Source: Synechococcus sp.
GTDB lineage: Bacteria; Cyanobacteriota; Cyanobacteriia; Thermostichales; PCC-7336
Assembly: GCA_051439425.1 (NCBI GenBank)
Contig: JBFRWD010000178.1
Location: forward strand, 1 to 64,000
Direction: 5' to 3'
Length of the DNA stretch: 64,000 nucleotides
The notes beneath the pieces are model-generated. The model was not told the origin of the DNA. It saw only the letters and a program-made list of their open reading frames with translations, and ran no database searches. The translations under genes were made by a program, and so were the position numbers. Below are positions 1 to 64,000 of the stretch, piece after piece (position 1 is the first letter of the stretch; each line of letters begins with the position of its first letter).

Positions 1-50
1 CTACATGGTTGACAACGCCCGACCAGGGATTAGCCTCTTATGTTGAATGA

Positions 51-187
51 GAGGCTGTCTGAAAAGTAGAAAAGCCAACAAGGTTTAATCTGCAATTGAC
101 GTAAAGCAGACCGAGTTAGCAATGAGCTCATCATCTTATCCGAGCGAGCTGAGTGACTTGCAATGGCAATTGATTGAATCCCTGTTA
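51..187 (+). mobile_element. IS5-family left end with truncated transposase N-terminus
   Basis: GAGGCTGTCTGAAAAGT at 51-67 resembles an IS5/IS1031-group terminal repeat. ATG at 122 reads MSSSSYPSELSDLQWQLIESLL, similar to the YPSDLTDxQW start of IS5-family transposases, then breaks at a TA (186-187). Confidence 0.6.
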
Positions 188-498
188 TGGCGGTGGCCAT
201 ATCAATGAGGACATAGTCTGAAGTAGTAGACCAAAGGCTGAGAACTGTCGCGCAGCTGTAGTTACGACTTGAGAAAGAAAGTGGTGGATGCCATCTAGCT
301 CGATGGCATGCCCAAATGCGAAGCTAGCCAACACTTCAATATCAGCCGCAATACCATTCACCAGTGGCTCAAGCGAAAGCAGAAACCTGCGATGTGTGAG
401 CCAAGTCATATCGTCCCCCTGGCTACAGCCATCGCATCACGGACTGGAATAAGTTTCGAGCATTCGCTCATCAACGCCAGGATAAGACTCAGGCTCAA
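186..498 (+). mobile_element. IS630-family transposase remnant (pseudogene)
   Basis: Starts with a TIR-like TATGGCGGTGGCCATATCAATGAGGACAT. Reads SYDLRKKVVDAI*LDGMPKCEASQHFNISRNTIHQWLKRK (IS630 N-terminal HTH, internal stop), shifts frame and ends near DKTQAQ. Confidence 0.7.
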
Positions 499-597
499 AA
501 TCGAGTGGACGCTCCTCAATCTGTCGGGGGCTATCCTGTCGACACCTTGCCACGATGTGCGCTTTCAACCGGTCAGTACACAAGTGGGTCGGGCACC

Positions 598-1815
598 CTA
601 ACTGCTAACACTAGTTGGGGAGCTGAATACACAGTCTCCGAGTACGTAGACTTCACGTAATTTTGAATAGCGTTTTTGGGGTTCGACCACTAGAAAATCG
701 GCATCGTATCCGGGCATTAAGTGTCCTTTGTTAGTGCCCAAACTGGCCGCCTCGGCAGGATGTTGGGAGACGGCGGCCCAAGCATCCGGAAACGTCATTA
801 ATTCCAATTCTGCTAGCAGAAACGGAGCTTGGTATAACGAAGGAAAATGATAATCCGAGCACAAGATATCGAGGACTCCTGCCTGCGCCGCTTCCTTCAC
901 TCCAACATTGCCAAGATGAGACCCACCCCTAATTAAATTGGGTGCTCCCATCAAGACCCGAGCCCCTTGCTGTATGGCCAATCGAGCCAACTCAACCGAA
1001 GTGGGAAACTCGGCAACGCTAACCCCTCGCTCAGCACTGGTCATCACTTTTTCAACAGAATCGTCATCGTGAGAAGCCGTCGGGATACTGTACTGACGGG
1101 CAACTGCCATTAAGTCATCGATCGCCTCGTACCCGCATTCCCGTTGGGATAATGCCCGGTCGATCGCCGCTTGAATTTCGTTATCTTCAACCTTCAGCCG
1201 CTGCCGCAGCGATCGCAGCATACGCTCGGAACTATCTTGGCCGGGGGGAGGGAGGTGATCTCCGAGGGATAGCATGTGCACCTTTCCGGCGGCCATCCAG
1301 TCTTTCAGTTCGTCCAATCCATCTACATTGGCGATTTCGTGGCGGATGTGGATGCGGTTATTGCACAGCAGGCTTTGGCCGGGGTTCCCCAACAGATAGT
1401 CGATCAGACGACGAGTCATGTCGCGACTGCGTAAGCCCGGCTCGTAGGAGTGAGTCATTGAATAGAAGTAGGTGGTGATGCCCGAGCCCAACACCTGGCG
1501 ATCGGTGTCTGGTAGAGCTAGCTCAAGAGGAAATGTTGTACCAGGACGCGGACAAATCGATCGCTCGAAAGCGTCTCCGTGGATATCAATAATTCCCGGC
1601 AAAATCATCAGGCCGCTGCCGTCTTGTTCGATCGCTCCAGCCGGAACGCTGCCTTGGTCGACCTGAGAGATGTGCTGTCCTTCAAAGACAAACGTAGCCT
1701 CCTCTAGCCAACCGTCGGGAGTCAGTACCTTAGCTCCACAGATTGCCGTCTTGGGAGCCGTTTGGCGTCCCCCCGATTTCCCGTTTTCCGAGACTTCTAC
1801 TGCTGTCACCATCAT
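598..1815 (-). CDS. phnM: Alpha-D-ribose 1-methylphosphonate 5-triphosphate diphosphatase-like amidohydrolase
   Basis: PGIIDIHGDAFER, ASHDD, AEFP, MGAPNLIRGGSH and LCSDY motifs typical of PhnM; last gene of the phn operon. Confidence 0.9.
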   Translation of the reverse strand: MMVTAVEVSENGKSGGRQTAPKTAICGAKVLTPDGWLEEATFVFEGQHISQVDQGSVPAGAIEQDGSGLMILPGIIDIHGDAFERSICPRPGTTFPLELALPDTDRQVLGSGITTYFYSMTHSYEPGLRSRDMTRRLIDYLLGNPGQSLLCNNRIHIRHEIANVDGLDELKDWMAAGKVHMLSLGDHLPPPGQDSSERMLRSLRQRLKVEDNEIQAAIDRALSQRECGYEAIDDLMAVARQYSIPTASHDDDSVEKVMTSAERGVSVAEFPTSVELARLAIQQGARVLMGAPNLIRGGSHLGNVGVKEAAQAGVLDILCSDYHFPSLYQAPFLLAELELMTFPDAWAAVSQHPAEAASLGTNKGHLMPGYDADFLVVEPQKRYSKLREVYVLGDCVFSSPTSVSS

Positions 1816-1901
1816 CGACCTCGCAAATTACAAATCTGAAAAATCACAAATGTTGTACTGGCCCCAAGCAGAACTCACCCACGCCAGGTATGAACTCCTG
1901 C

Positions 1902-2705
1902 CTAAATCACGGCCTTCCGAATTGCGGCTGACAGCCGCTCTACAGCCGTAACCACCACAAAAATGACCAAGATAATCGTCAATGCCTCGTCATATCTCAG
2001 CAGTTGCATCGATGTCTGCAACTCCACCCCAATGCCGCCGGCACCCACCAGCCCCAGCACCACCGCAGAGCGCACCGATGATTCCAAGGCAAACAGGCTG
2101 GTGGCCACAAACGACGGCAGTACAGCTGGAAAAATAGCTCCTGCCACAATGCCCGATTCCGGAGCTCCCAACGCCCGTAATGCTTCTACTGGGCCAGGAT
2201 CGACCTCTTCAATGCGTTCGGCAAAGAACTTTCCGCAAAAGCCAATCGTATCGACCGCGATCGCCAAAATACCTGGAGCTGCCCCTAAGCCCACCACCAC
2301 AATAAAAATCAATCCCCAAATTAAATCGGGGATTACCCTCAGCAATGCAATAAACGAACGCGATGCCGAATGCAAAACTGAGTGAGGGGTTGTATTCTTG
2401 GCGGCCAATAGCGCCAACGGCAAGCTCAGCAATGCTCCACCCACCGTTCCCACTAAAGCGATTTCAAAGGTCTCGATGGTCGAGCGGACAATACTGCCAA
2501 ATCGGTTGGGGCTGGGAGGAAAGGCTTGTCGGAGAAAATCTCCCAGGCGGAAGATGCCTCGCAATAGACGCTGCGGAGTCAGATCGCTAGCTGCTGCGCC
2601 GTGGATGAAAAAGGCGAGAAACGCGCTCGCAATGACCAGCCAGAACACGCCGGGGCGTTTCCAGCGTGGAGGTAATGCGGTCAAGTGAGTCTCGAAATCG
2701 GTCAT
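1902..2705 (-). CDS. phnE: Phosphonate/phosphite ABC transporter permease
   Basis: Hydrophobic; GKFFAERIEEVDPGPVEALRALGA (EAA loop) and VRSAVVLGLVGAGGIG motif. Confidence 0.92.
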   Translation of the reverse strand: MTDFETHLTALPPRWKRPGVFWLVIASAFLAFFIHGAAASDLTPQRLLRGIFRLGDFLRQAFPPSPNRFGSIVRSTIETFEIALVGTVGGALLSLPLALLAAKNTTPHSVLHSASRSFIALLRVIPDLIWGLIFIVVVGLGAAPGILAIAVDTIGFCGKFFAERIEEVDPGPVEALRALGAPESGIVAGAIFPAVLPSFVATSLFALESSVRSAVVLGLVGAGGIGVELQTSMQLLRYDEALTIILVIFVVVTAVERLSAAIRKAVI

Positions 2706-2722
2706 TAGGTGCAGCTACAGGG

Positions 2723-3568
2723 TTAGACAGAAGCACGGACGGGTTTGAGGGATTGGGGATTTGAGGTGGTGCGATAGAGCCGGTCAATTTCGGCAGCACT
2801 CAATCGCTCGGGGGGGCGATCGAATAGCACTTTGCCGCCGCTCAACCCCACGATCCGACTGGCGTATTCTTTGGCTAAATCGAGCTGGTGCAGGGTACAG
2901 ATGAGGGTTAACTGTCGTTCTCGCACGATGTCCCACAGCAAATCCATAATTTCCCGCCCGGCCAGCGGATCGAGACTGGCGATCGGTTCGTCCGCCAGGA
3001 CGATATCGGGTTCTTGCATCAACATGCGGGCGATCGCCACCCGCTGTCGCTGGCCGCCTGACAACGTATCCACCCGCTGAGTGGCAAACTCTGCAATTCC
3101 CACTCGTTCCAAGCAGGCCATTGCTTTGAGCCGTTCAGATTGCTCGGCAGTGGCCGGGAACCAGTTGCGGGGGTGGCGGTTGCGCCCCATCGACCCATGC
3201 AAGACGTTATGAAACGCCGTCAAGCTGCCCACCAGGTGAAAGTGCTGAAACACGACTCCAATGCGGCTGCGTACAGTTCGCAACTCGGACTTCATCAACG
3301 CCGTCACGGCCTGCTTCCCCACGATCACCTCTCCCGAGGTGACGGGTTCCAGACCCACAATGCAGCGCAACAATGTAGACTTGCCGGAGCCATTGTGACC
3401 CAGCAGCACCAAACCTTCTCCCGGTCTAGCGACTAGATTGACACAGTCAAGAGCGCGGGTGCCGTTGGGGTATACCTTTGAAACCCCAACGACATTGACC
3501 GATCGCGTGACGTTCCCCGAGTATTCGGAGAGGGGCTGCGTTTTTACAGAATGTGCAGAGTTGTTCAT
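2723..3568 (-). CDS. phnC: Phosphonate/phosphite ABC transporter ATP-binding protein
   Basis: GHNGSGKS Walker A, LSGGQRQRVAIAR signature, LADEPIASLDP. Start moved to ATG 3568, because the 3715 start overlaps phnD. Confidence 0.92.
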   Translation of the reverse strand: MNNSAHSVKTQPLSEYSGNVTRSVNVVGVSKVYPNGTRALDCVNLVARPGEGLVLLGHNGSGKSTLLRCIVGLEPVTSGEVIVGKQAVTALMKSELRTVRSRIGVVFQHFHLVGSLTAFHNVLHGSMGRNRHPRNWFPATAEQSERLKAMACLERVGIAEFATQRVDTLSGGQRQRVAIARMLMQEPDIVLADEPIASLDPLAGREIMDLLWDIVRERQLTLICTLHQLDLAKEYASRIVGLSGGKVLFDRPPERLSAAEIDRLYRTTSNPQSLKPVRASV

Positions 3569-3572
3569 CCGA

Positions 3573-4475
3573 CTATTCGCCAATAAATTCGGAGAACTCT
3601 TCCACGCCAACTGCCTGGTAAGCAAGGCGAATGGAGTCGTAATCCTCATCCTCGGCGGGGACGATTTCTGACCCGATGTATTTAGCGTTGCTGGACACGG
3701 AGACGATCGCCTCAATCAACTGGCTCTGCCCCTCATACATCTGCTCAACCAGCAGGTCGATGTATTCGGGAGCCAAATCGTCGCTAGCCATAAACACATC
3801 ATTGGGCAGCATGTCGCCGGTTTCGATGATGGGATACTCGTCTGCCGATGCCCCTTCCGATTCAATAAAGCGCTCGTAATCGATCAGGGAACCACCCCAT
3901 GCATCCACATCGCCATTCTTGAGGGCTTGCAGGTCAGCATCACCCAGCATGAGCACGTCTAGATCGGATAGCGGATCGATACCGGCCTCTGCCAGAATTA
4001 CGCTCGGTCCCAGATGACCGCTGGTGGACCCAATATCAGACAGTGCCAGGGTGTTACCGGGTAATTGGTCGAGGGAGTCAATGCTGGCTTCGGCAGGGAC
4101 CGCAATGACCGAGCGGTACTTGGGTCGAGTAATACCCACAAGTGGTTCGGCATTGGTACGGGCACGCAAGACTACGTATTCTGCGGGGCCAGCCAACACC
4201 ACATCAACTGCATCGGTCTGTAGGGCAACGGCTGCGGCTGCGCGATCGGCTACCGGGAAAAACTCCACTGGCTTACCGGTTACATCTTCAAGAGCTGCTT
4301 TAAAAGGACCAAAATCCCGTTGTAACTCCTCTAACCCCACAACATCCGTCACCGCAAATCGGAGGGTGTCCGGACCTTCGGGGTTCGCAAAACTTTCGCT
4401 CGCATATTGGTTCAGCAGTACAGAACTACCTAGAACCGCGATCGTACCTAATACAAATGTTTTACGACGCACCAT
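3573..4475 (-). CDS. phnD: Phosphonate/phosphite ABC transporter substrate-binding protein
   Basis: N-terminal signal-like segment, LAGPAEY, STSGH anion-binding motif; first gene of the operon. Confidence 0.88.
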   Translation of the reverse strand: MVRRKTFVLGTIAVLGSSVLLNQYASESFANPEGPDTLRFAVTDVVGLEELQRDFGPFKAALEDVTGKPVEFFPVADRAAAAVALQTDAVDVVLAGPAEYVVLRARTNAEPLVGITRPKYRSVIAVPAEASIDSLDQLPGNTLALSDIGSTSGHLGPSVILAEAGIDPLSDLDVLMLGDADLQALKNGDVDAWGGSLIDYERFIESEGASADEYPIIETGDMLPNDVFMASDDLAPEYIDLLVEQMYEGQSQLIEAIVSVSSNAKYIGSEIVPAEDEDYDSIRLAYQAVGVEEFSEFIGE

Positions 4476-4658
4476 TATTTTTCCGTCGGGGAGACATAAT
4501 CGGAATTAACTTATGGCTCTGTGCTTATGCCGACGTTAAGGAGCAGAAAAATATTGATTAAAAATGGGGAATTCACTCATAAATGTTTGTAACTAATTCT
4601 TCTTTGAGCGAAGGTTGAATCGAACAACGCACAATGAATAGATGGTCTGACTAGCGCT

Positions 4659-5132
4659 TACCCCGCAGCTAGTTACGGGGTATCGGGAGTGTCATAGCTT
4701 AGATAGCTGGATTTGCTCGTCACTTTCCTGGGCTTCCCGACTTCCTTGCTCCCGTACAATAACTCTTGACAATCTCACTGATCACGCCATCCCCTACCGT
4801 TCCGACATATCCTTCATCACTCCAAAACTCACCTCACCATCGCTGCTTTCGGATTTCTGGAAATCTCTTGCACATTTCGCGCGCACTGATGCTTTTGACT
4901 ATCTGCATCACTCTCGAAGGCACATACTTTGGCGCTGCACCCACAAATACGTGGATGTGGTCGCCATCCGTTCCCATTTCCTCTAGCTCAAAACTGTATC
5001 TTTCTCCTATCTCCTTCAAAGCGAACTTGGTATACGCAATGATTACTACGCTTCAGCTCCATACACGCTGTCTATCTACTGTCGCCCCATCGGGTGGCGG
5101 GCCGCTTGTCCCCGCAGCAAGCTGACGGGGTA
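4659..5132 (-). mobile_element. IS200/IS605-family element remnant with degraded Y1 HUH transposase (tnpA) and two terminal hairpins
   Basis: DGDHIHVFV (HUH) and KQRW*GEFWSDEGYVGTVG (internal stop), 5' end missing. Bounded by related palindromes TACCCCGCAGCTAGTTACGGGGTA (4659-4682) and CCCCGCAGCAAGCTGACGGGGTA (5110-5132). Confidence 0.85.
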
Positions 5133-5181
5133 TGCGCGACCCATTTAGATCAAGGAGTTGCGAAAAGCTGTTAATAGCAAG

Positions 5182-5213
5182 AAGGTGGCAAGATAAAAAA
5201 ATCTCGCCACCTT
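5182..5213. terminator. Stem-loop, probable terminator of the 5255-5599 gene
   Basis: AAGGTGGCAAGAT-aaaaaa-ATCTCGCCACCTT inverted repeat about 40 bp after the stop codon. Confidence 0.5.
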
Positions 5214-5254
5214 TAATTATCAAGAAGATTGAATATCAATAAGGCTCGTATAGG

Positions 5255-5599
5255 TTACTGGTCCAAAGTTTGACCTCCGAACTTACGTCCCAGGAATGTA
5301 CGTTTGGTACCATCACTCTTCATCTTGACCCGGACATCAGAGATGTTGTAGTTACTCCCAAGAAAATGACCATTGCGTGAAGTATCAGCCATGCCGAGTT
5401 CGACTTCAGGCTTTTGATACTTAGTGCCTAGAAAGGCTGCGTTGCCATTATCGTTTCTTTTAAAATTTGAGGAAGTAGATTTTGCAATACCCTCAACTTT
5501 GGCCAGTCTATTTGAGACTTCAGAGAGCTGTAACTGCAAGCTTTGGATTGTTTCATTTAACTGAACAATATCAGTCTGTCGAGAATGAGTTGCACTCAT
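5255..5599 (-). CDS. Small protein: N-terminal coiled coil plus three FLGxx(Y/F) repeats (possibly DUF4278-like)
   Basis: AAFLGTKY, GHFLGSNY and RTFLGRKF repeats; heptad-like N-terminus; AGAGG upstream; downstream hairpin. Confidence 0.55.
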   Translation of the reverse strand: MSATHSRQTDIVQLNETIQSLQLQLSEVSNRLAKVEGIAKSTSSNFKRNDNGNAAFLGTKYQKPEVELGMADTSRNGHFLGSNYNISDVRVKMKSDGTKRTFLGRKFGGQTLDQ

Positions 5600-5879
5600 T
5601 ACCAAAACCTCTTATTAGGGTTGTTGCAATATTTGGTTGCTATGTGCAAGTACCGCCTGCTACCTGGCAGCTATGCAGCTTAGTCTAGGGGACCGCAAAT
5701 ACATTTGGCCTTTTTTGTCACAAATCTAAAATTAGTATCAGTCGTCACATATTTAGAATTAATTCTGTCAGTGCACATTCTAAGAGCTAATTTGCAAAGA
5801 GAATCTGAAGGAATGAGAGTGTGGGGTAGGGTCCTTCTAGGGTGAGGGCAAATGGATGAGTAAAACCATAAGCCGTTTG

Positions 5880-6307
5880 CCTCAAGTAGCCAATGTCCAC
5901 CGAAAAAGTTACGTCAGCGACCAGAGTGATGGTGAGTGGGAACTGCTAATTGAGAAGTTACTCTTCCGCTCATCGAGAGGTAATACCGAGTGTGGAACAT
6001 AGACGAAACAAGGGGTTGAACAATCGGGCTGAAGCCTCCCAGCAACCCACCAGATATCGAGCGCAACAGATGAAGCGATTCAAATCTATGGGGAACAGCC
6101 AGAGGTTTCTGTCAGCCTTTGAATCCATCAGAACTCATTTCTTCTCTTAACAGCATTTGATGTCAGCTAGCACCTATCGAGAAGCCCTGAGATTTCGCTT
6201 CCAAGCCTAGAATTAGCTCACCCATATATATACAGCAGCTTAATTGAGGCCAATTACAGGAAAGTTGTAGGATATCTGATAATTTGCTGAATTAACGTGA
6301 CTAAGCC
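5880..6307 (+). mobile_element. IS6-family transposase C-terminal remnant with right inverted repeat
   Basis: LRSYSSAHREVIPSVEHRRNKGLNNRAEASQQPTR...MKRFKS..QRFLSAF is the IS6 DDE C-terminus, followed by stops. Ends in ATTAACGTGACTAAGCC (6291-6307), an IS6-type GGC-terminated IR. Confidence 0.85.
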
Positions 6308-6343
6308 TGATAATTACTCTAGACGGAATTGACGGATTTTAAG

Positions 6344-6622
6344 ATGAAAGGATCGCGTGATATAAAACGGCAATCGTTGGGAAAGAGAGTTGACAGACAA
6401 GTCGAAAAAGTCATTCATCGTGTAATGACTAATAATGGCCTAGAGGAAACGATTAGTAATGCCGTACAAAAAGCTTTAGTTGAATTAGTAACTCGTTATT
6501 TAGCATTAGCTGTTGTTGCCATGCTCCTTTTGCTAACTCTTCACTCTAGCCTATTAGTAATACTCATAAAGAGTAATTTCTCAGTCTCTGATGAAAATTC
6601 TACATTAAAGCATCAGCCATAG
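6344..6622 (+). CDS. Hypothetical small membrane protein
   Basis: Basic N-terminus and one hydrophobic helix (YLALAVVAMLLLLTLHSSLLVILI). Confidence 0.5.
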   Translation: MKGSRDIKRQSLGKRVDRQVEKVIHRVMTNNGLEETISNAVQKALVELVTRYLALAVVAMLLLLTLHSSLLVILIKSNFSVSDENSTLKHQP

Positions 6623-6861
6623 TCGCAGGAAAGCATAACCAAGAATGTAGAGTCATATAAAATAAAGCACCTTAAATAAGTACCCATTATCTATGTGGGT
6701 AAACTCGGATACGGAGGCAGGCCTTGCAAGGTGTTAGTACTGATAAGGAGTTCTGTTTCAGGCCTCGGCGAGAGACAGGCAAGATTTGCAACAATACGGA
6801 AAATACACTTATCACGAACAATGGGAAGCGTTGACTCCCCTCAGTGTTTGAAAGGTTGTCC

Positions 6862-7704
6862 ATGAAGACAAAAGTTACGATTGCAGCACTGATCACGGCC
6901 TTGGCCTCTCTCGGAATTCTGGCAATTGCCCAGGCTCAGACCGTCGATACTCGCTGCGATCTTTATCCTATCGGAGAAGACCAGGCCTCAGCAGTAGTTC
7001 CTTGCACGTTCTCTCAGCGTCAGGGATTTATACGCATCACCTTAAATGACGAAACGACCTACGAGTTAAGTCCATCTCATACAGAAGCCAATGCTTACAC
7101 AGACCAAGAGGGTAAACCTGCCTCACGAGAATTAATCGGAGAAGGGGATATCGGCCAGATTTACCGGCTTGCTGATGAATCTATCTATGTTTACTGGGAT
7201 ACAGCAGGTCTTCCCGAGCTCGTTGAGTCACAAACATACGATGAGACTGAGTCTGGAGTACCCGTTACGGCCCAGTATCCCAGCACCATGCAGGTCCTAA
7301 GTACTGCCAGCGGTGAGGGAGTCGGTGTGTTCTTTAGGTTCACCCCAAAAAATAATGCATTAGATGATGCAGAAGTAAGTATCTTCTTACCATCAAATAC
7401 ATCTTCTACGAGCGACTTGGGTGCCATGACGACAGGCCCAAATAGCTTAATTGAGAGTAATGGTTGGAATTTAGTCGGTTCTCGGACTGGTACTACCTCG
7501 GAATTTCCCTATCCTTGGGTCGAAATGGTCTTTGATATCAGTACCGACTTCGAACAAGATGGTCACATCCTCATTGGGGAATCAAACGGTCAAGCGTTTC
7601 GGGTCATCTTGCTCTACCCTGCGGGGATGATAGATGAGTTTTGGGCAGATGCCCAACAGGTCCTCGATAGTCTTCAATTTGAACCAAGTTTGTTGCCTAT
7701 CTAA
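6862..7704 (+). CDS. Hypothetical secreted two-domain protein
   Basis: Signal peptide MKTKVTIAALITALASLGILAIAQA; Cys pair in RCDLYP...PCTFSQRQG; acidic mature region. Confidence 0.75.
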   Translation: MKTKVTIAALITALASLGILAIAQAQTVDTRCDLYPIGEDQASAVVPCTFSQRQGFIRITLNDETTYELSPSHTEANAYTDQEGKPASRELIGEGDIGQIYRLADESIYVYWDTAGLPELVESQTYDETESGVPVTAQYPSTMQVLSTASGEGVGVFFRFTPKNNALDDAEVSIFLPSNTSSTSDLGAMTTGPNSLIESNGWNLVGSRTGTTSEFPYPWVEMVFDISTDFEQDGHILIGESNGQAFRVILLYPAGMIDEFWADAQQVLDSLQFEPSLLPI

Positions 7705-7814
7705 AATCCCGCTCGAGAAGCTGTCATCTCAAGCTAAAAATACAGTCGGATTTAGTAACGGACAAGCTGAGAAATTGCTCTGCCGCCCCTCGAAAGGTGA
7801 TGCCGAGTGGAGAG

Positions 7815-7863
7815 CGAGGAGAAATAATTGGAGAATACTCCATAGCGGATTGCCTAGCGTTAT
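7815..7863 (-). repeat. Partial copy of MITE-like family B
   Basis: Reverse complement contains GGCAATCCGCTATGGAG, identical to 36080-36096. Confidence 0.55.
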
Positions 7864-7931
7864 TACCAAAAAAGCGGTACCCGTCGAGCACCGCTGATAT
7901 AGAGTGTTGAATCGAATTGCAGAATCGATTC

Positions 7932-9113
<1,182 letters not shown>

Positions 9114-9761
9114 TTACCAGGTGGCCGACACCAATATCAAATAAATACGAAGGTCGGCTTGGTTCTCCAAAACCCCTGTCCTGAAGCAACTGAAAGCATA
9201 TCAACGACTGCCAAAACTGGCAGAGTTGTGAATTCTCACTAGGTGCCAAGCAGGCATGGTTAGCGCTCTGTAGAAGAAGCAAAGAAAGATAGGCGCGGTC
9301 CGAAGGCTTACGGCAAAGTACTTACCGACAGACAACATCCCAAAAAGTCAGCCTGACAGCACACTAGGGTCACACTTTTGCAGGGGAAGGGGGAATGGGT
9401 GGATTCAACAGGCTAAGAACAGGACTGGCTACCATGCTAGCGACGTTCTCCGGGCGTTGCCGATGAGGAGGATACGACCGATTATCTGGCTGAAGAGGTA
9501 GCAGTTGCTTGAAGGGATCGGTTAGGAAGCAATCGCGCTTTTGCAGAGAACCGAATCGGAGCAGCTGCAGCTCATCGAAGCCAGCACATTGGAGAAAAAA
9601 ACTCGAAACAATGCGCAGGATTATATGACCCCTCTCGTCGCCACTGATGGAGAATCGGCAGGTGGTCAGGCACAGTACATTGACGGCCTGACCTGACGAG
9701 ATTCACCGCAATGAATCGCTATGCTCAAGCGTCTTGCTCGGACAGATAGTAGGCCCGATAG

Positions 9762-10667
9762 TCAAGTCGAAGCTTCTTCGTTATTGAGGCGAGACTCAGC
9801 GACAACATCGGGGAGCGACTTCTTTAGGACGTATAGCCATAGCAGCCCAAGCACACCCAACCCAATCAACACGAGGCTGATAACTTGTGCGATCCGCAGC
9901 GGTCCCAAATAGAGACTATCGATCCGCAGCCCTTCAATCCAAAACCGACCGAAACTGTAGGCAATGGCATATACGCAAATCAACGTACCGGATTTTGCCT
10001 TCGGTACCCGAAAGAAGATCGCGAGCAAGAGTATCAGTACACCTACATTCCACACCGACTCATACAAGAACGTGGGGTGAAACGTCTCGAAAGAGCGCAA
10101 GTTGAATGGCCTACGCTCTAGGGGAATATAGAGCCGCCAGGGCAAATCGGTGGGCACACCAAACGCCTCTGAATTGAAGAAATTTCCCCATCGTCCGATC
10201 GCCTGTCCCATCACCGTGCAAGGGGCCAAAATATCTGCCAACTTCCAAAATGGAACGGTATTCAGCCGAGCAAACAGCAAGGTTGCAATCGTCCCTCCAA
10301 TGATGGCTCCGTGAATGGCAATTCCCCCATGCCAAATAGCCAACACTTCCTGCAAGTTATCCCGGTAAGACTCCCACCGAAAGGCCACATAGTACAGTCG
10401 GGCCATCGGAATGGCTCCCACAATTAGCCATACCACCAAATCCCCCATCAAATCGGGGTTAATTCCTCGCCGTTTCGCTAAAAAACTAGCCAGCCCCAAT
10501 CCGAGAAAGACAGCGGAGGCAATCAGTAGGCCGTACCAGCGAATCGCGATCGGCCCAAGCTCCACCAGCACTGGTCCGGGAGATGTAAATATCCCCAAAA
10601 CGGGGTCTAAACCAACCGCGATCCAATTCACAAGATGGAGAGAACCCACAAAACCGGCGATATCCAT
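9762..10667 (-). CDS. lgt: Prolipoprotein diacylglyceryl transferase
   Basis: [45 protein letters not shown]. Start approximate. Confidence 0.95.
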
Positions 10668-10885
10668 CGAGGGCTCCCAGTTCAAACTGCGTACCTACAG
10701 CGACAATTGTAGGAGAAGAGCCTGGGGGAATCGGGCCAGTTAGATAGAAATGGCTGCCATTGCTGAAAAACTCGCTGTCCCCATCGCACCTTGAACATAT
10801 CGAGATCGCAAATTGGACATGCAGCAATTTGGAAATAAAGTACCGAGACTAAATTCAATCGGACTGCAACAGAGTAGGTTGTCTG

Positions 10886-10980
10886 TATAGCAGTGGCCAT
10901 CCCATTGCTGACATTTCAGCTACGTTCATCCCTGACTGCGATTGGAAACCGTTGTCCTAACTGAAATGGCAAACGCTACA
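10886..10980 (-). mobile_element. MITE-like element family A, copy 1 (~95 bp)
   Basis: Reverse complement is colinear with 24688-24780 and shares an exact 26-mer TAGCGTTTGCCATTTCAGTTAGGACA. Imperfect terminal inverted repeats end in TA. Confidence 0.8.
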
Positions 10981-11083
10981 GTCCGGTCGTGACAGCCGAT
11001 CGGCTTCACCAAACGCTCGGTTCAGCTTTCCAGTGAACAGAGGTTTGCGTGGGGAATGCCTGAGGAGATACAAGGAGTCGATC

Positions 11084-11848
11084 TTGCCTAAAACTCAGCG
11101 AGCACAGTCAAAGTCGTCATCAAAATCGTCAGCTAAATCATCATCGTCAAAACACCCATCACAGACGAAATCAAGCCGTGGGAAGTCGCGGGCGGCTGTA
11201 AACCAGCCAGCATCCCCCAGAGTGATTGCCGTTGTGAATGGCAAAGGAGGGGTCGGCAAAACTACCTCTTCAATTAATTTGGCTGCTGCGTTTTCATCAG
11301 AAGAGAGTCGCGTATTGCTATTGGATGCCGATCCCCAGGGATCGGCGACATGGTGGTCAAAACGTAGCGACACGGGCATGGGGTTTGACGTTCAACCTGT
11401 GGAGGATACGGCACAGCTAGATCGCGTGCCCAAAATCGGGGATTATGGAGTAGTGGTGGTGGATACTCCCCCCGCATTGGCTTCCGATGCACTAAGTGCG
11501 GCGATCGCTGTTGCCGACTATTTAGTGTTACCAACGCCCCCAGCTCCTTTAGACTTGGCGGCATTGATCGAAACCGTGCGATCGGCTGTAATCCCTGCTG
11601 GTGTGAGCTATCGCGTTCTACTCACCCGTGTCGACCCTCGTAGTTTGAGGGAGACCATGGAGGCTCAAAACACTCTTCTCGATCTAGGTATTCCTGCCTT
11701 TCATGCGTTTGTGCGTGCATACAAAGCCCACGAACGGGCAGCCTTAGAAGGGATGAGTATCCTCCAGTGGAAGGGTAAGCAGGCTCGCGAAGCCCAAGCA
11801 GATTACCGCCGCGTTGCCGAAGAGCTACAGCGGGATTGGAGGGACTGA
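11084..11848 (+). CDS. mcdA: ParA-family ATPase, probable carboxysome positioning protein McdA (type 2)
   Basis: Deviant Walker A KGGVGKTT, DADPQGSA followed by the WW pair (SATWW), VVDTPP. TTG start after AAGGAG. Coupled to an McdB-like gene. Confidence 0.8.
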   Translation: MPKTQRAQSKSSSKSSAKSSSSKHPSQTKSSRGKSRAAVNQPASPRVIAVVNGKGGVGKTTSSINLAAAFSSEESRVLLLDADPQGSATWWSKRSDTGMGFDVQPVEDTAQLDRVPKIGDYGVVVVDTPPALASDALSAAIAVADYLVLPTPPAPLDLAALIETVRSAVIPAGVSYRVLLTRVDPRSLRETMEAQNTLLDLGIPAFHAFVRAYKAHERAALEGMSILQWKGKQAREAQADYRRVAEELQRDWRD

Positions 11849-12504
11849 TGACGCAATCGAAACGAGCCCCAAAAAAACGATTATCGGATCTGTTGAAAGA
11901 GGAATCGGGTCACCTAGAACTGTCCCCGCCAGAATCCGAACCCACCCGCGAGGTTGAACCTGCTCCTATGACTAATGGCACTCGAACGAGCAAAGCGCGC
12001 ACGAATGGTACGCGAAAACGGGCTGGCACTAGTAGCTCTAGCACGAAAGCAAAAAGCACCAGCACTGCTCGCCGCAGCACTGCCCCCACCAAAGCCGACT
12101 TGCAAGACATGGTGAGGGATCTGAAAGCGGCCCTGGCAGAGTCGCAAACTGAGGCGGAAAATCTTCAAGCCCAACTCCATGACAAAGAGGGATATGTGGA
12201 GGAGCTACGCGGTTACCTCGACAAAGCCAACGAGTTGAAAGCAGAGCTGGATAAGTCTCAAAAGGCAATTGCACAATTGGAAGAAGAAAACGCCTCGCTG
12301 CGCAAAGACTTGAGCACCGCTCAGTCGGCGAGCAAGAATGGCAGCAAAGCAATTACCCCCCGCAAGACTCCCGGTCGTCCTGGCATGTTGGCCAAGGCAG
12401 TCCCTGGTGGCGAGAACATGGCCTACGGTCGCCGCCCGGTCGCTCCAACGAGCAATCCTTCTCAGGATGGTGAGGACTTCTCCAAGCAAACCTGGTTGCT
12501 TTAG
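11848..12504 (+). CDS. mcdB: Probable McdB (partner of McdA)
   Basis: TGATG overlap with parA; charged, disordered N-terminus (KRLSDLLKEE); central coiled coil; Trp within the last four residues (QTWLL). Confidence 0.72.
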   Translation: MTQSKRAPKKRLSDLLKEESGHLELSPPESEPTREVEPAPMTNGTRTSKARTNGTRKRAGTSSSSTKAKSTSTARRSTAPTKADLQDMVRDLKAALAESQTEAENLQAQLHDKEGYVEELRGYLDKANELKAELDKSQKAIAQLEEENASLRKDLSTAQSASKNGSKAITPRKTPGRPGMLAKAVPGGENMAYGRRPVAPTSNPSQDGEDFSKQTWLL

Positions 12505-12597
12505 GTTGTTGCCAAGCCACGACAGGCTACGGCCATTGATTGCTGACAATCGAAAACGGGAACCGGTGAAGGCTCCCGCAATTTGGCTTGTGCAGAG

Positions 12598-12930
12598 TTA
12601 GAATCCTCCATGCTGATTCAAGAGCTGTTCGTGTTGAACGAGCTGAGGCTGCAGTTGGTTAACCTGCTCGGTTTGCAGCACGCTAGGATTGATTTTTTCC
12701 TGTAATGCCGCTTCTCGTAGAGGGGGGCAAGACAGACAGGTGGGGGGGATGGGGACTTGCCAATGGGGAATCGGACGGGGGGCAACCTGAACTCGAATTC
12801 GACCACCATTTAATCCCTCGCAACCGTCAGGATTATCGGGCGCTGGCGTACAAGCCGACGCCGATGCGCTAACGATAAACGGGGTAACGGCCAATCCAAA
12901 TAGTCCTAAGGTGAGGTGCTTTACGTTCAT
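12598..12930 (-). CDS. Hypothetical small secreted Cys/Pro/Gln-rich protein
   Basis: Signal peptide ending ASASA; CTPAPDNPDGC and PIPPTCLSCPP; Gln-rich tail. Confidence 0.65.
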   Translation of the reverse strand: MNVKHLTLGLFGLAVTPFIVSASASACTPAPDNPDGCEGLNGGRIRVQVAPRPIPHWQVPIPPTCLSCPPLREAALQEKINPSVLQTEQVNQLQPQLVQHEQLLNQHGGF

Positions 12931-13455
12931 GATGAATATCCAAAAACGGGATGACTTCAGAGTCTCTTAGCCACCTATTTTTAGGAGCGATCGCGATCGC
13001 CAAACTTGGGTGATATCTCATGCCTCTCTTGTGCTGGCAGCGCCTGTATCCCAGTGGTAGAAGTATCTTCGGAACTTATTAGTGATTGCTACGATCTGCG
13101 GAAGTCACGGCAAAACCTCAGCTTGACTTTCTATCTTTTGGCAAATGGACCTTCTTTTCGATGCACGTTTTCGATCGACCATTCGTAAGCCGTTACTACT
13201 GAATTTGACAAGTAACGGGATCGGTTGGATGCGGCAATTTGATTTGTCGGTTGAATTCACTGATTGGATTCGAGAAGAAATCTCCTCTGCTGAACTGAAC
13301 TGGGCAGTGTGACCCACCGCTATGTATCAATCCGCTGCAAGGTCTGGAAGGTTGAGACCACAATAATACTTGATTTTCAAGGAAAAGTAGTCAGGAAAGT
13401 CTTCATAGGGGATTGCCGTCAGCTATACAATGCTGCAAGTGATTTGAAGCGCAGC

Positions 13456-13620
13456 ATGAGTAAGCCCCAATGGACATCGGAAGCGGAAGCCAAATTAAAG
13501 GAGATTCCCTTTTTCGTCAGACCGGCTGCTCGCAAGAAAATCGAGAAGTTTGCCCAAGAGGCCGGAGCCACTGAAATCACGGTAGAGGTCTACGAGCAAG
13601 CTAAAGCAAAGTTCAATTAA
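13456..13620 (+). CDS. Stand-alone PCP_red domain protein (ChlB/BchB C-terminal-like)
   Basis: WTSEAEAKLKEIPFFVRPAARKKIEKFAQE..ITVEVYEQAK matches the PCP_red pattern; ATG at 13456. Confidence 0.85.
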   Translation: MSKPQWTSEAEAKLKEIPFFVRPAARKKIEKFAQEAGATEITVEVYEQAKAKFN

Positions 13621-13657
13621 CTCGAACTTCCCATTCAATCTGCGCGCAGGGTCAATC

Positions 13658-15397
13658 TTATTGTGCTGGAGTTGATTGCCGAACGAGTACCGGGTCGCTC
13701 GTAGAGCTTGAAGGCTCGCCGCCACGTGGAGACTCATCAAAGGTAGCGGTGCTGGTCAGCGACTTGTACCGAATTGCCGTAGCAATCACGAACAGAAGAT
13801 CGACTCCAACCAAGGCAGCAATTCCAGCCGAACCTCCACTGCCAAATCCGTAGCTGTGCAGTCCCTGACCGAGTACGAAGTTAACTCCGTACCAGGCCAT
13901 CAGAACGGCATTGAACGACACGACGCTGGCCACAGCCATCCCGAAGGTGTTCACCCAGCCAACAAATCGGCCGTGCAAGGGAGCCAAATAGCAGAGTAAG
14001 GCGATCGCCGCCCAAGTTTCCTTCGGGTCCCATCCCCAGAAACGCCCCCAAGAGAAATGCGCCCAAATCCCACCCAAGATAATTCCAGCGGCCAGAAGTA
14101 ACACCCCCACTTGCAGCACACTGTAGTTGAGTTTGGAGAGCTTGGTAATTCGCGATTTATTGTTAGGCGACAACCAATATTGGGCCAGCATGATGTGCCC
14201 CAGCCCCATCGCCAGTGCAAAGCAGGCGTAGCCCAAAGTAATGGTGGGAACGTGAACGCTGAGCCAGAAGTTATCTCGCAGGACGGGGACGAGGGGTTGA
14301 ATGCTGGCATCCAAAACAGCGGGTAGGCTGTCAGCCAGCACTAGAGCCAGGATGGAGAGAGGGGCTGCCGCCAGTATGTAATAGCGGGCACGACTTTTCA
14401 GTTCGAAGCTCAGCGCCAGGGCTGCAATGCCAAACCCGACCCACACAACCGATTCGTACATATTGGTGACGGGAGGGCGATCGGCCACCATGACCCGCAA
14501 GGCAAACCCGTAAAGTTGAATTCCCAAGCCAGCCGTAAATATGCCGATTGTCAACCAGTACCAGTTGGGGAGCGGTACGAATGTCACGGCCAGCATTGCG
14601 ATGAACGCGATCGCAAACAGTTGCCACGCTTTGCCGAAGGCGTGCAGGCGATTAAACAATACTTCGCGGGATAGAGAGCGATCGCTGGGATAGACATCGG
14701 GGCTCAGTTGTTGCAGTTGGGTATGCAGCTGTTGGGCTAACGGTTCGAGCGCCTCCGGCGCTCTATGTCCGGCATAGGTGAGCTTCATCAGCTCCAACGT
14801 GCCAGCCAGATCGCTGGCTTCATCTACCGAATAGCTGTCGAGGGATTGCGGAATTCCCATCCACTTTCCCTTGATATCTGAGGGATGGGGCACCAGTGGC
14901 AGTTCGTCACGAGCCACCGTTTCTAACATGAGTGACATCCGATCGGCCACAGTTAAGGCTTCGCGGTCGTCGCGGGACAAGTCGACTTCTGCAGCTTGTT
15001 TGTCTCGCACCTGTCGTAACGTGACGGGCAGGTTTGACTGCATCAGCTCCCTAAAACTGAAGTACTTGCGCTCAATATCTAGGCCTGCCTGCTCCTTCAA
15101 AGGCCGGTAGTTCAGCAAAATAAATGGCTCTTGATTCCAATCGCGATCGTTGAACCACAACCCTATAAAACTGGTTAGGTAATCTTCTCGATCTCCACTG
15201 TCAAGTCGATAGGACGTGGAGCCGTGGATTTGCGTCACGGTTTCGCGGGCAACGGTATCTAGCGGCTTTTTACGACCATCGAGCTGTACGGCGAGAGACT
15301 GCAGCCCTGCGGTTGGGGCTGGCTGCCAGGTGCCGAGAGGAGTGGCAATCAGGGCCAAACCCAGCAGGATGCCAATGGCAAACTTAAGAACTTTCAT
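13658..15397 (-). CDS. ccsA: Cytochrome c biogenesis System II haem lyase CcsA/ResC with large N-terminal soluble domain
   Basis: WWD motif WGRFWGWDPKETW; PPVTNMYES, LVPVLRDNFWLSVHV, GLHSYG. N-terminal QLDGRKKPLDTVARE segment resembles long CcsBA-type proteins. Confidence 0.93.
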   Translation of the reverse strand: MKVLKFAIGILLGLALIATPLGTWQPAPTAGLQSLAVQLDGRKKPLDTVARETVTQIHGSTSYRLDSGDREDYLTSFIGLWFNDRDWNQEPFILLNYRPLKEQAGLDIERKYFSFRELMQSNLPVTLRQVRDKQAAEVDLSRDDREALTVADRMSLMLETVARDELPLVPHPSDIKGKWMGIPQSLDSYSVDEASDLAGTLELMKLTYAGHRAPEALEPLAQQLHTQLQQLSPDVYPSDRSLSREVLFNRLHAFGKAWQLFAIAFIAMLAVTFVPLPNWYWLTIGIFTAGLGIQLYGFALRVMVADRPPVTNMYESVVWVGFGIAALALSFELKSRARYYILAAAPLSILALVLADSLPAVLDASIQPLVPVLRDNFWLSVHVPTITLGYACFALAMGLGHIMLAQYWLSPNNKSRITKLSKLNYSVLQVGVLLLAAGIILGGIWAHFSWGRFWGWDPKETWAAIALLCYLAPLHGRFVGWVNTFGMAVASVVSFNAVLMAWYGVNFVLGQGLHSYGFGSGGSAGIAALVGVDLLFVIATAIRYKSLTSTATFDESPRGGEPSSSTSDPVLVRQSTPAQ

Positions 15398-15459
15398 AGG
15401 ATGAAGAAGAATCGATGCAAACAGCAGAGAAATTATCAGCGCGAGATCGAAGGCGGGAA

Positions 15460-17364
15460 TTAAGTCGAGGTCTGTGGAGATAGCTCGGTTGCGTCAAGAG
15501 GAGGCTGCTGGGCTGGGGATTGATTAGTTGCGGGGGCGATCGCCGCGTCCGATCGCTCGGCAGTACCCGAGCCCAAATTTCGGAATTGAGACACAAATTT
15601 GCGATATCGCCGAGCCAGCTCCTGACCGTAGAACATGACGCCAATCCCGGCGACGACAAGCATCGAGCCAGTCCACGTCAAAGCAGTTACCCACGCAGGC
15701 TCCCGCTTCACCTGCAACGTTGATTGGCGCAAGTCGCCAGGATTCCACGACGCTTGAGCGATCTTCCAGCCGCGATACCAGGTGGGATGGTTCATCCACA
15801 CTTTACGGAAGGCATGCTGTCCCAGCTCGGGATCGTCAATTCGAATTTGGCTCGTCCACATTGCGACAGATTCTGCCCCCTCGTTGCGCTCCACGATGAA
15901 GTCTTCCAGTGCAACAGCAAATGGCAGTTCCATTGATTTGGGACTGTAAATCGCAAACAACTCGCCATTGGGATTATCCGGATTTGGATTGGACAATGCT
16001 TGAGGTTCACCCCACTGCAGCCACTGGCGATCGCCGCTTGGCGATTCCACTAACACTGCCGGGATTGCATTGGCCGATTGCGAGTTGTCTACCTGAGAGA
16101 CCTCGACCACCTCTCGTTCAATCCGAGCCCGAGGAAGCCAGTCCGTAACCGTTAGTTGAAAATCTGCCCATCCCAAATCGACGGGGGTATCGAGTGGCAG
16201 GATACCTGACTGGAATCCCTTGGAGCTGTTGACGGTGTAGTACAACTGGCCGTCTGAAGAGGCGATCGCCGTAAACACATTCTCTTCAGGGGTCGGCGCC
16301 TGATAGGTGACTGTTGCATCCACTGCATTACCAGCCACCAATGTCCGAACGGGGTCTAAATTGGCTTGCCCAAATACGAACCATCGCTCCACCCCGGTGG
16401 GACTCTCTACCTGCAATTGCAGGGCAGGATTGCGCAACTGTTCGGATACTGTCTCCGGCTCATTGCGGCTATTCAAGCGAAAATCCGGCCAAAAATTGAC
16501 GACGTTCACTTGTATATTGTCGGACAAATCATTGCCCGATAATTTCAGCGTTTGTCCGACAGACTGCTCTACATCAAACTCGATTGTCTTTCCCTGGCTA
16601 GCAATCGCCAATGTTCCCCATTTGCCCGCCACTTGCGCTGGAGCAGTCATCAAGGCCAGGCGATCGGCGTCCGTATCGGCAACCACCAGCTTTAAGGTGG
16701 CAGGGCCAAGATTAACCTGCTGTGCGCTGGACGGTGTTGCCGCCAGCCATTCTTCTACCGATTGCCCCATGTTCTGACTGGCCAAAGAGAGATGTAGGGC
16801 AGGATTGGACACCTCTCCATCTGTCTTAAACCGAGTCAATGAGAAGGTGCGATCTCGGTAGTCCAGCAGCTTTAATCCGCCGACCGTTCGCTCCGGAATC
16901 GTGCCATCCGCCAACCTCGCCACATCGACGGCACTGATTGTGCCATCCGGCTGCATGACTTCCAGCAACTCCCCTTGCAACCTCAGCATGGTATTGGCAG
17001 CCATATCTGTACGCAGGGGCAACATACCTTCTACGCCAAGGTGGATCACCGCCGCCGACCCCGCGATTAAGACCACCAGCCCGAAATGAGTTAAGGCAAA
17101 GCCTATCTTGCGGGCACCCCGCCAAGGAAATCGAGTCAACGCAGAAACCGAGAGGTTCACAGCCAGCAGCAACATTAGCAACCCGAACCAGCCGCTTTTA
17201 TAGATCTCGCCCTGAACGATGTCCGAACCCACGCGGGACTCGTAGAAGGTTGTTCCGATCAATATGGCTGCGATCGCCCCCAATAACGGCACCGCTAATT
17301 GAATCGAGCCTAAAAACTTGATTACTGGATGTTGATTGCTGGAGTGACGATGGTGTCCTGACAT
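15460..17364 (-). CDS. ResB/CcsB-like cytochrome c biogenesis protein
   Basis: FLGSIQLAVPLL..IGT, IYKSGWF..LL..NL, LTHFGLVVLIAG (conserved TM His), LPFAVALEDF, MNHP..YRGWKIAQAS, C-terminal TM. ATG at 17364 preferred over 17490. Confidence 0.88.
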   Translation of the reverse strand: MSGHHRHSSNQHPVIKFLGSIQLAVPLLGAIAAILIGTTFYESRVGSDIVQGEIYKSGWFGLLMLLLAVNLSVSALTRFPWRGARKIGFALTHFGLVVLIAGSAAVIHLGVEGMLPLRTDMAANTMLRLQGELLEVMQPDGTISAVDVARLADGTIPERTVGGLKLLDYRDRTFSLTRFKTDGEVSNPALHLSLASQNMGQSVEEWLAATPSSAQQVNLGPATLKLVVADTDADRLALMTAPAQVAGKWGTLAIASQGKTIEFDVEQSVGQTLKLSGNDLSDNIQVNVVNFWPDFRLNSRNEPETVSEQLRNPALQLQVESPTGVERWFVFGQANLDPVRTLVAGNAVDATVTYQAPTPEENVFTAIASSDGQLYYTVNSSKGFQSGILPLDTPVDLGWADFQLTVTDWLPRARIEREVVEVSQVDNSQSANAIPAVLVESPSGDRQWLQWGEPQALSNPNPDNPNGELFAIYSPKSMELPFAVALEDFIVERNEGAESVAMWTSQIRIDDPELGQHAFRKVWMNHPTWYRGWKIAQASWNPGDLRQSTLQVKREPAWVTALTWTGSMLVVAGIGVMFYGQELARRYRKFVSQFRNLGSGTAERSDAAIAPATNQSPAQQPPLDATELSPQTST

Positions 17365-17422
17365 ATGCAATGGGTGAGATGCGATCGCATGCCTACATAA
17401 CCAAATCCCTCTAGGGTGAATT

Positions 17423-17438
17423 TGTACTCTTTGGTACA
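17423..17438. promoter_or_regulatory. NtcA-type box upstream of resB-ccsA
   Basis: TGTActctttggTACA = TGTA-N8-TACA, 59 bp upstream of the ATG at 17364; no clean TAN3T at 22 nt on the minus strand. Confidence 0.55.
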
Positions 17439-17597
17439 ACTTGTAGAGAATTCCAAATCTTTTCGCATAGGTAAAATGCAAAAACAGCAATCCGACAAAG
17501 ATCCCGAACGTAAGATTAAGGCTTCAAGCACATTCATGCATCAAACGCATTCTGTTGATTCGCTTTGTGTATTCAATTGAAATTTATTCGCAAAATA

Positions 17598-17639
17598 GTA
17601 TTGCTGGCTACGATCTCGCACTCTACTAACACCTAACGT
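17598..17639 (+). promoter_or_regulatory. Canonical NtcA-activated (class II) promoter facing the globin-cytochrome arm
   Basis: GTAttgctggcTAC (17598-17611), exactly 22 nt, then TAACGT (17634-17639) = GTA-N8-TAC-N22-TAN3T. Confidence 0.68.
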
Positions 17640-17952
17640 GCAAACTTAATGCAGCGAATTCTCGTAAGTTCACCTCTCCCGCGCGCATTGGAAGTGAATA
17701 GCTTGCGTGGTATTTGTTAGCTCTTTAGTTGAATTCCCCGGTGCTTTACTGCGGTTAGCTGTTTCAGCCACCAGGGTTACAGCATAGACTGTGCTGGAAT
17801 TTAGCTAAATCTGTGCGGACTACGGATGGCTGATTTTGGTCACGCCGAGTTATTCGTGCGCAATTGGTCAGGATCTTCACGAACGGTTCTGGAACTCGAA
17901 TTGTTTGTTGGAAAGGTTCTACCTCCTAGTTAACTGATAAGGATTAAAAGGC

Positions 17953-18498
17953 ATGTCTCTGAATGTTGAATTGCTAGAGAGCAGCTTCGAAAAAATTAAG
18001 CCCTACGGCACGTCCTTCACCGAGTCTTTCTACAGCAATTTGTTTGAATCAGCTCCTGAAGCTAAGCCGCTATTCGCTCATACCGATATGAAAAAGCAGG
18101 AGAAAATGCTGCTGTCCTCCCTGGTTCTAGTGGTAGACAACCTGCGCGTTGGAGATGTGTTGACTTCTACCCTACGTGGCTTAGGGGCTCGCCACGTTAA
18201 GTACGGCGCACTCCCCGCTCATTACCCCATTGTTGGCGGAGCACTACTGCAAACCTTCGAGCAATACCTAGGGGATGAATGGACTCCCGATGTCAAACAG
18301 GCATGGGTGGATGCCTATGGGGCTGTAACCGAATTGATGCTGGACGGAGCGGACTACTCCTCGAGTGAGGTTGCCCTACCTCCGGAGGCTACTGCATCGG
18401 AAGCATCTGGAGTCGACGATTCCGGTAATCGTGGCGAATTATTACCCGTCGCTGGGGCCACCATTGGCTTGCTGATTTTGGGGTTGATCCTGCTGTAG
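17953..18498 (+). CDS. Single-domain 3/3 globin (flavohaemoglobin-related) with C-terminal membrane anchor
   Basis: FYSNLF (TyrB10), PLF (PheCD1), Q at E7, LGARHVKYG (HisF8), HYPIVGGALL, WTPDVKQAWVDAY; acidic linker then VAGATIGLLILGLILL. Confidence 0.92.
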   Translation: MSLNVELLESSFEKIKPYGTSFTESFYSNLFESAPEAKPLFAHTDMKKQEKMLLSSLVLVVDNLRVGDVLTSTLRGLGARHVKYGALPAHYPIVGGALLQTFEQYLGDEWTPDVKQAWVDAYGAVTELMLDGADYSSSEVALPPEATASEASGVDDSGNRGELLPVAGATIGLLILGLILL

Positions 18499-18668
18499 TT
18501 CTCCACGGCGTTGAAAAAAGAGTTGTGAAGTGTCGTTCCGTTTCTTGCTAGGTACTGGTTGCTTGTCGGTCGGTGTTTTAGTGAGGCGATTTGGCCAGCA
18601 ACTCAACCATTTCCGAGCAAAGCCCAACTAGTTTGGAGCTCTCAGGTTGTCAATGGTTTGCAGTTTGA

Positions 18669-19289
18669 ATGTTGAAGTTGAGAACGGCAGTAATAGGGAT
18701 AGCGGTCTTGGCGATCGCTGCTGGTGCGATTGTCTTTGCCCTCGGTCTGGACCAACGTACTGCTTTTTTGCCCGGAGCAACATCGTCTGGCCATCAAGTG
18801 TTTGAAGCCTCCTGTCAATCCTGCCACCAAGGATTTCAGAAGGTTAGTAACGATACTTGCAATCGCTGCCACGAAGCAGAGATGGCAGAGGATATCCATG
18901 GGCTGAGCAAGTTCCGCGATCCTCGCTGGGCCACCTACTTAGAAGAGTTGGATGTTCTCACATGTACAGCCTGCCACGAAGAGCACATGCCGATGTTTGC
19001 TCGCGGAGTCAATATTCCTCCCGATCTCTGCATGAGCTGTCACGATCACATCATTGATGCCACCACTTCCGATAGCCTGGATAGCCACATTGGTTTTACA
19101 CCAGATGGATGTTGGACAGCAGGCTGTCACAACTACCACGATCATCGCTCGATTTCCACCGGTTTCTTGCGGGCGAACTTAGATCAGCCGGATTGGCTGC
19201 CAGAGCCGAAACGACTGGAACGGGAGATTGTCCCTCAGGTGGCAACCGCTCCCTCCCCCGACCTCAATCGCGAGCTATGGGGGGACTAA
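18669..19289 (+). CDS. Membrane-anchored/exported pentahaem c-type cytochrome
   Basis: N-terminal hydrophobic helix; CQSCH, CNRCH, CTACH, CMSCH and atypical CWTAGCH. Confidence 0.9.
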   Translation: MLKLRTAVIGIAVLAIAAGAIVFALGLDQRTAFLPGATSSGHQVFEASCQSCHQGFQKVSNDTCNRCHEAEMAEDIHGLSKFRDPRWATYLEELDVLTCTACHEEHMPMFARGVNIPPDLCMSCHDHIIDATTSDSLDSHIGFTPDGCWTAGCHNYHDHRSISTGFLRANLDQPDWLPEPKRLEREIVPQVATAPSPDLNRELWGD

Positions 19290-20116
19290 TGCAAACGGTT
19301 CGATTAACTAGGCGTATTTTGTCTCTTCTTGTAAGCAGGGAGAAGTTAGACATTTCAGAAGCGCTCTCGGCTTGTGTTCTAGTAGTCATTCTCCTGCTGA
19401 GCCTGGCGTGGCCCGCAGCGGCAAGTGCTCTAACCGTAGATGAGGCAACAGAATTGTGGACAGGTAGCACGCACTCACTGCAGGGCGTCAACTGTACAAG
19501 CTGCCACCAAGTGGAGGACACGGGTGAATTTGTGGCCAGCCCCGACCAAGAAAGCTGTCGCCAATGCCACGAGTTCTCCACGGAGACGTTCCTACTGGGT
19601 AAGCACGGTATCCGCACGCTAGAGGGGCAGTCCCCCTTGACGCCCGAGATGGCTCTATTGCCGATGAAACCTGATGCTCACGGCACCGAGATGAACTGCA
19701 ACACCTGTCATGACGTCCATGTTCAGGATATGCACACAGCATCTGTGGATGCTTGCCTAACCTGCCACGCCGATGACCACTCGCTGAATTACGTCAATTC
19801 CAAGCACGCAGGACTGCTGACAGGGAATGAGAATCTGCCGCGTCCCAGCGCAGGGGAAGTAACCTGCGCCACCTGTCACCTGCCTCGTCAGACAGTCGGT
19901 GGAGAGGTACGGGTGAATCACAACAACACCTTCAACTTGCGGCCGGGCGATCGCATGGTGGCGGATGTATGTATGAACTGTCACGGATTTGAATTTGCTT
20001 ATAACGCAGTTTTTGATGACGACCTGGTTACCGAGAACTTTGCTCGCCTGCCCGAACACAACCATGAATCGCTTGCGATGGTTCGGGAGCAGCGCGATCG
20101 CAGAAATAACCGTTAA
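19289..20116 (+). CDS. Exported hexahaem c-type cytochrome
   Basis: TAATG overlap with the upstream gene; signal segment ending AAASA; CTSCH, CRQCH, CNTCH, CLTCH, CATCH, CMNCH. Confidence 0.9.
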   Translation: MQTVRLTRRILSLLVSREKLDISEALSACVLVVILLLSLAWPAAASALTVDEATELWTGSTHSLQGVNCTSCHQVEDTGEFVASPDQESCRQCHEFSTETFLLGKHGIRTLEGQSPLTPEMALLPMKPDAHGTEMNCNTCHDVHVQDMHTASVDACLTCHADDHSLNYVNSKHAGLLTGNENLPRPSAGEVTCATCHLPRQTVGGEVRVNHNNTFNLRPGDRMVADVCMNCHGFEFAYNAVFDDDLVTENFARLPEHNHESLAMVREQRDRRNNR

Positions 20117-20193
20117 TCGTCTCGCAAGTCTGCCGGTCCCTGAGGGCTGGCCGCTCCCCCGTTGAATTCGTACTCATTTGAGGGCCTCTGTTC

Positions 20194-20871
20194 ATGAAAC
20201 TCTTATCGACAATCCGAGCCTGGCTGGGCCAGTTCAAGCCTCGTACCGTGGCCGTATCCACATTTCTCGTAGCTGCCGCATTTACGATTGTTGCTTGCAG
20301 TGGCGGTACTCCTCAAGCATCGGCTCCGGCTGGTATTGCTCCGGACAAAGTTGTTGACTACATTGCTGCAACGGCATTAGGCGGACGTACTGCGTATGTG
20401 AAGCACGTCGTCAACCGCGTCACGCTACTAGAAGGTGAACCGGTCGAGCGAGAGAATGCTGTAGTTGACGCTCATTCCACCGAATTTTGGGAGGATGATG
20501 ACGGCATTCCTCTGCCCGCACAAATGTTCCGTCTAGCGTCCGAAGTCACCTCCGCTGACGATCTGGCGGGTGGTTTTACCATCGGCTTGATCTCCAGTTG
20601 GAACATCAACGATGCGCACTCTCCCAAAACTGATTTTGAGAAAGATGCCATCAAGGAGATGGAAGAAACTGGTGCACCCGTCAAGATCGAGCAAGAAATT
20701 GCTGGCCAGAAATACATGACGGCGATGTACCCCGACAAGGCAGTGGCTGAAGCCTGCGTCACCTGCCACAACACTCACCCCATTCACCTAGAGCGCTATC
20801 CCGATAAGGTGTTTGCTCTAGACGACGTAATGGGTGGTGTGGTCATCAACCTGCCGTTGGATGACGCCTAA
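20194..20871 (+). CDS. DUF3365/Tll0287-like monohaem c lipoprotein
   Basis: Lipobox IVAC; PLPAQMFR, PKTDFEKDAI, ACVTCHNTHP, DDVMGGVVINLPL. Confidence 0.8.
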   Translation: MKLLSTIRAWLGQFKPRTVAVSTFLVAAAFTIVACSGGTPQASAPAGIAPDKVVDYIAATALGGRTAYVKHVVNRVTLLEGEPVERENAVVDAHSTEFWEDDDGIPLPAQMFRLASEVTSADDLAGGFTIGLISSWNINDAHSPKTDFEKDAIKEMEETGAPVKIEQEIAGQKYMTAMYPDKAVAEACVTCHNTHPIHLERYPDKVFALDDVMGGVVINLPLDDA

Positions 20872-20882
20872 CTTCTCAGACT

Positions 20883-20920
20883 TGGGGACAGGTTCCGATC
20901 GAGATCGGATGCCTGCCCCA
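20883..20920. terminator. Strong intra-cluster stem-loop
   Basis: TGGGGACAGGTTCCGATC-ga-GATCGGATGCCTGCCCCCA, 12 bp after the DUF3365 stop; a T run lies ~40 bp further on. Confidence 0.5.
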
Positions 20921-21066
20921 CACACATTTATGTCCTAAACAACTGACAGCAACTGAGCCTTTTTTTATGGTTCGACAAGCAATTGAGACTCTCAGATCGT
21001 TTAAGTCTTTGTTTACTAATCACATCGATCGCTAGCCCAGACCTAAACCGTGCTTCAGGCTAACTC

Positions 21067-21657
21067 ATGAAACCTACGTTCCCAACGCTTTCAGTATTAG
21101 CAGTAATTTCAATCGTTCTAGTGGTGCCGTTCATCCTGAGCGATGCTTACTTGCCTCTGATTCGAGATACAGCGTTTTACACGCATCAAATTTTGCGACG
21201 GGGACTGTACAAAGAAATTACAGGATTTATTTGTCTGGGATTTTTTGCAATTGAGATGATCTTGACCCTTCGAAAGCGGGGAAGTCGCTGGAAAATCAAG
21301 CTGCCCGGTTCAATCTTTTTCTGGCGTAGCTTGCATATTTTCCTGGGGGTCGGGTTCATTGGAGCAACGCTAATCCACAGTTTCGGCGCAGGTGGTAGCG
21401 TGTTCAACCAAGCATTTTTAGTCGTTTTTCTTGTACTGTCCCTAATCGCCATGATGGGGGTTGCAGTAGAAACTCGACTGGTCGGTGTGACGGCTCGCAA
21501 GATTACTCTTCTTCCAGTAGGAGGTCTCTCAGCCATCCCCAAAGGCCAGCTGATTCGACAATTGCGTTCAGTTTGGCTTGGAATTCACATTGTATTGGTC
21601 AGCTTATTCACAGTTATGCTGGGGTTTCACCTCTTCCTAGCGTTTTATTACGAGTGA
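21067..21657 (+). CDS. Integral membrane protein with four TM histidines (putative dihaem cytochrome b)
   Basis: WRSLHIFLG..ATLIHS and WLGIHIVL..MLGFHLF: two helices each with His-X13-His, the spacing of bis-His dihaem b proteins. Confidence 0.7.
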   Translation: MKPTFPTLSVLAVISIVLVVPFILSDAYLPLIRDTAFYTHQILRRGLYKEITGFICLGFFAIEMILTLRKRGSRWKIKLPGSIFFWRSLHIFLGVGFIGATLIHSFGAGGSVFNQAFLVVFLVLSLIAMMGVAVETRLVGVTARKITLLPVGGLSAIPKGQLIRQLRSVWLGIHIVLVSLFTVMLGFHLFLAFYYE

Positions 21658-21705
21658 AGTGGTGCAAACGCACCTGTTTAGTCTTCTGCTTCTGCTGTTA
21701 GTCGC

Positions 21706-22182
21706 ATGAGTTTTTTATCATCAATGCCTCGCAGGTGGGTGGCTACTTTTTTGGCGATCGCCTGTAGCTTCTCATTATTTCTCAGTCCCCCCCCTGCATT
21801 TGCCAGCTCCCTACTATCGGGGTTTGCCGCACTCAAGCAGGCAGTCAATACTTCAGTGCCCTACCGTGAGGCCGCAGCGGATAGCAAACCAGCCTTAGTG
21901 GAGTTTTATGCCGATTGGTGTAGTGTTTGCCGCGCAATGGCTCCGACTGTAGCCGAGCTACACGATCGATATGGGGAGCACATCAATTTCGTCATGCTCG
22001 ACATCGACGATCCCCAGTGGGCAGAGCAAGTGCGCAAATTTCGGGTGGTTGGTGTTCCCTCTTTTGCCTTTATCTCGTCCTCCCAGGAGGGCACGGGTGA
22101 TCGCCACGTTCAGCAAACATTAGTGGGGAAGCATCCAAACACTGTCATGGTAGAGGCTCTCGACCGACTGCTTTCGACCTAG
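21706..22182 (+). CDS. Exported thioredoxin-like thiol-disulfide oxidoreductase (TxlA/HCF164/ResA-like)
   Basis: Signal peptide; VEFYADWCSVCRAMAP; INFVMLDIDDPQW; GVP cis-Pro loop. Confidence 0.85.
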   Translation: MSFLSSMPRRWVATFLAIACSFSLFLSPPPAFASSLLSGFAALKQAVNTSVPYREAAADSKPALVEFYADWCSVCRAMAPTVAELHDRYGEHINFVMLDIDDPQWAEQVRKFRVVGVPSFAFISSSQEGTGDRHVQQTLVGKHPNTVMVEALDRLLST

Positions 22183-22355
22183 CCGCTCCACAATTCGTCT
22201 TGCAGTTGCCGTATTTGACTGACCAAGGCCCCGGTCAGCACCATCAGTTTGACGGAATTGGGCAGGATATTTGCCCGATCGCGCAACAAAACTATTGACC
22301 CCACATATTGGAAGAAGGTTGGGGCTGAGGGCTGTCGAACTCAGGTTTAGCAGGA

Positions 22356-23282
22356 TTACTGCGGAACGTTTAACGCCCCTCCCTTGCGCAGCCAGTTTTT
22401 TTGCTCGTCGCTCAACCCAACCGCATCGGTCAAGCTGGCCCCAACGACATTTGCCCCTTTAAACATTGCCCCCCGAAGGTTGGCTTGCTCCAAATTGGCA
22501 TCGCCGAGATTGGCTGCCGTAAAATTGGCTCCGGCTAAATTCGCCCGTTCCCAACTGCTGCCGAACAACGATGCTCCGCTAAAGTTCACCCCGCTGGCAT
22601 AGGTGCGATCGGCGATCGCCGTATCAAATTGAGCCTGGCTGGCCACGCTTTCCGCCAAGTACGCCTCGGTCAAATTAGCTCCAATAATGTCAGCCGAGGT
22701 AAGATTCGCTTTGGCCATGCGGGCCCGCGTCAAAATACTTTTGTCCAATTGCGTTCCGACTAACTGCGCTCGCGTTAGATTTGCGGCATCCAGATTGACC
22801 TGCACCAGCTTGGCACTAGACAAGTCAGCATCGGTCCAGTCGGATGCTGCGAGATTGGCTTTTACCAGGTCAGTCACTTGAAAGATTGCCCCTCGCGCAC
22901 TGCAATCTTCCAGATTGGCCTGCTGCATCGTTGCATGCGAGGCATCGGCACCATCAAGGATGGCCCCTAAAAATCGAGTTTGAGTAGCGATCGCATGTCG
23001 TAGATTGGCGCGCTCTAACCGTGCAGCGGTTAATTGAGCGCGAGTCAGAATGGCTCTCTCCAGGATAGTTTCCACAAGCCATGCGCGAATGAGCAGGGTA
23101 TCTGTAAAATTCGTTCGCTTGCAAGAAGCATTCGATAGATTGGCCACTCGCATGTAAGACTGCGAGAAGTCTCCATCATCCAAGCATTGCCCTTGCAGCT
23201 CGATATGTGCCAGTTCTTGTTTCGCCAGCGGTAGCCCCTGTTGAAGCTTGTTCATCACTTCCTGTGGAGCAAGTACGCTCAT
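22356..23282 (-). CDS. Pentapeptide repeat protein
   Basis: Tandem A(N/D)LxX repeats over most of its length. Confidence 0.92.
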   Translation of the reverse strand: MSVLAPQEVMNKLQQGLPLAKQELAHIELQGQCLDDGDFSQSYMRVANLSNASCKRTNFTDTLLIRAWLVETILERAILTRAQLTAARLERANLRHAIATQTRFLGAILDGADASHATMQQANLEDCSARGAIFQVTDLVKANLAASDWTDADLSSAKLVQVNLDAANLTRAQLVGTQLDKSILTRARMAKANLTSADIIGANLTEAYLAESVASQAQFDTAIADRTYASGVNFSGASLFGSSWERANLAGANFTAANLGDANLEQANLRGAMFKGANVVGASLTDAVGLSDEQKNWLRKGGALNVPQ

Positions 23283-23574
23283 GCTCTCAACTCCTCGAAA
23301 CCCATATTCAGCCCACTATAAGCAATAACACTGTAAGCAATAACAAAGATGGGGAACCTATATCTATGCCAAATGCGTCAATTCGTAATGACGATATGGA
23401 ATGGCTCTTGTATTGCCCAGCTCTGCTCGAATTGGCTTGGTCGTGCCTAGTGCGACTTGCACCTAATCCTGCAACTCCCCAACCGGCATGAAAAACATCT
23501 CCAATCCCGTGCAGAAGTCAGATTAGACTGAGATAGCTAGATATACATTTGTTTTTCTTCCGTTTGTAAAACCA

Positions 23575-24138
23575 ATGACTGAAGCCACCAAAGCTCCAAC
23601 CCAATACTTACGCTACGAAGTTATCGGTTCTCGACGCTTGGGGACCCTGTTGGTGGCAATGGCCTGCACAATTGGTGGCGTCGGATTCTCGTTGGCGGGC
23701 TTGTCTAGCTATCTGGGGGTCAACCTACTTCCGTTTTCAGATGGTCTGAATTTGACATTCGTGCCTCAAGGGTTGGCTATGTCGTTTTACGGTGTGGCTG
23801 GTTTACTAACGGCTCTATACCAGTGGCTGACCTGGACTTGGGATGTTGGTGGCGGTTACAACGAGTTCAATCGCAAGACAGGAAAGTTTATCGTACAGCG
23901 CAACGGTTTTCCTGGCAAAAATCGCGATATCAAATTTACTTACAAGCTGGATAGCATCCAAAGCGTGCGAGTTGACATCAAGGAAGGTCTTAACCCAAAG
24001 AGAGCGATCTACGTTCAAATTCGCAAGAAAGGCGATATCCCCCTGACTCGTGTGGGTCAGCCCGAAGCACTGTCTGCAATTGAGGATCGTGCGGCTGAGA
24101 TTGCCAGTTTCTTGAGCGTGCCGCTTGAGGGTCTCTAG
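23575..24138 (+). CDS. ycf4: Photosystem I assembly protein Ycf4
   Basis: GSRR, GLSSYLG, FVPQGLAMSFYG, WDVGGGYNEFN, GFPGKNR, IPLTRVGQP. Confidence 0.96.
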   Translation: MTEATKAPTQYLRYEVIGSRRLGTLLVAMACTIGGVGFSLAGLSSYLGVNLLPFSDGLNLTFVPQGLAMSFYGVAGLLTALYQWLTWTWDVGGGYNEFNRKTGKFIVQRNGFPGKNRDIKFTYKLDSIQSVRVDIKEGLNPKRAIYVQIRKKGDIPLTRVGQPEALSAIEDRAAEIASFLSVPLEGL

Positions 24139-24217
24139 GAATTCTCTTCAGTTTGAAGCCCGATCGCTGGCATTTTCAACAGCTGCTTTCAGACCCTTTG
24201 GTGTTCTGTTAACGGCT

Positions 24218-24688
24218 TCAGTTGCTCTCTACGTCTCCTCCCAGAACAACGTAGGTGCCCTCAAACTCTACGGCAGATTTTTGCGGGTCATGACCCTGCA
24301 CGTTTACCTTTAACTTGACGCGACTTCTTCCATTTCGCTGTAGCTGTCTCAAAAAGCGATCGCACACATCCACATCCGGTAGTTGAGCGGTTGCAAACAA
24401 GTCTCCTGTAACCGGTTGAAGGTAACGAATATTGCTACTGGCAATGACAACCTGTCCGGCTAGTTCTGCCTTCTGCAATAGCAAAAACAACAATCCCCAC
24501 CCATTCAGGACGGCGATGGAATAGAGGCTGCCACCGAACGCCGTGCTCTTGTGATTGATGTTGGGTTGCAGAGGAGCTTTGAGGGTTAATTGGCGATCTC
24601 CATATGCAACCACCTCTATCCCCATTGCCTTCGTTAGCGGAATCTCTGTGTACAGTGTGGATTGAAGATGCGCTACCCAATCTGTCAT
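24218..24688 (-). CDS. YiiD C-terminal-like hotdog thioesterase
   Basis: IPLTKAMGI, APLQPNINHKSTAFGGSLYS..GWG, IRYLQPV. Confidence 0.85.
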   Translation of the reverse strand: MTDWVAHLQSTLYTEIPLTKAMGIEVVAYGDRQLTLKAPLQPNINHKSTAFGGSLYSIAVLNGWGLLFLLLQKAELAGQVVIASSNIRYLQPVTGDLFATAQLPDVDVCDRFLRQLQRNGRSRVKLKVNVQGHDPQKSAVEFEGTYVVLGGDVESN

Positions 24689-24780
24689 ATAGCGTTTGCC
24701 ATTTCAGTTAGGACACAGGTTCCCATCGCAGTCTGGGTGAACATAGCTGAAATATCCGCTGTGGTTTGGCCACTGCTATG
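24688..24780 (+). mobile_element. MITE-like element family A, copy 2
   Basis: TATAGCGTTTGCCATTTCAGTTAGGACA...TGGCCACTGCTATG; colinear with the reverse complement of 10886-10980. Confidence 0.8.
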
Positions 24781-24876
24781 TAGCGCTCGGCAATCCGCGA
24801 TAGAAAGTTTTCCGAATACCTTTCCTTGCGGATCGGTGCTGTTACCTATCTCCGAACTCCAAACCTTATAGGGAAT
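24781..24876 (+). repeat. MITE-like family B copy, directly abutting family A copy 2
   Basis: TAGCGCTCGGCAATCCGCGATAGAA...CTCCAAACCTTATAG; colinear by eye with 36070-36173 and 44842-44943. Confidence 0.6.
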
Positions 24877-24904
24877 ACGTGCTCAAGTCACAAACAATTT
24901 ATAC

Positions 24905-24959
24905 CAATAATAAAAACACAGACTGAAGAAGCATCGAGTTTCAGCTTCCTCAGTCTGTG
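24905..24959 (-). terminator. Rho-independent terminator of rbcLXS
   Basis: CACAGACTGAAGAAGC / GCTTCCTCAGTCTGTG stem, followed on the minus strand by TTTTTATTATT. Confidence 0.75.
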
Positions 24960-25028
24960 GGCTTACGAGTGTCGTATCTGATGGGGCCATCAGTATTGAT
25001 GGCCACCTAACGGAACGAGTCCGGAGTT

Positions 25029-25358
25029 TTAGTAACCGGAGGGCTTGTTCACGATGAAGCTTGCCACTTGGCACTGCTTGATGTTGTCGAATGCCACAAC
25101 GCGAATGAAGCAGTTACGGTACTCGTTACGGCAGTTGTTGACTTCCTGCAGAACTTCACGGGTGGAGCTAGCGCCAAACAGAGGCAGCTTCCACAGAGTC
25201 CAGTAGTAGGTGGTGGGGTCAGCGGTCTCGTCGAATTCAATCGCAGGAATGAATCCTTGGTCGAGGTAGTAAGCAATCTGGCGCTCGATCTGAGCATCGC
25301 TCAGAGGAGGCAGGTAAGACATCGTCTCGAAGCGACGCTCTTTAGGCAGAGTTTGCAT
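25029..25358 (-). CDS. rbcS: RuBisCO small subunit (Form IB)
   Basis: [45 protein letters not shown]. Confidence 0.98.
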
Positions 25359-25454
25359 GGTCTTAGATCCTTGTAATCAAACTAGATCCCTGTACTAAAA
25401 CAAGGGTCGTACTCAAAAACATGTGGAGAGGCAGGTGGTGAAAAATAGTCTGTC

Positions 25455-25928
25455 TTAATCACTATCTGCATCGATATCGTCAGGGTTTGCTGTAGGGAGG
25501 CTCTCAGAGTCTGTGGGAGAAGCATTACCTTGAGGGGAACTACTCCGGTCAGACAGTTGCTCTTCCGCAGGAACCGCTTCATCAGAACTTTGAACCTGAG
25601 TCATGCGTTCCAGCAGCCGGCGGCGGCGATCCATGTTGGCCTTTTGAATGCCGAGACTGACCATTTCTGGCAAGAACTCGACGATCTCTTCAGCCAGATA
25701 CTGCCGCACAGTCATGATGCGTAAGGCAATTTCGCGATCCTCGGCCATCAGTTCATCCAAGTAGGCTTCACCGTTTTGCAGTTTGCCTTGGGTGGAAAAC
25801 TGGCCAAGCCATGCCGCCTTGACGGGATAGACCTCGCGTAATTGCGCCTGCACTGTCCGCATCGCCTGAAAGGTCAGATAGCTGATTGTTACTTCGGCTG
25901 TCTTTTTCGCGATTTCTTTGCGATCCAT
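25455..25928 (-). CDS. rbcX: RuBisCO assembly chaperone RbcX with acidic C-terminal tail
   Basis: IAKKTA..SYLTFQAMRTV..QL, LALRIMTVR-like IALRIMTVRQYLAEE..EFLPEMV; lies between rbcL and rbcS. Confidence 0.95.
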   Translation of the reverse strand: MDRKEIAKKTAEVTISYLTFQAMRTVQAQLREVYPVKAAWLGQFSTQGKLQNGEAYLDELMAEDREIALRIMTVRQYLAEEIVEFLPEMVSLGIQKANMDRRRRLLERMTQVQSSDEAVPAEEQLSDRSSSPQGNASPTDSESLPTANPDDIDADSD

Positions 25929-26035
25929 CAGTCAACGCTGACAAAATTAGGCCGCTATGGAAAAGCAGAACGCCCCCCTAGTTTTTCCGAACGCGGACTG
26001 AGGCAACCCCCAGGAACCGCGAATCGAATCTAGAT

Positions 26036-27466
26036 TTACAGCTTGTCCATCGTCTCGAATTCGAACTTGATTTCTTTCCACAGTTCGCAAGCGGCAGCCA
26101 GTTCGGGAGACCACTTCGCAGCTTCACGGATGATGTCTCCGCCTTCGCGCATGAGGTCGCGGCCTTCGTTACGAGCTTGGACGCAAGCTTCCAGAGCAAC
26201 GCGGTTCGCGGTTGCACCAGGAGCGTTACCCCAAGGGTGACCCAAGGTACCACCACCAAACTGCAGTACGGAGTCGTCGCCGAAGATGTCAACCAATGCA
26301 GGCATGTGCCATACGTGGATACCACCGGAAGCAACGGCCATAACGCCGCCCATGGATGCCCAGTCTTGGGTGAAGTACACACCACGAGACAGGTCGCGCT
26401 CAACGTAGTCTTCGCGCAGCAGGTCGATGAAGCCCAAGGTAGACTCGCGATCACCTTCCAACTTACCAACAACGGTACCGGTGTGGATGTGGTCACCACC
26501 GGACATACGCAAGCACTTAGCCAATACGCGGAAGTGCATACCGTGGTTGCGCTGACGGTCGATTACAGCGTGCATGGCACGGTGGATGTGCAGCAGCAGA
26601 CCGTTGTCGCGGCAGTAATGGGACAGAGTGGTGTTCGCGGTGAAACCTGCGGTCAGGAAGTCGTGCATGATGATGGGCATTTCGAGTTCCTTTGCGAACT
26701 CGGCCCGCTTCAGCATTTCTTCGCAGGTGTGAGCGGTAACGTTCAGGTAGTGACCCTTGATTTCACCGGTCTCAGCTTGTGCCTTGTGGATAGCGTCAGC
26801 TACGAACAAGAAGCGATCGCGCCAGCGCTGGAAAGGCTGAGAGTTGATGTTTTCGTCGTCTTTGGTGAAGTCAAGACCACCGCGCAAGCATTCGTATACT
26901 GCACGACCGTAGTTCTTAGCGGACAAACCCAGCTTGGGCTTAATGGTGCAACCCAGCAGAGGGCGGCCGTACTTGTTGATCTTGTCGCGCTCTACGGTGA
27001 TGCCGTGGGGAGGACCTTGGAAAGTCTTCAGGTAAGCCACGGGAATGCGCAAGTCTTCCAGACGAAGAGCACGCAGTGCCTTAAAGCCGAATACGTTACC
27101 AACAATGGAGGTCAGCAAGTTGGTGACGGAGCCTTCCTCGAACAGGTCGAGGGGATAGGCGATGTAGCAGATGAACTGGTTATCTTCGCCAGGTACGGAC
27201 TCGATGTCATAACAACGGCCCTTGTAGCGATCCAGGTCGGTCAGCAGGTCGGTCCACACAGTGGTCCAAGTACCGGTGGAAGATTCGGCAGCTACGGCAG
27301 CGCCAGCCTCTTCGATGGGTACACCCGGCTGAGGGGTGACGCGGAACGCCGCCAGGATGTCAGTGTCCTTGGGCGTGTAATCGGGGGTGTAGTAGGTAAG
27401 TTTGTAGTCCTTAACGCCGGACTCAAAACCTGCTTTAGTCTGAGTTCTAGTTTGTGAATAAGACAC
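26036..27466 (-). CDS. rbcL: RuBisCO large subunit (Form IB), GTG start
   Basis: [10 protein letters not shown] catalytic motif, [25 protein letters not shown] upstream. Confidence 0.99.
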
Positions 27467-28188
27467 GTCTTACTTCCTCGTAAGCCACTCAATACTGTGA
27501 AGCTGCAAATGCTGGAGCCAGCAGCAAGCCACCGGTTCCACCATAAGTTGTCAACACTTTGAGCTATGAAGACCTGGTGGTTGTCAGGTGAGGGTTAACC
27601 CTTATTTCGCTCAATTTCGGGAAATCTACGTGCGTAACGGACTGTTTCGCCGGCAATTTGCCCTCGACTCGAAGCGGTTCGTCGCTCTAAGTGCAGCACT
27701 ATATGGGCTATCACTTTTCGGGTCAACCAAAACCTATCATTCTTCGAAATTAAGCAAATATTATTTTATTTATACAATCGATTAGCCTTGCTTAAGGAGG
27801 ACAGGATCGAGCGTAAATTCCTCGCCAAAATCCTTGACAGATATACCATCTTAGTTTCTCTTTCATTCAGCCAATCAAAGTAAAATCATGGCTTACAGAG
27901 ATTGTAAAGAAAAAATTATTGAGAAAAAATCGGGCAAGAAGGCATCCAGTCCTTAAGGATGAAGTGCGTTAACAAAGCGAACACACAGAGTTAGAATTCT
28001 GTCAATCGCTTAATGGCTAACTCGTGGGATCGCATAGTCCCCAAATGTCAATTTAGTGCTTGTAGGCTTAAGAATAAGCGACTTCAATCGAACTGATTGC
28101 AGATACGAAATACTTCATCTAAGTATTTATGCTCTATGAGCATACCCCGAACCTTTCTTGGCTTTTGTCACCATGTAAGAACAAGCTA

Positions 28189-28698
28189 TCAGCAGTTCTT
28201 CAGGGTCGTGACGAGAGTGCAAAGGTCGTTCAGCAGATGATGTTGATTGAGCGAGGTCAGGATGGGAACGTGGATGAACAGAGCCTGAGTATTGATGCCA
28301 TTCTGTTGGATGGCCTGCATCAGCCGGTAGTAGGTATCGTTGCAAACATAGGTGCCGGCATCGTGGCTGATGCGGGTGTGAGACAGAGATTGCACTAGCT
28401 TATCAAGGGGGAGGGAGGTAGCTAGGGTGGTGCCACCGTAACGAGCATAACGTTCTAAATTCAGGTGTTTGCGGTTTTCCGCCATACCGCAACAAAGGAT
28501 GATACGGGGTTGGTGGGTGCGAATGGCATCGACGATGGCTCTGCTGGCCAGGTCGGTATCAACAGGAAGCTGGCGCAGGAAGGCGATCGCATCTGCGCAG
28601 GGCTGTGTTTGCAGTCGGACGAGTAAATCATCGGAACTGTTCGAGGCTTGATGTGGGAGCCAAATCCGAAAGGAAGTTGCAAGGATGGTCGAGGTCAT
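28189..28698 (-). CDS. Pyroglutamyl-peptidase I family (C15)
   Basis: TSF..W.PHQ.SNSSDDLL, CCGMAE, LE, SHDAGTYVCN (catalytic Cys), FIHVP (His). Confidence 0.85.
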   Translation of the reverse strand: MTSTILATSFRIWLPHQASNSSDDLLVRLQTQPCADAIAFLRQLPVDTDLASRAIVDAIRTHQPRIILCCGMAENRKHLNLERYARYGGTTLATSLPLDKLVQSLSHTRISHDAGTYVCNDTYYRLMQAIQQNGINTQALFIHVPILTSLNQHHLLNDLCTLVTTLKNC

Positions 28699-28976
28699 AA
28701 GAGAAAGTTGCATCAACAGATATGGTTCTTGTCATTTCAGTTCGGGTAAAGATCTCCAGGTACGGTCAGGAAAACAGAACTGAAATGCCTGTAGTGATAT
28801 AGCCACTGTCACAAACCCACCCAAAAGTTTCGCGAGCCAACAAACACCAGGAACAGTTGGTGGGCTCGCATCTCTCTTGTAGTAAGGACAAGCGGCATAG
28901 GTTTCTGGAGCTCTAACTCCTCTATCCAGTACAGGCTAGGAATTGGGATTGAGAACCGAACCCAAGTGAGGTTAAT

Positions 28977-31013
28977 TCAGTCCGATCGGTTCAGAAGCTC
29001 TTCCACGCTGCGATGGATTTGGTTCTCTAGCTCGTTAAGGACTCGATTTTCCAACGTGACATTCCTATTTCGAGAATTTCCATTCCGGTTCTGTCGGTTG
29101 GACTGAGCTCGGACTCGCCGGCTGTTGTCATCGTCATCGTCATCGTCACCATCATCATCGTCATCGTCGCGGTCTGCCCGAGCCCGCTCCTGAAAAACCT
29201 GCTGACGCCGTTGGGCCCGCTCAATATTCCGCTGGATTTGAACCCAGTCCTGTTGCCTTCGTTCAGCAGGCTCTGACACGGCTTGAGGTTGAGGTCGAGG
29301 TTGAGCTGCAGGGGGAGCCGAAACTGCTGCTGGAACCGCTTGTGGAGAGAGCGCTGTTTGAGGAGCTGTTTGAGGGGGCGCTGCTTGAGGGGGCGGTTGA
29401 AGACGAGCATTGGCCTGTTGCACAACACTGGCGGCTTGGGTTTGCCAGTGAGGGGATGTAATCTCTTCGGTGGCTGCGATCGCGCTGTCCCATTCACCCC
29501 GATCGAACGCCTGTTGTGCTTGCTGAAAGAGATTTTCATCCCTGCGCCATTCCCAACGCCAGTTGCGAATGGTTTGTTGGGCCTGGGGGCGGGTAGGACT
29601 GTAGTTTGGGATGGCATCGGCCATAGCAATCGCAGTATCGAGCTCCCCTTGGGTATATTGAGCCGTAGCTAATTCCAAAATGCGTTCGGACCACACTGGA
29701 ATACCGGCTTGGGCCGCCTCATAGGCGGGAACACCACGGGGAACTTGATAGGCTGTCGAGATCGCATCTTTCATGAAGCCCGCTTGAGCCTGTTGGTGAG
29801 CTTGAGCCAGTTGACAGTTGCCGACAATAGCTTGTGCCTCACTGTGTACGGGAGAGAACGGCGAAACATCTTGCGCCATCTCAATGCAAGACGTATAGTC
29901 CGCTGTCTGTTCGGCAGTCGTTAATGAAACTAGCTGAGAGCGGCCGCGAGCCTGAGATGCACGGGCCAGTTGGTGTAGTCCGCCAATCCCGAGCCCCAAA
30001 CACAAGCCCATCCCTACCAATTGGTGAGTTTTGCGGATAGTGCGGGCATTAGAAACCGTTGGTACCAGAGGTAGTAGACGCTTGAACGTTTGTGTCAGAT
30101 AAGTGGTCGCCGGTAGAACCAGAGGCGGCAGAACGGTGGACGGAATTGCTTGAGCTTGGCCGCCACCAACAGAGTCTTCGTTCGGATGATTATGGATCGT
30201 CGAATCATTCGCTGTTAAATCGGCCAAGACTTGCTCTGCAGTGGCGTAACGCAGTGCGTAATTAAGCTGGGTCATCCGTTCGAGGATGGTTTTGAGACGA
30301 TCGCTGATGTCGGGGCAGCGATGGCGCCAGTCTTCTGCTTGGGGATCTTGAATGGCATCGGGGGACAACCCCGTAAGAGCACAGATAGCCACCACCCCGA
30401 GAGAGAAAATATCGCTGCTGAAGCGTGGTCTGCCGCAGGTGCTTTCAGGGGCGAGATAGCCGGGGGTACCGATCGCGACGGTGATACTCATATCCTGACC
30501 CGCTTGCAATTGGGTCAGATGCACCTGTTTGACAGCACCAAAGTCCAGCAATACCCATTGACCATCAGGACGTCGAATCAAGTTACCAGGCTTGATATCA
30601 CGATGAATAGCCCCGCGCTTGTGAACGAAGCAGAGCAGTTGTAAAACATTATCGAGAAACTGAATGACCTCGGCTTCAGACCACCGCTGTCCGGTCTTGA
30701 GTTGGTCGAACAACAGGGTGCCATCGATATATTCCTGAATCAGGTAAAACTCACCTAATTCCTCGAAGTAGGCCAGCAGTTGGGGAATTTGGTCGTGAGT
30801 ACCCAATTGGTACAGGACTTCGGCTTCAGTGTTGAATAGTCGCCGTGCTAGCTGTAATTGGTCGGGCTCAATACTGGGAGGCTGCAGCCGCTTGACGACA
30901 CAGGTGGGCTGACCGGGAAGTTGGATATCGCAAGCTAAGTAAGTTTGGCTCATGCCTCCGGTGGCCAAAATGCTGGAAACCTTATACCTACCACCGAGCA
31001 ATTTACCAATCAT
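28977..31013 (-). CDS. Membrane Ser/Thr protein kinase with helical-repeat and low-complexity C-terminus
   Basis: CVVKRL, HRDIKPGN, DFG, GTPGYLAPE; TM near residue 335; Pro/Gln/Ala linker and poly-Asp tract. Confidence 0.93.
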   Translation of the reverse strand: MIGKLLGGRYKVSSILATGGMSQTYLACDIQLPGQPTCVVKRLQPPSIEPDQLQLARRLFNTEAEVLYQLGTHDQIPQLLAYFEELGEFYLIQEYIDGTLLFDQLKTGQRWSEAEVIQFLDNVLQLLCFVHKRGAIHRDIKPGNLIRRPDGQWVLLDFGAVKQVHLTQLQAGQDMSITVAIGTPGYLAPESTCGRPRFSSDIFSLGVVAICALTGLSPDAIQDPQAEDWRHRCPDISDRLKTILERMTQLNYALRYATAEQVLADLTANDSTIHNHPNEDSVGGGQAQAIPSTVLPPLVLPATTYLTQTFKRLLPLVPTVSNARTIRKTHQLVGMGLCLGLGIGGLHQLARASQARGRSQLVSLTTAEQTADYTSCIEMAQDVSPFSPVHSEAQAIVGNCQLAQAHQQAQAGFMKDAISTAYQVPRGVPAYEAAQAGIPVWSERILELATAQYTQGELDTAIAMADAIPNYSPTRPQAQQTIRNWRWEWRRDENLFQQAQQAFDRGEWDSAIAATEEITSPHWQTQAASVVQQANARLQPPPQAAPPQTAPQTALSPQAVPAAVSAPPAAQPRPQPQAVSEPAERRQQDWVQIQRNIERAQRRQQVFQERARADRDDDDDDGDDDDDDDNSRRVRAQSNRQNRNGNSRNRNVTLENRVLNELENQIHRSVEELLNRSD

Positions 31014-31319
31014 GTACCGTCATCCATGCCGCAACGCCGATGGCGATCGCCTCTCCATATCAAGCAGCAAGGTCGAGTTCGCCTCTGAAGCCCGACACAA
31101 TGCATGGATGAAACAGTGTTGGAACCGCCGCTAGGACTCAGCTACAACAAAAATTGAACTGTAGACCCTGTCGCCTGCACCCTACACGCGCGTGTGGTTA
31201 GGTTTCCAGGGGAAAACACGCAATTTCAGTCAGTGCTTTGCCTGCGATACGATCGGCCAACCGGTAGAGGCGAACCGAATGTCCCCCTTCGCAACCACCC
31301 AGCGCTTCACGAGATCCCC

Positions 31320-32597
31320 TCACACCACAGGGCCCGCTACTGAGATAACAGGATGGCGCAAATGTTCCCGAGCAGCCTTTAATATCGCCTCCACAGATAA
31401 TGCTTCGATCTCTTGGGGATAGGTACGATCTCTCTCGACCCCCAGACCTAACATTTCATACCAACCCATCAACTGGGCAACCTGAGCATTTGTTTGCTTT
31501 GACAGTGCGTACTGACCGATTATTTTGCGCTTGGCGAGGGTTAGTTCTCGCTCAGTCAGAGGTTGGTCTCGCACTCGCTCTACCTCTGCTTGCAGTCCGG
31601 CGATCGCTTGCTCTGTATTGCTGGGGGCCATCCCAATGTGGGCGATTAGTGGTGCTTCCCAACGCCGGGAACTGTAGGATGCAGAAACGTCGTAGGCCAA
31701 TCCTTGCTTTTCCCGCAATTGCGAAAATAAGCGACTGGATAATCCACCACCGAGATGCACGGTCAGTAGCTTGAGGGCAACCCAATCTTGTGAATAAATG
31801 GATGGCGCGCGATACCCCAAAATTGCAATAGTTTGTTGCGTATCTTGGAATGTATTGAGCCTGCGTTCTTCCTGCAATACCGGCAATTCTGGCTGAGGTG
31901 TGGGGACGTAGTCGAGCGTATTGGGGTTTGTCCAGTCACCAAAGTGACAACGCACTAAGTGCTCGATCTTATCGGCCGATATATTCCCACAAATGGCAAT
32001 GACTGTTGTGTCCGGTCGAATGTGAGAGTAGTGAAAGTTTGCAATATCATTGCGAGTCAGTATTGATACTGACTCAAGGGTTCCAGCCATCGACTCTGCA
32101 TAGGGATGAGCACCAAACAACGCTCTCCTGAGTGGAGTCATTGCAGCTGCAAACGGTCGTTCTTGCTGAGAACGAATCGCCTGCAAGGTGAGTTGGCGTT
32201 CCCGTTCCAATTCCCGATCGGGAAAACTTGGATACCGGATAATCTCGCTGGCTAAGTTCAACAGAGAGGGAAAGTCGGACGAGACTGATTTCAAAGCCAG
32301 TCCATCGTAATCAGTGGCGCATTCTGCCCCCAAAAGCGCCCCTATTGATTCCACTGACTCCGCGATGGTTTGCGCGCAATAGTTTCGGGTTCCCTTAGTA
32401 ACCAATGCAGATGTTAAATGGGCTAGACCCGCTTGTTCCACAGGGTTAGCAGATGCCCCTCCTTGCCAATAGAAGTGAGCTGCAACGGTGTCTACGTCTG
32501 TTTTCTCGATCGCCAACAGTCGAATGCCGTTCTCAAGCTGTACGTGATAAATGGGCGATTTCACAATGCAAATAAGACAGTGAAGATATAACGACAA
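31320..32597 (-). CDS. M16B peptidase, non-catalytic partner subunit
   Basis: GLAHLTSALVTKGT (degenerate HxxEH); SSRLFSQLREKQGLAY. Start uncertain. Confidence 0.88.
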   Translation of the reverse strand: MSLYLHCLICIVKSPIYHVQLENGIRLLAIEKTDVDTVAAHFYWQGGASANPVEQAGLAHLTSALVTKGTRNYCAQTIAESVESIGALLGAECATDYDGLALKSVSSDFPSLLNLASEIIRYPSFPDRELERERQLTLQAIRSQQERPFAAAMTPLRRALFGAHPYAESMAGTLESVSILTRNDIANFHYSHIRPDTTVIAICGNISADKIEHLVRCHFGDWTNPNTLDYVPTPQPELPVLQEERRLNTFQDTQQTIAILGYRAPSIYSQDWVALKLLTVHLGGGLSSRLFSQLREKQGLAYDVSASYSSRRWEAPLIAHIGMAPSNTEQAIAGLQAEVERVRDQPLTERELTLAKRKIIGQYALSKQTNAQVAQLMGWYEMLGLGVERDRTYPQEIEALSVEAILKAAREHLRHPVISVAGPVV

Positions 32598-32652
32598 AAA
32601 GTTCAGTGAGCCAACTTAGAGTTGACGCCAGACAGTCTTCCAAACACCCTGC

Positions 32653-34002
32653 TCACGAGTTGTTGTCGGGCTTTAGGATCGCAACAACGAAGCGATCCAG
32701 AGGTAAATATTGACGAGCTAACTGCTGCAAATGCTCAGCAGATAGAGTTTGAATCGCATTCAAGTAACGATCTGCAAGCTCCAACCCACCGCACAGATGA
32801 TAGAAGCCGTACATGCGAGCAAGCTGATTGGGGGACTCGGTGGCAAAGATAAACTCATTCGTTAACATGCGCCGTATACGACTCAGCTCGGTATCGGTTA
32901 GCAGTTCATCGTGCAATCGCTGAATTTCAGTTAAGACCGATGTTTCGACTCGTTCGAGATTGTTGGCATCCAAATATGCACTGACAGAGAACAAACCGGG
33001 AGCAATATAAACAGCCGATGATGCGCCAATGTCTTGAACTAGGCCATGTTGTTCGCGGAGTGTACTAACCAATCGTGACGATCTTCCATCTCCCAACACT
33101 GATGCCAACAGGTCGAGACCACAGGCAACATCCCATTCTTGAATGGATGCGCCCTCCCATGCCCATGTCACTCGAGTCTGCTGAATTCTCGGTCGAGATT
33201 GCTCTACCCGCTCAATACCGGTTTGTGGTTGGGCGAAGGATGGTGGTGTCTGCGATCCCTCCGATAGAAGCCCAGGGGAACCGGCTGAACTATCCCGAAT
33301 ACCGGGACTGGACCAAGAGATTGGCGGAGTGGAGGGAGCTGTTAAATGACCAAAGTGAGTCTCCACTAATTGCTGAGCAGATTCCTGCTGGAACTTACCC
33401 ACCAAGACTACAACAATGCGATCGGGGCGATAGTTGCACCGATGGTAATCCCTTACGGTCTCTGGGGTGAATCCCATTAGGCTGGCTTCTGTGCCCAGAA
33501 CGGGGCGGGAGTAAGGACGATCTCGATAGGCTGTTTGGGCAAGCAGGTGATAAGCACAATAGTCTGGATTATCGTAAGACCGTCTGATTTCTTCCAGAAC
33601 AACGTTACGCTCTATATGAAACTCGTCGTCCGGAATGGAAGCTTGGGTGACAGCCTCTGCCAGGTACCCAAAGGAATCAGATAAATCATCAGCCGAAACG
33701 GTGACGTAGAAGTGAGTGTAGTCCTGACTTGTAACAGCATTTGCTACACCACCCCGACTTTCAATAGCAAAATCCAGTTCACCGGGTTTGATGCGATCTG
33801 TTCCCTTGAACACCATATGTTCGAGAAAATGCGATACTCCAAGCAGCTCAGGTGGCTCTACCCGTCCCCCTGTTTCAACCCAAATATCGACTGTTACTGT
33901 TTCCACTGCTGCCATCGGACGGAAGATCGCAGTCAGACCGTTCGTTAACCGTTGTACTTTTGCCGCTGATGCAAACGAGATGGATGACTTAGTAGAAGTC
34001 AA
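32653..34002 (-). CDS. M16B zinc peptidase, catalytic subunit
   Basis: SHFLEHMVFKGT (HxxEH), ERNVVLEEI, SSRLVSTLRE. Confidence 0.92.
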   Translation of the reverse strand: MTSTKSSISFASAAKVQRLTNGLTAIFRPMAAVETVTVDIWVETGGRVEPPELLGVSHFLEHMVFKGTDRIKPGELDFAIESRGGVANAVTSQDYTHFYVTVSADDLSDSFGYLAEAVTQASIPDDEFHIERNVVLEEIRRSYDNPDYCAYHLLAQTAYRDRPYSRPVLGTEASLMGFTPETVRDYHRCNYRPDRIVVVLVGKFQQESAQQLVETHFGHLTAPSTPPISWSSPGIRDSSAGSPGLLSEGSQTPPSFAQPQTGIERVEQSRPRIQQTRVTWAWEGASIQEWDVACGLDLLASVLGDGRSSRLVSTLREQHGLVQDIGASSAVYIAPGLFSVSAYLDANNLERVETSVLTEIQRLHDELLTDTELSRIRRMLTNEFIFATESPNQLARMYGFYHLCGGLELADRYLNAIQTLSAEHLQQLARQYLPLDRFVVAILKPDNNS

Positions 34003-34327
34003 AAGAGAAACTCAGTAATTGTGCGAGGTTCCATTCGGCTATGCTCTCACTTCAGCTCGATTTCGGACATTTTTTTTAACTTTTGCTACCGATATGGGCT
34101 GATCCAGGAGACAAGAGCCTGTGAATCGATCTCGATGTGCGTTGGTACACCCAACCTGAATACTATAGATATTGGGAAGGGAAGAAGTAACCATATGTAG
34201 AGGGTCAAGTCGCAATGCGAACTGCTCGAATCTGGTTCAGTAGGTCATAAAGGCCAGAGCCTTTCTAAACTACAGCTAGCCTGACGAACTCACCTTAGCA
34301 ACCATGCTCATGGATGCTCGTTAAAGC

Positions 34328-34660
34328 TTATACCTCTACAACTGCGGACTCAACGACCATATTCTCTTTGAGCAAATTAGCTAGCTCTTGCAGTTGCTCG
34401 ATCGCCTCTCCACCTTCTAGCTTCATGAGTTCGCGATCGTCACGCATCTCAGTCCAACTGGTGGCACATTCAGACACCAAAAAGCGAACCAGGTGACCCT
34501 CCTGCAAACTCACCATGAAAGATGCGCTCTCAAAGTCATCTCCGCAGGTATAGCAAGAAGCAATGTAGCCCCGTCGTTCCAGAACGATTGCCAGAGCCTG
34601 CAAGTTTAAAATCAAGTCGCGCACGAAGTCACGGTGCTGCTGAGCAAGTCTGCTAAACAT
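34328..34660 (-). CDS. DUF1815-family cyanobacterial protein
   Basis: MFSRLAQQHRDFVRDL..LQALA.VLERRGY.ASCYTCG..SASFMVSL; GGAGAGG RBS before ATG 34660. Confidence 0.8.
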   Translation of the reverse strand: MFSRLAQQHRDFVRDLILNLQALAIVLERRGYIASCYTCGDDFESASFMVSLQEGHLVRFLVSECATSWTEMRDDRELMKLEGGEAIEQLQELANLLKENMVVESAVVEV

Positions 34661-35252
34661 TCCACCTCTCCAAGGGTCATGTGGATAGAACTGCAAATGC
34701 AAAGAAAGAAAATCAGAGAGTAGTGATTTCTACCCATCATAGCAATATTTAAGATATGTAAAGAGGCGAGATGAGTAAGTAAGTGTGGACAACCTCAGGT
34801 AGATTAAGGCACTAATATATGCAAGCAATTCATATTGAACTGTTCGTAGAGAACAAGGACGAGGCTACGTTCCAGAGATCCTAAATTCCGTAACATTTCC
34901 GGCTTGCCAACGATCGAGGATTCCCAAACCTTCCCTCTTATTGGGCTCTAGCGAACGACCGCGCTCAGAAAAAAACTGCAGGTCAAAGGAGAGCGGGCTT
35001 GTATCCCTGTGTCTTGTGGCCCAATCTCAATTCTCAAAAGCTGTTGTAGAGGGCCCGCTCGCTGCTTAATTGAATGCGTACGATTCTTGCCCAAAGAAAA
35101 GTACGTAAATATACAGGCGGGGCAGAGAGAGCAAGAATGCCAAAGCTGCGTCGATCGTCGACAGAATGGGGAAAACTTCTGGTGTGGAGGTCGTCCCCAC
35201 CACCAATGCAACCCGCTTCGGTTGCTATTTTCCCGCAAGGAGACTTAAGAGG

Positions 35253-35978
35253 TTGAGTGTTTGCACGGTTGCCAATTTGTTGGAAAGCTACGTTTCAGGC
35301 GAGCGAGACTTTCGCGGCATCGACTTAAGTGATGTCGATCTATCCAGAGCAGATTTATCGGGAGCCCGACTGGACGGTGCTAATTTGCAGGGCGCAGATC
35401 TCAGTCGCACGAATTTAGCAAACGCCAGTTTAGTTCAGGCCAACCTCTCAACCGCAACTCTCAACGGTACCGACCTGACGGCAGCAAATCTGAGTTACGC
35501 CAATTTGTTTGGTGTAAGCCTGAGTGGAGCAGAGCTTTTAGGGGCAAATTTTCACGCTGCGAATCTAAAGGGTGTGGCCTTGTGGGGGGCAAATCTTGGT
35601 GATGCCAATCTATCTGAAGCTCGATTAGATGGAGCCGATCTGAAAGGGACAACATTGGGGCGGGCGGATTTACGTCGCGCCATTTTGAAGAATGCTGACC
35701 TCAGCCGTGCCAATCTGCGAGGCGCAAACTTGTTTGAGACGGACTTATCCAATGCTCTATTGGAACGGGCCGATTTGAGAGGGGCCATCTTGGTAATGGT
35801 GAGTTTGAGTGGAGCGAATCTCAGCCGAGCGGATTTACGAGAAGCCATCCTGGAGCAAGATTGCGAGCTGTTTACGGATTTGAAGACCGTCAATTTAGTA
35901 GAAGCGGTCTATAACTGCGATACTCGGTTCAATGTAAGCTTCGATCCCGAATCCGCTGGAATGCGTTGCGTAGCCTGA
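35253..35978 (+). CDS. Pentapeptide repeat protein
   Basis: LLESYVSGERDFRGIDL N-terminus, ADL/ANL repeats, AVYNCDTRF..FDP..GM C-terminus. TTG start after AAGAGG (approximate). Confidence 0.9.
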   Translation: MSVCTVANLLESYVSGERDFRGIDLSDVDLSRADLSGARLDGANLQGADLSRTNLANASLVQANLSTATLNGTDLTAANLSYANLFGVSLSGAELLGANFHAANLKGVALWGANLGDANLSEARLDGADLKGTTLGRADLRRAILKNADLSRANLRGANLFETDLSNALLERADLRGAILVMVSLSGANLSRADLREAILEQDCELFTDLKTVNLVEAVYNCDTRFNVSFDPESAGMRCVA

Positions 35979-36069
35979 ACCGGTATTCAGTCTTTCTTAT
36001 GCTCCATACCTTCAAAAGATAGGACTACCCAATCCATTACGCGCAGTGCTCCGTAAGAAGGGCTATATC

Positions 36070-36173
36070 TATAGCATTCGGCAATCCGCTATGGAGACGG
36101 TCCGAACCACTCTCCTGGTGAATAAAGGCTTTCAGATGTCTCCACCCTCCAGAACTTACAGCGGACTGCTGTA
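36070..36173 (+). repeat. MITE-like family B copy
   Basis: GGCAATCCGCTATGGAG ... CTTACAGCGGACTGCTGTA imperfect inverted ends; colinear with 44842-44943. Confidence 0.7.
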
Positions 36174-36262
36174 TTAAATCGGGGCATCAACGGGGGCTAT
36201 CTAACTCTGGCTTTCAACAAGCTATAAGGACAACCCTGTTGGCTAAGAGCATTCTCAAAATA

Positions 36263-37147
36263 CTATCGTTCCAACAATGTTTTGACCGCTAGTTCGGGCG
36301 CATCAGTTTTAACGAGAGACTCACCAACCAAGCAGGCACGCACCCCTTGTTGACCCAAAAATTGCAGATCGCTAGGGGTGTGAATTCCCGATTCGCCAAC
36401 AATAACAATGCTGCGCTCGCGCAGAACATCACCACGGGCCGCCAAAATATCGGCTGTTGTCTTCAAGTCGACGGTGAAATCAGTCAGGTTGCGATTATTG
36501 ATCCCGATGAACTGAACATCATCCAGTTGCAAGACCCGATCGAGTTCTTCTAGGGTATGAACCTCGATTAAGGCAGCCATACCCAACTGACGTAAAATCT
36601 TGAGGTAGTAGGTAAGGTCGGCATTCGTGAGAATTTTGGCGATTAACAACGCTGCATCTGCCCCCAGCGATCGCGCCCAGAAAATCTGGTAGGGAGAAAT
36701 CACGAACTCTTTGCATAGAATGGGGAGCTCGACTGCAGAGCGAATCTGTTGCAAATACTCTCCACTGCCCTGGAAGAATTTTTTATCGGTGAGTACCGAA
36801 ATGCAGGCTGCCCCCCCTCGTTCGTAGGCTTGGGCAATAGCGACAGGATCGAATTTTTCGCAAATCACCCCTTTGCTGGGCGAGGCTTTTTTGACCTCGG
36901 CAATCAGCGACACGGCCTCACTCGACTGAGCGAGAGCCCCAACAAAATCTCGCACCGGAGGAGCTGATGCTAACTTCTGGCGTAGTTTGACCAGCGGTAC
37001 CCGCTCGCGCATGCGATCGACTTCAATATTCTTATGCCAGACGATCTCTTCTAAGATATGTCGCGGTTCTGTTTCGGGTGTCTTCACCTGATAAGTCAAT
37101 GTATCTACTTTGACAGGGGGAGTGGGGGCGTGGCGACGAATATCCAT
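36263..37147 (-). CDS. trpC: Indole-3-glycerol phosphate synthase
   Basis: [42 protein letters not shown]. Confidence 0.97.
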
Positions 37148-37451
37148 GGGAGAGCGATTAACCGAACTTCAAGTAATGGACGAGTGGCGGAAGCAGAATC
37201 CGAGCATTCGTAGAAGGTAGCTGCTAACTGGAGAACGCTACCTTAGTTATGCAGCCTAGCAGGGAGCCGAGCTAGTTTCAGAAGAAATACCCAAATTAGA
37301 GAGGTAGCCCTTTGTTCTGCTTCTACAGCATAGAGCGCTCAAGTTCTTGTCTTACAACTGATTCCCCGCCTCCATCCACTCCTGTTGCTGTGACCATCGA
37401 ATGTGTTGAAGGCTATTACCCGATCGACATGTCTTTGGAGCAATATCGAGC

Positions 37452-38399
37452 GTGACACATTCTCCTCGCATTCTGGCAATTGGCAGTCTCAATATGGATG
37501 TAGTCGTGCAGGTCGATCGCCATCCTCTACCTGGCGAGACGGTAATGGGGAGTCCGTACCAAACCTTCTCTGGAGGAAAGGGGGGTAACCAGGCGGTGGC
37601 TGCGGCGCGGGCAGGCGGCGACACAAATTTTGTTGGATGCATTGGCCGGGATGGATTTGGCTCGCAATTACTTAAGAGCTTGCAAGATGCTGGGGTTCGA
37701 GTGAATGGGGTCGCTCGGGTGGATGGGCCAAGTGGAATTGCACTCATTGTGGTGGATGAGCGCGGCCAGAACAGTATTGTGGTCAGTCCGGGGGCAAACT
37801 CGCGGCTGCAGCCCGAGCAATTGCTAAAGTCAGAGGCTGTGCGTTCCGCAATGGTAGAGGCTGACATGCTGTTGCTTCAGCTAGAGATCCCGCTCGCTAC
37901 CGTCGAAGAGGCGATCGCCCAAGCGGCCACCCACAATATTCCAGTCCTTCTCAATCCTGCTCCTGCTCAAACACTTTCCCCTGACACCCTATCTAAGGTG
38001 ACCTATTTGGTTGTGAATGAGAGCGAAGCGGCGCTGCTAACCGGGCGAGCCGCCGATGCCATTGTTGATGGATCTACTGCTGTAGAAGCCGCACAAGAAC
38101 TAGTCACCGCGGGAGTGCAAACAGCCATCGTGACGTTGGGGGAACAAGGGGTTGTGTGGTGCGATCGCCATTCGACGGGACATATTCCGGCTCTCCCTGT
38201 TGGTGTGGTGGATACAACGGCTGCCGGCGATGCGTTTTGCGGAGCCTTAGCTGTCAAGCTGGGGCAAGGGGCTGAATTGCGAGAAGCGATCGCATTCGCT
38301 AATGCTGCTGGAGCCATAGCAGTGACAAGAATGGGGGCTCAGACAAGCTTGGGAGATCGTAACGCGATCGAAACCCTATTGAATCAATTTGCTAGCTAG
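37452..38399 (+). CDS. rbsK: Ribokinase
   Basis: GSLNMD, GGKGGNQAVAAAR, LQLEIP, NPAPA, NESEA, DTTAAGDAFCG. Confidence 0.93.
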   Translation: MTHSPRILAIGSLNMDVVVQVDRHPLPGETVMGSPYQTFSGGKGGNQAVAAARAGGDTNFVGCIGRDGFGSQLLKSLQDAGVRVNGVARVDGPSGIALIVVDERGQNSIVVSPGANSRLQPEQLLKSEAVRSAMVEADMLLLQLEIPLATVEEAIAQAATHNIPVLLNPAPAQTLSPDTLSKVTYLVVNESEAALLTGRAADAIVDGSTAVEAAQELVTAGVQTAIVTLGEQGVVWCDRHSTGHIPALPVGVVDTTAAGDAFCGALAVKLGQGAELREAIAFANAAGAIAVTRMGAQTSLGDRNAIETLLNQFAS

Positions 38400-38550
38400 G
38401 AGGCTGCGATGCAGCGGGTCTTCTGAGGATTGGGGGTATGGAGGTCCCCAGCTTACCTACTACTAACAGTTGGCATCCGAGCGATGGCTCGCCTCTGTTG
38501 ACCATGAATGAAGGAATCCTAAAAGTTTTCGTGCTCTTCCGACAACGGAC

Positions 38551-39081
38551 TCAGACGACAGCCAGTATGTCATGCAGCTTGGTTGGAATTGATTCCCATC
38601 GAAGTTGGCGGCGGAGGGGAGACATCGTAATAGTCGGGTTGCGTTCGCTTGACAGGTAAATTTTAGGGGTCGGTTCTGGTTGCGAGCCCAAGCTGGTTGC
38701 CGAACGGTATGCCTTGGCCGGACTATCTTTGCCGGTCGAACTCAGTTCGGTCAGTTCAAATGATTCGAATGCATAACTGCGTAATGGAGCTGTAGTGGCA
38801 CTGCCTTGCTCGAGCCCTGATTGCAGGCGATCGACCCCGTCAGGCCATACCTTACGACCAAAATCCAACCCAAACCCCATACAGGGAGTACCGCGACTCT
38901 GCCACATCACTAATAATTGCTGAACCGAGACCGCCTTATAGCGACCCCTATAGAGGGCTTCAACCAATGCCGATGCCACCCAAGATTGTGGAAACGACCG
39001 TTTCCATTCCGCAAGCCAATCTTGTGGCGATCGCCCGCCCAGATCGAAGCCGTACTGACAGAGGAAAGCGGTAGCATCCAT
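38551..39081 (-). CDS. Conserved cyanobacterial hypothetical protein
   Basis: YGFDLGG..W..ALVEALYRGRYKAVSVQQLL..WQSRG; ATG 39081 preferred. Confidence 0.75.
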   Translation of the reverse strand: MDATAFLCQYGFDLGGRSPQDWLAEWKRSFPQSWVASALVEALYRGRYKAVSVQQLLVMWQSRGTPCMGFGLDFGRKVWPDGVDRLQSGLEQGSATTAPLRSYAFESFELTELSSTGKDSPAKAYRSATSLGSQPEPTPKIYLSSERNPTITMSPLRRQLRWESIPTKLHDILAVV

Positions 39082-39310
39082 TGCTAAGTCCCCGACACAC
39101 TTAAAAGAATTCTGAGCGCAGGAAAACCTAAATAGTAACAATAGAGCAGGTTGTCCCCAACCCAAGGAATTATTCCGATTGTTTAACGTTTCGATCGTGT
39201 ACGGGATCGATGCGTGGCAGCTCATATGGCATCTAAGGCCTAATTTGCAGGTTCAGAGCAGCTTGCGCACTCTCTGACAACCGGTTTATCAACCTGAGTT
39301 CGATAGCCTT

Positions 39311-39350
39311 CCCCCCCTCAGTCCCTCCCACGGTGGGAGAGGGGAGCAAG
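39311..39350. repeat. GC-rich palindromic small dispersed repeat-like element
   Basis: CCCCCCCTCAGTCCCTCCCACGGTGGGAGAGGGGAGC with CTCCCAC/GTGGGAG stem; single copy in this window. Confidence 0.35.
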
Positions 39351-39503
39351 AGGCTTCAGACCTTTATCGGATCTCGTTGTACAGCAAGGGAATTATTCAA
39401 CTCAAATCGCTCTGTCAACTGACGTTTATCAATGAGAGTGCTCTCAATTCCCCCATTCCGGAGTTGAAGCTTTTAAGCTTAAAGGTACGTTTGAGCTGTC
39501 GTT

Positions 39504-40229
39504 GTGACCAGACCCCTTTCTTCCCAAGATTCAGATACCCGTGATGACCGCCTAGACACAGGTGACATTCAGAATTTAACTGTTCCTGGAGATCGCGCCA
39601 TCAAAAAACAGGCATTGCGCCTGGTGGAGATTGCGTTTTTATCTAGCGCCGCTGCATTGGCTTGGGTGGTCACCATTTACCTCAACCCCACATTGCCACT
39701 GTTGAGGTTGTTTTTTCCGTTACCGGTGGCGATCTCGATTTTGAGATGGGATTGGCGTACGGGCCGAATGGCACTGGCTGTCTCTACGTTGTTGTTAACC
39801 GTTCTGATCGGCCCAACCCGCAGTGTCGTGTATCTTATGCCCTACGGCCTGCTGGGATTTCTCTGCGGATATTTGTGGCAGAAACGCTACTCGTGGTACT
39901 GGTCGGTTCTATTTGGTTCGCTGCTCAGTACGTTAGGACTTATCTTTCAACTCGCTTTATCGTCTGTGCTCGTCGGCGAAAATCTGTGGGCATTTGTCAC
40001 GCTGCAATTAGCCGGTGTCACCAATTGGCTGCTGGACGTAACGCTAGGTCGGTTCGGAATTCATGTAGCAGCGTCTACTCTAACGATCCAAATGGGGATC
40101 GTGGTTCTCGTACTGATGAACTCATTGGTGTACGTATTCACAATGCATTTGGTTGCAGCATTAGTTATGGAGAAGTTAGACAACCCTCTACCACCGCCAC
40201 CGAAGTGGGTGCAAGTCTTGTTGGCCTGA
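39504..40229 (+). CDS. DUF2232-like membrane protein
   Basis: LVEIAFLSS, LFFPLPVA, GPTRS..YLMPYGLLG, C-terminal PPPPKWVQ. Confidence 0.8.
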   Translation: MTRPLSSQDSDTRDDRLDTGDIQNLTVPGDRAIKKQALRLVEIAFLSSAAALAWVVTIYLNPTLPLLRLFFPLPVAISILRWDWRTGRMALAVSTLLLTVLIGPTRSVVYLMPYGLLGFLCGYLWQKRYSWYWSVLFGSLLSTLGLIFQLALSSVLVGENLWAFVTLQLAGVTNWLLDVTLGRFGIHVAASTLTIQMGIVVLVLMNSLVYVFTMHLVAALVMEKLDNPLPPPPKWVQVLLA

Positions 40230-40462
40230 GAATGGTTCGTTCGCAGCGAACGCACGGTACGTAGGCCAAGCCACGGATACGACCAACCTCATTCAACGCT
40301 CCCTCAGGCATGCGATCGACTCACTTCAACCCATTGGAACAGACGTTTTCACCTTGTGGTTGATTACTTCTGAAGGATGTCTGCTTCACCGTTCGCTTTA
40401 GACCACAAACGAAACTCGTTATATTAGCAATTGAAACAGTCTGTTACATATGGCCAGCAATA

Positions 40463-41335
40463 ATGGTTTCAGCACTCCTTCAATCACTTCGAGGTTGCCG
40501 CACAGTACTGCGAGGAAAGCGATGCCGCTGGCGGGGATTCGTGCTGACCATGGCTTGCTGCTTTGTCTTGAGTTTGTGGGATAGCTCTGCTGCCCTTGCT
40601 CAACGGCAGCTACCTGTTGTGGAGATGGACTTCCCCGAGCCAATGGTGACGGTACTGGATTTGGCCAAGCAGTTATCTGATAACCAGGAAGCGCAACTGG
40701 ATACCCAACTCAAGGCCCTTGAAAAAGACACAGGCTGGAAATTGCGTGTGCTGACTCAATTCGATCGCTCGCCGGGTCGCCAGGTGAAAGAATACTGGGA
40801 ATTGGACGATCGCAGCGTGTTGATGGTGGCCGATCCCCGTGGAGGAAATCTACTTGCATTTAATGTAGGCGATCGCGTTCGGGAGATCTTGCCTCGAACT
40901 TTTTGGATTGAGTTGCAGTCTCGCTATGGAAATCAGTTCTTCGTACGGGATAACGGCAAAGCGCAATCGATTCTCAGTACCATCAATTCGCTGGATGGCT
41001 GCTTCCGCCAGGGAGGCTGCCGCGTCGTACCAGGCCTTCCTAACGAGCAGTGGGTGTTAACTCTGGCGACCTCGATCGCAGGAGGCATTGTGTGTGGATT
41101 TGCAGGTAAGCCTCGCAATTCAGATGAAATCTTCAACTGGCAATGGGCTCTATTGTTTTCACCCCTGTGGTTAGTCCTGTTTGGCGGATTTGGGATCGGC
41201 CCCGTACTTCGACGCACTACAGATTGGCTCCCGATCACCCGTAACGTATTGGGATTTCTGGCCGGGTTGCTAACTATCTACGTTCTTCCGTTCACTCCTA
41301 GCATAGGAGATGGCTCCGAATCTACAGACTCATAG
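40463..41335 (+). CDS. TPM-domain thylakoid-type membrane protein
   Basis: TGWKLRVLTQFDRSPG, LPRTFWIELQSRYGNQFFVR, GC.VVPGLP.EQW, C-terminal TMs. Start uncertain. Confidence 0.8.
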   Translation: MVSALLQSLRGCRTVLRGKRCRWRGFVLTMACCFVLSLWDSSAALAQRQLPVVEMDFPEPMVTVLDLAKQLSDNQEAQLDTQLKALEKDTGWKLRVLTQFDRSPGRQVKEYWELDDRSVLMVADPRGGNLLAFNVGDRVREILPRTFWIELQSRYGNQFFVRDNGKAQSILSTINSLDGCFRQGGCRVVPGLPNEQWVLTLATSIAGGIVCGFAGKPRNSDEIFNWQWALLFSPLWLVLFGGFGIGPVLRRTTDWLPITRNVLGFLAGLLTIYVLPFTPSIGDGSESTDS

Positions 41336-41513
41336 ACATTCGCTGTCTTCGCCAGCTTGCAACCACCGGCCTCGCACACCTGCTCAAATAGCTCGTAAGG
41401 GGATCGCCAATTTTCCTCAAAAGCAAGCTAACTTTTGCAATAAATCACCCCTCAGCCAGCATAAAGAGAATCTAAAAATCCACATCTGACAATTGATATA
41501 GATAGCCTTTAGA

Positions 41514-41550
41514 TTCCCTCAAGCGACCGTAGGGTAGGCACTTGAGGGAA
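41514..41550. terminator. Intergenic stem-loop
   Basis: TTCCCTCAAG...CTTGAGGGAA perfect 10-bp stem followed by GTGTTTT. Confidence 0.45.
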
Positions 41551-42198
41551 GTGTTTTAGCTTGCCGATCGGTCGTTAATGCTGAAGGCCCTTTCCCCGCG
41601 ATTTTTGTAAATCAAAATGTGCTAACACGTAGTTGGTGCAGTCATTTATTTGTTTGGGAGAAACAGTGGTTAATTGAGGCTGTATGGCCAACGATTCGTT
41701 CGCGAGTTAGCAGGAAACATAGGCGGCCAGATTAGGCCGATAGCTTGGTCTCCTGCATACCTTTCATTAAGCTTGTCAGCGTTACCCACGGTGCAGGTTG
41801 ATTTGCTCGATATTTCTGTCTATCGGTACAACATGTACGCTTTACTCCAACATCTGAGGAGAGGGTCATATTTACCTCCTTGGATGGTCTTCTGTTCCGA
41901 TGCCGTCTGCCATGCTCTGCGATGGAGCCTTGCATCGGCGACCGTCAACCACAATAGGGTCGCTGATTTGCCCGCGCAGAATGACGTTCAACTGACGACA
42001 TTGACTTCATTTGAAACATTGATTGAAGTTGATGTCTTGAAGCCACTCTCCACTGACTCGGCGATTACTTGTTTTTGATGGTGGGTTGCACTCCGTACAG
42101 GTTTTGTCCGATAACGGTTTGCGGATGATGGCGGCAAGAACGAATGTCCCTGACTTTAGATTTCTGTTCCACTTAATGATGAGGAACCTCGACTAGCC

Positions 42199-44727
42199 AT
42201 GAATATCCCTGAAGGTTTTGTTTGTCCCGATGTCCGTGTTGAAGAGGATCGCACCGGGCTGAGCGTTGAGACGCTGAAACGGGCATTTGTTAATAACTTG
42301 TTCTACGTGCAGGGAAAGTTTCCCGCACTGGCCACCAAAAATGATTACTACATGGCGATCGCCCATACGGTGCGAGATCGAATGTTGCAGCGCTGGAATA
42401 GCACTGCAGAAGCTTATACCCAGACGGGAGCCCGGACCGTTTGCTACTTCTCGGCCGAGTTCCTGATGGGGCCTCACCTGATCAATAACCTGATTAACTT
42501 GGGCATTTACGACAATGCCAAGCAAGCTTTGAGCGAGCTAGGACTCAACTTGGACGATTTGAGCGAGCTGGAGGAAGAGCCCGGATTAGGCAATGGCGGC
42601 TTGGGACGTCTGGCAGCGTGCTACCTCGATTCTCTGGCGACGTTGGAGCTACCCACGCTGGGATACGGTATTCGCTACGAATTCGGCATCTTCGACCAAG
42701 AAATTCACGATGGTTGGCAGGTTGAAGTGACCGACAAGTGGCTGCGAAATGGCAACCCTTGGGAGCTACCACGACCGGAATGGGCAGTTGAGGTCAAGTT
42801 TGGCGGCCATACCGAATCGTATGTGGACGATCGCGAGCGATACCGGGTCCGTTGGGTACCCGAAAAGGTGGTCAAAGGGGTGCCCTACGACACTCCGATT
42901 TTGGGATACAAAGTCAACACTGCGAATACGTTGCGCTTGTGGAAAGCCGAGGCCACTGACTCGTTTGACTTCAGTGCCTTCAATCGCGGTGACTACTACG
43001 GAGCCGTAACCCGCAAGATCGTCTCCGAAAACATCACGAAGGTGTTGTATCCCAACGACGAGCAGATTCAAGGGAAGCAACTGCGATTGGAGCAGCAATT
43101 CTTCTTTGTCTCCTGTTCGCTACAAGACATGTTCCGCATTATGGAACAACAAAATATCCCGCTGGAGAAATTCCACGAGAAGTTCTCCGTCCAGCTAAAC
43201 GATACTCATCCCGCAATCTCGGTCGCAGAGTTAATGCGATTGCTAGTTGATGAGAAGGGCATGCCCTGGGAGCGTGCGTGGGAAATCACCCACAAGACAT
43301 TCGCATATACCAATCACACTCTGTTGCCCGAAGCGCTAGAAAAATGGCCGCTGAGTCTGTTTGGCAAGATGCTACCCCGCCATCTGGAAATTATTTACGA
43401 GATCAACCAGCGATTCCTGGAGCGGGTGCGTATCAAGTTCATCAACGACGACAAACGTTTGGCCCGTCTGTCACTGATCGATGAGACCGGGGAGCGTTCT
43501 ATTCGAATGGCAAACTTAGCCTGTGTGGGCAGTCACACCATCAATGGTGTAGCCGAGTTGCACAGTCAATTGCTAAAGCAGGATGTATTGAAGGACTTTT
43601 ACGAGCTGTGGCCGGAGAAGTTCACCAATGTCACCAATGGAGTGACCCCACGCCGTTGGATAGTGGTTAGCAACCCAACTCTGAGCGATCTGATCGATAG
43701 CAAAATTGGTGATGGTTGGACGGTTCAGCTAGAACAACTGAAGCAATTGGAAGCGTTTGCTGATGATGCTGGCTTCAAAGATGAATGGATGAAGGTTAAG
43801 CAGGCGAATAAGAGCTCACTTGCCGATCGCATCTATCGTCAGGCGGGGATCGCCGTCGATCCCAGTTCCATCTTCGACGTTCATGTGAAACGCTTCCACG
43901 AATACAAGCGCCAACACCTCAATATCCTGCATGTGATCTCTCTGTACTTGCAGCTCAAGAACAATCCCAATCTGGATATCCCGCCACGGACATTCATTTT
44001 TGCTGGAAAGGCGGCGCCAGGATATTTCATGGCCAAGCTAATTATTAAACTGATCACGTCAGTCGCCGATGTCGTCAATAGCGATCCAGATGTCAGCGAT
44101 CGTCTCAAGATCATTTTTCTGCCTGACTACAACGTCACCAATAGCCAACGAATTTATCCTGCGGCCGATCTTTCGGAACAAATTTCAACGGCAGGGAAAG
44201 AGGCCTCCGGTACCGGCAACATGAAATTTGCCCTGAACGGAGCTCTCACCATCGGGACCCTTGATGGTGCCAATATCGAAATTCGGATGGAAGTCGGTGC
44301 GGAGAATTTCTTCTTATTCGGGCTGACAACGCCGCAAGTCAAAGCGCTTAAGGCAGCTGGCTACAATCCTTGGGACTACTACAGCACCAACAGCCGCCTG
44401 CAAGAAGCGATTGATTTGGTAGCCTCCGGCTTCTTCTCCCACGGCAATGCCGAACTGTTCCGTCCGCTGATCGCCTCGCTATTGAACGACGATCCCTATC
44501 TGGTACTGGCAGATTTCCAGTCTTATGCGGATTGTCAAACACTGGTTGGAGAGGCATACCGAGATCGCGACAAGTGGACGCGCATGTCGATTTTGAATAG
44601 TGCTCGCATGGGTAAGTTCTCCAGCGATCGCTCCGTGCGCGACTATTGCCAACACATTTGGAAGGTGGATCCGGTGGCGATCGACTTGGAAGAATTCAAT
44701 ACGGCATTCGGGGTGACGTTCTCATGA
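42199..44727 (+). CDS. glgP: Glycogen phosphorylase
   Basis: LGNGGLGRLAAC, QLNDTHP, KRFHEYKRQ, EASGTGNMKF (PLP lysine). Confidence 0.98.
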   Translation: MNIPEGFVCPDVRVEEDRTGLSVETLKRAFVNNLFYVQGKFPALATKNDYYMAIAHTVRDRMLQRWNSTAEAYTQTGARTVCYFSAEFLMGPHLINNLINLGIYDNAKQALSELGLNLDDLSELEEEPGLGNGGLGRLAACYLDSLATLELPTLGYGIRYEFGIFDQEIHDGWQVEVTDKWLRNGNPWELPRPEWAVEVKFGGHTESYVDDRERYRVRWVPEKVVKGVPYDTPILGYKVNTANTLRLWKAEATDSFDFSAFNRGDYYGAVTRKIVSENITKVLYPNDEQIQGKQLRLEQQFFFVSCSLQDMFRIMEQQNIPLEKFHEKFSVQLNDTHPAISVAELMRLLVDEKGMPWERAWEITHKTFAYTNHTLLPEALEKWPLSLFGKMLPRHLEIIYEINQRFLERVRIKFINDDKRLARLSLIDETGERSIRMANLACVGSHTINGVAELHSQLLKQDVLKDFYELWPEKFTNVTNGVTPRRWIVVSNPTLSDLIDSKIGDGWTVQLEQLKQLEAFADDAGFKDEWMKVKQANKSSLADRIYRQAGIAVDPSSIFDVHVKRFHEYKRQHLNILHVISLYLQLKNNPNLDIPPRTFIFAGKAAPGYFMAKLIIKLITSVADVVNSDPDVSDRLKIIFLPDYNVTNSQRIYPAADLSEQISTAGKEASGTGNMKFALNGALTIGTLDGANIEIRMEVGAENFFLFGLTTPQVKALKAAGYNPWDYYSTNSRLQEAIDLVASGFFSHGNAELFRPLIASLLNDDPYLVLADFQSYADCQTLVGEAYRDRDKWTRMSILNSARMGKFSSDRSVRDYCQHIWKVDPVAIDLEEFNTAFGVTFS

Positions 44728-44783
44728 TGTCTTGAGTCCCGATTCAATTGTTTCGGTATTGTTTCGGTTTCGATAATTCCAGT

Positions 44784-44818
44784 AGCGGACTTCCTGTGGA
44801 GTCCGCTTTGGTTATTTT
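44784..44818 (+). terminator. Terminator of glgP
   Basis: AGCGGACTTC-ctgt-GGAGTCCGCT followed by TTGGTTATTTT. Confidence 0.7.
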
Positions 44819-44841
44819 GCGACTTCCCTTCAAAGCTTTTT

Positions 44842-44943
44842 CAACGATCGACAATCCGCGATGGAGGCTTCCCTGACTACTTTTCCTTGAAAACCAAGAT
44901 TTTCCCAGTCTCAACCCTCTAGACCTTACAGCTGATTGCCATA
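44842..44943 (+). repeat. MITE-like family B copy
   Basis: CGACAATCCGCGATGGAG ... GTCTCAACCCTCTAGACCTTACAGCTGATTGCCATA; right end aligns with 36138-36173. Confidence 0.7.
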
Positions 44944-45111
44944 CAGCGACTTTGGCGCATCACGAAAAACACCACTGACTCTGGCACCCCTTCTCAGGCT
45001 TTCTGTCGGTATTGTGAAATCACATCGTCATCGTGCGCCCCCAATCAGTCCTGGATGGCATTGCCTCCATTACCCTGCTCTTTTTTCCTGCAGCAACTCC
45101 CCATCCCAACG

Positions 45112-48100
45112 ATGCCTACCGATGCTACCTATACCTATCAAGTGGGAGGCAGTTTACCTGCCGATTCGCCCACCTACGTGCAGCGTCGTTCGGACGAAGA
45201 TCTGTACCGCCGCCTCAAAGCTGGAGAGTTCTGCTACGTCTTGAATTCTCGGCAGATGGGTAAATCCAGCTTGCGGGTGCGAACCATGCAGCGCTTGCAA
45301 GAGGATGGGGTGGCCTGTGCGGCACTTGAGCTGACTCAAATTGGCAGCCAACGCATCACTCCAGAGGTGTGGTATGCCGGATTTATTCGCAATCTCGTGT
45401 TTAGTTTTGGGCTGAGCGATCGGTTTAATTTACGCCGGTGGTGGCGGGAGTTAGATTGGCTCTCTCCGGTTCAACGGTTCAGCGAATTTCTCGAAACCGT
45501 CCTATTGCAAGAACTGTCAGGGAATATTGCCATCTTTGTAGATGAAATCGATAGTCTACTGCGACTGGATTTCAAAGACGATTTTTTTGCAGTCATTCGT
45601 TCCTGCTTTAACCGGCGTGCCAGCGTCCCTGACTTTCGACGTCTGACATTCGTAATGTTTGGCGTCGCAACTCCCTCCAGCTTGATTCAAGACAAAACTC
45701 GGACTCCATTCAATATCGGATACGCGATCGAGCTGACTGGGTTTCAACCTTACGAAACTCAACCACTGGCAGACGGTCTAGCAAGCAAAACAGTGCATGC
45801 CGATACCGTCCTTCAACTCGTTCTGGATTGGTCGGGGGGGCAGCCCTTTTTGACTCAAAAAATTTGCCAAGCGATTTCCCGTTTGCCCACATCGCTGCCA
45901 GAAGAACCATCGGCGATTGCCCTCTGGGTCGAAACGTTTGTGCGGGACTGCATCATTACTAACTGGGAAACCCGTGATGAGCCCGAACATTTGCGAACTA
46001 TTCGCAATCGGCTGCTGCAAAACGAAAGTCGGGTGGGACGATTGTTGGGTATCTATCGCCGCATCCTAGAGTATGGCAATGTCAGGGTGGATGGTAGCGC
46101 GGAACAGGTAGAATTACAGCTTTCCGGTTTGGTGGTCAAACGACTGGGTCGCTTGGTGGTGCGCAATCGCATTTACCAAAAAGTCTTTAATTTGGACTGG
46201 GTGGACGATGTATTGGCCAACAGCCGCCCCGAATTTTATGCCAAAGCCCTAGAAGCATGGGCGGATGCCCGTAACCAAGCCCTCTCAGAACTGAATCGAG
46301 AGGGACAGACTGTAACTCCTCCTGCGCCTGTTCCCCCCTTGCAACCGACCCATCGCTTGCTCAGTTTGAAGTGGTTGCTACCCTCGCAGTTTTTCAGTCC
46401 GCGATCGCACCAACAACCATCGTTGCCACTGCTGATGGGGAAGGATTTGCAGGCTGCCCAGCAGTGGGCTGCCGGCCAGCAACTGAGCGATGCCGATTAT
46501 CAGTTTCTGGCTGCCTGCCAAAAAGCGGATGCCAATCGCATTTTGGCCGAGGCACAACGGCAGGCTCGACGCAATTCGTATGTGGGGCTGGCAGTGTTGG
46601 CCGGCACCATGGTGATGGCGGGATATCTCAGCAACTGGGCGAGTTCCAATATCCGTAAGGAGCAGCAAATTACGGCGATCGAGCGAGATAGCCGCCAGGC
46701 GCTGGAGCAATACGAGTTCAAACAACTGGAGTCGTTAGTTCTGGCGGTAAAAGCCGGACGAGCGGTCGAGGACTTAGCGAACAATCGCCTTGCCAATCCC
46801 TATCCCACCTTGGCCCCATTACTGGCACTGCAACAAATCATGGGGGCGATCAACGAACAAAATCGAATTGGTGGTGGCTCTCAAGGGGTCGTCATGACGG
46901 TGGCCATGTCCCCCCAAGGCGATCGAATTGCCACTGGGGGGCGAGATGGCTCGATTCGGCTGTTGCAGTTAACCGGCGAGCTGCATTTGGAGGCCACTGC
47001 CCACATGGAGGCGGTGGAGGATATTACCTTCAGCCCGGATGGAAATCTCTTTGCTACGGTGTCCCGCGATGGTACAGCAGTGGTGTGGAATCTGGAAGGC
47101 ACTGTGCTGCGTGCGATTCAGCATAGCGAGCCACTAGAGGCGATTAGCTTCAGTCCGGATGGCGAAAGCATTGTGACGGCGTCTAGTGCGGGGAGAATTC
47201 GAGTGTGGTCGTTGCGAGAGGAACTGCTCCTCAGTTTTGTTGCAAACGACGGCCCCATTCAATCAGTGCAGTTTTCTCGGTCGGGAGATGCAATCGTTGC
47301 AACAGTGCTCGATCGCGTTAGCGTTTGGACGCTTGATGGAGTGCTCTTGACCGAATTGATCGGTCATAGCGGTCGAGTCAGCAGCTTGGATATCAGCCCC
47401 GATAACACTCTAATCGTGACGGCATCTGATGACGCAACGGTGCGACTGTGGGATATCCGAGGCATACCGATCGCAGAGTTTAACGGCCACCGGAGCTCGG
47501 TATTGAGCGTTGTCTTTAGCCCCGATGGCGAGACGATCGCCTCGGCTTCTACCGATCGGACTGTGCGCTTGTGGTCCCTCAACGGCAATCCTCTTGCCGT
47601 ATTTCGCGGTCACCAAGACTGGGTCAGGGATGTGGATTTTAGCCCCAGCGGTCAGCTGCTTGTATCGGCGTCTGAAGATCAGACCGTGCGGGTGTGGAAT
47701 CTGCAGCCACAAGGCCCGACCCAAACCATGAACCATTCCAATAGCGTGTTAGGACTGACCTACCTACCGAATGACAGCGGCATTTTGACGGCCTCCAGTG
47801 ATGGGGTGGTGCGATTGTGGGGCACCGATAGCGAAAAGTTAGATGAATGGGCAGGGCATCAAGGACCGATTTGGGATATTGCAGTCAGCAGCAGCGGGGA
47901 GTATTTGGCGACCGCATCCAGCGATCGCACCGCTCGTGTGTGGCACCGTTCTGGACGCCTGTTGGCGGAGCTGGAAGGGCACAATGCCGAAGTCTACGGT
48001 GTGAGTATCGATCCCAACGAAGAATATGTGGCGACAGCATCGCGGGATGGCGTGGTGCGGTTGTGGACGTTGCAAGGCCGAGCGATTCGGGAGTTTTCCG

Positions 48101-48699
48101 GTCACCAGAATGCGGTCTGGGGATTGGCATTTAGTCCGGATAGTCGGACGATCGCCAGTGCGTCAGCAGACCGTAGCGTCAGGTTGTGGGCATTGGACGG
48201 CACACAGCTGGCGGAGATGAGGAACCATCAGGGACGTGTTTGGAAGGTGGCGTTTAGCCCGAATGGCGATCGGTTGGCCTCAGTCTCCGATGACGGAACC
48301 GCTCGCCTGTGGGATCGCTCCGGCAATCAATTGGCTCAGTATGAAGCCCACCTTGGGGCGGTACGAGATGTGCAATTTAGTGGCGATGGCCAACTTCTGG
48401 CGACAGCCTCTGAGGACGGCACCGCGAGGATTTGGACTCTGCAGGGACAGCAGGTGGCAGAGTTCGATCATTTTGATAGCCGGGTTTTTGCCGTTCGGTT
48501 TAGTCCAAACAGCGAGACCTTAGCAACAGCATCGGAAGAGACCCTGCAATTGTGGGAGTTGCGAGAGCTCGATTTGCCCAAATTACTGGACCGTAGTTGC
48601 CAGTGGCTGCAGCTCTATCTGGCCCATCCCACCACTAGTCCGGAAGAAAGGGCCTTGTGTAGTGGCACTTCTCCTCGCAGCGCGCCTTGGCAGAATTAA
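45112..48699 (+). CDS. AAA_35-like P-loop NTPase + TM + WD40 repeat protein
   Basis: [37 protein letters not shown] near residue 500; about 14 GH...FSPDG..ASAS.D..RLW repeats. Confidence 0.92.
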
Positions 48700-48824
48700 C
48701 AATCTGCGCGCGCCCATTTTTCGGCCCCAAAAACTCCCACTCGAAAGCAGGAGTTTTGGAGATATTTGTGATGTTCGCCGCGCGTGACGGCTTACGCCAA
48801 TCACCTCGAAGCAGAGCCGACCGA

Positions 48825-49778
48825 CTAGAACCGAGTCATCTTACGGGGATCTTTGTAGTTGCTCTCGCGTAGCTTTTTCGTAATGCGCTCAAAGTATTCC
48901 AACAGGTACCCCTCTAGCGTTGTTAACTCCTTAGAGTCAACTCCGAGCAGAGTATAGACCTCTTCCATCTCGGCATGCATGGGCTTACCGCTGGCCAATA
49001 CCTCGGAGAAGGCTAGGCGATCGGCGATGTTCCATGTCCACTGGAAGAAGTTTAAGACTCTGCGGGCTCCACGCAACAAGCCCAACGGCATTGTGCTGAT
49101 CTTGGCTCTGTTGCTGGACATACGTTCGCAAAGGGAAATTACCTCGCGAGGTTCCCAGCCGCGACTGCCGGATAATGGCAATACTTTGCGAATAGCCCCT
49201 TCGTGACCAATCGCCTTGACCGCAATTTGAGCTGCATCGATCGTGTCAATGTAGGAAATAGGAGTGGGAGGATCGGTGGTCCAAACCACTTGATCTTCCA
49301 AGATTGGGATAGCGTACTGACCGATCAGTCCCTGCATGAAGCCACAGGGTCTAAAGATGGTGTAGGGCACCAGCGATCGCTTCAGATATTCCTCAACATG
49401 GTGCTTGCAGCTCATCAGCGGCACGTCGGGGAATTCTTCCGAGCGATCAATAGAGAAGAAAATAAACTGCTTCACTTCTGCAGCTCGGGCAGCATTGATT
49501 AGAGCGACTTTGCCGTCCCAATCCACCTGCTTCATACTCAGGCTGCTGGAGGGACGCACGGTGGCACAGTCCACCACCACATCAATACCTTCTAGTGCAA
49601 ATGGCAGCGTCTCGGGACGCACTAGGTTTCCGACTTTGATAGTTGCTCCCCACTCGCACAAGAATGCGCCCTTATCGGGGATGCGAACCATGCAAGTGAC
49701 CGAATGGCCAGCCTCGATTGCCTTGCGAGCAACTTGGCGACCCAGAGTTCCGGTAGCTCCGACTATCAGTACATTCAT
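48825..49778 (-). CDS. ycf39: Ycf39 family NAD(P)-binding protein (PSII assembly)
   Basis: GATGTLGRQVAR, VDWDGKVALI, VPLM..K, GFMQGLIGQYAIPILE, FFQWTWNIADRLAF. Confidence 0.88.
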   Translation of the reverse strand: MNVLIVGATGTLGRQVARKAIEAGHSVTCMVRIPDKGAFLCEWGATIKVGNLVRPETLPFALEGIDVVVDCATVRPSSSLSMKQVDWDGKVALINAARAAEVKQFIFFSIDRSEEFPDVPLMSCKHHVEEYLKRSLVPYTIFRPCGFMQGLIGQYAIPILEDQVVWTTDPPTPISYIDTIDAAQIAVKAIGHEGAIRKVLPLSGSRGWEPREVISLCERMSSNRAKISTMPLGLLRGARRVLNFFQWTWNIADRLAFSEVLASGKPMHAEMEEVYTLLGVDSKELTTLEGYLLEYFERITKKLRESNYKDPRKMTRF

Positions 49779-49898
49779 GAAACTTTGTATTTCTTAATGT
49801 CCCAACAGTCTATCAGAAGTTGAAGGTTGTCACGGGGGGTGGCTCAACTGCCGCGGGTAGGTAAAACCAGCTGTATTGGACTGCCATCTGGCAGGACA

Positions 49899-51023
49899 TT
49901 AAGTCGTTGGCAGCGTTAGAAGTTGCGTCACCATTGCGATGGTGTCTTCATAGAGTTTGTCTTGACCGGCACGCTGTAATTGTTGAGCCAGTAGAGTTTC
50001 AGCAGTTTGCTGCTCGACGGGTGAAACTTGCTGAATGCGGCAACTCTGCGCCCCGCCCTTGACTTCCATGCGCATGCAGCCGGTGGTTTCAGAACACAGG
50101 ACGGTGCAAGCATCGGCATTGGGATCGGTAGAATTCAGTCGCAAGCCCACCAGCTCGCCGGGGGTGGGGGTGACGGTGGGAACCGAGGCTAACTCCACTT
50201 GAATGTCATCTCGGCTATTGGTTTTGAAGATGAGGCGGTCGATCAGGTAGTCGTGCTCTTTGCATTGTTGGCGAGAAACAGGTTGCCAGCCCAAACGACT
50301 GGCGAACCAGCCCAAATACATCCAGGCTTGGCTGGGGTTGTCGGCTTGGTAGTCGATGGTGACACGATCGATCGCCCCGAGCGAACTGCGGCGCTCGGGG
50401 GGGTCAAAGGCTTGGGCAGTCAGTTCTTGCCAGGAGTTAAGCCGCCGCCAGTTCAAATCACCAACATAGTTTCCGCTGTCGGCCAGTTGGCGCATTTCTC
50501 GCAAATCCTCTTCAGGATTTATAAAGGTGCTGGAATCAACAATGATGCGGTGGCTGGCGCTGACGAGCAGTTGGAAGAGACGACTTTGAAGGTCGAGATC
50601 TCCTTGCCACCATAGATAAGTTGGCAGATCGGCAATCAGCAGCGACGAGATGGTGCTGCAGGTGCGTTCGAAAGCGGTGGGGGAGGCTTGTAGGGTGATG
50701 TATTCACAACACACCAGAGCTCCTTTGTCTTGGCGAATTGGGCAGTAAGCGGCCACTTGAGCTTGCAGGACGTCTCCCTGACCTTCAGGGAGTGACTGGA
50801 GATTGATGACGCGGCAGGGATTTTGGGAGGCGATCGCCTCAACGGTGGAGGGCAATGCTAGGTTCACCCGTTCGGGGGACTCGTAAACGATCAGGTTGAA
50901 GGTGGCTGCGCGAGCGGCAACGCTATCCCCTTTTGCGGTCCAGATGTTGTTGAGTTCGGCTTGGATTTCTTCGACAGATACGTCTTTGGGGGCCTGAAGG
51001 GGGAGGACGGCAGCGGTGTCCAT
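49899..51023 (-). CDS. opcA: Glucose-6-phosphate dehydrogenase activator OpcA
   Basis: LQAPKDVS..I..EL..IW, RAATF, IASQNPCRVI, AYCPI, CCEYITL, DLNWRRL..WQELTAQAFDPPERR. Confidence 0.92.
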   Translation of the reverse strand: MDTAAVLPLQAPKDVSVEEIQAELNNIWTAKGDSVAARAATFNLIVYESPERVNLALPSTVEAIASQNPCRVINLQSLPEGQGDVLQAQVAAYCPIRQDKGALVCCEYITLQASPTAFERTCSTISSLLIADLPTYLWWQGDLDLQSRLFQLLVSASHRIIVDSSTFINPEEDLREMRQLADSGNYVGDLNWRRLNSWQELTAQAFDPPERRSSLGAIDRVTIDYQADNPSQAWMYLGWFASRLGWQPVSRQQCKEHDYLIDRLIFKTNSRDDIQVELASVPTVTPTPGELVGLRLNSTDPNADACTVLCSETTGCMRMEVKGGAQSCRIQQVSPVEQQTAETLLAQQLQRAGQDKLYEDTIAMVTQLLTLPTT

Positions 51024-51469
51024 GAATCGATCCTGCGGATAGGGTCTCTTTGATTTTAATGAACCTATCTAAGACTGGTATGAGATTTAAGCTTCCTTCT
51101 CGATATGTGAGGAATAGGTAACAGGCTGTGCAGGACTTACGAAGGCAAGATGGTATTCCTCAATACACAATCTTCATTTGCTCTAGCAGAACAGCACTAA
51201 TGCTTTCTGACTTTTTGACCAGGATATCGTGAAATCATCTGGGACCTCAAGTATACATATAAGAAATTTTCAGCCAGTACTTGCTTATGCTCTCTTTGCA
51301 ATATTTACAAAGATTTTCTCTGACAATAGTAAGTTTTCCAAAACACCCCAAATCGTATAGAAGCATTACTCAAATAGATCGCAGAAATTAGCATTTCTAG
51401 ACTTAGGTCTATTTCTTCTGCACAAAAGACAAACAGGGACTATCTTAATCAATCTCAATCGTCTGAATA

Positions 51470-51890
51470 TGCGATCGCAGCATTGATCAATTAGCGTATT
51501 TCACATGCTTCTGGAACCGTCTTTTTCAAGGGATTGGGAGGAATGGAGACGTTACCCATCAGTATACCTGCTGCACTTGTGGCATCTTACGCTTTAGGTG
51601 CAAATACGGTTGCTGCTACAGCATATATTTGAGGGTACAATAATAATTGTGGCCAAGTAAGAACAATGATGTTTCTATGTTTGTTTGGCGAAGCAATTTT
51701 GAGAGCCTCAGGAATAATAACTGGTACAAAACTAGCTAAGAGCCTGATCCAGCAGATTTCAGAGAAAAAACTGATAGAAGTCCATAAGAGAATTGGATTT
51801 AGATTGGTTACAAAGGCTGCTGAAAAAGGTGCCATAAACCTGATGAAAATGGTTTCTCTTGCTGGGAGATGTTGGGGGCGAATTTGATAG
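51470..51890 (+). pseudogene. EcsC-family protein pseudogene
   Basis: One frame reads ALIN*R..GLGGMETLPISIPA..AYI*GY..QVRTMMFLCL..IGFRLVTKAAEKGAINLMKMV, with internal stops (e.g. TGA 51630-51632), in an AT-rich segment. Confidence 0.65.
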
Positions 51891-52139
51891 CTTGTTCGTC
51901 AGGACACGTGGAAGAACAGCAAAGAAGATATTTAATGCGGAAGGGGATATCGAAACTAGAGAACCGGCAGCCTAAGTTGAGGGGCTGTCGATCTTGGAAT
52001 GACATCGCTTGGAGTTTGTATGCAGCGGGCACTACTGTCATTTGTGGCGTCGATCCACTATAAAGGGGACATAAAAAGTAGCGATGAGTACATAATCCCC
52101 GACTAAGATCTGGGCATCTGCCGCGACCCGGAGAGCCCC

Positions 52140-54101
52140 ATGAGTGCAACTGTCGATTCCAGCGCTATCGAATCCATCCTGCAGGAAGACCGGAGCTTCG
52201 ACCCTCCTGCAAACTTCGTTGCCTCCACGCGGGTCAACTCCCAGCAGTATCAAGACATGGTGGCAGCCGCCAAAGCTGACCCTGCAAAATTTTGGGGGGA
52301 GTTAGCCAACTCCGAACTGGACTGGTTCGAGCCCTGGAAACAGGCCCTCGACTGGCAGCTTCCCTTCGCCAAATGGTTCGTCGGAGGCAAACTCAACCTC
52401 TCCTACAACTGCCTCGATCGCCATCTCACCACCCATCGTCGCAATAAAGCCGCCATTATCTGGGAAGGCGAACCCGGCGATTCTCGTACCATTACATACG
52501 CCCAACTGCATCGCGAAGTCTGTCAGTTTGCCAATGCCCTCAAGTCTTTGGGCGTCACCAAAGGCGACCGGATCGGAATCTACATGCCGATGATTCCCGA
52601 AGCAGCGATCGCAATGCTGGCCTGTGCCCGCATTGGAGCACCCCACTCCATCGTGTTTGGTGGATTTAGTGCAGAAGCTTTGCGAGATCGCCTCAACGAT
52701 GCCGAAGCCAAAGTAGTGATTACTGCCGATGGTGGCTTTCGCAAAGACAAGATTGTGTCTTTAAAGCCCCAAGTGGACGCGGCGATCGCCGACGGACAAG
52801 CCCCATCCGTTCAACACGTCTTGGTAGTACAGCGCACCCAGCACGACGTCGACATGCAAGCGGGCCGAGATGTGTGGTGGCACGAGCTGCAGCCCACCAT
52901 GAGTGCCGATTGCCCTGCCGAGCCCATGGATAGCGAGGATCTGCTGTTCATCCTCTACACCTCCGGCACCACCGGCAAACCTAAAGGGGTGGTTCACACC
53001 ACGGGCGGCTACAGCCTCTACACCCACATGACCACCCAATGGGTGTTCGATCTCAAAGAAACCGATGTCTATTGGTGCACCGCCGACGTTGGCTGGATTA
53101 CCGGCCACAGCTACATTGTTTACGGCCCGCTTTCTAATGGTGCGACCACAGTCATGTTTGAGGGAGCCCCTCGCCCCTCCAAGCCGGGAGCGCTCTGGGA
53201 AGTGGTGGAAAAATACGGCGTCAATATTTTCTACACTGCTCCAACTGCCATTCGCGCCTTTATCAAAGCCGGGGAAGAGATTCCCAATCAGTACGACCTA
53301 TCCTCTCTGCGCCTGTTGGGTACAGTCGGCGAACCGATTAATCCCGACGTTTGGATGTGGTATCGCCGGGTAATTGGGGGCGATCGTTGTCCAATCGTCG
53401 ATACTTGGTGGCAAACGGAAACTGGCGGTATCACCATTACCTCTCTCCCCGGGGCCGTTCCCTCCAAACCCGGAGCGGCTGGGTTACCCTTACCAGGGAT
53501 TCAAGCGGATGTTGTCACTCTTGATGGCAACTCCGTTCCGGCCAGTCAGGGAGGATTTTTGATCGTTAAGCAACCCTGGCCCGGAATGCTGCGCAATGTC
53601 TATGGAGATCCAGAGCGATTCCGCAGAACGTATTTCGGCGATGTTGAAGGGGCTTACTTTGCTGGGGATGGCGCTCGTAAGGATGCGGATGGATATTTCT
53701 GGGTCATGGGTCGGGTCGATGATGTCATTAACGTCTCCGGACACAGGCTGGGGACGATGGAGGTTGAATCAGCGCTGGTCTCCCATCCCGTTGTTGCTGA
53801 AGCTGCGGTGGTGGGCCGTCCCGATGACTTGAAAGGACAAGCAATCGCGGCCTTTGTCACACTCGAAGGAACTCAAACCGGCTCCGAAACAACGATCACC
53901 GAACTGAAACAGCACGTAGTCAAAGAAATCGGGGCGATCGCCCGACCGGACGACATTCACTTTACCGATGCCCTGCCAAAGACGCGATCGGGCAAAATCA
54001 TGCGGCGATTACTACGAAACTTGGCCGCTGGAGAGGACATTGCAGGGGACACATCCACGCTGGAAGATCGCTCGGTGCTTGAAAAATTGCGACTCTCTTA
54101 G
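52140..54101 (+). CDS. acs: Acetyl-CoA synthetase (AMP-forming)
   Basis: [46 protein letters not shown]. Confidence 0.98.
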
Positions 54102-54355
54102 GTATAAGTAACTAAACGTTAAGCTGTAGTCGCAGCTCTAAAGATACTCTGTACTTCGTATCCATAGCTTTCAGGCTAGAGGGTCGGAGCCTAGGGATTC
54201 TCTGAAGGGCGCAGCCTCTACAGCAACAAAGTGCTAGAAAAAGCAATGTTGCAACGGTAACTGACTTTAGGGTCACCCCAAGTTAGTTTGTGTAGCCGGC
54301 ACCGATAAATTGCCGTTTTTGACGACCAGTAACTGTCCAGGAGAGCACCGAACAG

Positions 54356-55252
54356 ATGGCCGACACCATTGTTGTAGATAAGAAATCCCTTCAGGTAAAT
54401 AAGTACCGTCCTAAAGCTCCCTTTGTAGCGAAAACCCTAGAGAACTATCCCATTGTCAAGGATGGTGCTCCTGGAGATACTCGCCACATTGTCATCGACC
54501 TTGAAGGCAGCGGCATCGAATACGTTGAAGGTCAAAGTATTGGCGTGGTTCCTCCCGGCACCACTGAAGACGGCAAGCCCCACAAGCTCCGTCTCTACTC
54601 CATCGCATCCAGCCGCTATGGTGACGATGGCGGTCGTAAAACCGTATCCTTTAGCATTAAGCGTCTGGTATACAACCACCCCGAAACTGGTGAGGAAGTG
54701 AAGGGTGTATGCTCTAACTTCTTGTGCGACCTCAACCCTGGCGACGAGGTTATGTTGACGGGTCCCGTTGGCAAGAGCTTCCTACTGCCAAACGACTTAG
54801 ACGCCACTATTGTTCTGATCGCTACCGGTACAGGTATCGCCCCCTTCCGCGCATTTATCCGTCACCTGCTGGACGAGCGGAATGACTTCAAAGGCAAGAT
54901 TTGGTTATTCTTCGGCGTACCCACCAGCTCAGCCATCCTCTATCACGAGGATTTGGAGGACTACGCTGCTCGCTTCCCTGACAATTTCAAGATTGACTAC
55001 GCCATCAGCCGCGAGCAAAAAACCGAAGATGGCAAGAAGATGTACGTCCAAAATCGGATGGCCGACTACACCGATGAACTGTGGGAGCTGTTGAAGAAAG
55101 ACAATACCTACACTTACATCTGCGGCCTCAAAGGCATGGAAGATGGCATCAACGAAATTATGTCTCCCAAGGCAGAAGCTGAGGGCAAAGAATGGGTTAA
55201 CGTTCAGCGTGCGCTGAAAAAATCCCACAACTGGCACGAAGAAACCTACTAA
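54356..55252 (+). CDS. petH: Ferredoxin-NADP+ reductase, short form without CpcD-like domain
   Basis: RLYSIASSRYGD, GVCSNFLC, ATGTGIAPFR, YICGLKGM, terminal EETY. In-frame TGA at 54320-54322 blocks N-terminal extension. Confidence 0.96.
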   Translation: MADTIVVDKKSLQVNKYRPKAPFVAKTLENYPIVKDGAPGDTRHIVIDLEGSGIEYVEGQSIGVVPPGTTEDGKPHKLRLYSIASSRYGDDGGRKTVSFSIKRLVYNHPETGEEVKGVCSNFLCDLNPGDEVMLTGPVGKSFLLPNDLDATIVLIATGTGIAPFRAFIRHLLDERNDFKGKIWLFFGVPTSSAILYHEDLEDYAARFPDNFKIDYAISREQKTEDGKKMYVQNRMADYTDELWELLKKDNTYTYICGLKGMEDGINEIMSPKAEAEGKEWVNVQRALKKSHNWHEETY

Positions 55253-55278
55253 GTCTCCCGACTGCCTTAATTACAGTT

Positions 55279-55310
55279 AAACCAGCCTCGAATTGTAGGC
55301 TGGTTTTTTT
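55279..55310 (+). terminator. Rho-independent terminator of petH
   Basis: AAACCAGCCT-cgaattgt-AGGCTGGTTT followed by a T run. Confidence 0.85.
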
Positions 55311-55506
55311 ATTCGCATTCGCCCCCCTCCTGTCAGAGGGCTCAAACAGTTGCCTCACTCCCATTACCAAATGACGTTAAGTCACCTCCAAAAGAGCCGG
55401 AGAGTAAGTTAGGTTTTGTCTCAACTAGGAGAGGCACACGCAACGATCGTTCCATTCCCTCGGCTCAGCAACTTCTCAGCTTTTTTCTTAAAGTGGCGGC
55501 TAGGGT

Positions 55507-56669
55507 ATGACTATCCCAATTCTTTGCGCAGCTGTGGCAACCCGTACCTTAACTCCCGAGATCGCTCCGTCAGTTTCCCTCAGTCGCCCCCTTCCGCCCC
55601 TCGATCGCCTGCATATCGAAGTCACAAATGTCTGCAACTTTAAATGCGAGTTTTGCCCCGACGCCATCATGGAACGCAAGCGGGGGCATATCGATTTAAA
55701 GCTCCTAGAGGGGCTTCTGGATGAAATTGCCGAGACGGGATTGGCGCGGATTATTACCTTTCATCTGATGGGAGAACCACTGATATATCCCCACATTTTT
55801 GAAGCGATCGCCCTGGCCGTAGAACGTAATCTAGAGTTGCATCTGACCACTAACGGCAGTACCTTCGCCATCCGCCCGGGGCACATCGAACAGTTGGTGG
55901 CATCCGGTATCCCCAAAGTCACAATTTCACTGCAAACGCCAGATACAAAAACCTTCAGTATTCGGGGCGCTCCCCCACGCCTCTCGCCCGAGCACTATTT
56001 CTCAGGCATTACCCAATACGTACAAGCAAACTTAACAGCCACAGATTCCCCCACCCGAATCAACATCAAATTCCTCGACTCCACCCCCCATCCTTTCCTC
56101 GTTCCTCACAAACCGCTCAAAATTGTAGAAGGGCGAGAGCAGATGCAAGCGGAGCTGAATCGCTGGGCCGATATTCTCTTCGAGGGTTACCCCCACCCCC
56201 CAATCGCCAGTGGATGGCTCAACAGATTTCCAAGCACAAACCTGGCCGGTGGCAAGTGGTCGACCTGCACCCCAAACTGGGTCTAGAAACGTTTCCGCTG
56301 GATAGTTGGGGCAATGTCGAACTAGGGGCCGATGTCGTTCCCGCCAAGTTCGGCACCTGCAATGGTGCTTCTCGACAAGCAGGGGTGTTGTACGACGGAA
56401 CTGTAGTGCCCTGCTGCAAAGACTATGAAGGTTTGATTCCCCTTGGAAACGTCAACGAGTGCTCGCTGCAAGAGATTTTGGGCGATCGGCCCGCCTGCGC
56501 CCTACGATCCGATTTCAATCACCTCAAAATTAGCAATCCCGTCTGCCAGCGCTGCATCGGAGCCGACACCCCTCCAAAAGCCATCGCTCGCCAAATAGCC
56601 TCGATCGCCTACTTCAAGCTCTACTCCCCCCTAATGCGCAAACTCCACCCCAACTGGGGCGACGTTTAG
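55507..56669 (+). pseudogene. Radical SAM/SPASM-domain protein split by a frameshift (real or sequencing error)
   Basis: CNFKCEFC (CxxxCxxC) in 55507-56286; SPASM-like C..GVLYDGTVVPCC.D..LGNV..C..C in 56214-56669. Frames join if one C is added in the runs at 56190-56201. Confidence 0.8.
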
Positions 56670-56683
56670 GCAAATGCATCAAA

Positions 56684-56845
56684 ACTAAATGACTAATGGC
56701 CCGGATTTGTCTTTGGTCCTTTGTCTTTGGTCCTTTGTCCTTTGTCCTTGGTCTTTGGTCCTTGGTCCTTGGTCCTTGGTCCTGTATCACCACTAATGAC
56801 TAATGACTAATGACCCATGACGAATGACCAATCCCCCATCCCCCC
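56684..56845. repeat. Heptamer short tandemly repeated repetitive (STRR-like) arrays
   Basis: About 11 units of TT(T/G)GTC(C/T) at 56706-56783, flanked by TGAC(T/C/G)AA-type units in the opposite orientation (56689-56697, 56792-56832). Confidence 0.9.
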
Positions 56846-56927
56846 GAACCCAAATATGCGCAAACCTGAATCCTCCTCCTCAATCCCATCTGCTACAACA
56901 AACCTGTAAAAGCCAATCCCTTTCACC

Positions 56928-58010
56928 ATGAAACGGCTTCGTTCCTTCACCTCTCTATTCGCTCTGGCGATCGCCTTCGCCCCCACAAGTGTTCTCAACC
57001 GCCTTGCCATCGCCAATACCTTTCTCTCGGGCGACGTAGACGGTAATGGCCAAGTCAATACTGCTGATTTGGAACTGCTGTCAGATTATCTTGCCGGAAC
57101 CATCACCTTAGTGGACGATCAGATTGCAGCAGCCGATGTAGACCAAGACGGAGTCATCACCCAAGCGGACTACACCCAATTGTCCAGCAGTATCCAAGCA
57201 GCCTCTCCTCGCATTAACTCTGAAGTTCAGTTGAATTCTGCCTATTCCGGTCAGGTGATCGATCGCGCCACAGGCGACCCCTTGGCCAACGTAGCGGTGG
57301 ATATTCCCGGTGCAGGGGTGTCCGTTCGCACCGACAGTCAGGGACGCTTCACACTGCCCGAAAACGTTCCGTCAGACGAAATCCTGACCGCCAAGCTAGA
57401 AGACTACACCCCCTTTTCTCAAACCACCTCCGGTGACGGTGAACCATTACGCGTTGAATTGGATCGGTTAAACGAAAACACTACGCACGTCTTGCAGACT
57501 GATGTCGTGCATTTAGGGGACGATCAATATTCGGAACAATCGGCCGGAGCGCAAGATTTTCGATTGAGAGCGCAGGGACGGGAAATGGTGCGCCAATTTC
57601 GTTTGGAACGCATTCCTTCCCAGCCCGCCGAATTGGTGATTGGTTCCCTGATTGGGCTGGATACCGCCGAAGCTGTGCAGGCCGGTCAGTCCGGTATTGC
57701 CACTGCCGACATGTCCCCGATGGAGATCGAACTCAACGGTCAAACGATTCACACCATCAGCGTGGCTGCTGATAATATTCGCATTCCGCTATTCCCCAGC
57801 GATCTGCGACCGGGTCAAAATACAGTCGTGATCCGCACGGGAAAAGTCAGTCAGGTGGTTTCCACGCAGCGGCGTGGCCCATCCATCGCCATTCCCTTTT
57901 TTGGGGGTAGCATGCGCACGCGATTACCCGTCGGTCAACGACTTAACGGCATTCCTCTGACCGATCACGATGATGTGGAGTTAGCCAACGTCCGAGTAGA
58001 AGTTCCTTAA
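56928..58010 (+). CDS. Secreted protein: dockerin-like Ca-binding repeat pair + carboxypeptidase-regulatory-like beta-sandwich + C-terminal beta domain
   Basis: Signal peptide; GDVDGNGQVNTADL and ADVDQDGVITQADY; GQVIDRATGDPLANVAV...TDSQGRFTL. Confidence 0.78.
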   Translation: MKRLRSFTSLFALAIAFAPTSVLNRLAIANTFLSGDVDGNGQVNTADLELLSDYLAGTITLVDDQIAAADVDQDGVITQADYTQLSSSIQAASPRINSEVQLNSAYSGQVIDRATGDPLANVAVDIPGAGVSVRTDSQGRFTLPENVPSDEILTAKLEDYTPFSQTTSGDGEPLRVELDRLNENTTHVLQTDVVHLGDDQYSEQSAGAQDFRLRAQGREMVRQFRLERIPSQPAELVIGSLIGLDTAEAVQAGQSGIATADMSPMEIELNGQTIHTISVAADNIRIPLFPSDLRPGQNTVVIRTGKVSQVVSTQRRGPSIAIPFFGGSMRTRLPVGQRLNGIPLTDHDDVELANVRVEVP

Positions 58011-58198
58011 CTCTGGAGAATGAGAGTAGCGCTTTCTCGAATGAAACATAACCTAGGGGGAATCTAGACAGTAACAACCTCTAGTGGGCTGCAATACGGG
58101 CGAGAGTAACAATTCTGCAAATCTGTCAGTATGCGATGGTGGGAAACGGAGATATTATTGCTGCCTAGGGTGAATTAGGCTTGACGGAGACGACGCCA

Positions 58199-58768
58199 AT
58201 GGCCACCTCCACAGTCGAAATTTTGGACTCGGCAGAGGTTCGTCGCACGTTGACTCGACTGGCCTCAGAAATTATCGAACATCACCCCGATCTGGCTCAA
58301 GTTGTCTTGCTGGGCATTCGGACTCGCGGTGTGCCATTGGCTCATCGATTAGCCGGACAAATTCAACGATTGGAAGCCAGCCAGCGTGGAGCTGATTTCA
58401 GCGAAATGAACGTGGCGGTCGGAGCGTTAGATATTACATTCTACAGAGACGATTTGGAACGGCTGCATATGCGCACGCCCGATCCCAGCGACTTGCCTTG
58501 TGACATCACCAATCGCCAGGTGATTTTAGTTGATGATGTCATCTACAGCGGGCGCACTATCAGAGCCGCATTGGAAGCAATTAACGGATTTGGCCGCCCA
58601 CAGTTTGTTCGTCTGGCAGTCTTGATCGATCGCGGCCATCGAGATTTACCCATTCATCCAGACTACGTTGGCAAAGCATTGCCCACTGCTAAATCGGAAA
58701 GTGTCAGAGTCAATGTGGCAGAGCTGGATGGCGAGGATCGCGTCTTTTTGCAGCGGGCAACGGATTGA
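58199..58768 (+). CDS. pyrR: PyrR bifunctional regulator/uracil phosphoribosyltransferase
   Basis: [52 protein letters not shown]. Confidence 0.96.
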
Positions 58769-58846
58769 GTCATCTGACAGACAAGCGACTCTCTATCTCC
58801 AGTTCCCGACTATGGTGATGGTTAAGATTGCTAGTTGATTTGCTCT

Positions 58847-59962
58847 ATGAGAAATCGTCCAATCGCCTTTTCCCTGTCCAGTTTACTGACGATATTCGTC
58901 GCCATCGTCAGCTTTCTGCTGCTATGGCAATTACGGGGGGTTCTGGTATTGCTAATGGTGGCCATCGTCCTAGCCACCTCTATTTCTCCTGTGGTGGATT
59001 ACGCCGAGCGATTTTGGATACCTCGTTGGCTGTCAGCGTTTTTGTTTTACGCGATCGCGCTCGCTGGGTTGGTTGGAGTTATTCTCCTGATTGGTCCCAC
59101 AGTGTTCGAGCAATTGCAGCGCCTCATTCGTCAGGTGCCCATTGTGACCGAAAAGCTGGTGGGCTTTACCGAAGAAAAACTAACTCCCGATGAATCTGCC
59201 GCTCTTCAAGATCTAGTAGGGCAACTGTTCGACCTGCAGACACTGACGCGCTGGACGATTCAAACCGGACAGGAATTGCTGCTGCGTTCTTACAGCATCA
59301 CTCGCGGTATCGTCGGAGCCGCCCTCAGTCTGATTCTGGCGTTGTTCTTCTCAGGCTACATGCTTGCGGATAGCGATCGCCTGGTGCGCGGATTGTCGAT
59401 TCTACTACCCGAACCGTGGGACAGTCGTCTGCAGGCGCAGATGGGACAGGTAGGGTACCGCATGGGAACTTACCTGCGGGGGCGATTGCTGGTGTCAATT
59501 GTGCTGGCGACTGTGACCTCTCTGGGCCTAAGCTTGCTGGGTTTAGCCGAATACTCGCTGGCATTGGGGGCCATTGCCGGATTTACCAACCTCATACCGT
59601 TTATTGGTCCAATTCTGGGGGCGGTTCCGGCGCTCGTGGTGGCGATCGCACAAGGAGGATGGCTAGTTCTCTGGGTGCTGGTCTTCTACATCATCTTGCA
59701 GAATTTGGAGACCTATCTTCTCGATCCCCTCTTGGTGGGCTCTGCCGTTGGCGTCCATCCCCTCTACCAATTGCTATCGGTGATTGCGGGTGTGCAACTA
59801 CTCGGAATTTTGGGAGCTGTGATTGTGCCCCCATGGTTTGCAGGTACGTCGGTATTAATCGACAATCTCTACTTGCAACCCAAACTGGAAGCTGCCCAAT
59901 TGCGCAAACAGCAGCAAGTAAGCACTGAGATTGTCCAAGAAGTGGTTGATGTAAATGCGTAG
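58847..59962 (+). CDS. AI-2E family transporter
   Basis: Multi-TM; YLRGRL, NLIPFIGP, LQNLETYLLDPLLVG.AVGVHP. Confidence 0.9.
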   Translation: MRNRPIAFSLSSLLTIFVAIVSFLLLWQLRGVLVLLMVAIVLATSISPVVDYAERFWIPRWLSAFLFYAIALAGLVGVILLIGPTVFEQLQRLIRQVPIVTEKLVGFTEEKLTPDESAALQDLVGQLFDLQTLTRWTIQTGQELLLRSYSITRGIVGAALSLILALFFSGYMLADSDRLVRGLSILLPEPWDSRLQAQMGQVGYRMGTYLRGRLLVSIVLATVTSLGLSLLGLAEYSLALGAIAGFTNLIPFIGPILGAVPALVVAIAQGGWLVLWVLVFYIILQNLETYLLDPLLVGSAVGVHPLYQLLSVIAGVQLLGILGAVIVPPWFAGTSVLIDNLYLQPKLEAAQLRKQQQVSTEIVQEVVDVNA

Positions 59963-60025
59963 AATGCCAGAGCGTTCTTCGCGAACGTTGGAAAATAAGA
60001 CTCACGGCCCCACGAAAACCCTGGC

Positions 60026-60919
60026 CTAGAATGCATTATTAAGCTCTTGCAATTGGCTATCAGCCCTAGCTTGATTGAGGGCATCCCGCACTGCGCGTTC
60101 TCCTAACAGTACTTGCACATCCCGAATCAGCTCTTCCCCCCACAAGTTATCTCTCAACGTTTGAATATCGCCGTAGGTGAAATCGAGCTGGATAGCTTGT
60201 ATGCCTAACTCAGTCGCTTGCTCTGTTTCTCCCAAAACGTAAAGCGCTGTAGCAAGCGCCAAAACGGGTTCAGCGGCTGTGTCGTCTAAGGCAATACTGG
60301 CTTCAAACTTCGGAATCGATTCCTCTACATTGCCAATTTGATATTCGAGCAAGCCAATGTTGTTGATAGCAGGCCAAAACTCTTCATCGATTTCAAGGGC
60401 TGTCTCGTACGCCGATCGCGCTTTATCAAAGTTTTCTAGTAGCAGGTGCGTGTTGCCCAAATCAAACAGCCCTTGCAAGCTTTCAGGCTCGATTTCAAGG
60501 CCCTTTTCAAGCGCTTCCAGAGCCGCAAAATAACTTCCTTGTCTGACATATGCAGACCCCAAAGACAGCAACAAATCGGGACTGTCTGGAGCCAGGGGTC
60601 TCGCTCGGTTGAGAGTGGCAACAGCTCGATCGAAATCGTTATCTTGCAGGTACAACCGTCCCAACACCGTCAGAATATCGGCATTGTTGGGAGCCAATTG
60701 AGAGGCCAGTTGAATACGCGCTAAGGCAGCCTCTGTCTGGCCAAACTGAGCTAACCGTAAGGCATCACCCGCCAGTTGCAACCCTTGCTGTTCCATCAAC
60801 GCACTGTTGGGCACTAGCGGTCGGTGCAACACTTGAGCGCTCGCTGCCGGATGGAGAAATGCCATCCCTAACGCAACCAGACTGGCGGCTACGGCAGGCT
60901 TAATAAAGCGACAATTCAT
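60026..60919 (-). CDS. Exported tetratricopeptide repeat protein
   Basis: Signal peptide ending ASA; several TPR units (LGRLY..A..L..A..LAP); FWPAINNIGL. Confidence 0.88.
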   Translation of the reverse strand: MNCRFIKPAVAASLVALGMAFLHPAASAQVLHRPLVPNSALMEQQGLQLAGDALRLAQFGQTEAALARIQLASQLAPNNADILTVLGRLYLQDNDFDRAVATLNRARPLAPDSPDLLLSLGSAYVRQGSYFAALEALEKGLEIEPESLQGLFDLGNTHLLLENFDKARSAYETALEIDEEFWPAINNIGLLEYQIGNVEESIPKFEASIALDDTAAEPVLALATALYVLGETEQATELGIQAIQLDFTYGDIQTLRDNLWGEELIRDVQVLLGERAVRDALNQARADSQLQELNNAF

Positions 60920-61155
60920 GCAGGTGACCTCAACAGGAGAAAAGTTGCAAGACTCGTGGAGCAAAAGCGTAAACGGGTAACCGGATGCCGTCGCGCAGAA
61001 AGTTTGCGTTTAACTTCATTTAGCTTGTAGCAACCGCAGTGCTCGGACAAATGCTGCAATCGTTTGCACCTATCCTAAGCGATCGCTACAATTGGCCAAC
61101 TTGGCAAGCGCATCTGATGCAGCTACAAGGCGCCAATACCCTCAGCAAATGAGAC

Positions 61156-62196
61156 CTAGCGGCGAACACGCTCCCACACAAAGCTAACCCTAACGGTATC
61201 CCAATTTGTTTCGGTCTTCAGCACTTGGGCGCGGGCGCTTTCACCGGCTGGGACGTCGTTGGGTTCAAACGCCACCGTGCGAGTATCTATCACCTGATTG
61301 TTTGATAAAAACTCAAACCTGGCCTGGGCGGCAATCGCAGTTTGTCCCCCATTGTTGACTGCGTTAACCGTTATTTGACTGCCGCCGGCAGGCGCCACCT
61401 GCTCTCCAATGTCTCCCACAATTTCTAGGGCTGCAGGCGTGTCCCCATCAACAGCGGCTTGAGAATTGGGGGTTGGTGCCGGTCCGGGAGAGGAAGACGT
61501 TTCCAGTCCCGAGTTAGGGGAGGAGTTAGCTTCAGCCACTGGAGTCGGCTCGGGTGCCGGTTCGGGTGCCGGCGCGAGGGAAGGCTCGGAGTTAGGGACC
61601 GGTGAGGCAGACGCCGCCGTATCTGGATCGTCTGTATTGGAGGTTCCGGGTTGATTGGTGTAGAAAGCGACGGCTTTTGCGACTTCTTCTTGAAACAGTA
61701 AATAGACATCACGGGAGCGATCGCCCACTCTGGCTAACGCCAAGCGATCGGCGTCTGTGGTGGGAATTTCCAGCCGTTGGCCGTCAACGCTCAATACGAG
61801 AGCTTGAACCTGCTGGTTGATCAAGCGATCGAGGAAGGGGAATAGAGGAATGGTACAGGCTTGGTCGAGGCTACCGATGGTGAGTGTGTTGCCATCGGTT
61901 AGGCTAAACGACGCAAGACCGCAGGATTGAGCCCCTTCAACTTCAAGTGGAACGCTAAGTTGACTGCGGTTGCTATTGGTCACAGAAATGGTGTACTGAC
62001 CTTCCGTGTGGGTCCAGCCGTGGACTTCATCAACGACCGAGCTGGTGGTTTCCTCAACAAAGTACTCCCCAGCATTTAGTTGGGGGGGGAGCGAGGCGAT
62101 CGTTATCATCAACCCCGTTCCGGTCAACCCTACCGCGCAGCCCCTCACCGCCAGGCATCTCAGCAGCTTTCTTTGTTTTGCAATCCCCACAATCAC
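61156..62196 (-). CDS. Hypothetical exported protein with Pro-rich linker and C-terminal Ig-like (FxLYD-like) domain
   Basis: N-terminal hydrophobic segment, PAPEPAPEPTP linker, AVNNGG..QARFEFL..VIDT..PNDVPAGES. Confidence 0.65.
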   Translation of the reverse strand: MIVGIAKQRKLLRCLAVRGCAVGLTGTGLMITIASLPPQLNAGEYFVEETTSSVVDEVHGWTHTEGQYTISVTNSNRSQLSVPLEVEGAQSCGLASFSLTDGNTLTIGSLDQACTIPLFPFLDRLINQQVQALVLSVDGQRLEIPTTDADRLALARVGDRSRDVYLLFQEEVAKAVAFYTNQPGTSNTDDPDTAASASPVPNSEPSLAPAPEPAPEPTPVAEANSSPNSGLETSSSPGPAPTPNSQAAVDGDTPAALEIVGDIGEQVAPAGGSQITVNAVNNGGQTAIAAQARFEFLSNNQVIDTRTVAFEPNDVPAGESARAQVLKTETNWDTVRVSFVWERVRR

Positions 62197-62378
62197 CCGG
62201 TGCCCATCACAACATTGCTAAATGCCCGCAGCCAAACTGGTGTTTGATAGGCTATCTAGCGTTTCGGATCAGTTTTACCTTAGCGAATGCCTTTGTGTTG
62301 CTAGCGATCGCGGAAATTTCACTTCTCTAAACCGACAATTGTGTTTATCTGTTCGGTTGTTTAACCCCCAGGTGTCTG

Positions 62379-63503
62379 ATGGCTCGCTCTGGTTTTACTC
62401 TGCCTGTGTTTGCAGTTGCTGCGGCCAAAGCGGCCCTGCTGCTCTTGATGGAGCAAGATGAGCCTCAAAGGGCAAAAAACACGCAGACTGTTGAGTTAGA
62501 TATCATGCCGGATCGAGTCGATGCAGAACCCGTTGTAATCAATATCGAGCAAGTAGCAGTACTGGCTGAGTTAAGTTCTGAAGGTGGGCAAGCGTTGGCG
62601 ATCGCTCGCAGTGACCCCGGAGACAACCTCGATCTGACCCGTAACACCCCGATTTGGGCCTACGTTCGCCTCATTCCCAGAGAAGACTCTGTGCTGGTAC
62701 TGGAAGCTGGAGAGGGGCTGGGACAGTCTGCAGATGGGGAACCAGCAATTTATAGATATGCCAAGCAGTTGTTTGCTGTCAATGTCGAGCCGGTGGTGCC
62801 TGAGCGATGGACAGCAATAGTTCGCATCATCCTGCCGGAAGGGCGACAACTGGCGCAGCGCACGTCTAACGAGGCGTTTGGAGTACTAGAGGGACTTGCC
62901 CTCTTGGGCACGAGTGGTATTTCCAAGCCACTAGCAGCCACCGATGCCCTAAGGTCATTTCGCTCGCAACTACAGGAGCGAGCGGCCTCCTCGCAAGATT
63001 TGGTCTTTTGTATTGGTAGTAATGGGCAACGGGTGGCGACTGGCCTGGGCATCCCTGACGGTCGGGTCATCCCAACAGCCAATTGGGTGGGAGCCATGCT
63101 GGTTGAGGCGGCTCTATTAGACGTACGCTCGGTATTGCTGATTGGCTATCACGGTAAATTACTCAAGCTGGCAGGAGGAATTTTTCACACCTCCAGTCAT
63201 ATAGCCGATGCGAAACTGGAAATTCTGGCGGCGGAGGCCCTGCGGGTAGGCTGCAATAGGACTTTGGTGCGCTCGCTTTTGGATGCAGCGACAGCAGACG
63301 ATGCTCGATTATTGCTTGCGCAAGCGGGGTGGTCCGATCGCGTGTTTGAAAAATTGAGTCAACGTATTGAAGACAAGGCCACATCATACGTGCAAAAGTA
63401 CAGCGATCGCCCGTTAGACATCGGCGTCATTCTATTTGACCGGACGGGCGAATTAGTGGTGCAGACCGATCGAGCTAGTCGGTTGTTGGCAGCAATGGCC
63501 TGA
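62379..63503 (+). CDS. cbiD: Cobalt-precorrin-5B C1-methyltransferase
   Basis: SGFTLPVFAVAAAKAA, RSDPGDNLDLTR, RTSNEAFGVLEGLALLGTSG, GYHGKLLKLAGGIFHTSSH.AD. Confidence 0.95.
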   Translation: MARSGFTLPVFAVAAAKAALLLLMEQDEPQRAKNTQTVELDIMPDRVDAEPVVINIEQVAVLAELSSEGGQALAIARSDPGDNLDLTRNTPIWAYVRLIPREDSVLVLEAGEGLGQSADGEPAIYRYAKQLFAVNVEPVVPERWTAIVRIILPEGRQLAQRTSNEAFGVLEGLALLGTSGISKPLAATDALRSFRSQLQERAASSQDLVFCIGSNGQRVATGLGIPDGRVIPTANWVGAMLVEAALLDVRSVLLIGYHGKLLKLAGGIFHTSSHIADAKLEILAAEALRVGCNRTLVRSLLDAATADDARLLLAQAGWSDRVFEKLSQRIEDKATSYVQKYSDRPLDIGVILFDRTGELVVQTDRASRLLAAMA

Positions 63504-63561
63504 CAGTTTGCCCGTTACAATCCCTAGATACAATGACAAAACCCTTTCTCGCAGGCCCACT

Positions 63562-64000
63562 ATGTCCGCCAACGCGACTGCCAATAAACGTCCTCAAAAT
63601 GATAAGCACCGCCAAAAAATGGAGCGCCGCAAGCAGGTGCAGGACGAGCGGCTGGCGCAAATGACCAACCAAAAAGGATTGGTCATCATTAACACCGGCG
63701 ATGGTAAAGGGAAAAGCTCTGCTGCGTTTGGTGTGGTTTTTCGGGCCTTGGGACACGGTCTAAAAGTGGGTGTGGTGCAGTTTATTAAAGGGGCTTGGGA
63801 GCCTGGAGAGGCCAAGCTACTCAAATCCATGGATTCCGAATTGGTGGAATTTCACGCCCTGGGTGAGGGGTTCACCTGGGAAACGCAGGATCGAGATCGC
63901 GACATTGCCAACGTACAGCGGGCTTGGGACAAAAGCCTGGAGATGATTGTCAGCAATACCTTTCACGTCGTGCTGCTGGATGAAATTAACATCGCTATCA
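63562..64000 (+). CDS. cobO: Cob(I)yrinic acid a,c-diamide adenosyltransferase (runs off window end; not in ORF track)
   Basis: Manual translation: KGLVIINTGDGKGKSSAAFG..RALGHG..VVQFIKG..GEGFTWETQDR..VLLDEIN. Confidence 0.95.
   Translation, partial: MSANATANKRPQNDKHRQKMERRKQVQDERLAQMTNQKGLVIINTGDGKGKSSAAFGVVFRALGHGLKVGVVQFIKGAWEPGEAKLLKSMDSELVEFHALGEGFTWETQDRDRDIANVQRAWDKSLEMIVSNTFHVVLLDEINIAI

Follow-up and report, generated by a model that had tools for sequence, protein, structure and literature searches.

Organization of the locus

The gene cluster lies in a 64,000-nucleotide stretch of DNA from a Synechococcus sp. (contig JBFRWD010000178.1), hereafter the window. All eight open reading frames named in a preliminary description were found in place, each with a family match, and the divergent order was borne out: a ResB/CcsA pair faces away from genes for a globin, a pentahaem and a hexahaem cytochrome, a Tll0287-type lipoprotein, a membrane protein with four histidines (4-His), and a thioredoxin. 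The count of 12 c-haem motifs (5+6+1) is likewise correct, and every one of them shows conservation of 95% or more across 79 pentahaem, 80 hexahaem, and 77 Tll0287-like orthologues. The features are as follows.

13658–15397, minus strand: CcsA-like cytochrome c synthase subunit (579 aa; PF01578, 99.3 bits)
15460–17364, minus strand: ResB/CcsB-like cytochrome c synthase subunit (634 aa; PF05140, 49.9–50.3 bits)
17424–17437, no strand: NtcA-type box 1, GTAN8TAC flanked T...A (motif match; conserved block)
17536–17571, no strand: central intergenic element between both boxes (conserved blocks in alignment)
17598–17611, no strand: NtcA-type box 2, GTAN8TAC (motif match; conserved block)
17953–18498, plus strand: tail-anchored single-domain globin of the FHb/SDgb type (181 aa; PF00042, 61.6 bits)
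18669–19289, plus strand: membrane-anchored pentahaem cytochrome c (206 aa; PF14537, 30.6 bits)
19289–20116, plus strand: hexahaem cytochrome c with signal peptide or anchor (275 aa; PF14537, 41.6 bits)
20194–20871, plus strand: Tll0287-like (sCache_heme, DUF3365-like) monohaem c lipoprotein (225 aa; PF11845, 63.6 bits, cut-off 24.1)
21067–21657, plus strand: 4-His transmembrane protein of a DUF4405-like family, probably dihaem-b (196 aa; four invariant His)
21706–22182, plus strand: thioredoxin-like protein, WCxxC, exported or anchored (158 aa; PF00085, 62.6 bits)
22356–23282, minus strand: pentapeptide-repeat protein, frequent neighbour and possible accessory (308 aa; PF00805)

Homologues of the pentapeptide-repeat protein, about 306–308 residues long with some shorter or longer, occur in 43 of 80 loci and in 22 of the 34 loci with full flanks, counts in which orthology is uncertain, as repeat proteins cross-match readily.

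Co-conservation and distribution

The cluster is much more than a chance neighbourhood, and it is common to several hundred cyanobacteria, mostly marine and mat-forming. Tblastn analysis of 80 loci from 80 species genomes found the pentahaem (cyt5) and hexahaem (cyt6) cytochromes at 80 each, the Tll0287-like protein at 79, the globin at 78, and, within the same cluster, the membrane protein at 74, the thioredoxin at 58, ResB at 52, and CcsA at 48, many of these loci being truncated by contig ends. Where the flanks are full (20 kb or more), 34 of 34 loci keep the five structural genes, the thioredoxin is present in 30, and all seven core genes stand together in 30. Among 41 relatives, cyt6 is found in 11 and the membrane protein in the identical 11; the CcsA N-terminal domain occurs in 10, all of them cytochrome carriers, and is absent from one of the 11, an 89%-complete assembly. 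The neighbourhood analysis that had been proposed thus found the genes strongly co-conserved, with an all-or-none pattern in the 41 relatives. The core model may be incomplete, since the majority of other lineages (31 of 46) have a Rieske protein alongside the cluster and none is encoded at the window locus. The preliminary description knew of no characterised cyanobacterial system with this layout, and our literature searches found no published account of one.

Intergenic NtcA-type boxes

Both NtcA boxes reported previously are present, and boxes of this type are conserved in relatives. Box 1 precedes the ATG of the ResB-like gene by 60 nt; box 2 lies 342 nt upstream of the globin ATG and is followed after 22 nt by a TAN3T hexamer resembling a -10 element (17634–17639). 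Of 28 globin-proximal boxes, 15 have such a hexamer 19–25 nt downstream. Across the whole window, GTAN8TAC is weakly enriched (10 matches versus 5.1 expected; at least 10 in 7 of 100 shuffles). In the ResB–globin intergenic regions of 44 loci (28.1 kb) the enrichment is clear: they hold 40 matches versus 8.7 ± 3.0 in 300 mononucleotide shuffles, a density of 1.42 per kb, as opposed to 0.36 per kb for the remaining non-coding DNA at these loci; at least one box is present in 28 of the 44, and a pair about 90–275 bp apart in 12. An alignment of 45 intergenic regions contains only four conserved blocks. Both boxes are among them and are the best conserved, box 1 coming first in the alignment, and the central element comprises blocks 17536–17547 and 17554–17571, whose partly palindromic consensus the window copy fits poorly. 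Expression of the cluster is probably under NtcA-type control, to judge from these motifs, and such control would fit a role in the nitrogen cycle at least as well as one in NO/O2 handling.

A dedicated maturation machinery

The CcsA-like protein scores 152.5 bits against TIGR03144, under the 187.6-bit cut-off, and carries a conserved N-terminal extracytoplasmic extension of ~290 residues. Across 46 sequences, its WWD block (W450–D457) and flanking histidines show conservation of 95% or more, and His93, His108, and His526 of the ResB-like protein are conserved in 47. The ATG at 17364 was preferred over the TTG at 17490 as the ResB-like start because the orthologue at locus L009 begins there. 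The genome of the window (G000) has housekeeping copies of ccsA (244 bits) and of ccsB (219 bits) elsewhere, and the cluster pair is therefore a dedicated one. The earlier proposal that the cluster has its own maturase thus holds in the form of a second System II pair with conserved WWD and histidine residues.

W71, C72, and C75 of the thioredoxin are conserved in 57 sequences; this exported protein is the probable apocytochrome disulfide reductase, in the role of ResA/CcsX. Together with the second ResB/CcsA pair, it would mature the 12 c-haems, and these proteins are possibly required for the invariant CX4CH site of the pentahaem cytochrome. Dedicated System II synthases for unusual haem sites are known from Wolinella, where NrfI serves CX2CK and CcsA1 serves CX15CH. 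As in Wolinella, the extra CcsA/ResB set adjoins a multihaem substrate with a non-standard site, here CX4CH, and it co-occurs only with a multihaem substrate carrying this site. Unlike NrfI and CcsA1, the CcsA described here is cyanobacterial and has the conserved N-terminal domain of ~290 residues, and its CX4CH specificity is only a candidate.

Predicted extracytoplasmic cytochromes

The pentahaem cytochrome is built of an N-terminal transmembrane helix, four CxxCH motifs, and one invariant CX4CH motif (C148–H154). All five motifs and six extra histidines (42, 77, 106, 140, 157, and 159) reach 95% conservation or more across 79 sequences and are invariant in a 31-sequence set. The ATG of the hexahaem gene overlaps the TGA stop of the pentahaem gene, and by this arrangement the hexahaem gene is translationally coupled to its upstream neighbour. 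The hexahaem protein has six CxxCH motifs and extra histidines 62, 106, 144, 164, 173, and 211, conserved in 80 sequences; its nearest NCBIfam families, all weak matches, are the electron carriers GSU2203, DmsE, and QrcA. The multihaem cytochromes have about 38 residues per haem. Because each has six further invariant histidines, every haem in both proteins could be bis-His ligated, a reading that counts conserved histidines, of which one might be catalytic, and that stands beside conserved methionines. Both proteins look like wires rather than NrfA/HAO-type enzymes.

In the Tll0287-like protein, the lipobox Cys35 and the C188xxC191H192 motif are conserved; with no further conserved cysteine, it lacks a distal Cys ligand. 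It resembles Tll0287 of Thermosynechococcus (PDB 5B82) in its PF11845 match, its single CxxCH near the C-terminus, and its extracytoplasmic, stand-alone form, and differs in being a lipoprotein without the distal Cys. It is always encoded between the hexahaem cytochrome and the dihaem-b protein; sCache_heme proteins that stand alone lack conserved partners according to the available part of bioRxiv 10.64898/2026.02.01.703092, which also gives absence of the distal Cys as the state of an NO-binding signalling class. A ligand-reactive haem site outside the cytoplasm is possible on this protein.

The preliminary description favoured ammonification of nitrite, NO, or hydroxylamine. Under that proposal, an N-regulated extracytoplasmic reductase of these compounds, perhaps using the Tll0287-like haem, would draw electrons from the cytoplasm or the quinol pool through the b-type membrane protein, while the globin would only scavenge or sense NO/O2. 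The conserved NtcA-type boxes and the missing distal Cys are in keeping with it, and a profile of the hexahaem protein finds both an HAO-like chain (6h5l, E 4.9e-7) and NrfA (2j7a, E 1.5e-5), with a stretch past the sixth motif aligning with the NrfA post-CxxCH segment. These matches are, however, weak and restricted to short, partial stretches. The cluster resembles NrfA/NrfB/NrfH and HAO/ONR in combining multihaem c proteins with a dedicated lyase; it differs in having no CxxCK motif in its cytochromes, no family-level score (Cytochrom_C552, PF02335, reaches 17.7 bits, beneath the 24.1 cut-off), no match of the pentahaem protein to NapC/NrfH-type profiles, and no subunit of catalytic size. 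The mature hexahaem protein has 230 residues for six haems, and to our knowledge catalytic multihaem enzymes are far larger. Six spare invariant histidines per protein also permit full bis-His ligation. N-assimilation genes are absent from the window, and NOS, whose co-occurrence had been suggested as a check, was found in a single relative among the 41, and the cluster is missing from that relative. Ammonification is thus unsupported, and we consider an N-oxide reductase distinctly unlikely.

A DUF4405-like membrane protein

His90, His104, His174, and His188 are invariant in 23 orthologues of the membrane protein, and all four are kept in 25 of 25 sequences when distant relatives and fusion proteins are taken in. 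The window protein itself scores 13.5 bits (E 0.11) against DUF4405, under the 26.7-bit cut-off, and E 0.74 against PF01292; unlike DUF4405 members proper, it joins the family via intermediates such as the relative P0131, which matches DUF4405 at 39.3 bits. AF2 models the protein as a helical bundle (pLDDT 71.4), which gave generic matches in a fold search. The two histidine pairs, on two parallel helices, probably hold two b-haems stacked across the bilayer. The available part of bioRxiv 10.1101/2024.03.13.584918 describes the purification of DUF4405 proteins, which proved to be membrane cytochromes with haem b and four central histidines and for which transmembrane electron transfer is the proposed role. 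The window protein is likewise small and polytopic with four central invariant histidines, as in the DUF4405/MsrQ/PepSY-like cytochromes treated there; it is partnered by c-type cytochromes and a globin, whereas they are partnered, in that part of the preprint, by flavinylated proteins or ApbE.

A BFD [2Fe-2S] domain precedes the membrane domain in 13 of 20 distant homologues scanned, mostly together with a Pyr_redox_2 NAD(P)H-flavoprotein, and one distant homologue is fused to H-NOX. Judged by these fusions, the membrane domain elsewhere passes electrons between a cytoplasmic redox module and the outside, which points to a transmembrane electron module in the cluster. The cytochrome-b-type component postulated earlier is thus supported by the invariant histidines, the fusions, and the DUF4405 link.

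Flow in the NAD(P)H-linked fusions would most simply run outward, and the cluster could by analogy export electrons from a cytoplasmic reductant through the dihaem membrane protein and the multihaem cytochromes to an acceptor outside the cell. This might be Fe(III), reduced for iron uptake, or an extracellular sink used in mats that are dark and anoxic, or the chain might act as an overflow valve for C/N imbalance, with the tethered globin as cytoplasmic entry point or O2/NO-sensitive gate. An overflow valve under N limitation would fit NtcA control, carriers are by their record titles mostly marine benthic or mat-forming cyanobacteria, and marine sediment metagenomes hold DNA of the window stretch. 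The cluster, however, contains no outer-membrane conduit, porin, or flavin-based partner and no cytoplasmic dehydrogenase to load the chain, and a globin would be an unusual electron donor. We regard export as unlikely.

A tail-anchored globin

The globin has no signal peptide, an acidic linker, and a C-terminal hydrophobic helix; from these features it is a cytoplasmic, tail-anchored protein. The hydrophobic tail is present in all 16 orthologues inspected, and orthologues have one, two, or three tandem domains. Tyr27, Gln49, and His81 are invariant, and Tyr-B10, Gln-E7, and His-F8 are conserved as in FHb-type globins. The closest solved chains are Hell's Gate globin I (HGbI, 3s1i, E 1.6e-21), Vitreoscilla Hb, and flavohaemoglobins, which places the protein in one family with these and Hmp (E 1.6e-21 to 3.4e-15). 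Unlike Hmp, it has no FAD/NAD(P)H reductase domain by Pfam or NCBIfam, possesses a membrane anchor, and is genetically linked to a predicted 14-haem chain that could replace the reductase. The anchor and frequent tandem domains, missed in the preliminary description, make the globin a candidate end of the chain and not a by-stander, although it might rather serve as a sensor or O2 buffer, or simply share the regulation of the cluster.

In a sensing assembly, the globin inside and the Tll0287-like Cache-haem outside would detect gas or redox state while the cytochromes set the redox poise. There are precedents in sCache_heme domains that sense NO when fused to signalling modules (bioRxiv 10.64898/2026.02.01.703092, available part) and in the membrane-bound globin-coupled sensors mentioned in the accessible portion of PMC8076648. 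The conserved core nevertheless has no transmitter domain (kinase, GGDEF, or MCP), genes of two-component systems are limited to 15 of 80 loci and vary in position, and twelve c-haems with a dedicated maturase would be a heavy outlay, making a sensor highly improbable.

Model of a haem wire ending at the globin

We built a model on what was directly observed, namely which genes are present, how they are conserved and co-occur, the ligand residues and boxes that are conserved, and the links to families. In this model, a chain of about 15 haems appears to cross the membrane and end at a haemoglobin tethered inside the cell. We assign a probability of roughly 45% to this reading, a transmembrane haem wire that serves as the reductase of the tethered globin and has its own cytochrome c maturation; its haem occupancy, topology, subunit contacts, flow direction, and substrate are deduced.

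The pentahaem, hexahaem, and Tll0287-type proteins would reside outside the cytoplasm, in the periplasm or thylakoid lumen, and carry electrons without catalysis, as all eleven multihaem haems may be bis-His. The DUF4405-like protein would connect them to the cytoplasmic face, where the cluster's only cytoplasmic redox protein, the flavohaemoglobin-type globin without reductase domain, would be held by its C-terminal helix. Electrons would come from a donor outside the cytoplasm or from the quinol pool and be handed by the globin haem to O2 and/or NO, by NO dioxygenation or O2 reduction, an inward flow opposite to that most simply read from the distant fusion proteins. Of the previously suggested transmembrane chain, the self-contained system and the b-type membrane component are supported; the extracytoplasmic multihaem enzyme at its end is not.

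In the Hmc and Tmc complexes of sulfate reducers, periplasmic multihaem c cytochromes are joined to a membrane cytochrome b and a cytoplasmic redox subunit. The logic is alike here: the genes for an extracytoplasmic multihaem c, an integral b-type cytochrome, and a redox protein that faces the cytoplasm lie together, and their products would move electrons across the membrane. Unlike Hmc/Tmc, with which no family-level homology was seen, the cyanobacterial cluster has a tail-anchored globin instead of an Fe-S protein as its cytoplasmic module, its own System II maturase, a Tll0287-type haem lipoprotein, and an oxygenic phototroph as host.

Organisation and conservation of the cluster

The region 13658–22182 is built of two divergent arms that flank a single 588-bp intergenic region. 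The left arm carries a ResB-like/CcsA-like pair, and the right arm runs from a globin through two multihaem cytochromes to an exported thioredoxin. Gene coordinates and family assignments bear out the divergent two-arm layout and the 12 c-haem system that the preliminary description had read from this stretch.

Genes of the cluster (coordinates, strand, description)
13658–15397, minus strand: CcsA-like gene, left arm
15460–17364, minus strand: ResB-like gene, left arm; ATG at 17364
17953–18498, plus strand: globin, right arm
18669–19289, plus strand: pentahaem cytochrome c (cyt5), right arm; membrane helix at the N-terminus
19289–20116, plus strand: hexahaem cytochrome c (cyt6), whose ATG overlaps the stop of the preceding gene
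20194–20871, plus strand: Tll0287/DUF3365-type monohaem lipoprotein, right arm
21067–21657, plus strand: 196-residue membrane protein with four conserved His, without a Pfam family
21706–22182, plus strand: exported WCxxC thioredoxin, right arm

The start of the ResB-like gene is placed at the ATG at 17364 because the orthologue in L009, a related locus from another genome, begins at matching residues. By family matches, the flanking genes (lgt, ycf4, rbcLXS, glycogen phosphorylase and opcA among them) belong to an ordinary cyanobacterial chromosome. No Rfam family was matched within 12500–23500, and the two larger intergenic gaps hold no convincing small ORF. Just downstream of ccsA, a stand-alone 103-residue ORF (13309–13620, plus strand) has its sole match in PCP_red (PF08369, 78.5 bits), the domain at the C-terminus of protochlorophyllide reductase subunit B; L009 carries a 96%-identical copy of the ORF. 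Upstream of the cluster, at 11033–12504 (plus strand), a ParA/MinD-like ATPase ORF with a Walker A motif recognised by eye precedes a Ser/Thr/Lys-rich ORF of coiled-coil-like character that matches no Pfam family, and the two form a chromosomal partition-like pair.

The cluster is conserved as a unit, as had been proposed. The search for cyt6 relatives returned 614 proteins at E up to 0.001 out of 2084 candidates, and all source names shown among the 120 listed are cyanobacterial. In a scan of one genome per species, a cyt6 relative was found in at least 417 species genomes; among the best 80 of these loci, 73 record titles name a cyanobacterium and seven read only ‘uncultured bacterium’. A tblastn search of these 80 loci, many of them cut by contig ends, with the window proteins recovered cyt5 and cyt6 from all 80, the Tll0287-like protein from 79 and globin from 78; the counts for the membrane protein, thioredoxin, ResB and CcsA are 74, 58, 52 and 48. 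Gene order is kept. All 34 loci that span 20 kb or more carry the five structural genes (globin, cyt5, cyt6, Tll0287-like and membrane protein); CcsA is found in 31 of them, ResB and thioredoxin in 30 each, and the full set of seven core genes likewise in 30. A set of 41 relatives gave a concordant picture: cyt6 occurs in 11, the membrane protein in the same 11, and an N-terminal domain peculiar to the cluster CcsA in 10 of the 11 cyt6 carriers, the exception being an 89%-complete assembly of 720 contigs. One relative (G029:C33:6728-7300) carries a membrane-protein orthologue with an in-frame TAG inside the match, maybe a pseudogene or an assembly error. We conclude that the cluster is almost certainly a coherent, co-functional module.

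It is also a patchily distributed minority trait: in an even sample across the phylum, cyt6 was found at E up to 1e-20 in only 4 of 401 genomes, and the carriers, going by record titles, are mostly marine benthic or mat-forming lineages. To our knowledge, the c-type cytochromes of cyanobacteria are as a rule regarded as monohaem, and multihaem electron conduits as missing from the group. The present system comprises 12 c-haems and its own maturase and is conserved in at least 417 species genomes, most of them from marine benthic or mat-forming lineages. No published description of the cluster was found in the openly accessible literature searched, in agreement with the earlier remark that no characterised cyanobacterial system of this layout was known to its author. 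System II synthases, Tll0287, FHb-type globins and DUF4405-like cytochromes are the closest homologues of its single parts, and the Hmc/Tmc transmembrane complexes are its closest functional analogues.

A predicted dedicated System II maturase

Both members of the left arm are clear family members, the CcsA-like protein by PF01578 (99.3 bits, cut-off 29.9) and the ResB-like protein by PF05140 (49.9 bits, cut-off 24.6). Against the equivalog TIGR03144, the CcsA-like protein scores 152.5 bits, below the cut-off of 187.6, and is therefore a divergent paralogue. Its WWD motif (W450–D457) and H382, H401, H447, H475 and H514 are conserved in 46 sequences, and ResB H93, H108 and H526 in 47; roles assigned to the individual His of either protein are inferred. 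Housekeeping ccsA (244 bits) and ccsB (219 bits) lie on other contigs of the same genome, and the claim that the cluster comes with its own maturase thus stands, in the form of a second, divergent ResB/CcsA pair predicted to act as a synthase.

A candidate reason for a second synthase is found in cyt5, whose fifth haem site is an invariant CX4CH (C148-W-T-x-G-C153-H154). In Wolinella, separate CcsA isoenzymes reportedly serve CX2CK and CX15CH sites, and the extra ResB/CcsA pair beside a CX4CH cytochrome may be a parallel case, which we treat as a lead. The cluster offers a natural test of whether a CX4CH site needs a dedicated System II synthase.

The multihaem cytochromes

Besides its five haem motifs, cyt5 has six more His (42, 77, 106, 140, 157 and 159) that are at least 95% conserved across 79 sequences and invariant in a set of 31. 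Similarly, cyt6 has, besides its six motifs, six more conserved His (62, 106, 144, 164, 173 and 211; 80 sequences). These additional residues are enough for bis-His ligation of every haem, and judged from their sequences both proteins look like wires. The nearest NCBIfam matches of cyt6 are the electron carriers GSU2203, DmsE and QrcA, all far under their cut-offs. In cyt5, an N-terminal transmembrane helix and five haems are present, and no NapC/NirT-type Pfam family was matched at E up to 10, a search in which HMMER filters drop weak matches, so that a remote relationship may exist. The cyt5 profile gave motif-level matches only against the PDB (E 0.03 or weaker), and the AlphaFold2 model of cyt6 was unusable (pLDDT 46.6).

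The preliminary description had favoured reduction of nitrite, NO or hydroxylamine to ammonium by a multihaem enzyme, and this proposal has lost ground. The CxxCK motif is absent from cyt5 and cyt6, in which every haem motif ends in His, and PF02335, the NrfA family, reaches 17.7 bits against a cut-off of 24.1; on these two grounds identity with the pentahaem nitrite reductase NrfA was rejected. An octahaem enzyme of the HAO/ONR type was likewise rejected for cyt6, which holds six haems in 275 residues versus eight in a catalytic subunit of ~500 residues. None of the family tests assigned the multihaem proteins to NrfA, HAO or NapC/NrfH, the conserved His would allow bis-His ligation throughout, and no nitrogen-assimilation genes lie within the window. 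Nor did the suggested co-occurrence with NOS hold, NOS being found in one of the 41 relatives. An extracytoplasmic N-oxide reductase does draw some support from the cyt6 profile, which, searched against solved chains, gave weak and partial matches to the HAO-like 6h5l (32.7 bits, E 4.9e-7) and to NrfA 2j7a (E 1.5e-5), the latter taking in the stretch after the sixth haem motif. We read these matches as shared multihaem ancestry, but they leave the idea some low odds, and we consider such a reductase improbable.

The four-His membrane protein

In the 196-residue membrane protein, His90, His104, His174 and His188 are invariant in 25 of 25 aligned sequences and form two pairs, each spaced i, i+14, which lie on helices 83–105 and 159–195 of the AlphaFold2 model (pLDDT 71.4). 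On our reading, the positive-inside rule would place His90 and His174 close to the cytoplasmic face and the other two, His104 and His188, close to the outer one, an arrangement expected of two stacked b-haems. A fold search with this model returned generic helical bundles only, with talin rod domains at Z 11–12 and E. coli CybB (5oc0), cytochrome b561 and Dcytb at 8.1, 7.8 and 7.7, all under the level that is meaningful for helical bundles.

The family profile, run against 1.84 billion representatives, matched no more than 236 proteins at E up to 0.001. Among 20 distant homologues scanned, 13 have a BFD-type [2Fe-2S] domain ahead of the membrane domain, in most cases preceded by a Pyr_redox_2 NAD(P)H-flavoprotein. 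Two stand-alone distant homologues match DUF4405, one of them above the cut-off; P0131, a distant homologue, combines E 9.4e-26 to the membrane-protein family profile with 39.3 bits against PF14358. The window protein itself reaches 13.5 bits against PF14358, below the cut-off of 26.7, and is a distant DUF4405 relative outside Pfam membership. In the available text of a preprint, a DUF4405 protein of Oscillospiraceae binds haem b and has four central His (bioRxiv 10.1101/2024.03.13.584918). Within that text, haem b binding in DUF4405 cytochromes is shown for this member only; the cluster protein shares the four central His. Together, the fusions, the invariant His and the DUF4405 link argue that the membrane domain serves transmembrane electron transfer, with a redox protein normally facing it on the cytoplasmic side.

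Seven uncharacterised distant homologues (P0160, P0165, P0178, P0185, P0191, P0221 and P0236) are fusions of ~640–900 residues that join Pyr_redox_2, Rubredoxin_C and BFD [2Fe-2S] domains to a C-terminal four-His membrane domain; one of the fusions begins with an H-NOX domain, and another contains cNMP-binding and FNR-type domains. In architecture they resemble single-chain exporters that would use NAD(P)H to drive electrons across the membrane. For the cluster, outward electron export would make use of the same kind of membrane module, and the sole cytoplasmic redox protein of the conserved core is the globin; we regard export as unlikely here. A metagenome scan with P0131 gave one weak, uninformative locus, and an ESM Atlas search with the membrane protein found two cyanobacterial clusters (0.94) and one Myxococcota-labelled cluster (0.88) that is a lead only.

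The Tll0287-like lipoprotein

The lipoprotein is a clear member of PF11845 (63.6 bits, cut-off 24.1), with C188xxC191H192 invariant in 30 sequences; searches of PDB chains by sequence and profile gave nothing at E up to 1. The distal Cys ligand of the stand-alone class (Tll0287 and the P. putida protein) is absent, the only conserved Cys being the lipobox Cys35 and those of the CxxCH motif. According to the available text of a 2026 preprint, Tll0287 and the stand-alone P. putida protein show His/Cys ligation and redox-type properties, whereas a signalling-type sCache_heme member without the distal Cys binds NO, the NO-sensing class lacking this Cys (bioRxiv 10.64898/2026.02.01.703092). The same text gives the stand-alone members no conserved partner genes and calls their function open; in contrast, the stand-alone member of the cluster has fixed partners. 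We hold a sensor assembly to be a very improbable reading of the cluster. The cluster offers a first genomic context with defined partners for stand-alone Tll0287/sCache_heme proteins.

The globin and a proposed electron-transfer chain

The globin (PF00042, 61.6 bits) is nearest to Hell's Gate globin I (HGbI), Vitreoscilla Hb and the globin domains of flavohaemoglobins. Alignment with HGbI pairs the Tyr-B10 and Gln-E7 positions, and Y27, Q49 and H81 (Tyr-B10, Gln-E7 and His-F8) are invariant in 12 sequences, which places the protein among the FHb/SDgb (3-on-3) globins. Because the sequence starts at helix A, the protein has no signal peptide; its C-terminus consists of an acidic linker and a hydrophobic helix, and the same hydrophobic tail ends all 16 orthologues printed or aligned. 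Of 78 orthologues, at least 36 have two globin domains and 3 have three; single-domain forms also occur, although some scored as ‘single’ have mis-called starts and are really tandem. A flavohaemoglobin (Hmp) was rejected, since there is no reductase domain and NF009805 matches only positions 14–135 of 399 (73 bits, cut-off 432).

We propose, with a probability of about 0.3, that the multihaem cytochromes and the dihaem-b protein are the reductase of this tethered, often tandem haemoglobin, which would work as a terminal NO dioxygenase or O2 reductase. In such an arrangement, a single chain would link the c-haems on the outer side, a pair of b-haems in the membrane and the tethered globin on the inner side; this chain would be the reductase of the globin, and the globin would turn over O2 and/or NO. 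The parts of this proposal differ in strength. That the cluster is a transmembrane electron conduit is probable, the globin has about an even chance of being its redox end, and NO dioxygenation specifically is a tentative assignment.

If true, a globin-terminated chain would represent a terminal module of a new type for oxygenic phototrophs, turned on through NtcA in response to nitrogen status, and the first functional multihaem respiratory-type chain in cyanobacteria. A physiological reductase for single-domain bacterial globins has long been sought, and the cluster offers a concrete candidate. Its parts are all small, and culturable strains contain them (record titles include Leptolyngbya sp. 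PCC 7375 and Xenococcus sp. PCC 7305), so that the question is directly testable.

The intergenic region and possible nitrogen control

The two GTAN8TAC boxes of the window recur in the orthologous ResB–globin intergenic regions, with 40 matches in 28,116 nt from 44 loci. At least one box is present in 28 of the 44 loci and a pair in 12, mostly 174–211 bp apart. By comparison, 300 mononucleotide shuffles gave 8.7 +/- 3.0 boxes with a maximum of 18, and the density is 1.42 per kb, compared with 0.36 per kb for 386 further non-coding segments taken from these loci. The independence behind this enrichment is overstated, as the target regions are AT-richer (63% versus 56%) and the loci are related. 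Only four blocks are conserved when 45 intergenic regions are aligned, and two of them are the GTAN8TAC boxes. The two NtcA boxes noted earlier are thereby upheld as predicted sites. After box 2 (17598–17611), TAACGT follows 22 nt later, at 17634–17639, which fits the layout of a candidate NtcA-activated promoter, while a −10-like hexamer follows only 15 of 28 proximal boxes. A scan with promoter and terminator consensus sequences gave fewer sites than shuffles. The other two conserved blocks form a central element at 17536–17571; it is partly palindromic, lies between the NtcA-type boxes and may be the site of a second regulator, and the window copy is degenerate. Mats cycle daily between supersaturated O2 and anoxia, and the cluster possibly links nitrogen control through NtcA to the handling of NO/O2 or of redox overflow in mats.

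Accessory genes in related loci

Of the 46 loci with enough sequence beyond the dedicated ccsA, 31 encode, immediately downstream of it, a Rieske [2Fe-2S] protein of ~158 residues with a twin-arginine signal and a lipobox (for example L060:3502-3975, minus strand). It scores best against b6f PetC models, yet far below their cut-offs. The gene is absent from the window and from its two closest relatives, L009 and L010, and a search of the window's own genome with the Rieske query gave no clear orthologue, the best match sharing 42% identity over 74 residues. The thioredoxin gene is followed in 13 of 80 loci by one for a ChaN-type haem-binding protein (PF04187, 236.7 bits; L053:14135-15010, plus strand), which may be a haem-handling accessory of the cluster. 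Finally, a 308-residue pentapeptide-repeat protein is encoded at 22356–23282 (minus strand), and mostly equal-length homologues adjoin the cluster in 43 of 80 loci, their orthology being uncertain because the repeats cross-match.
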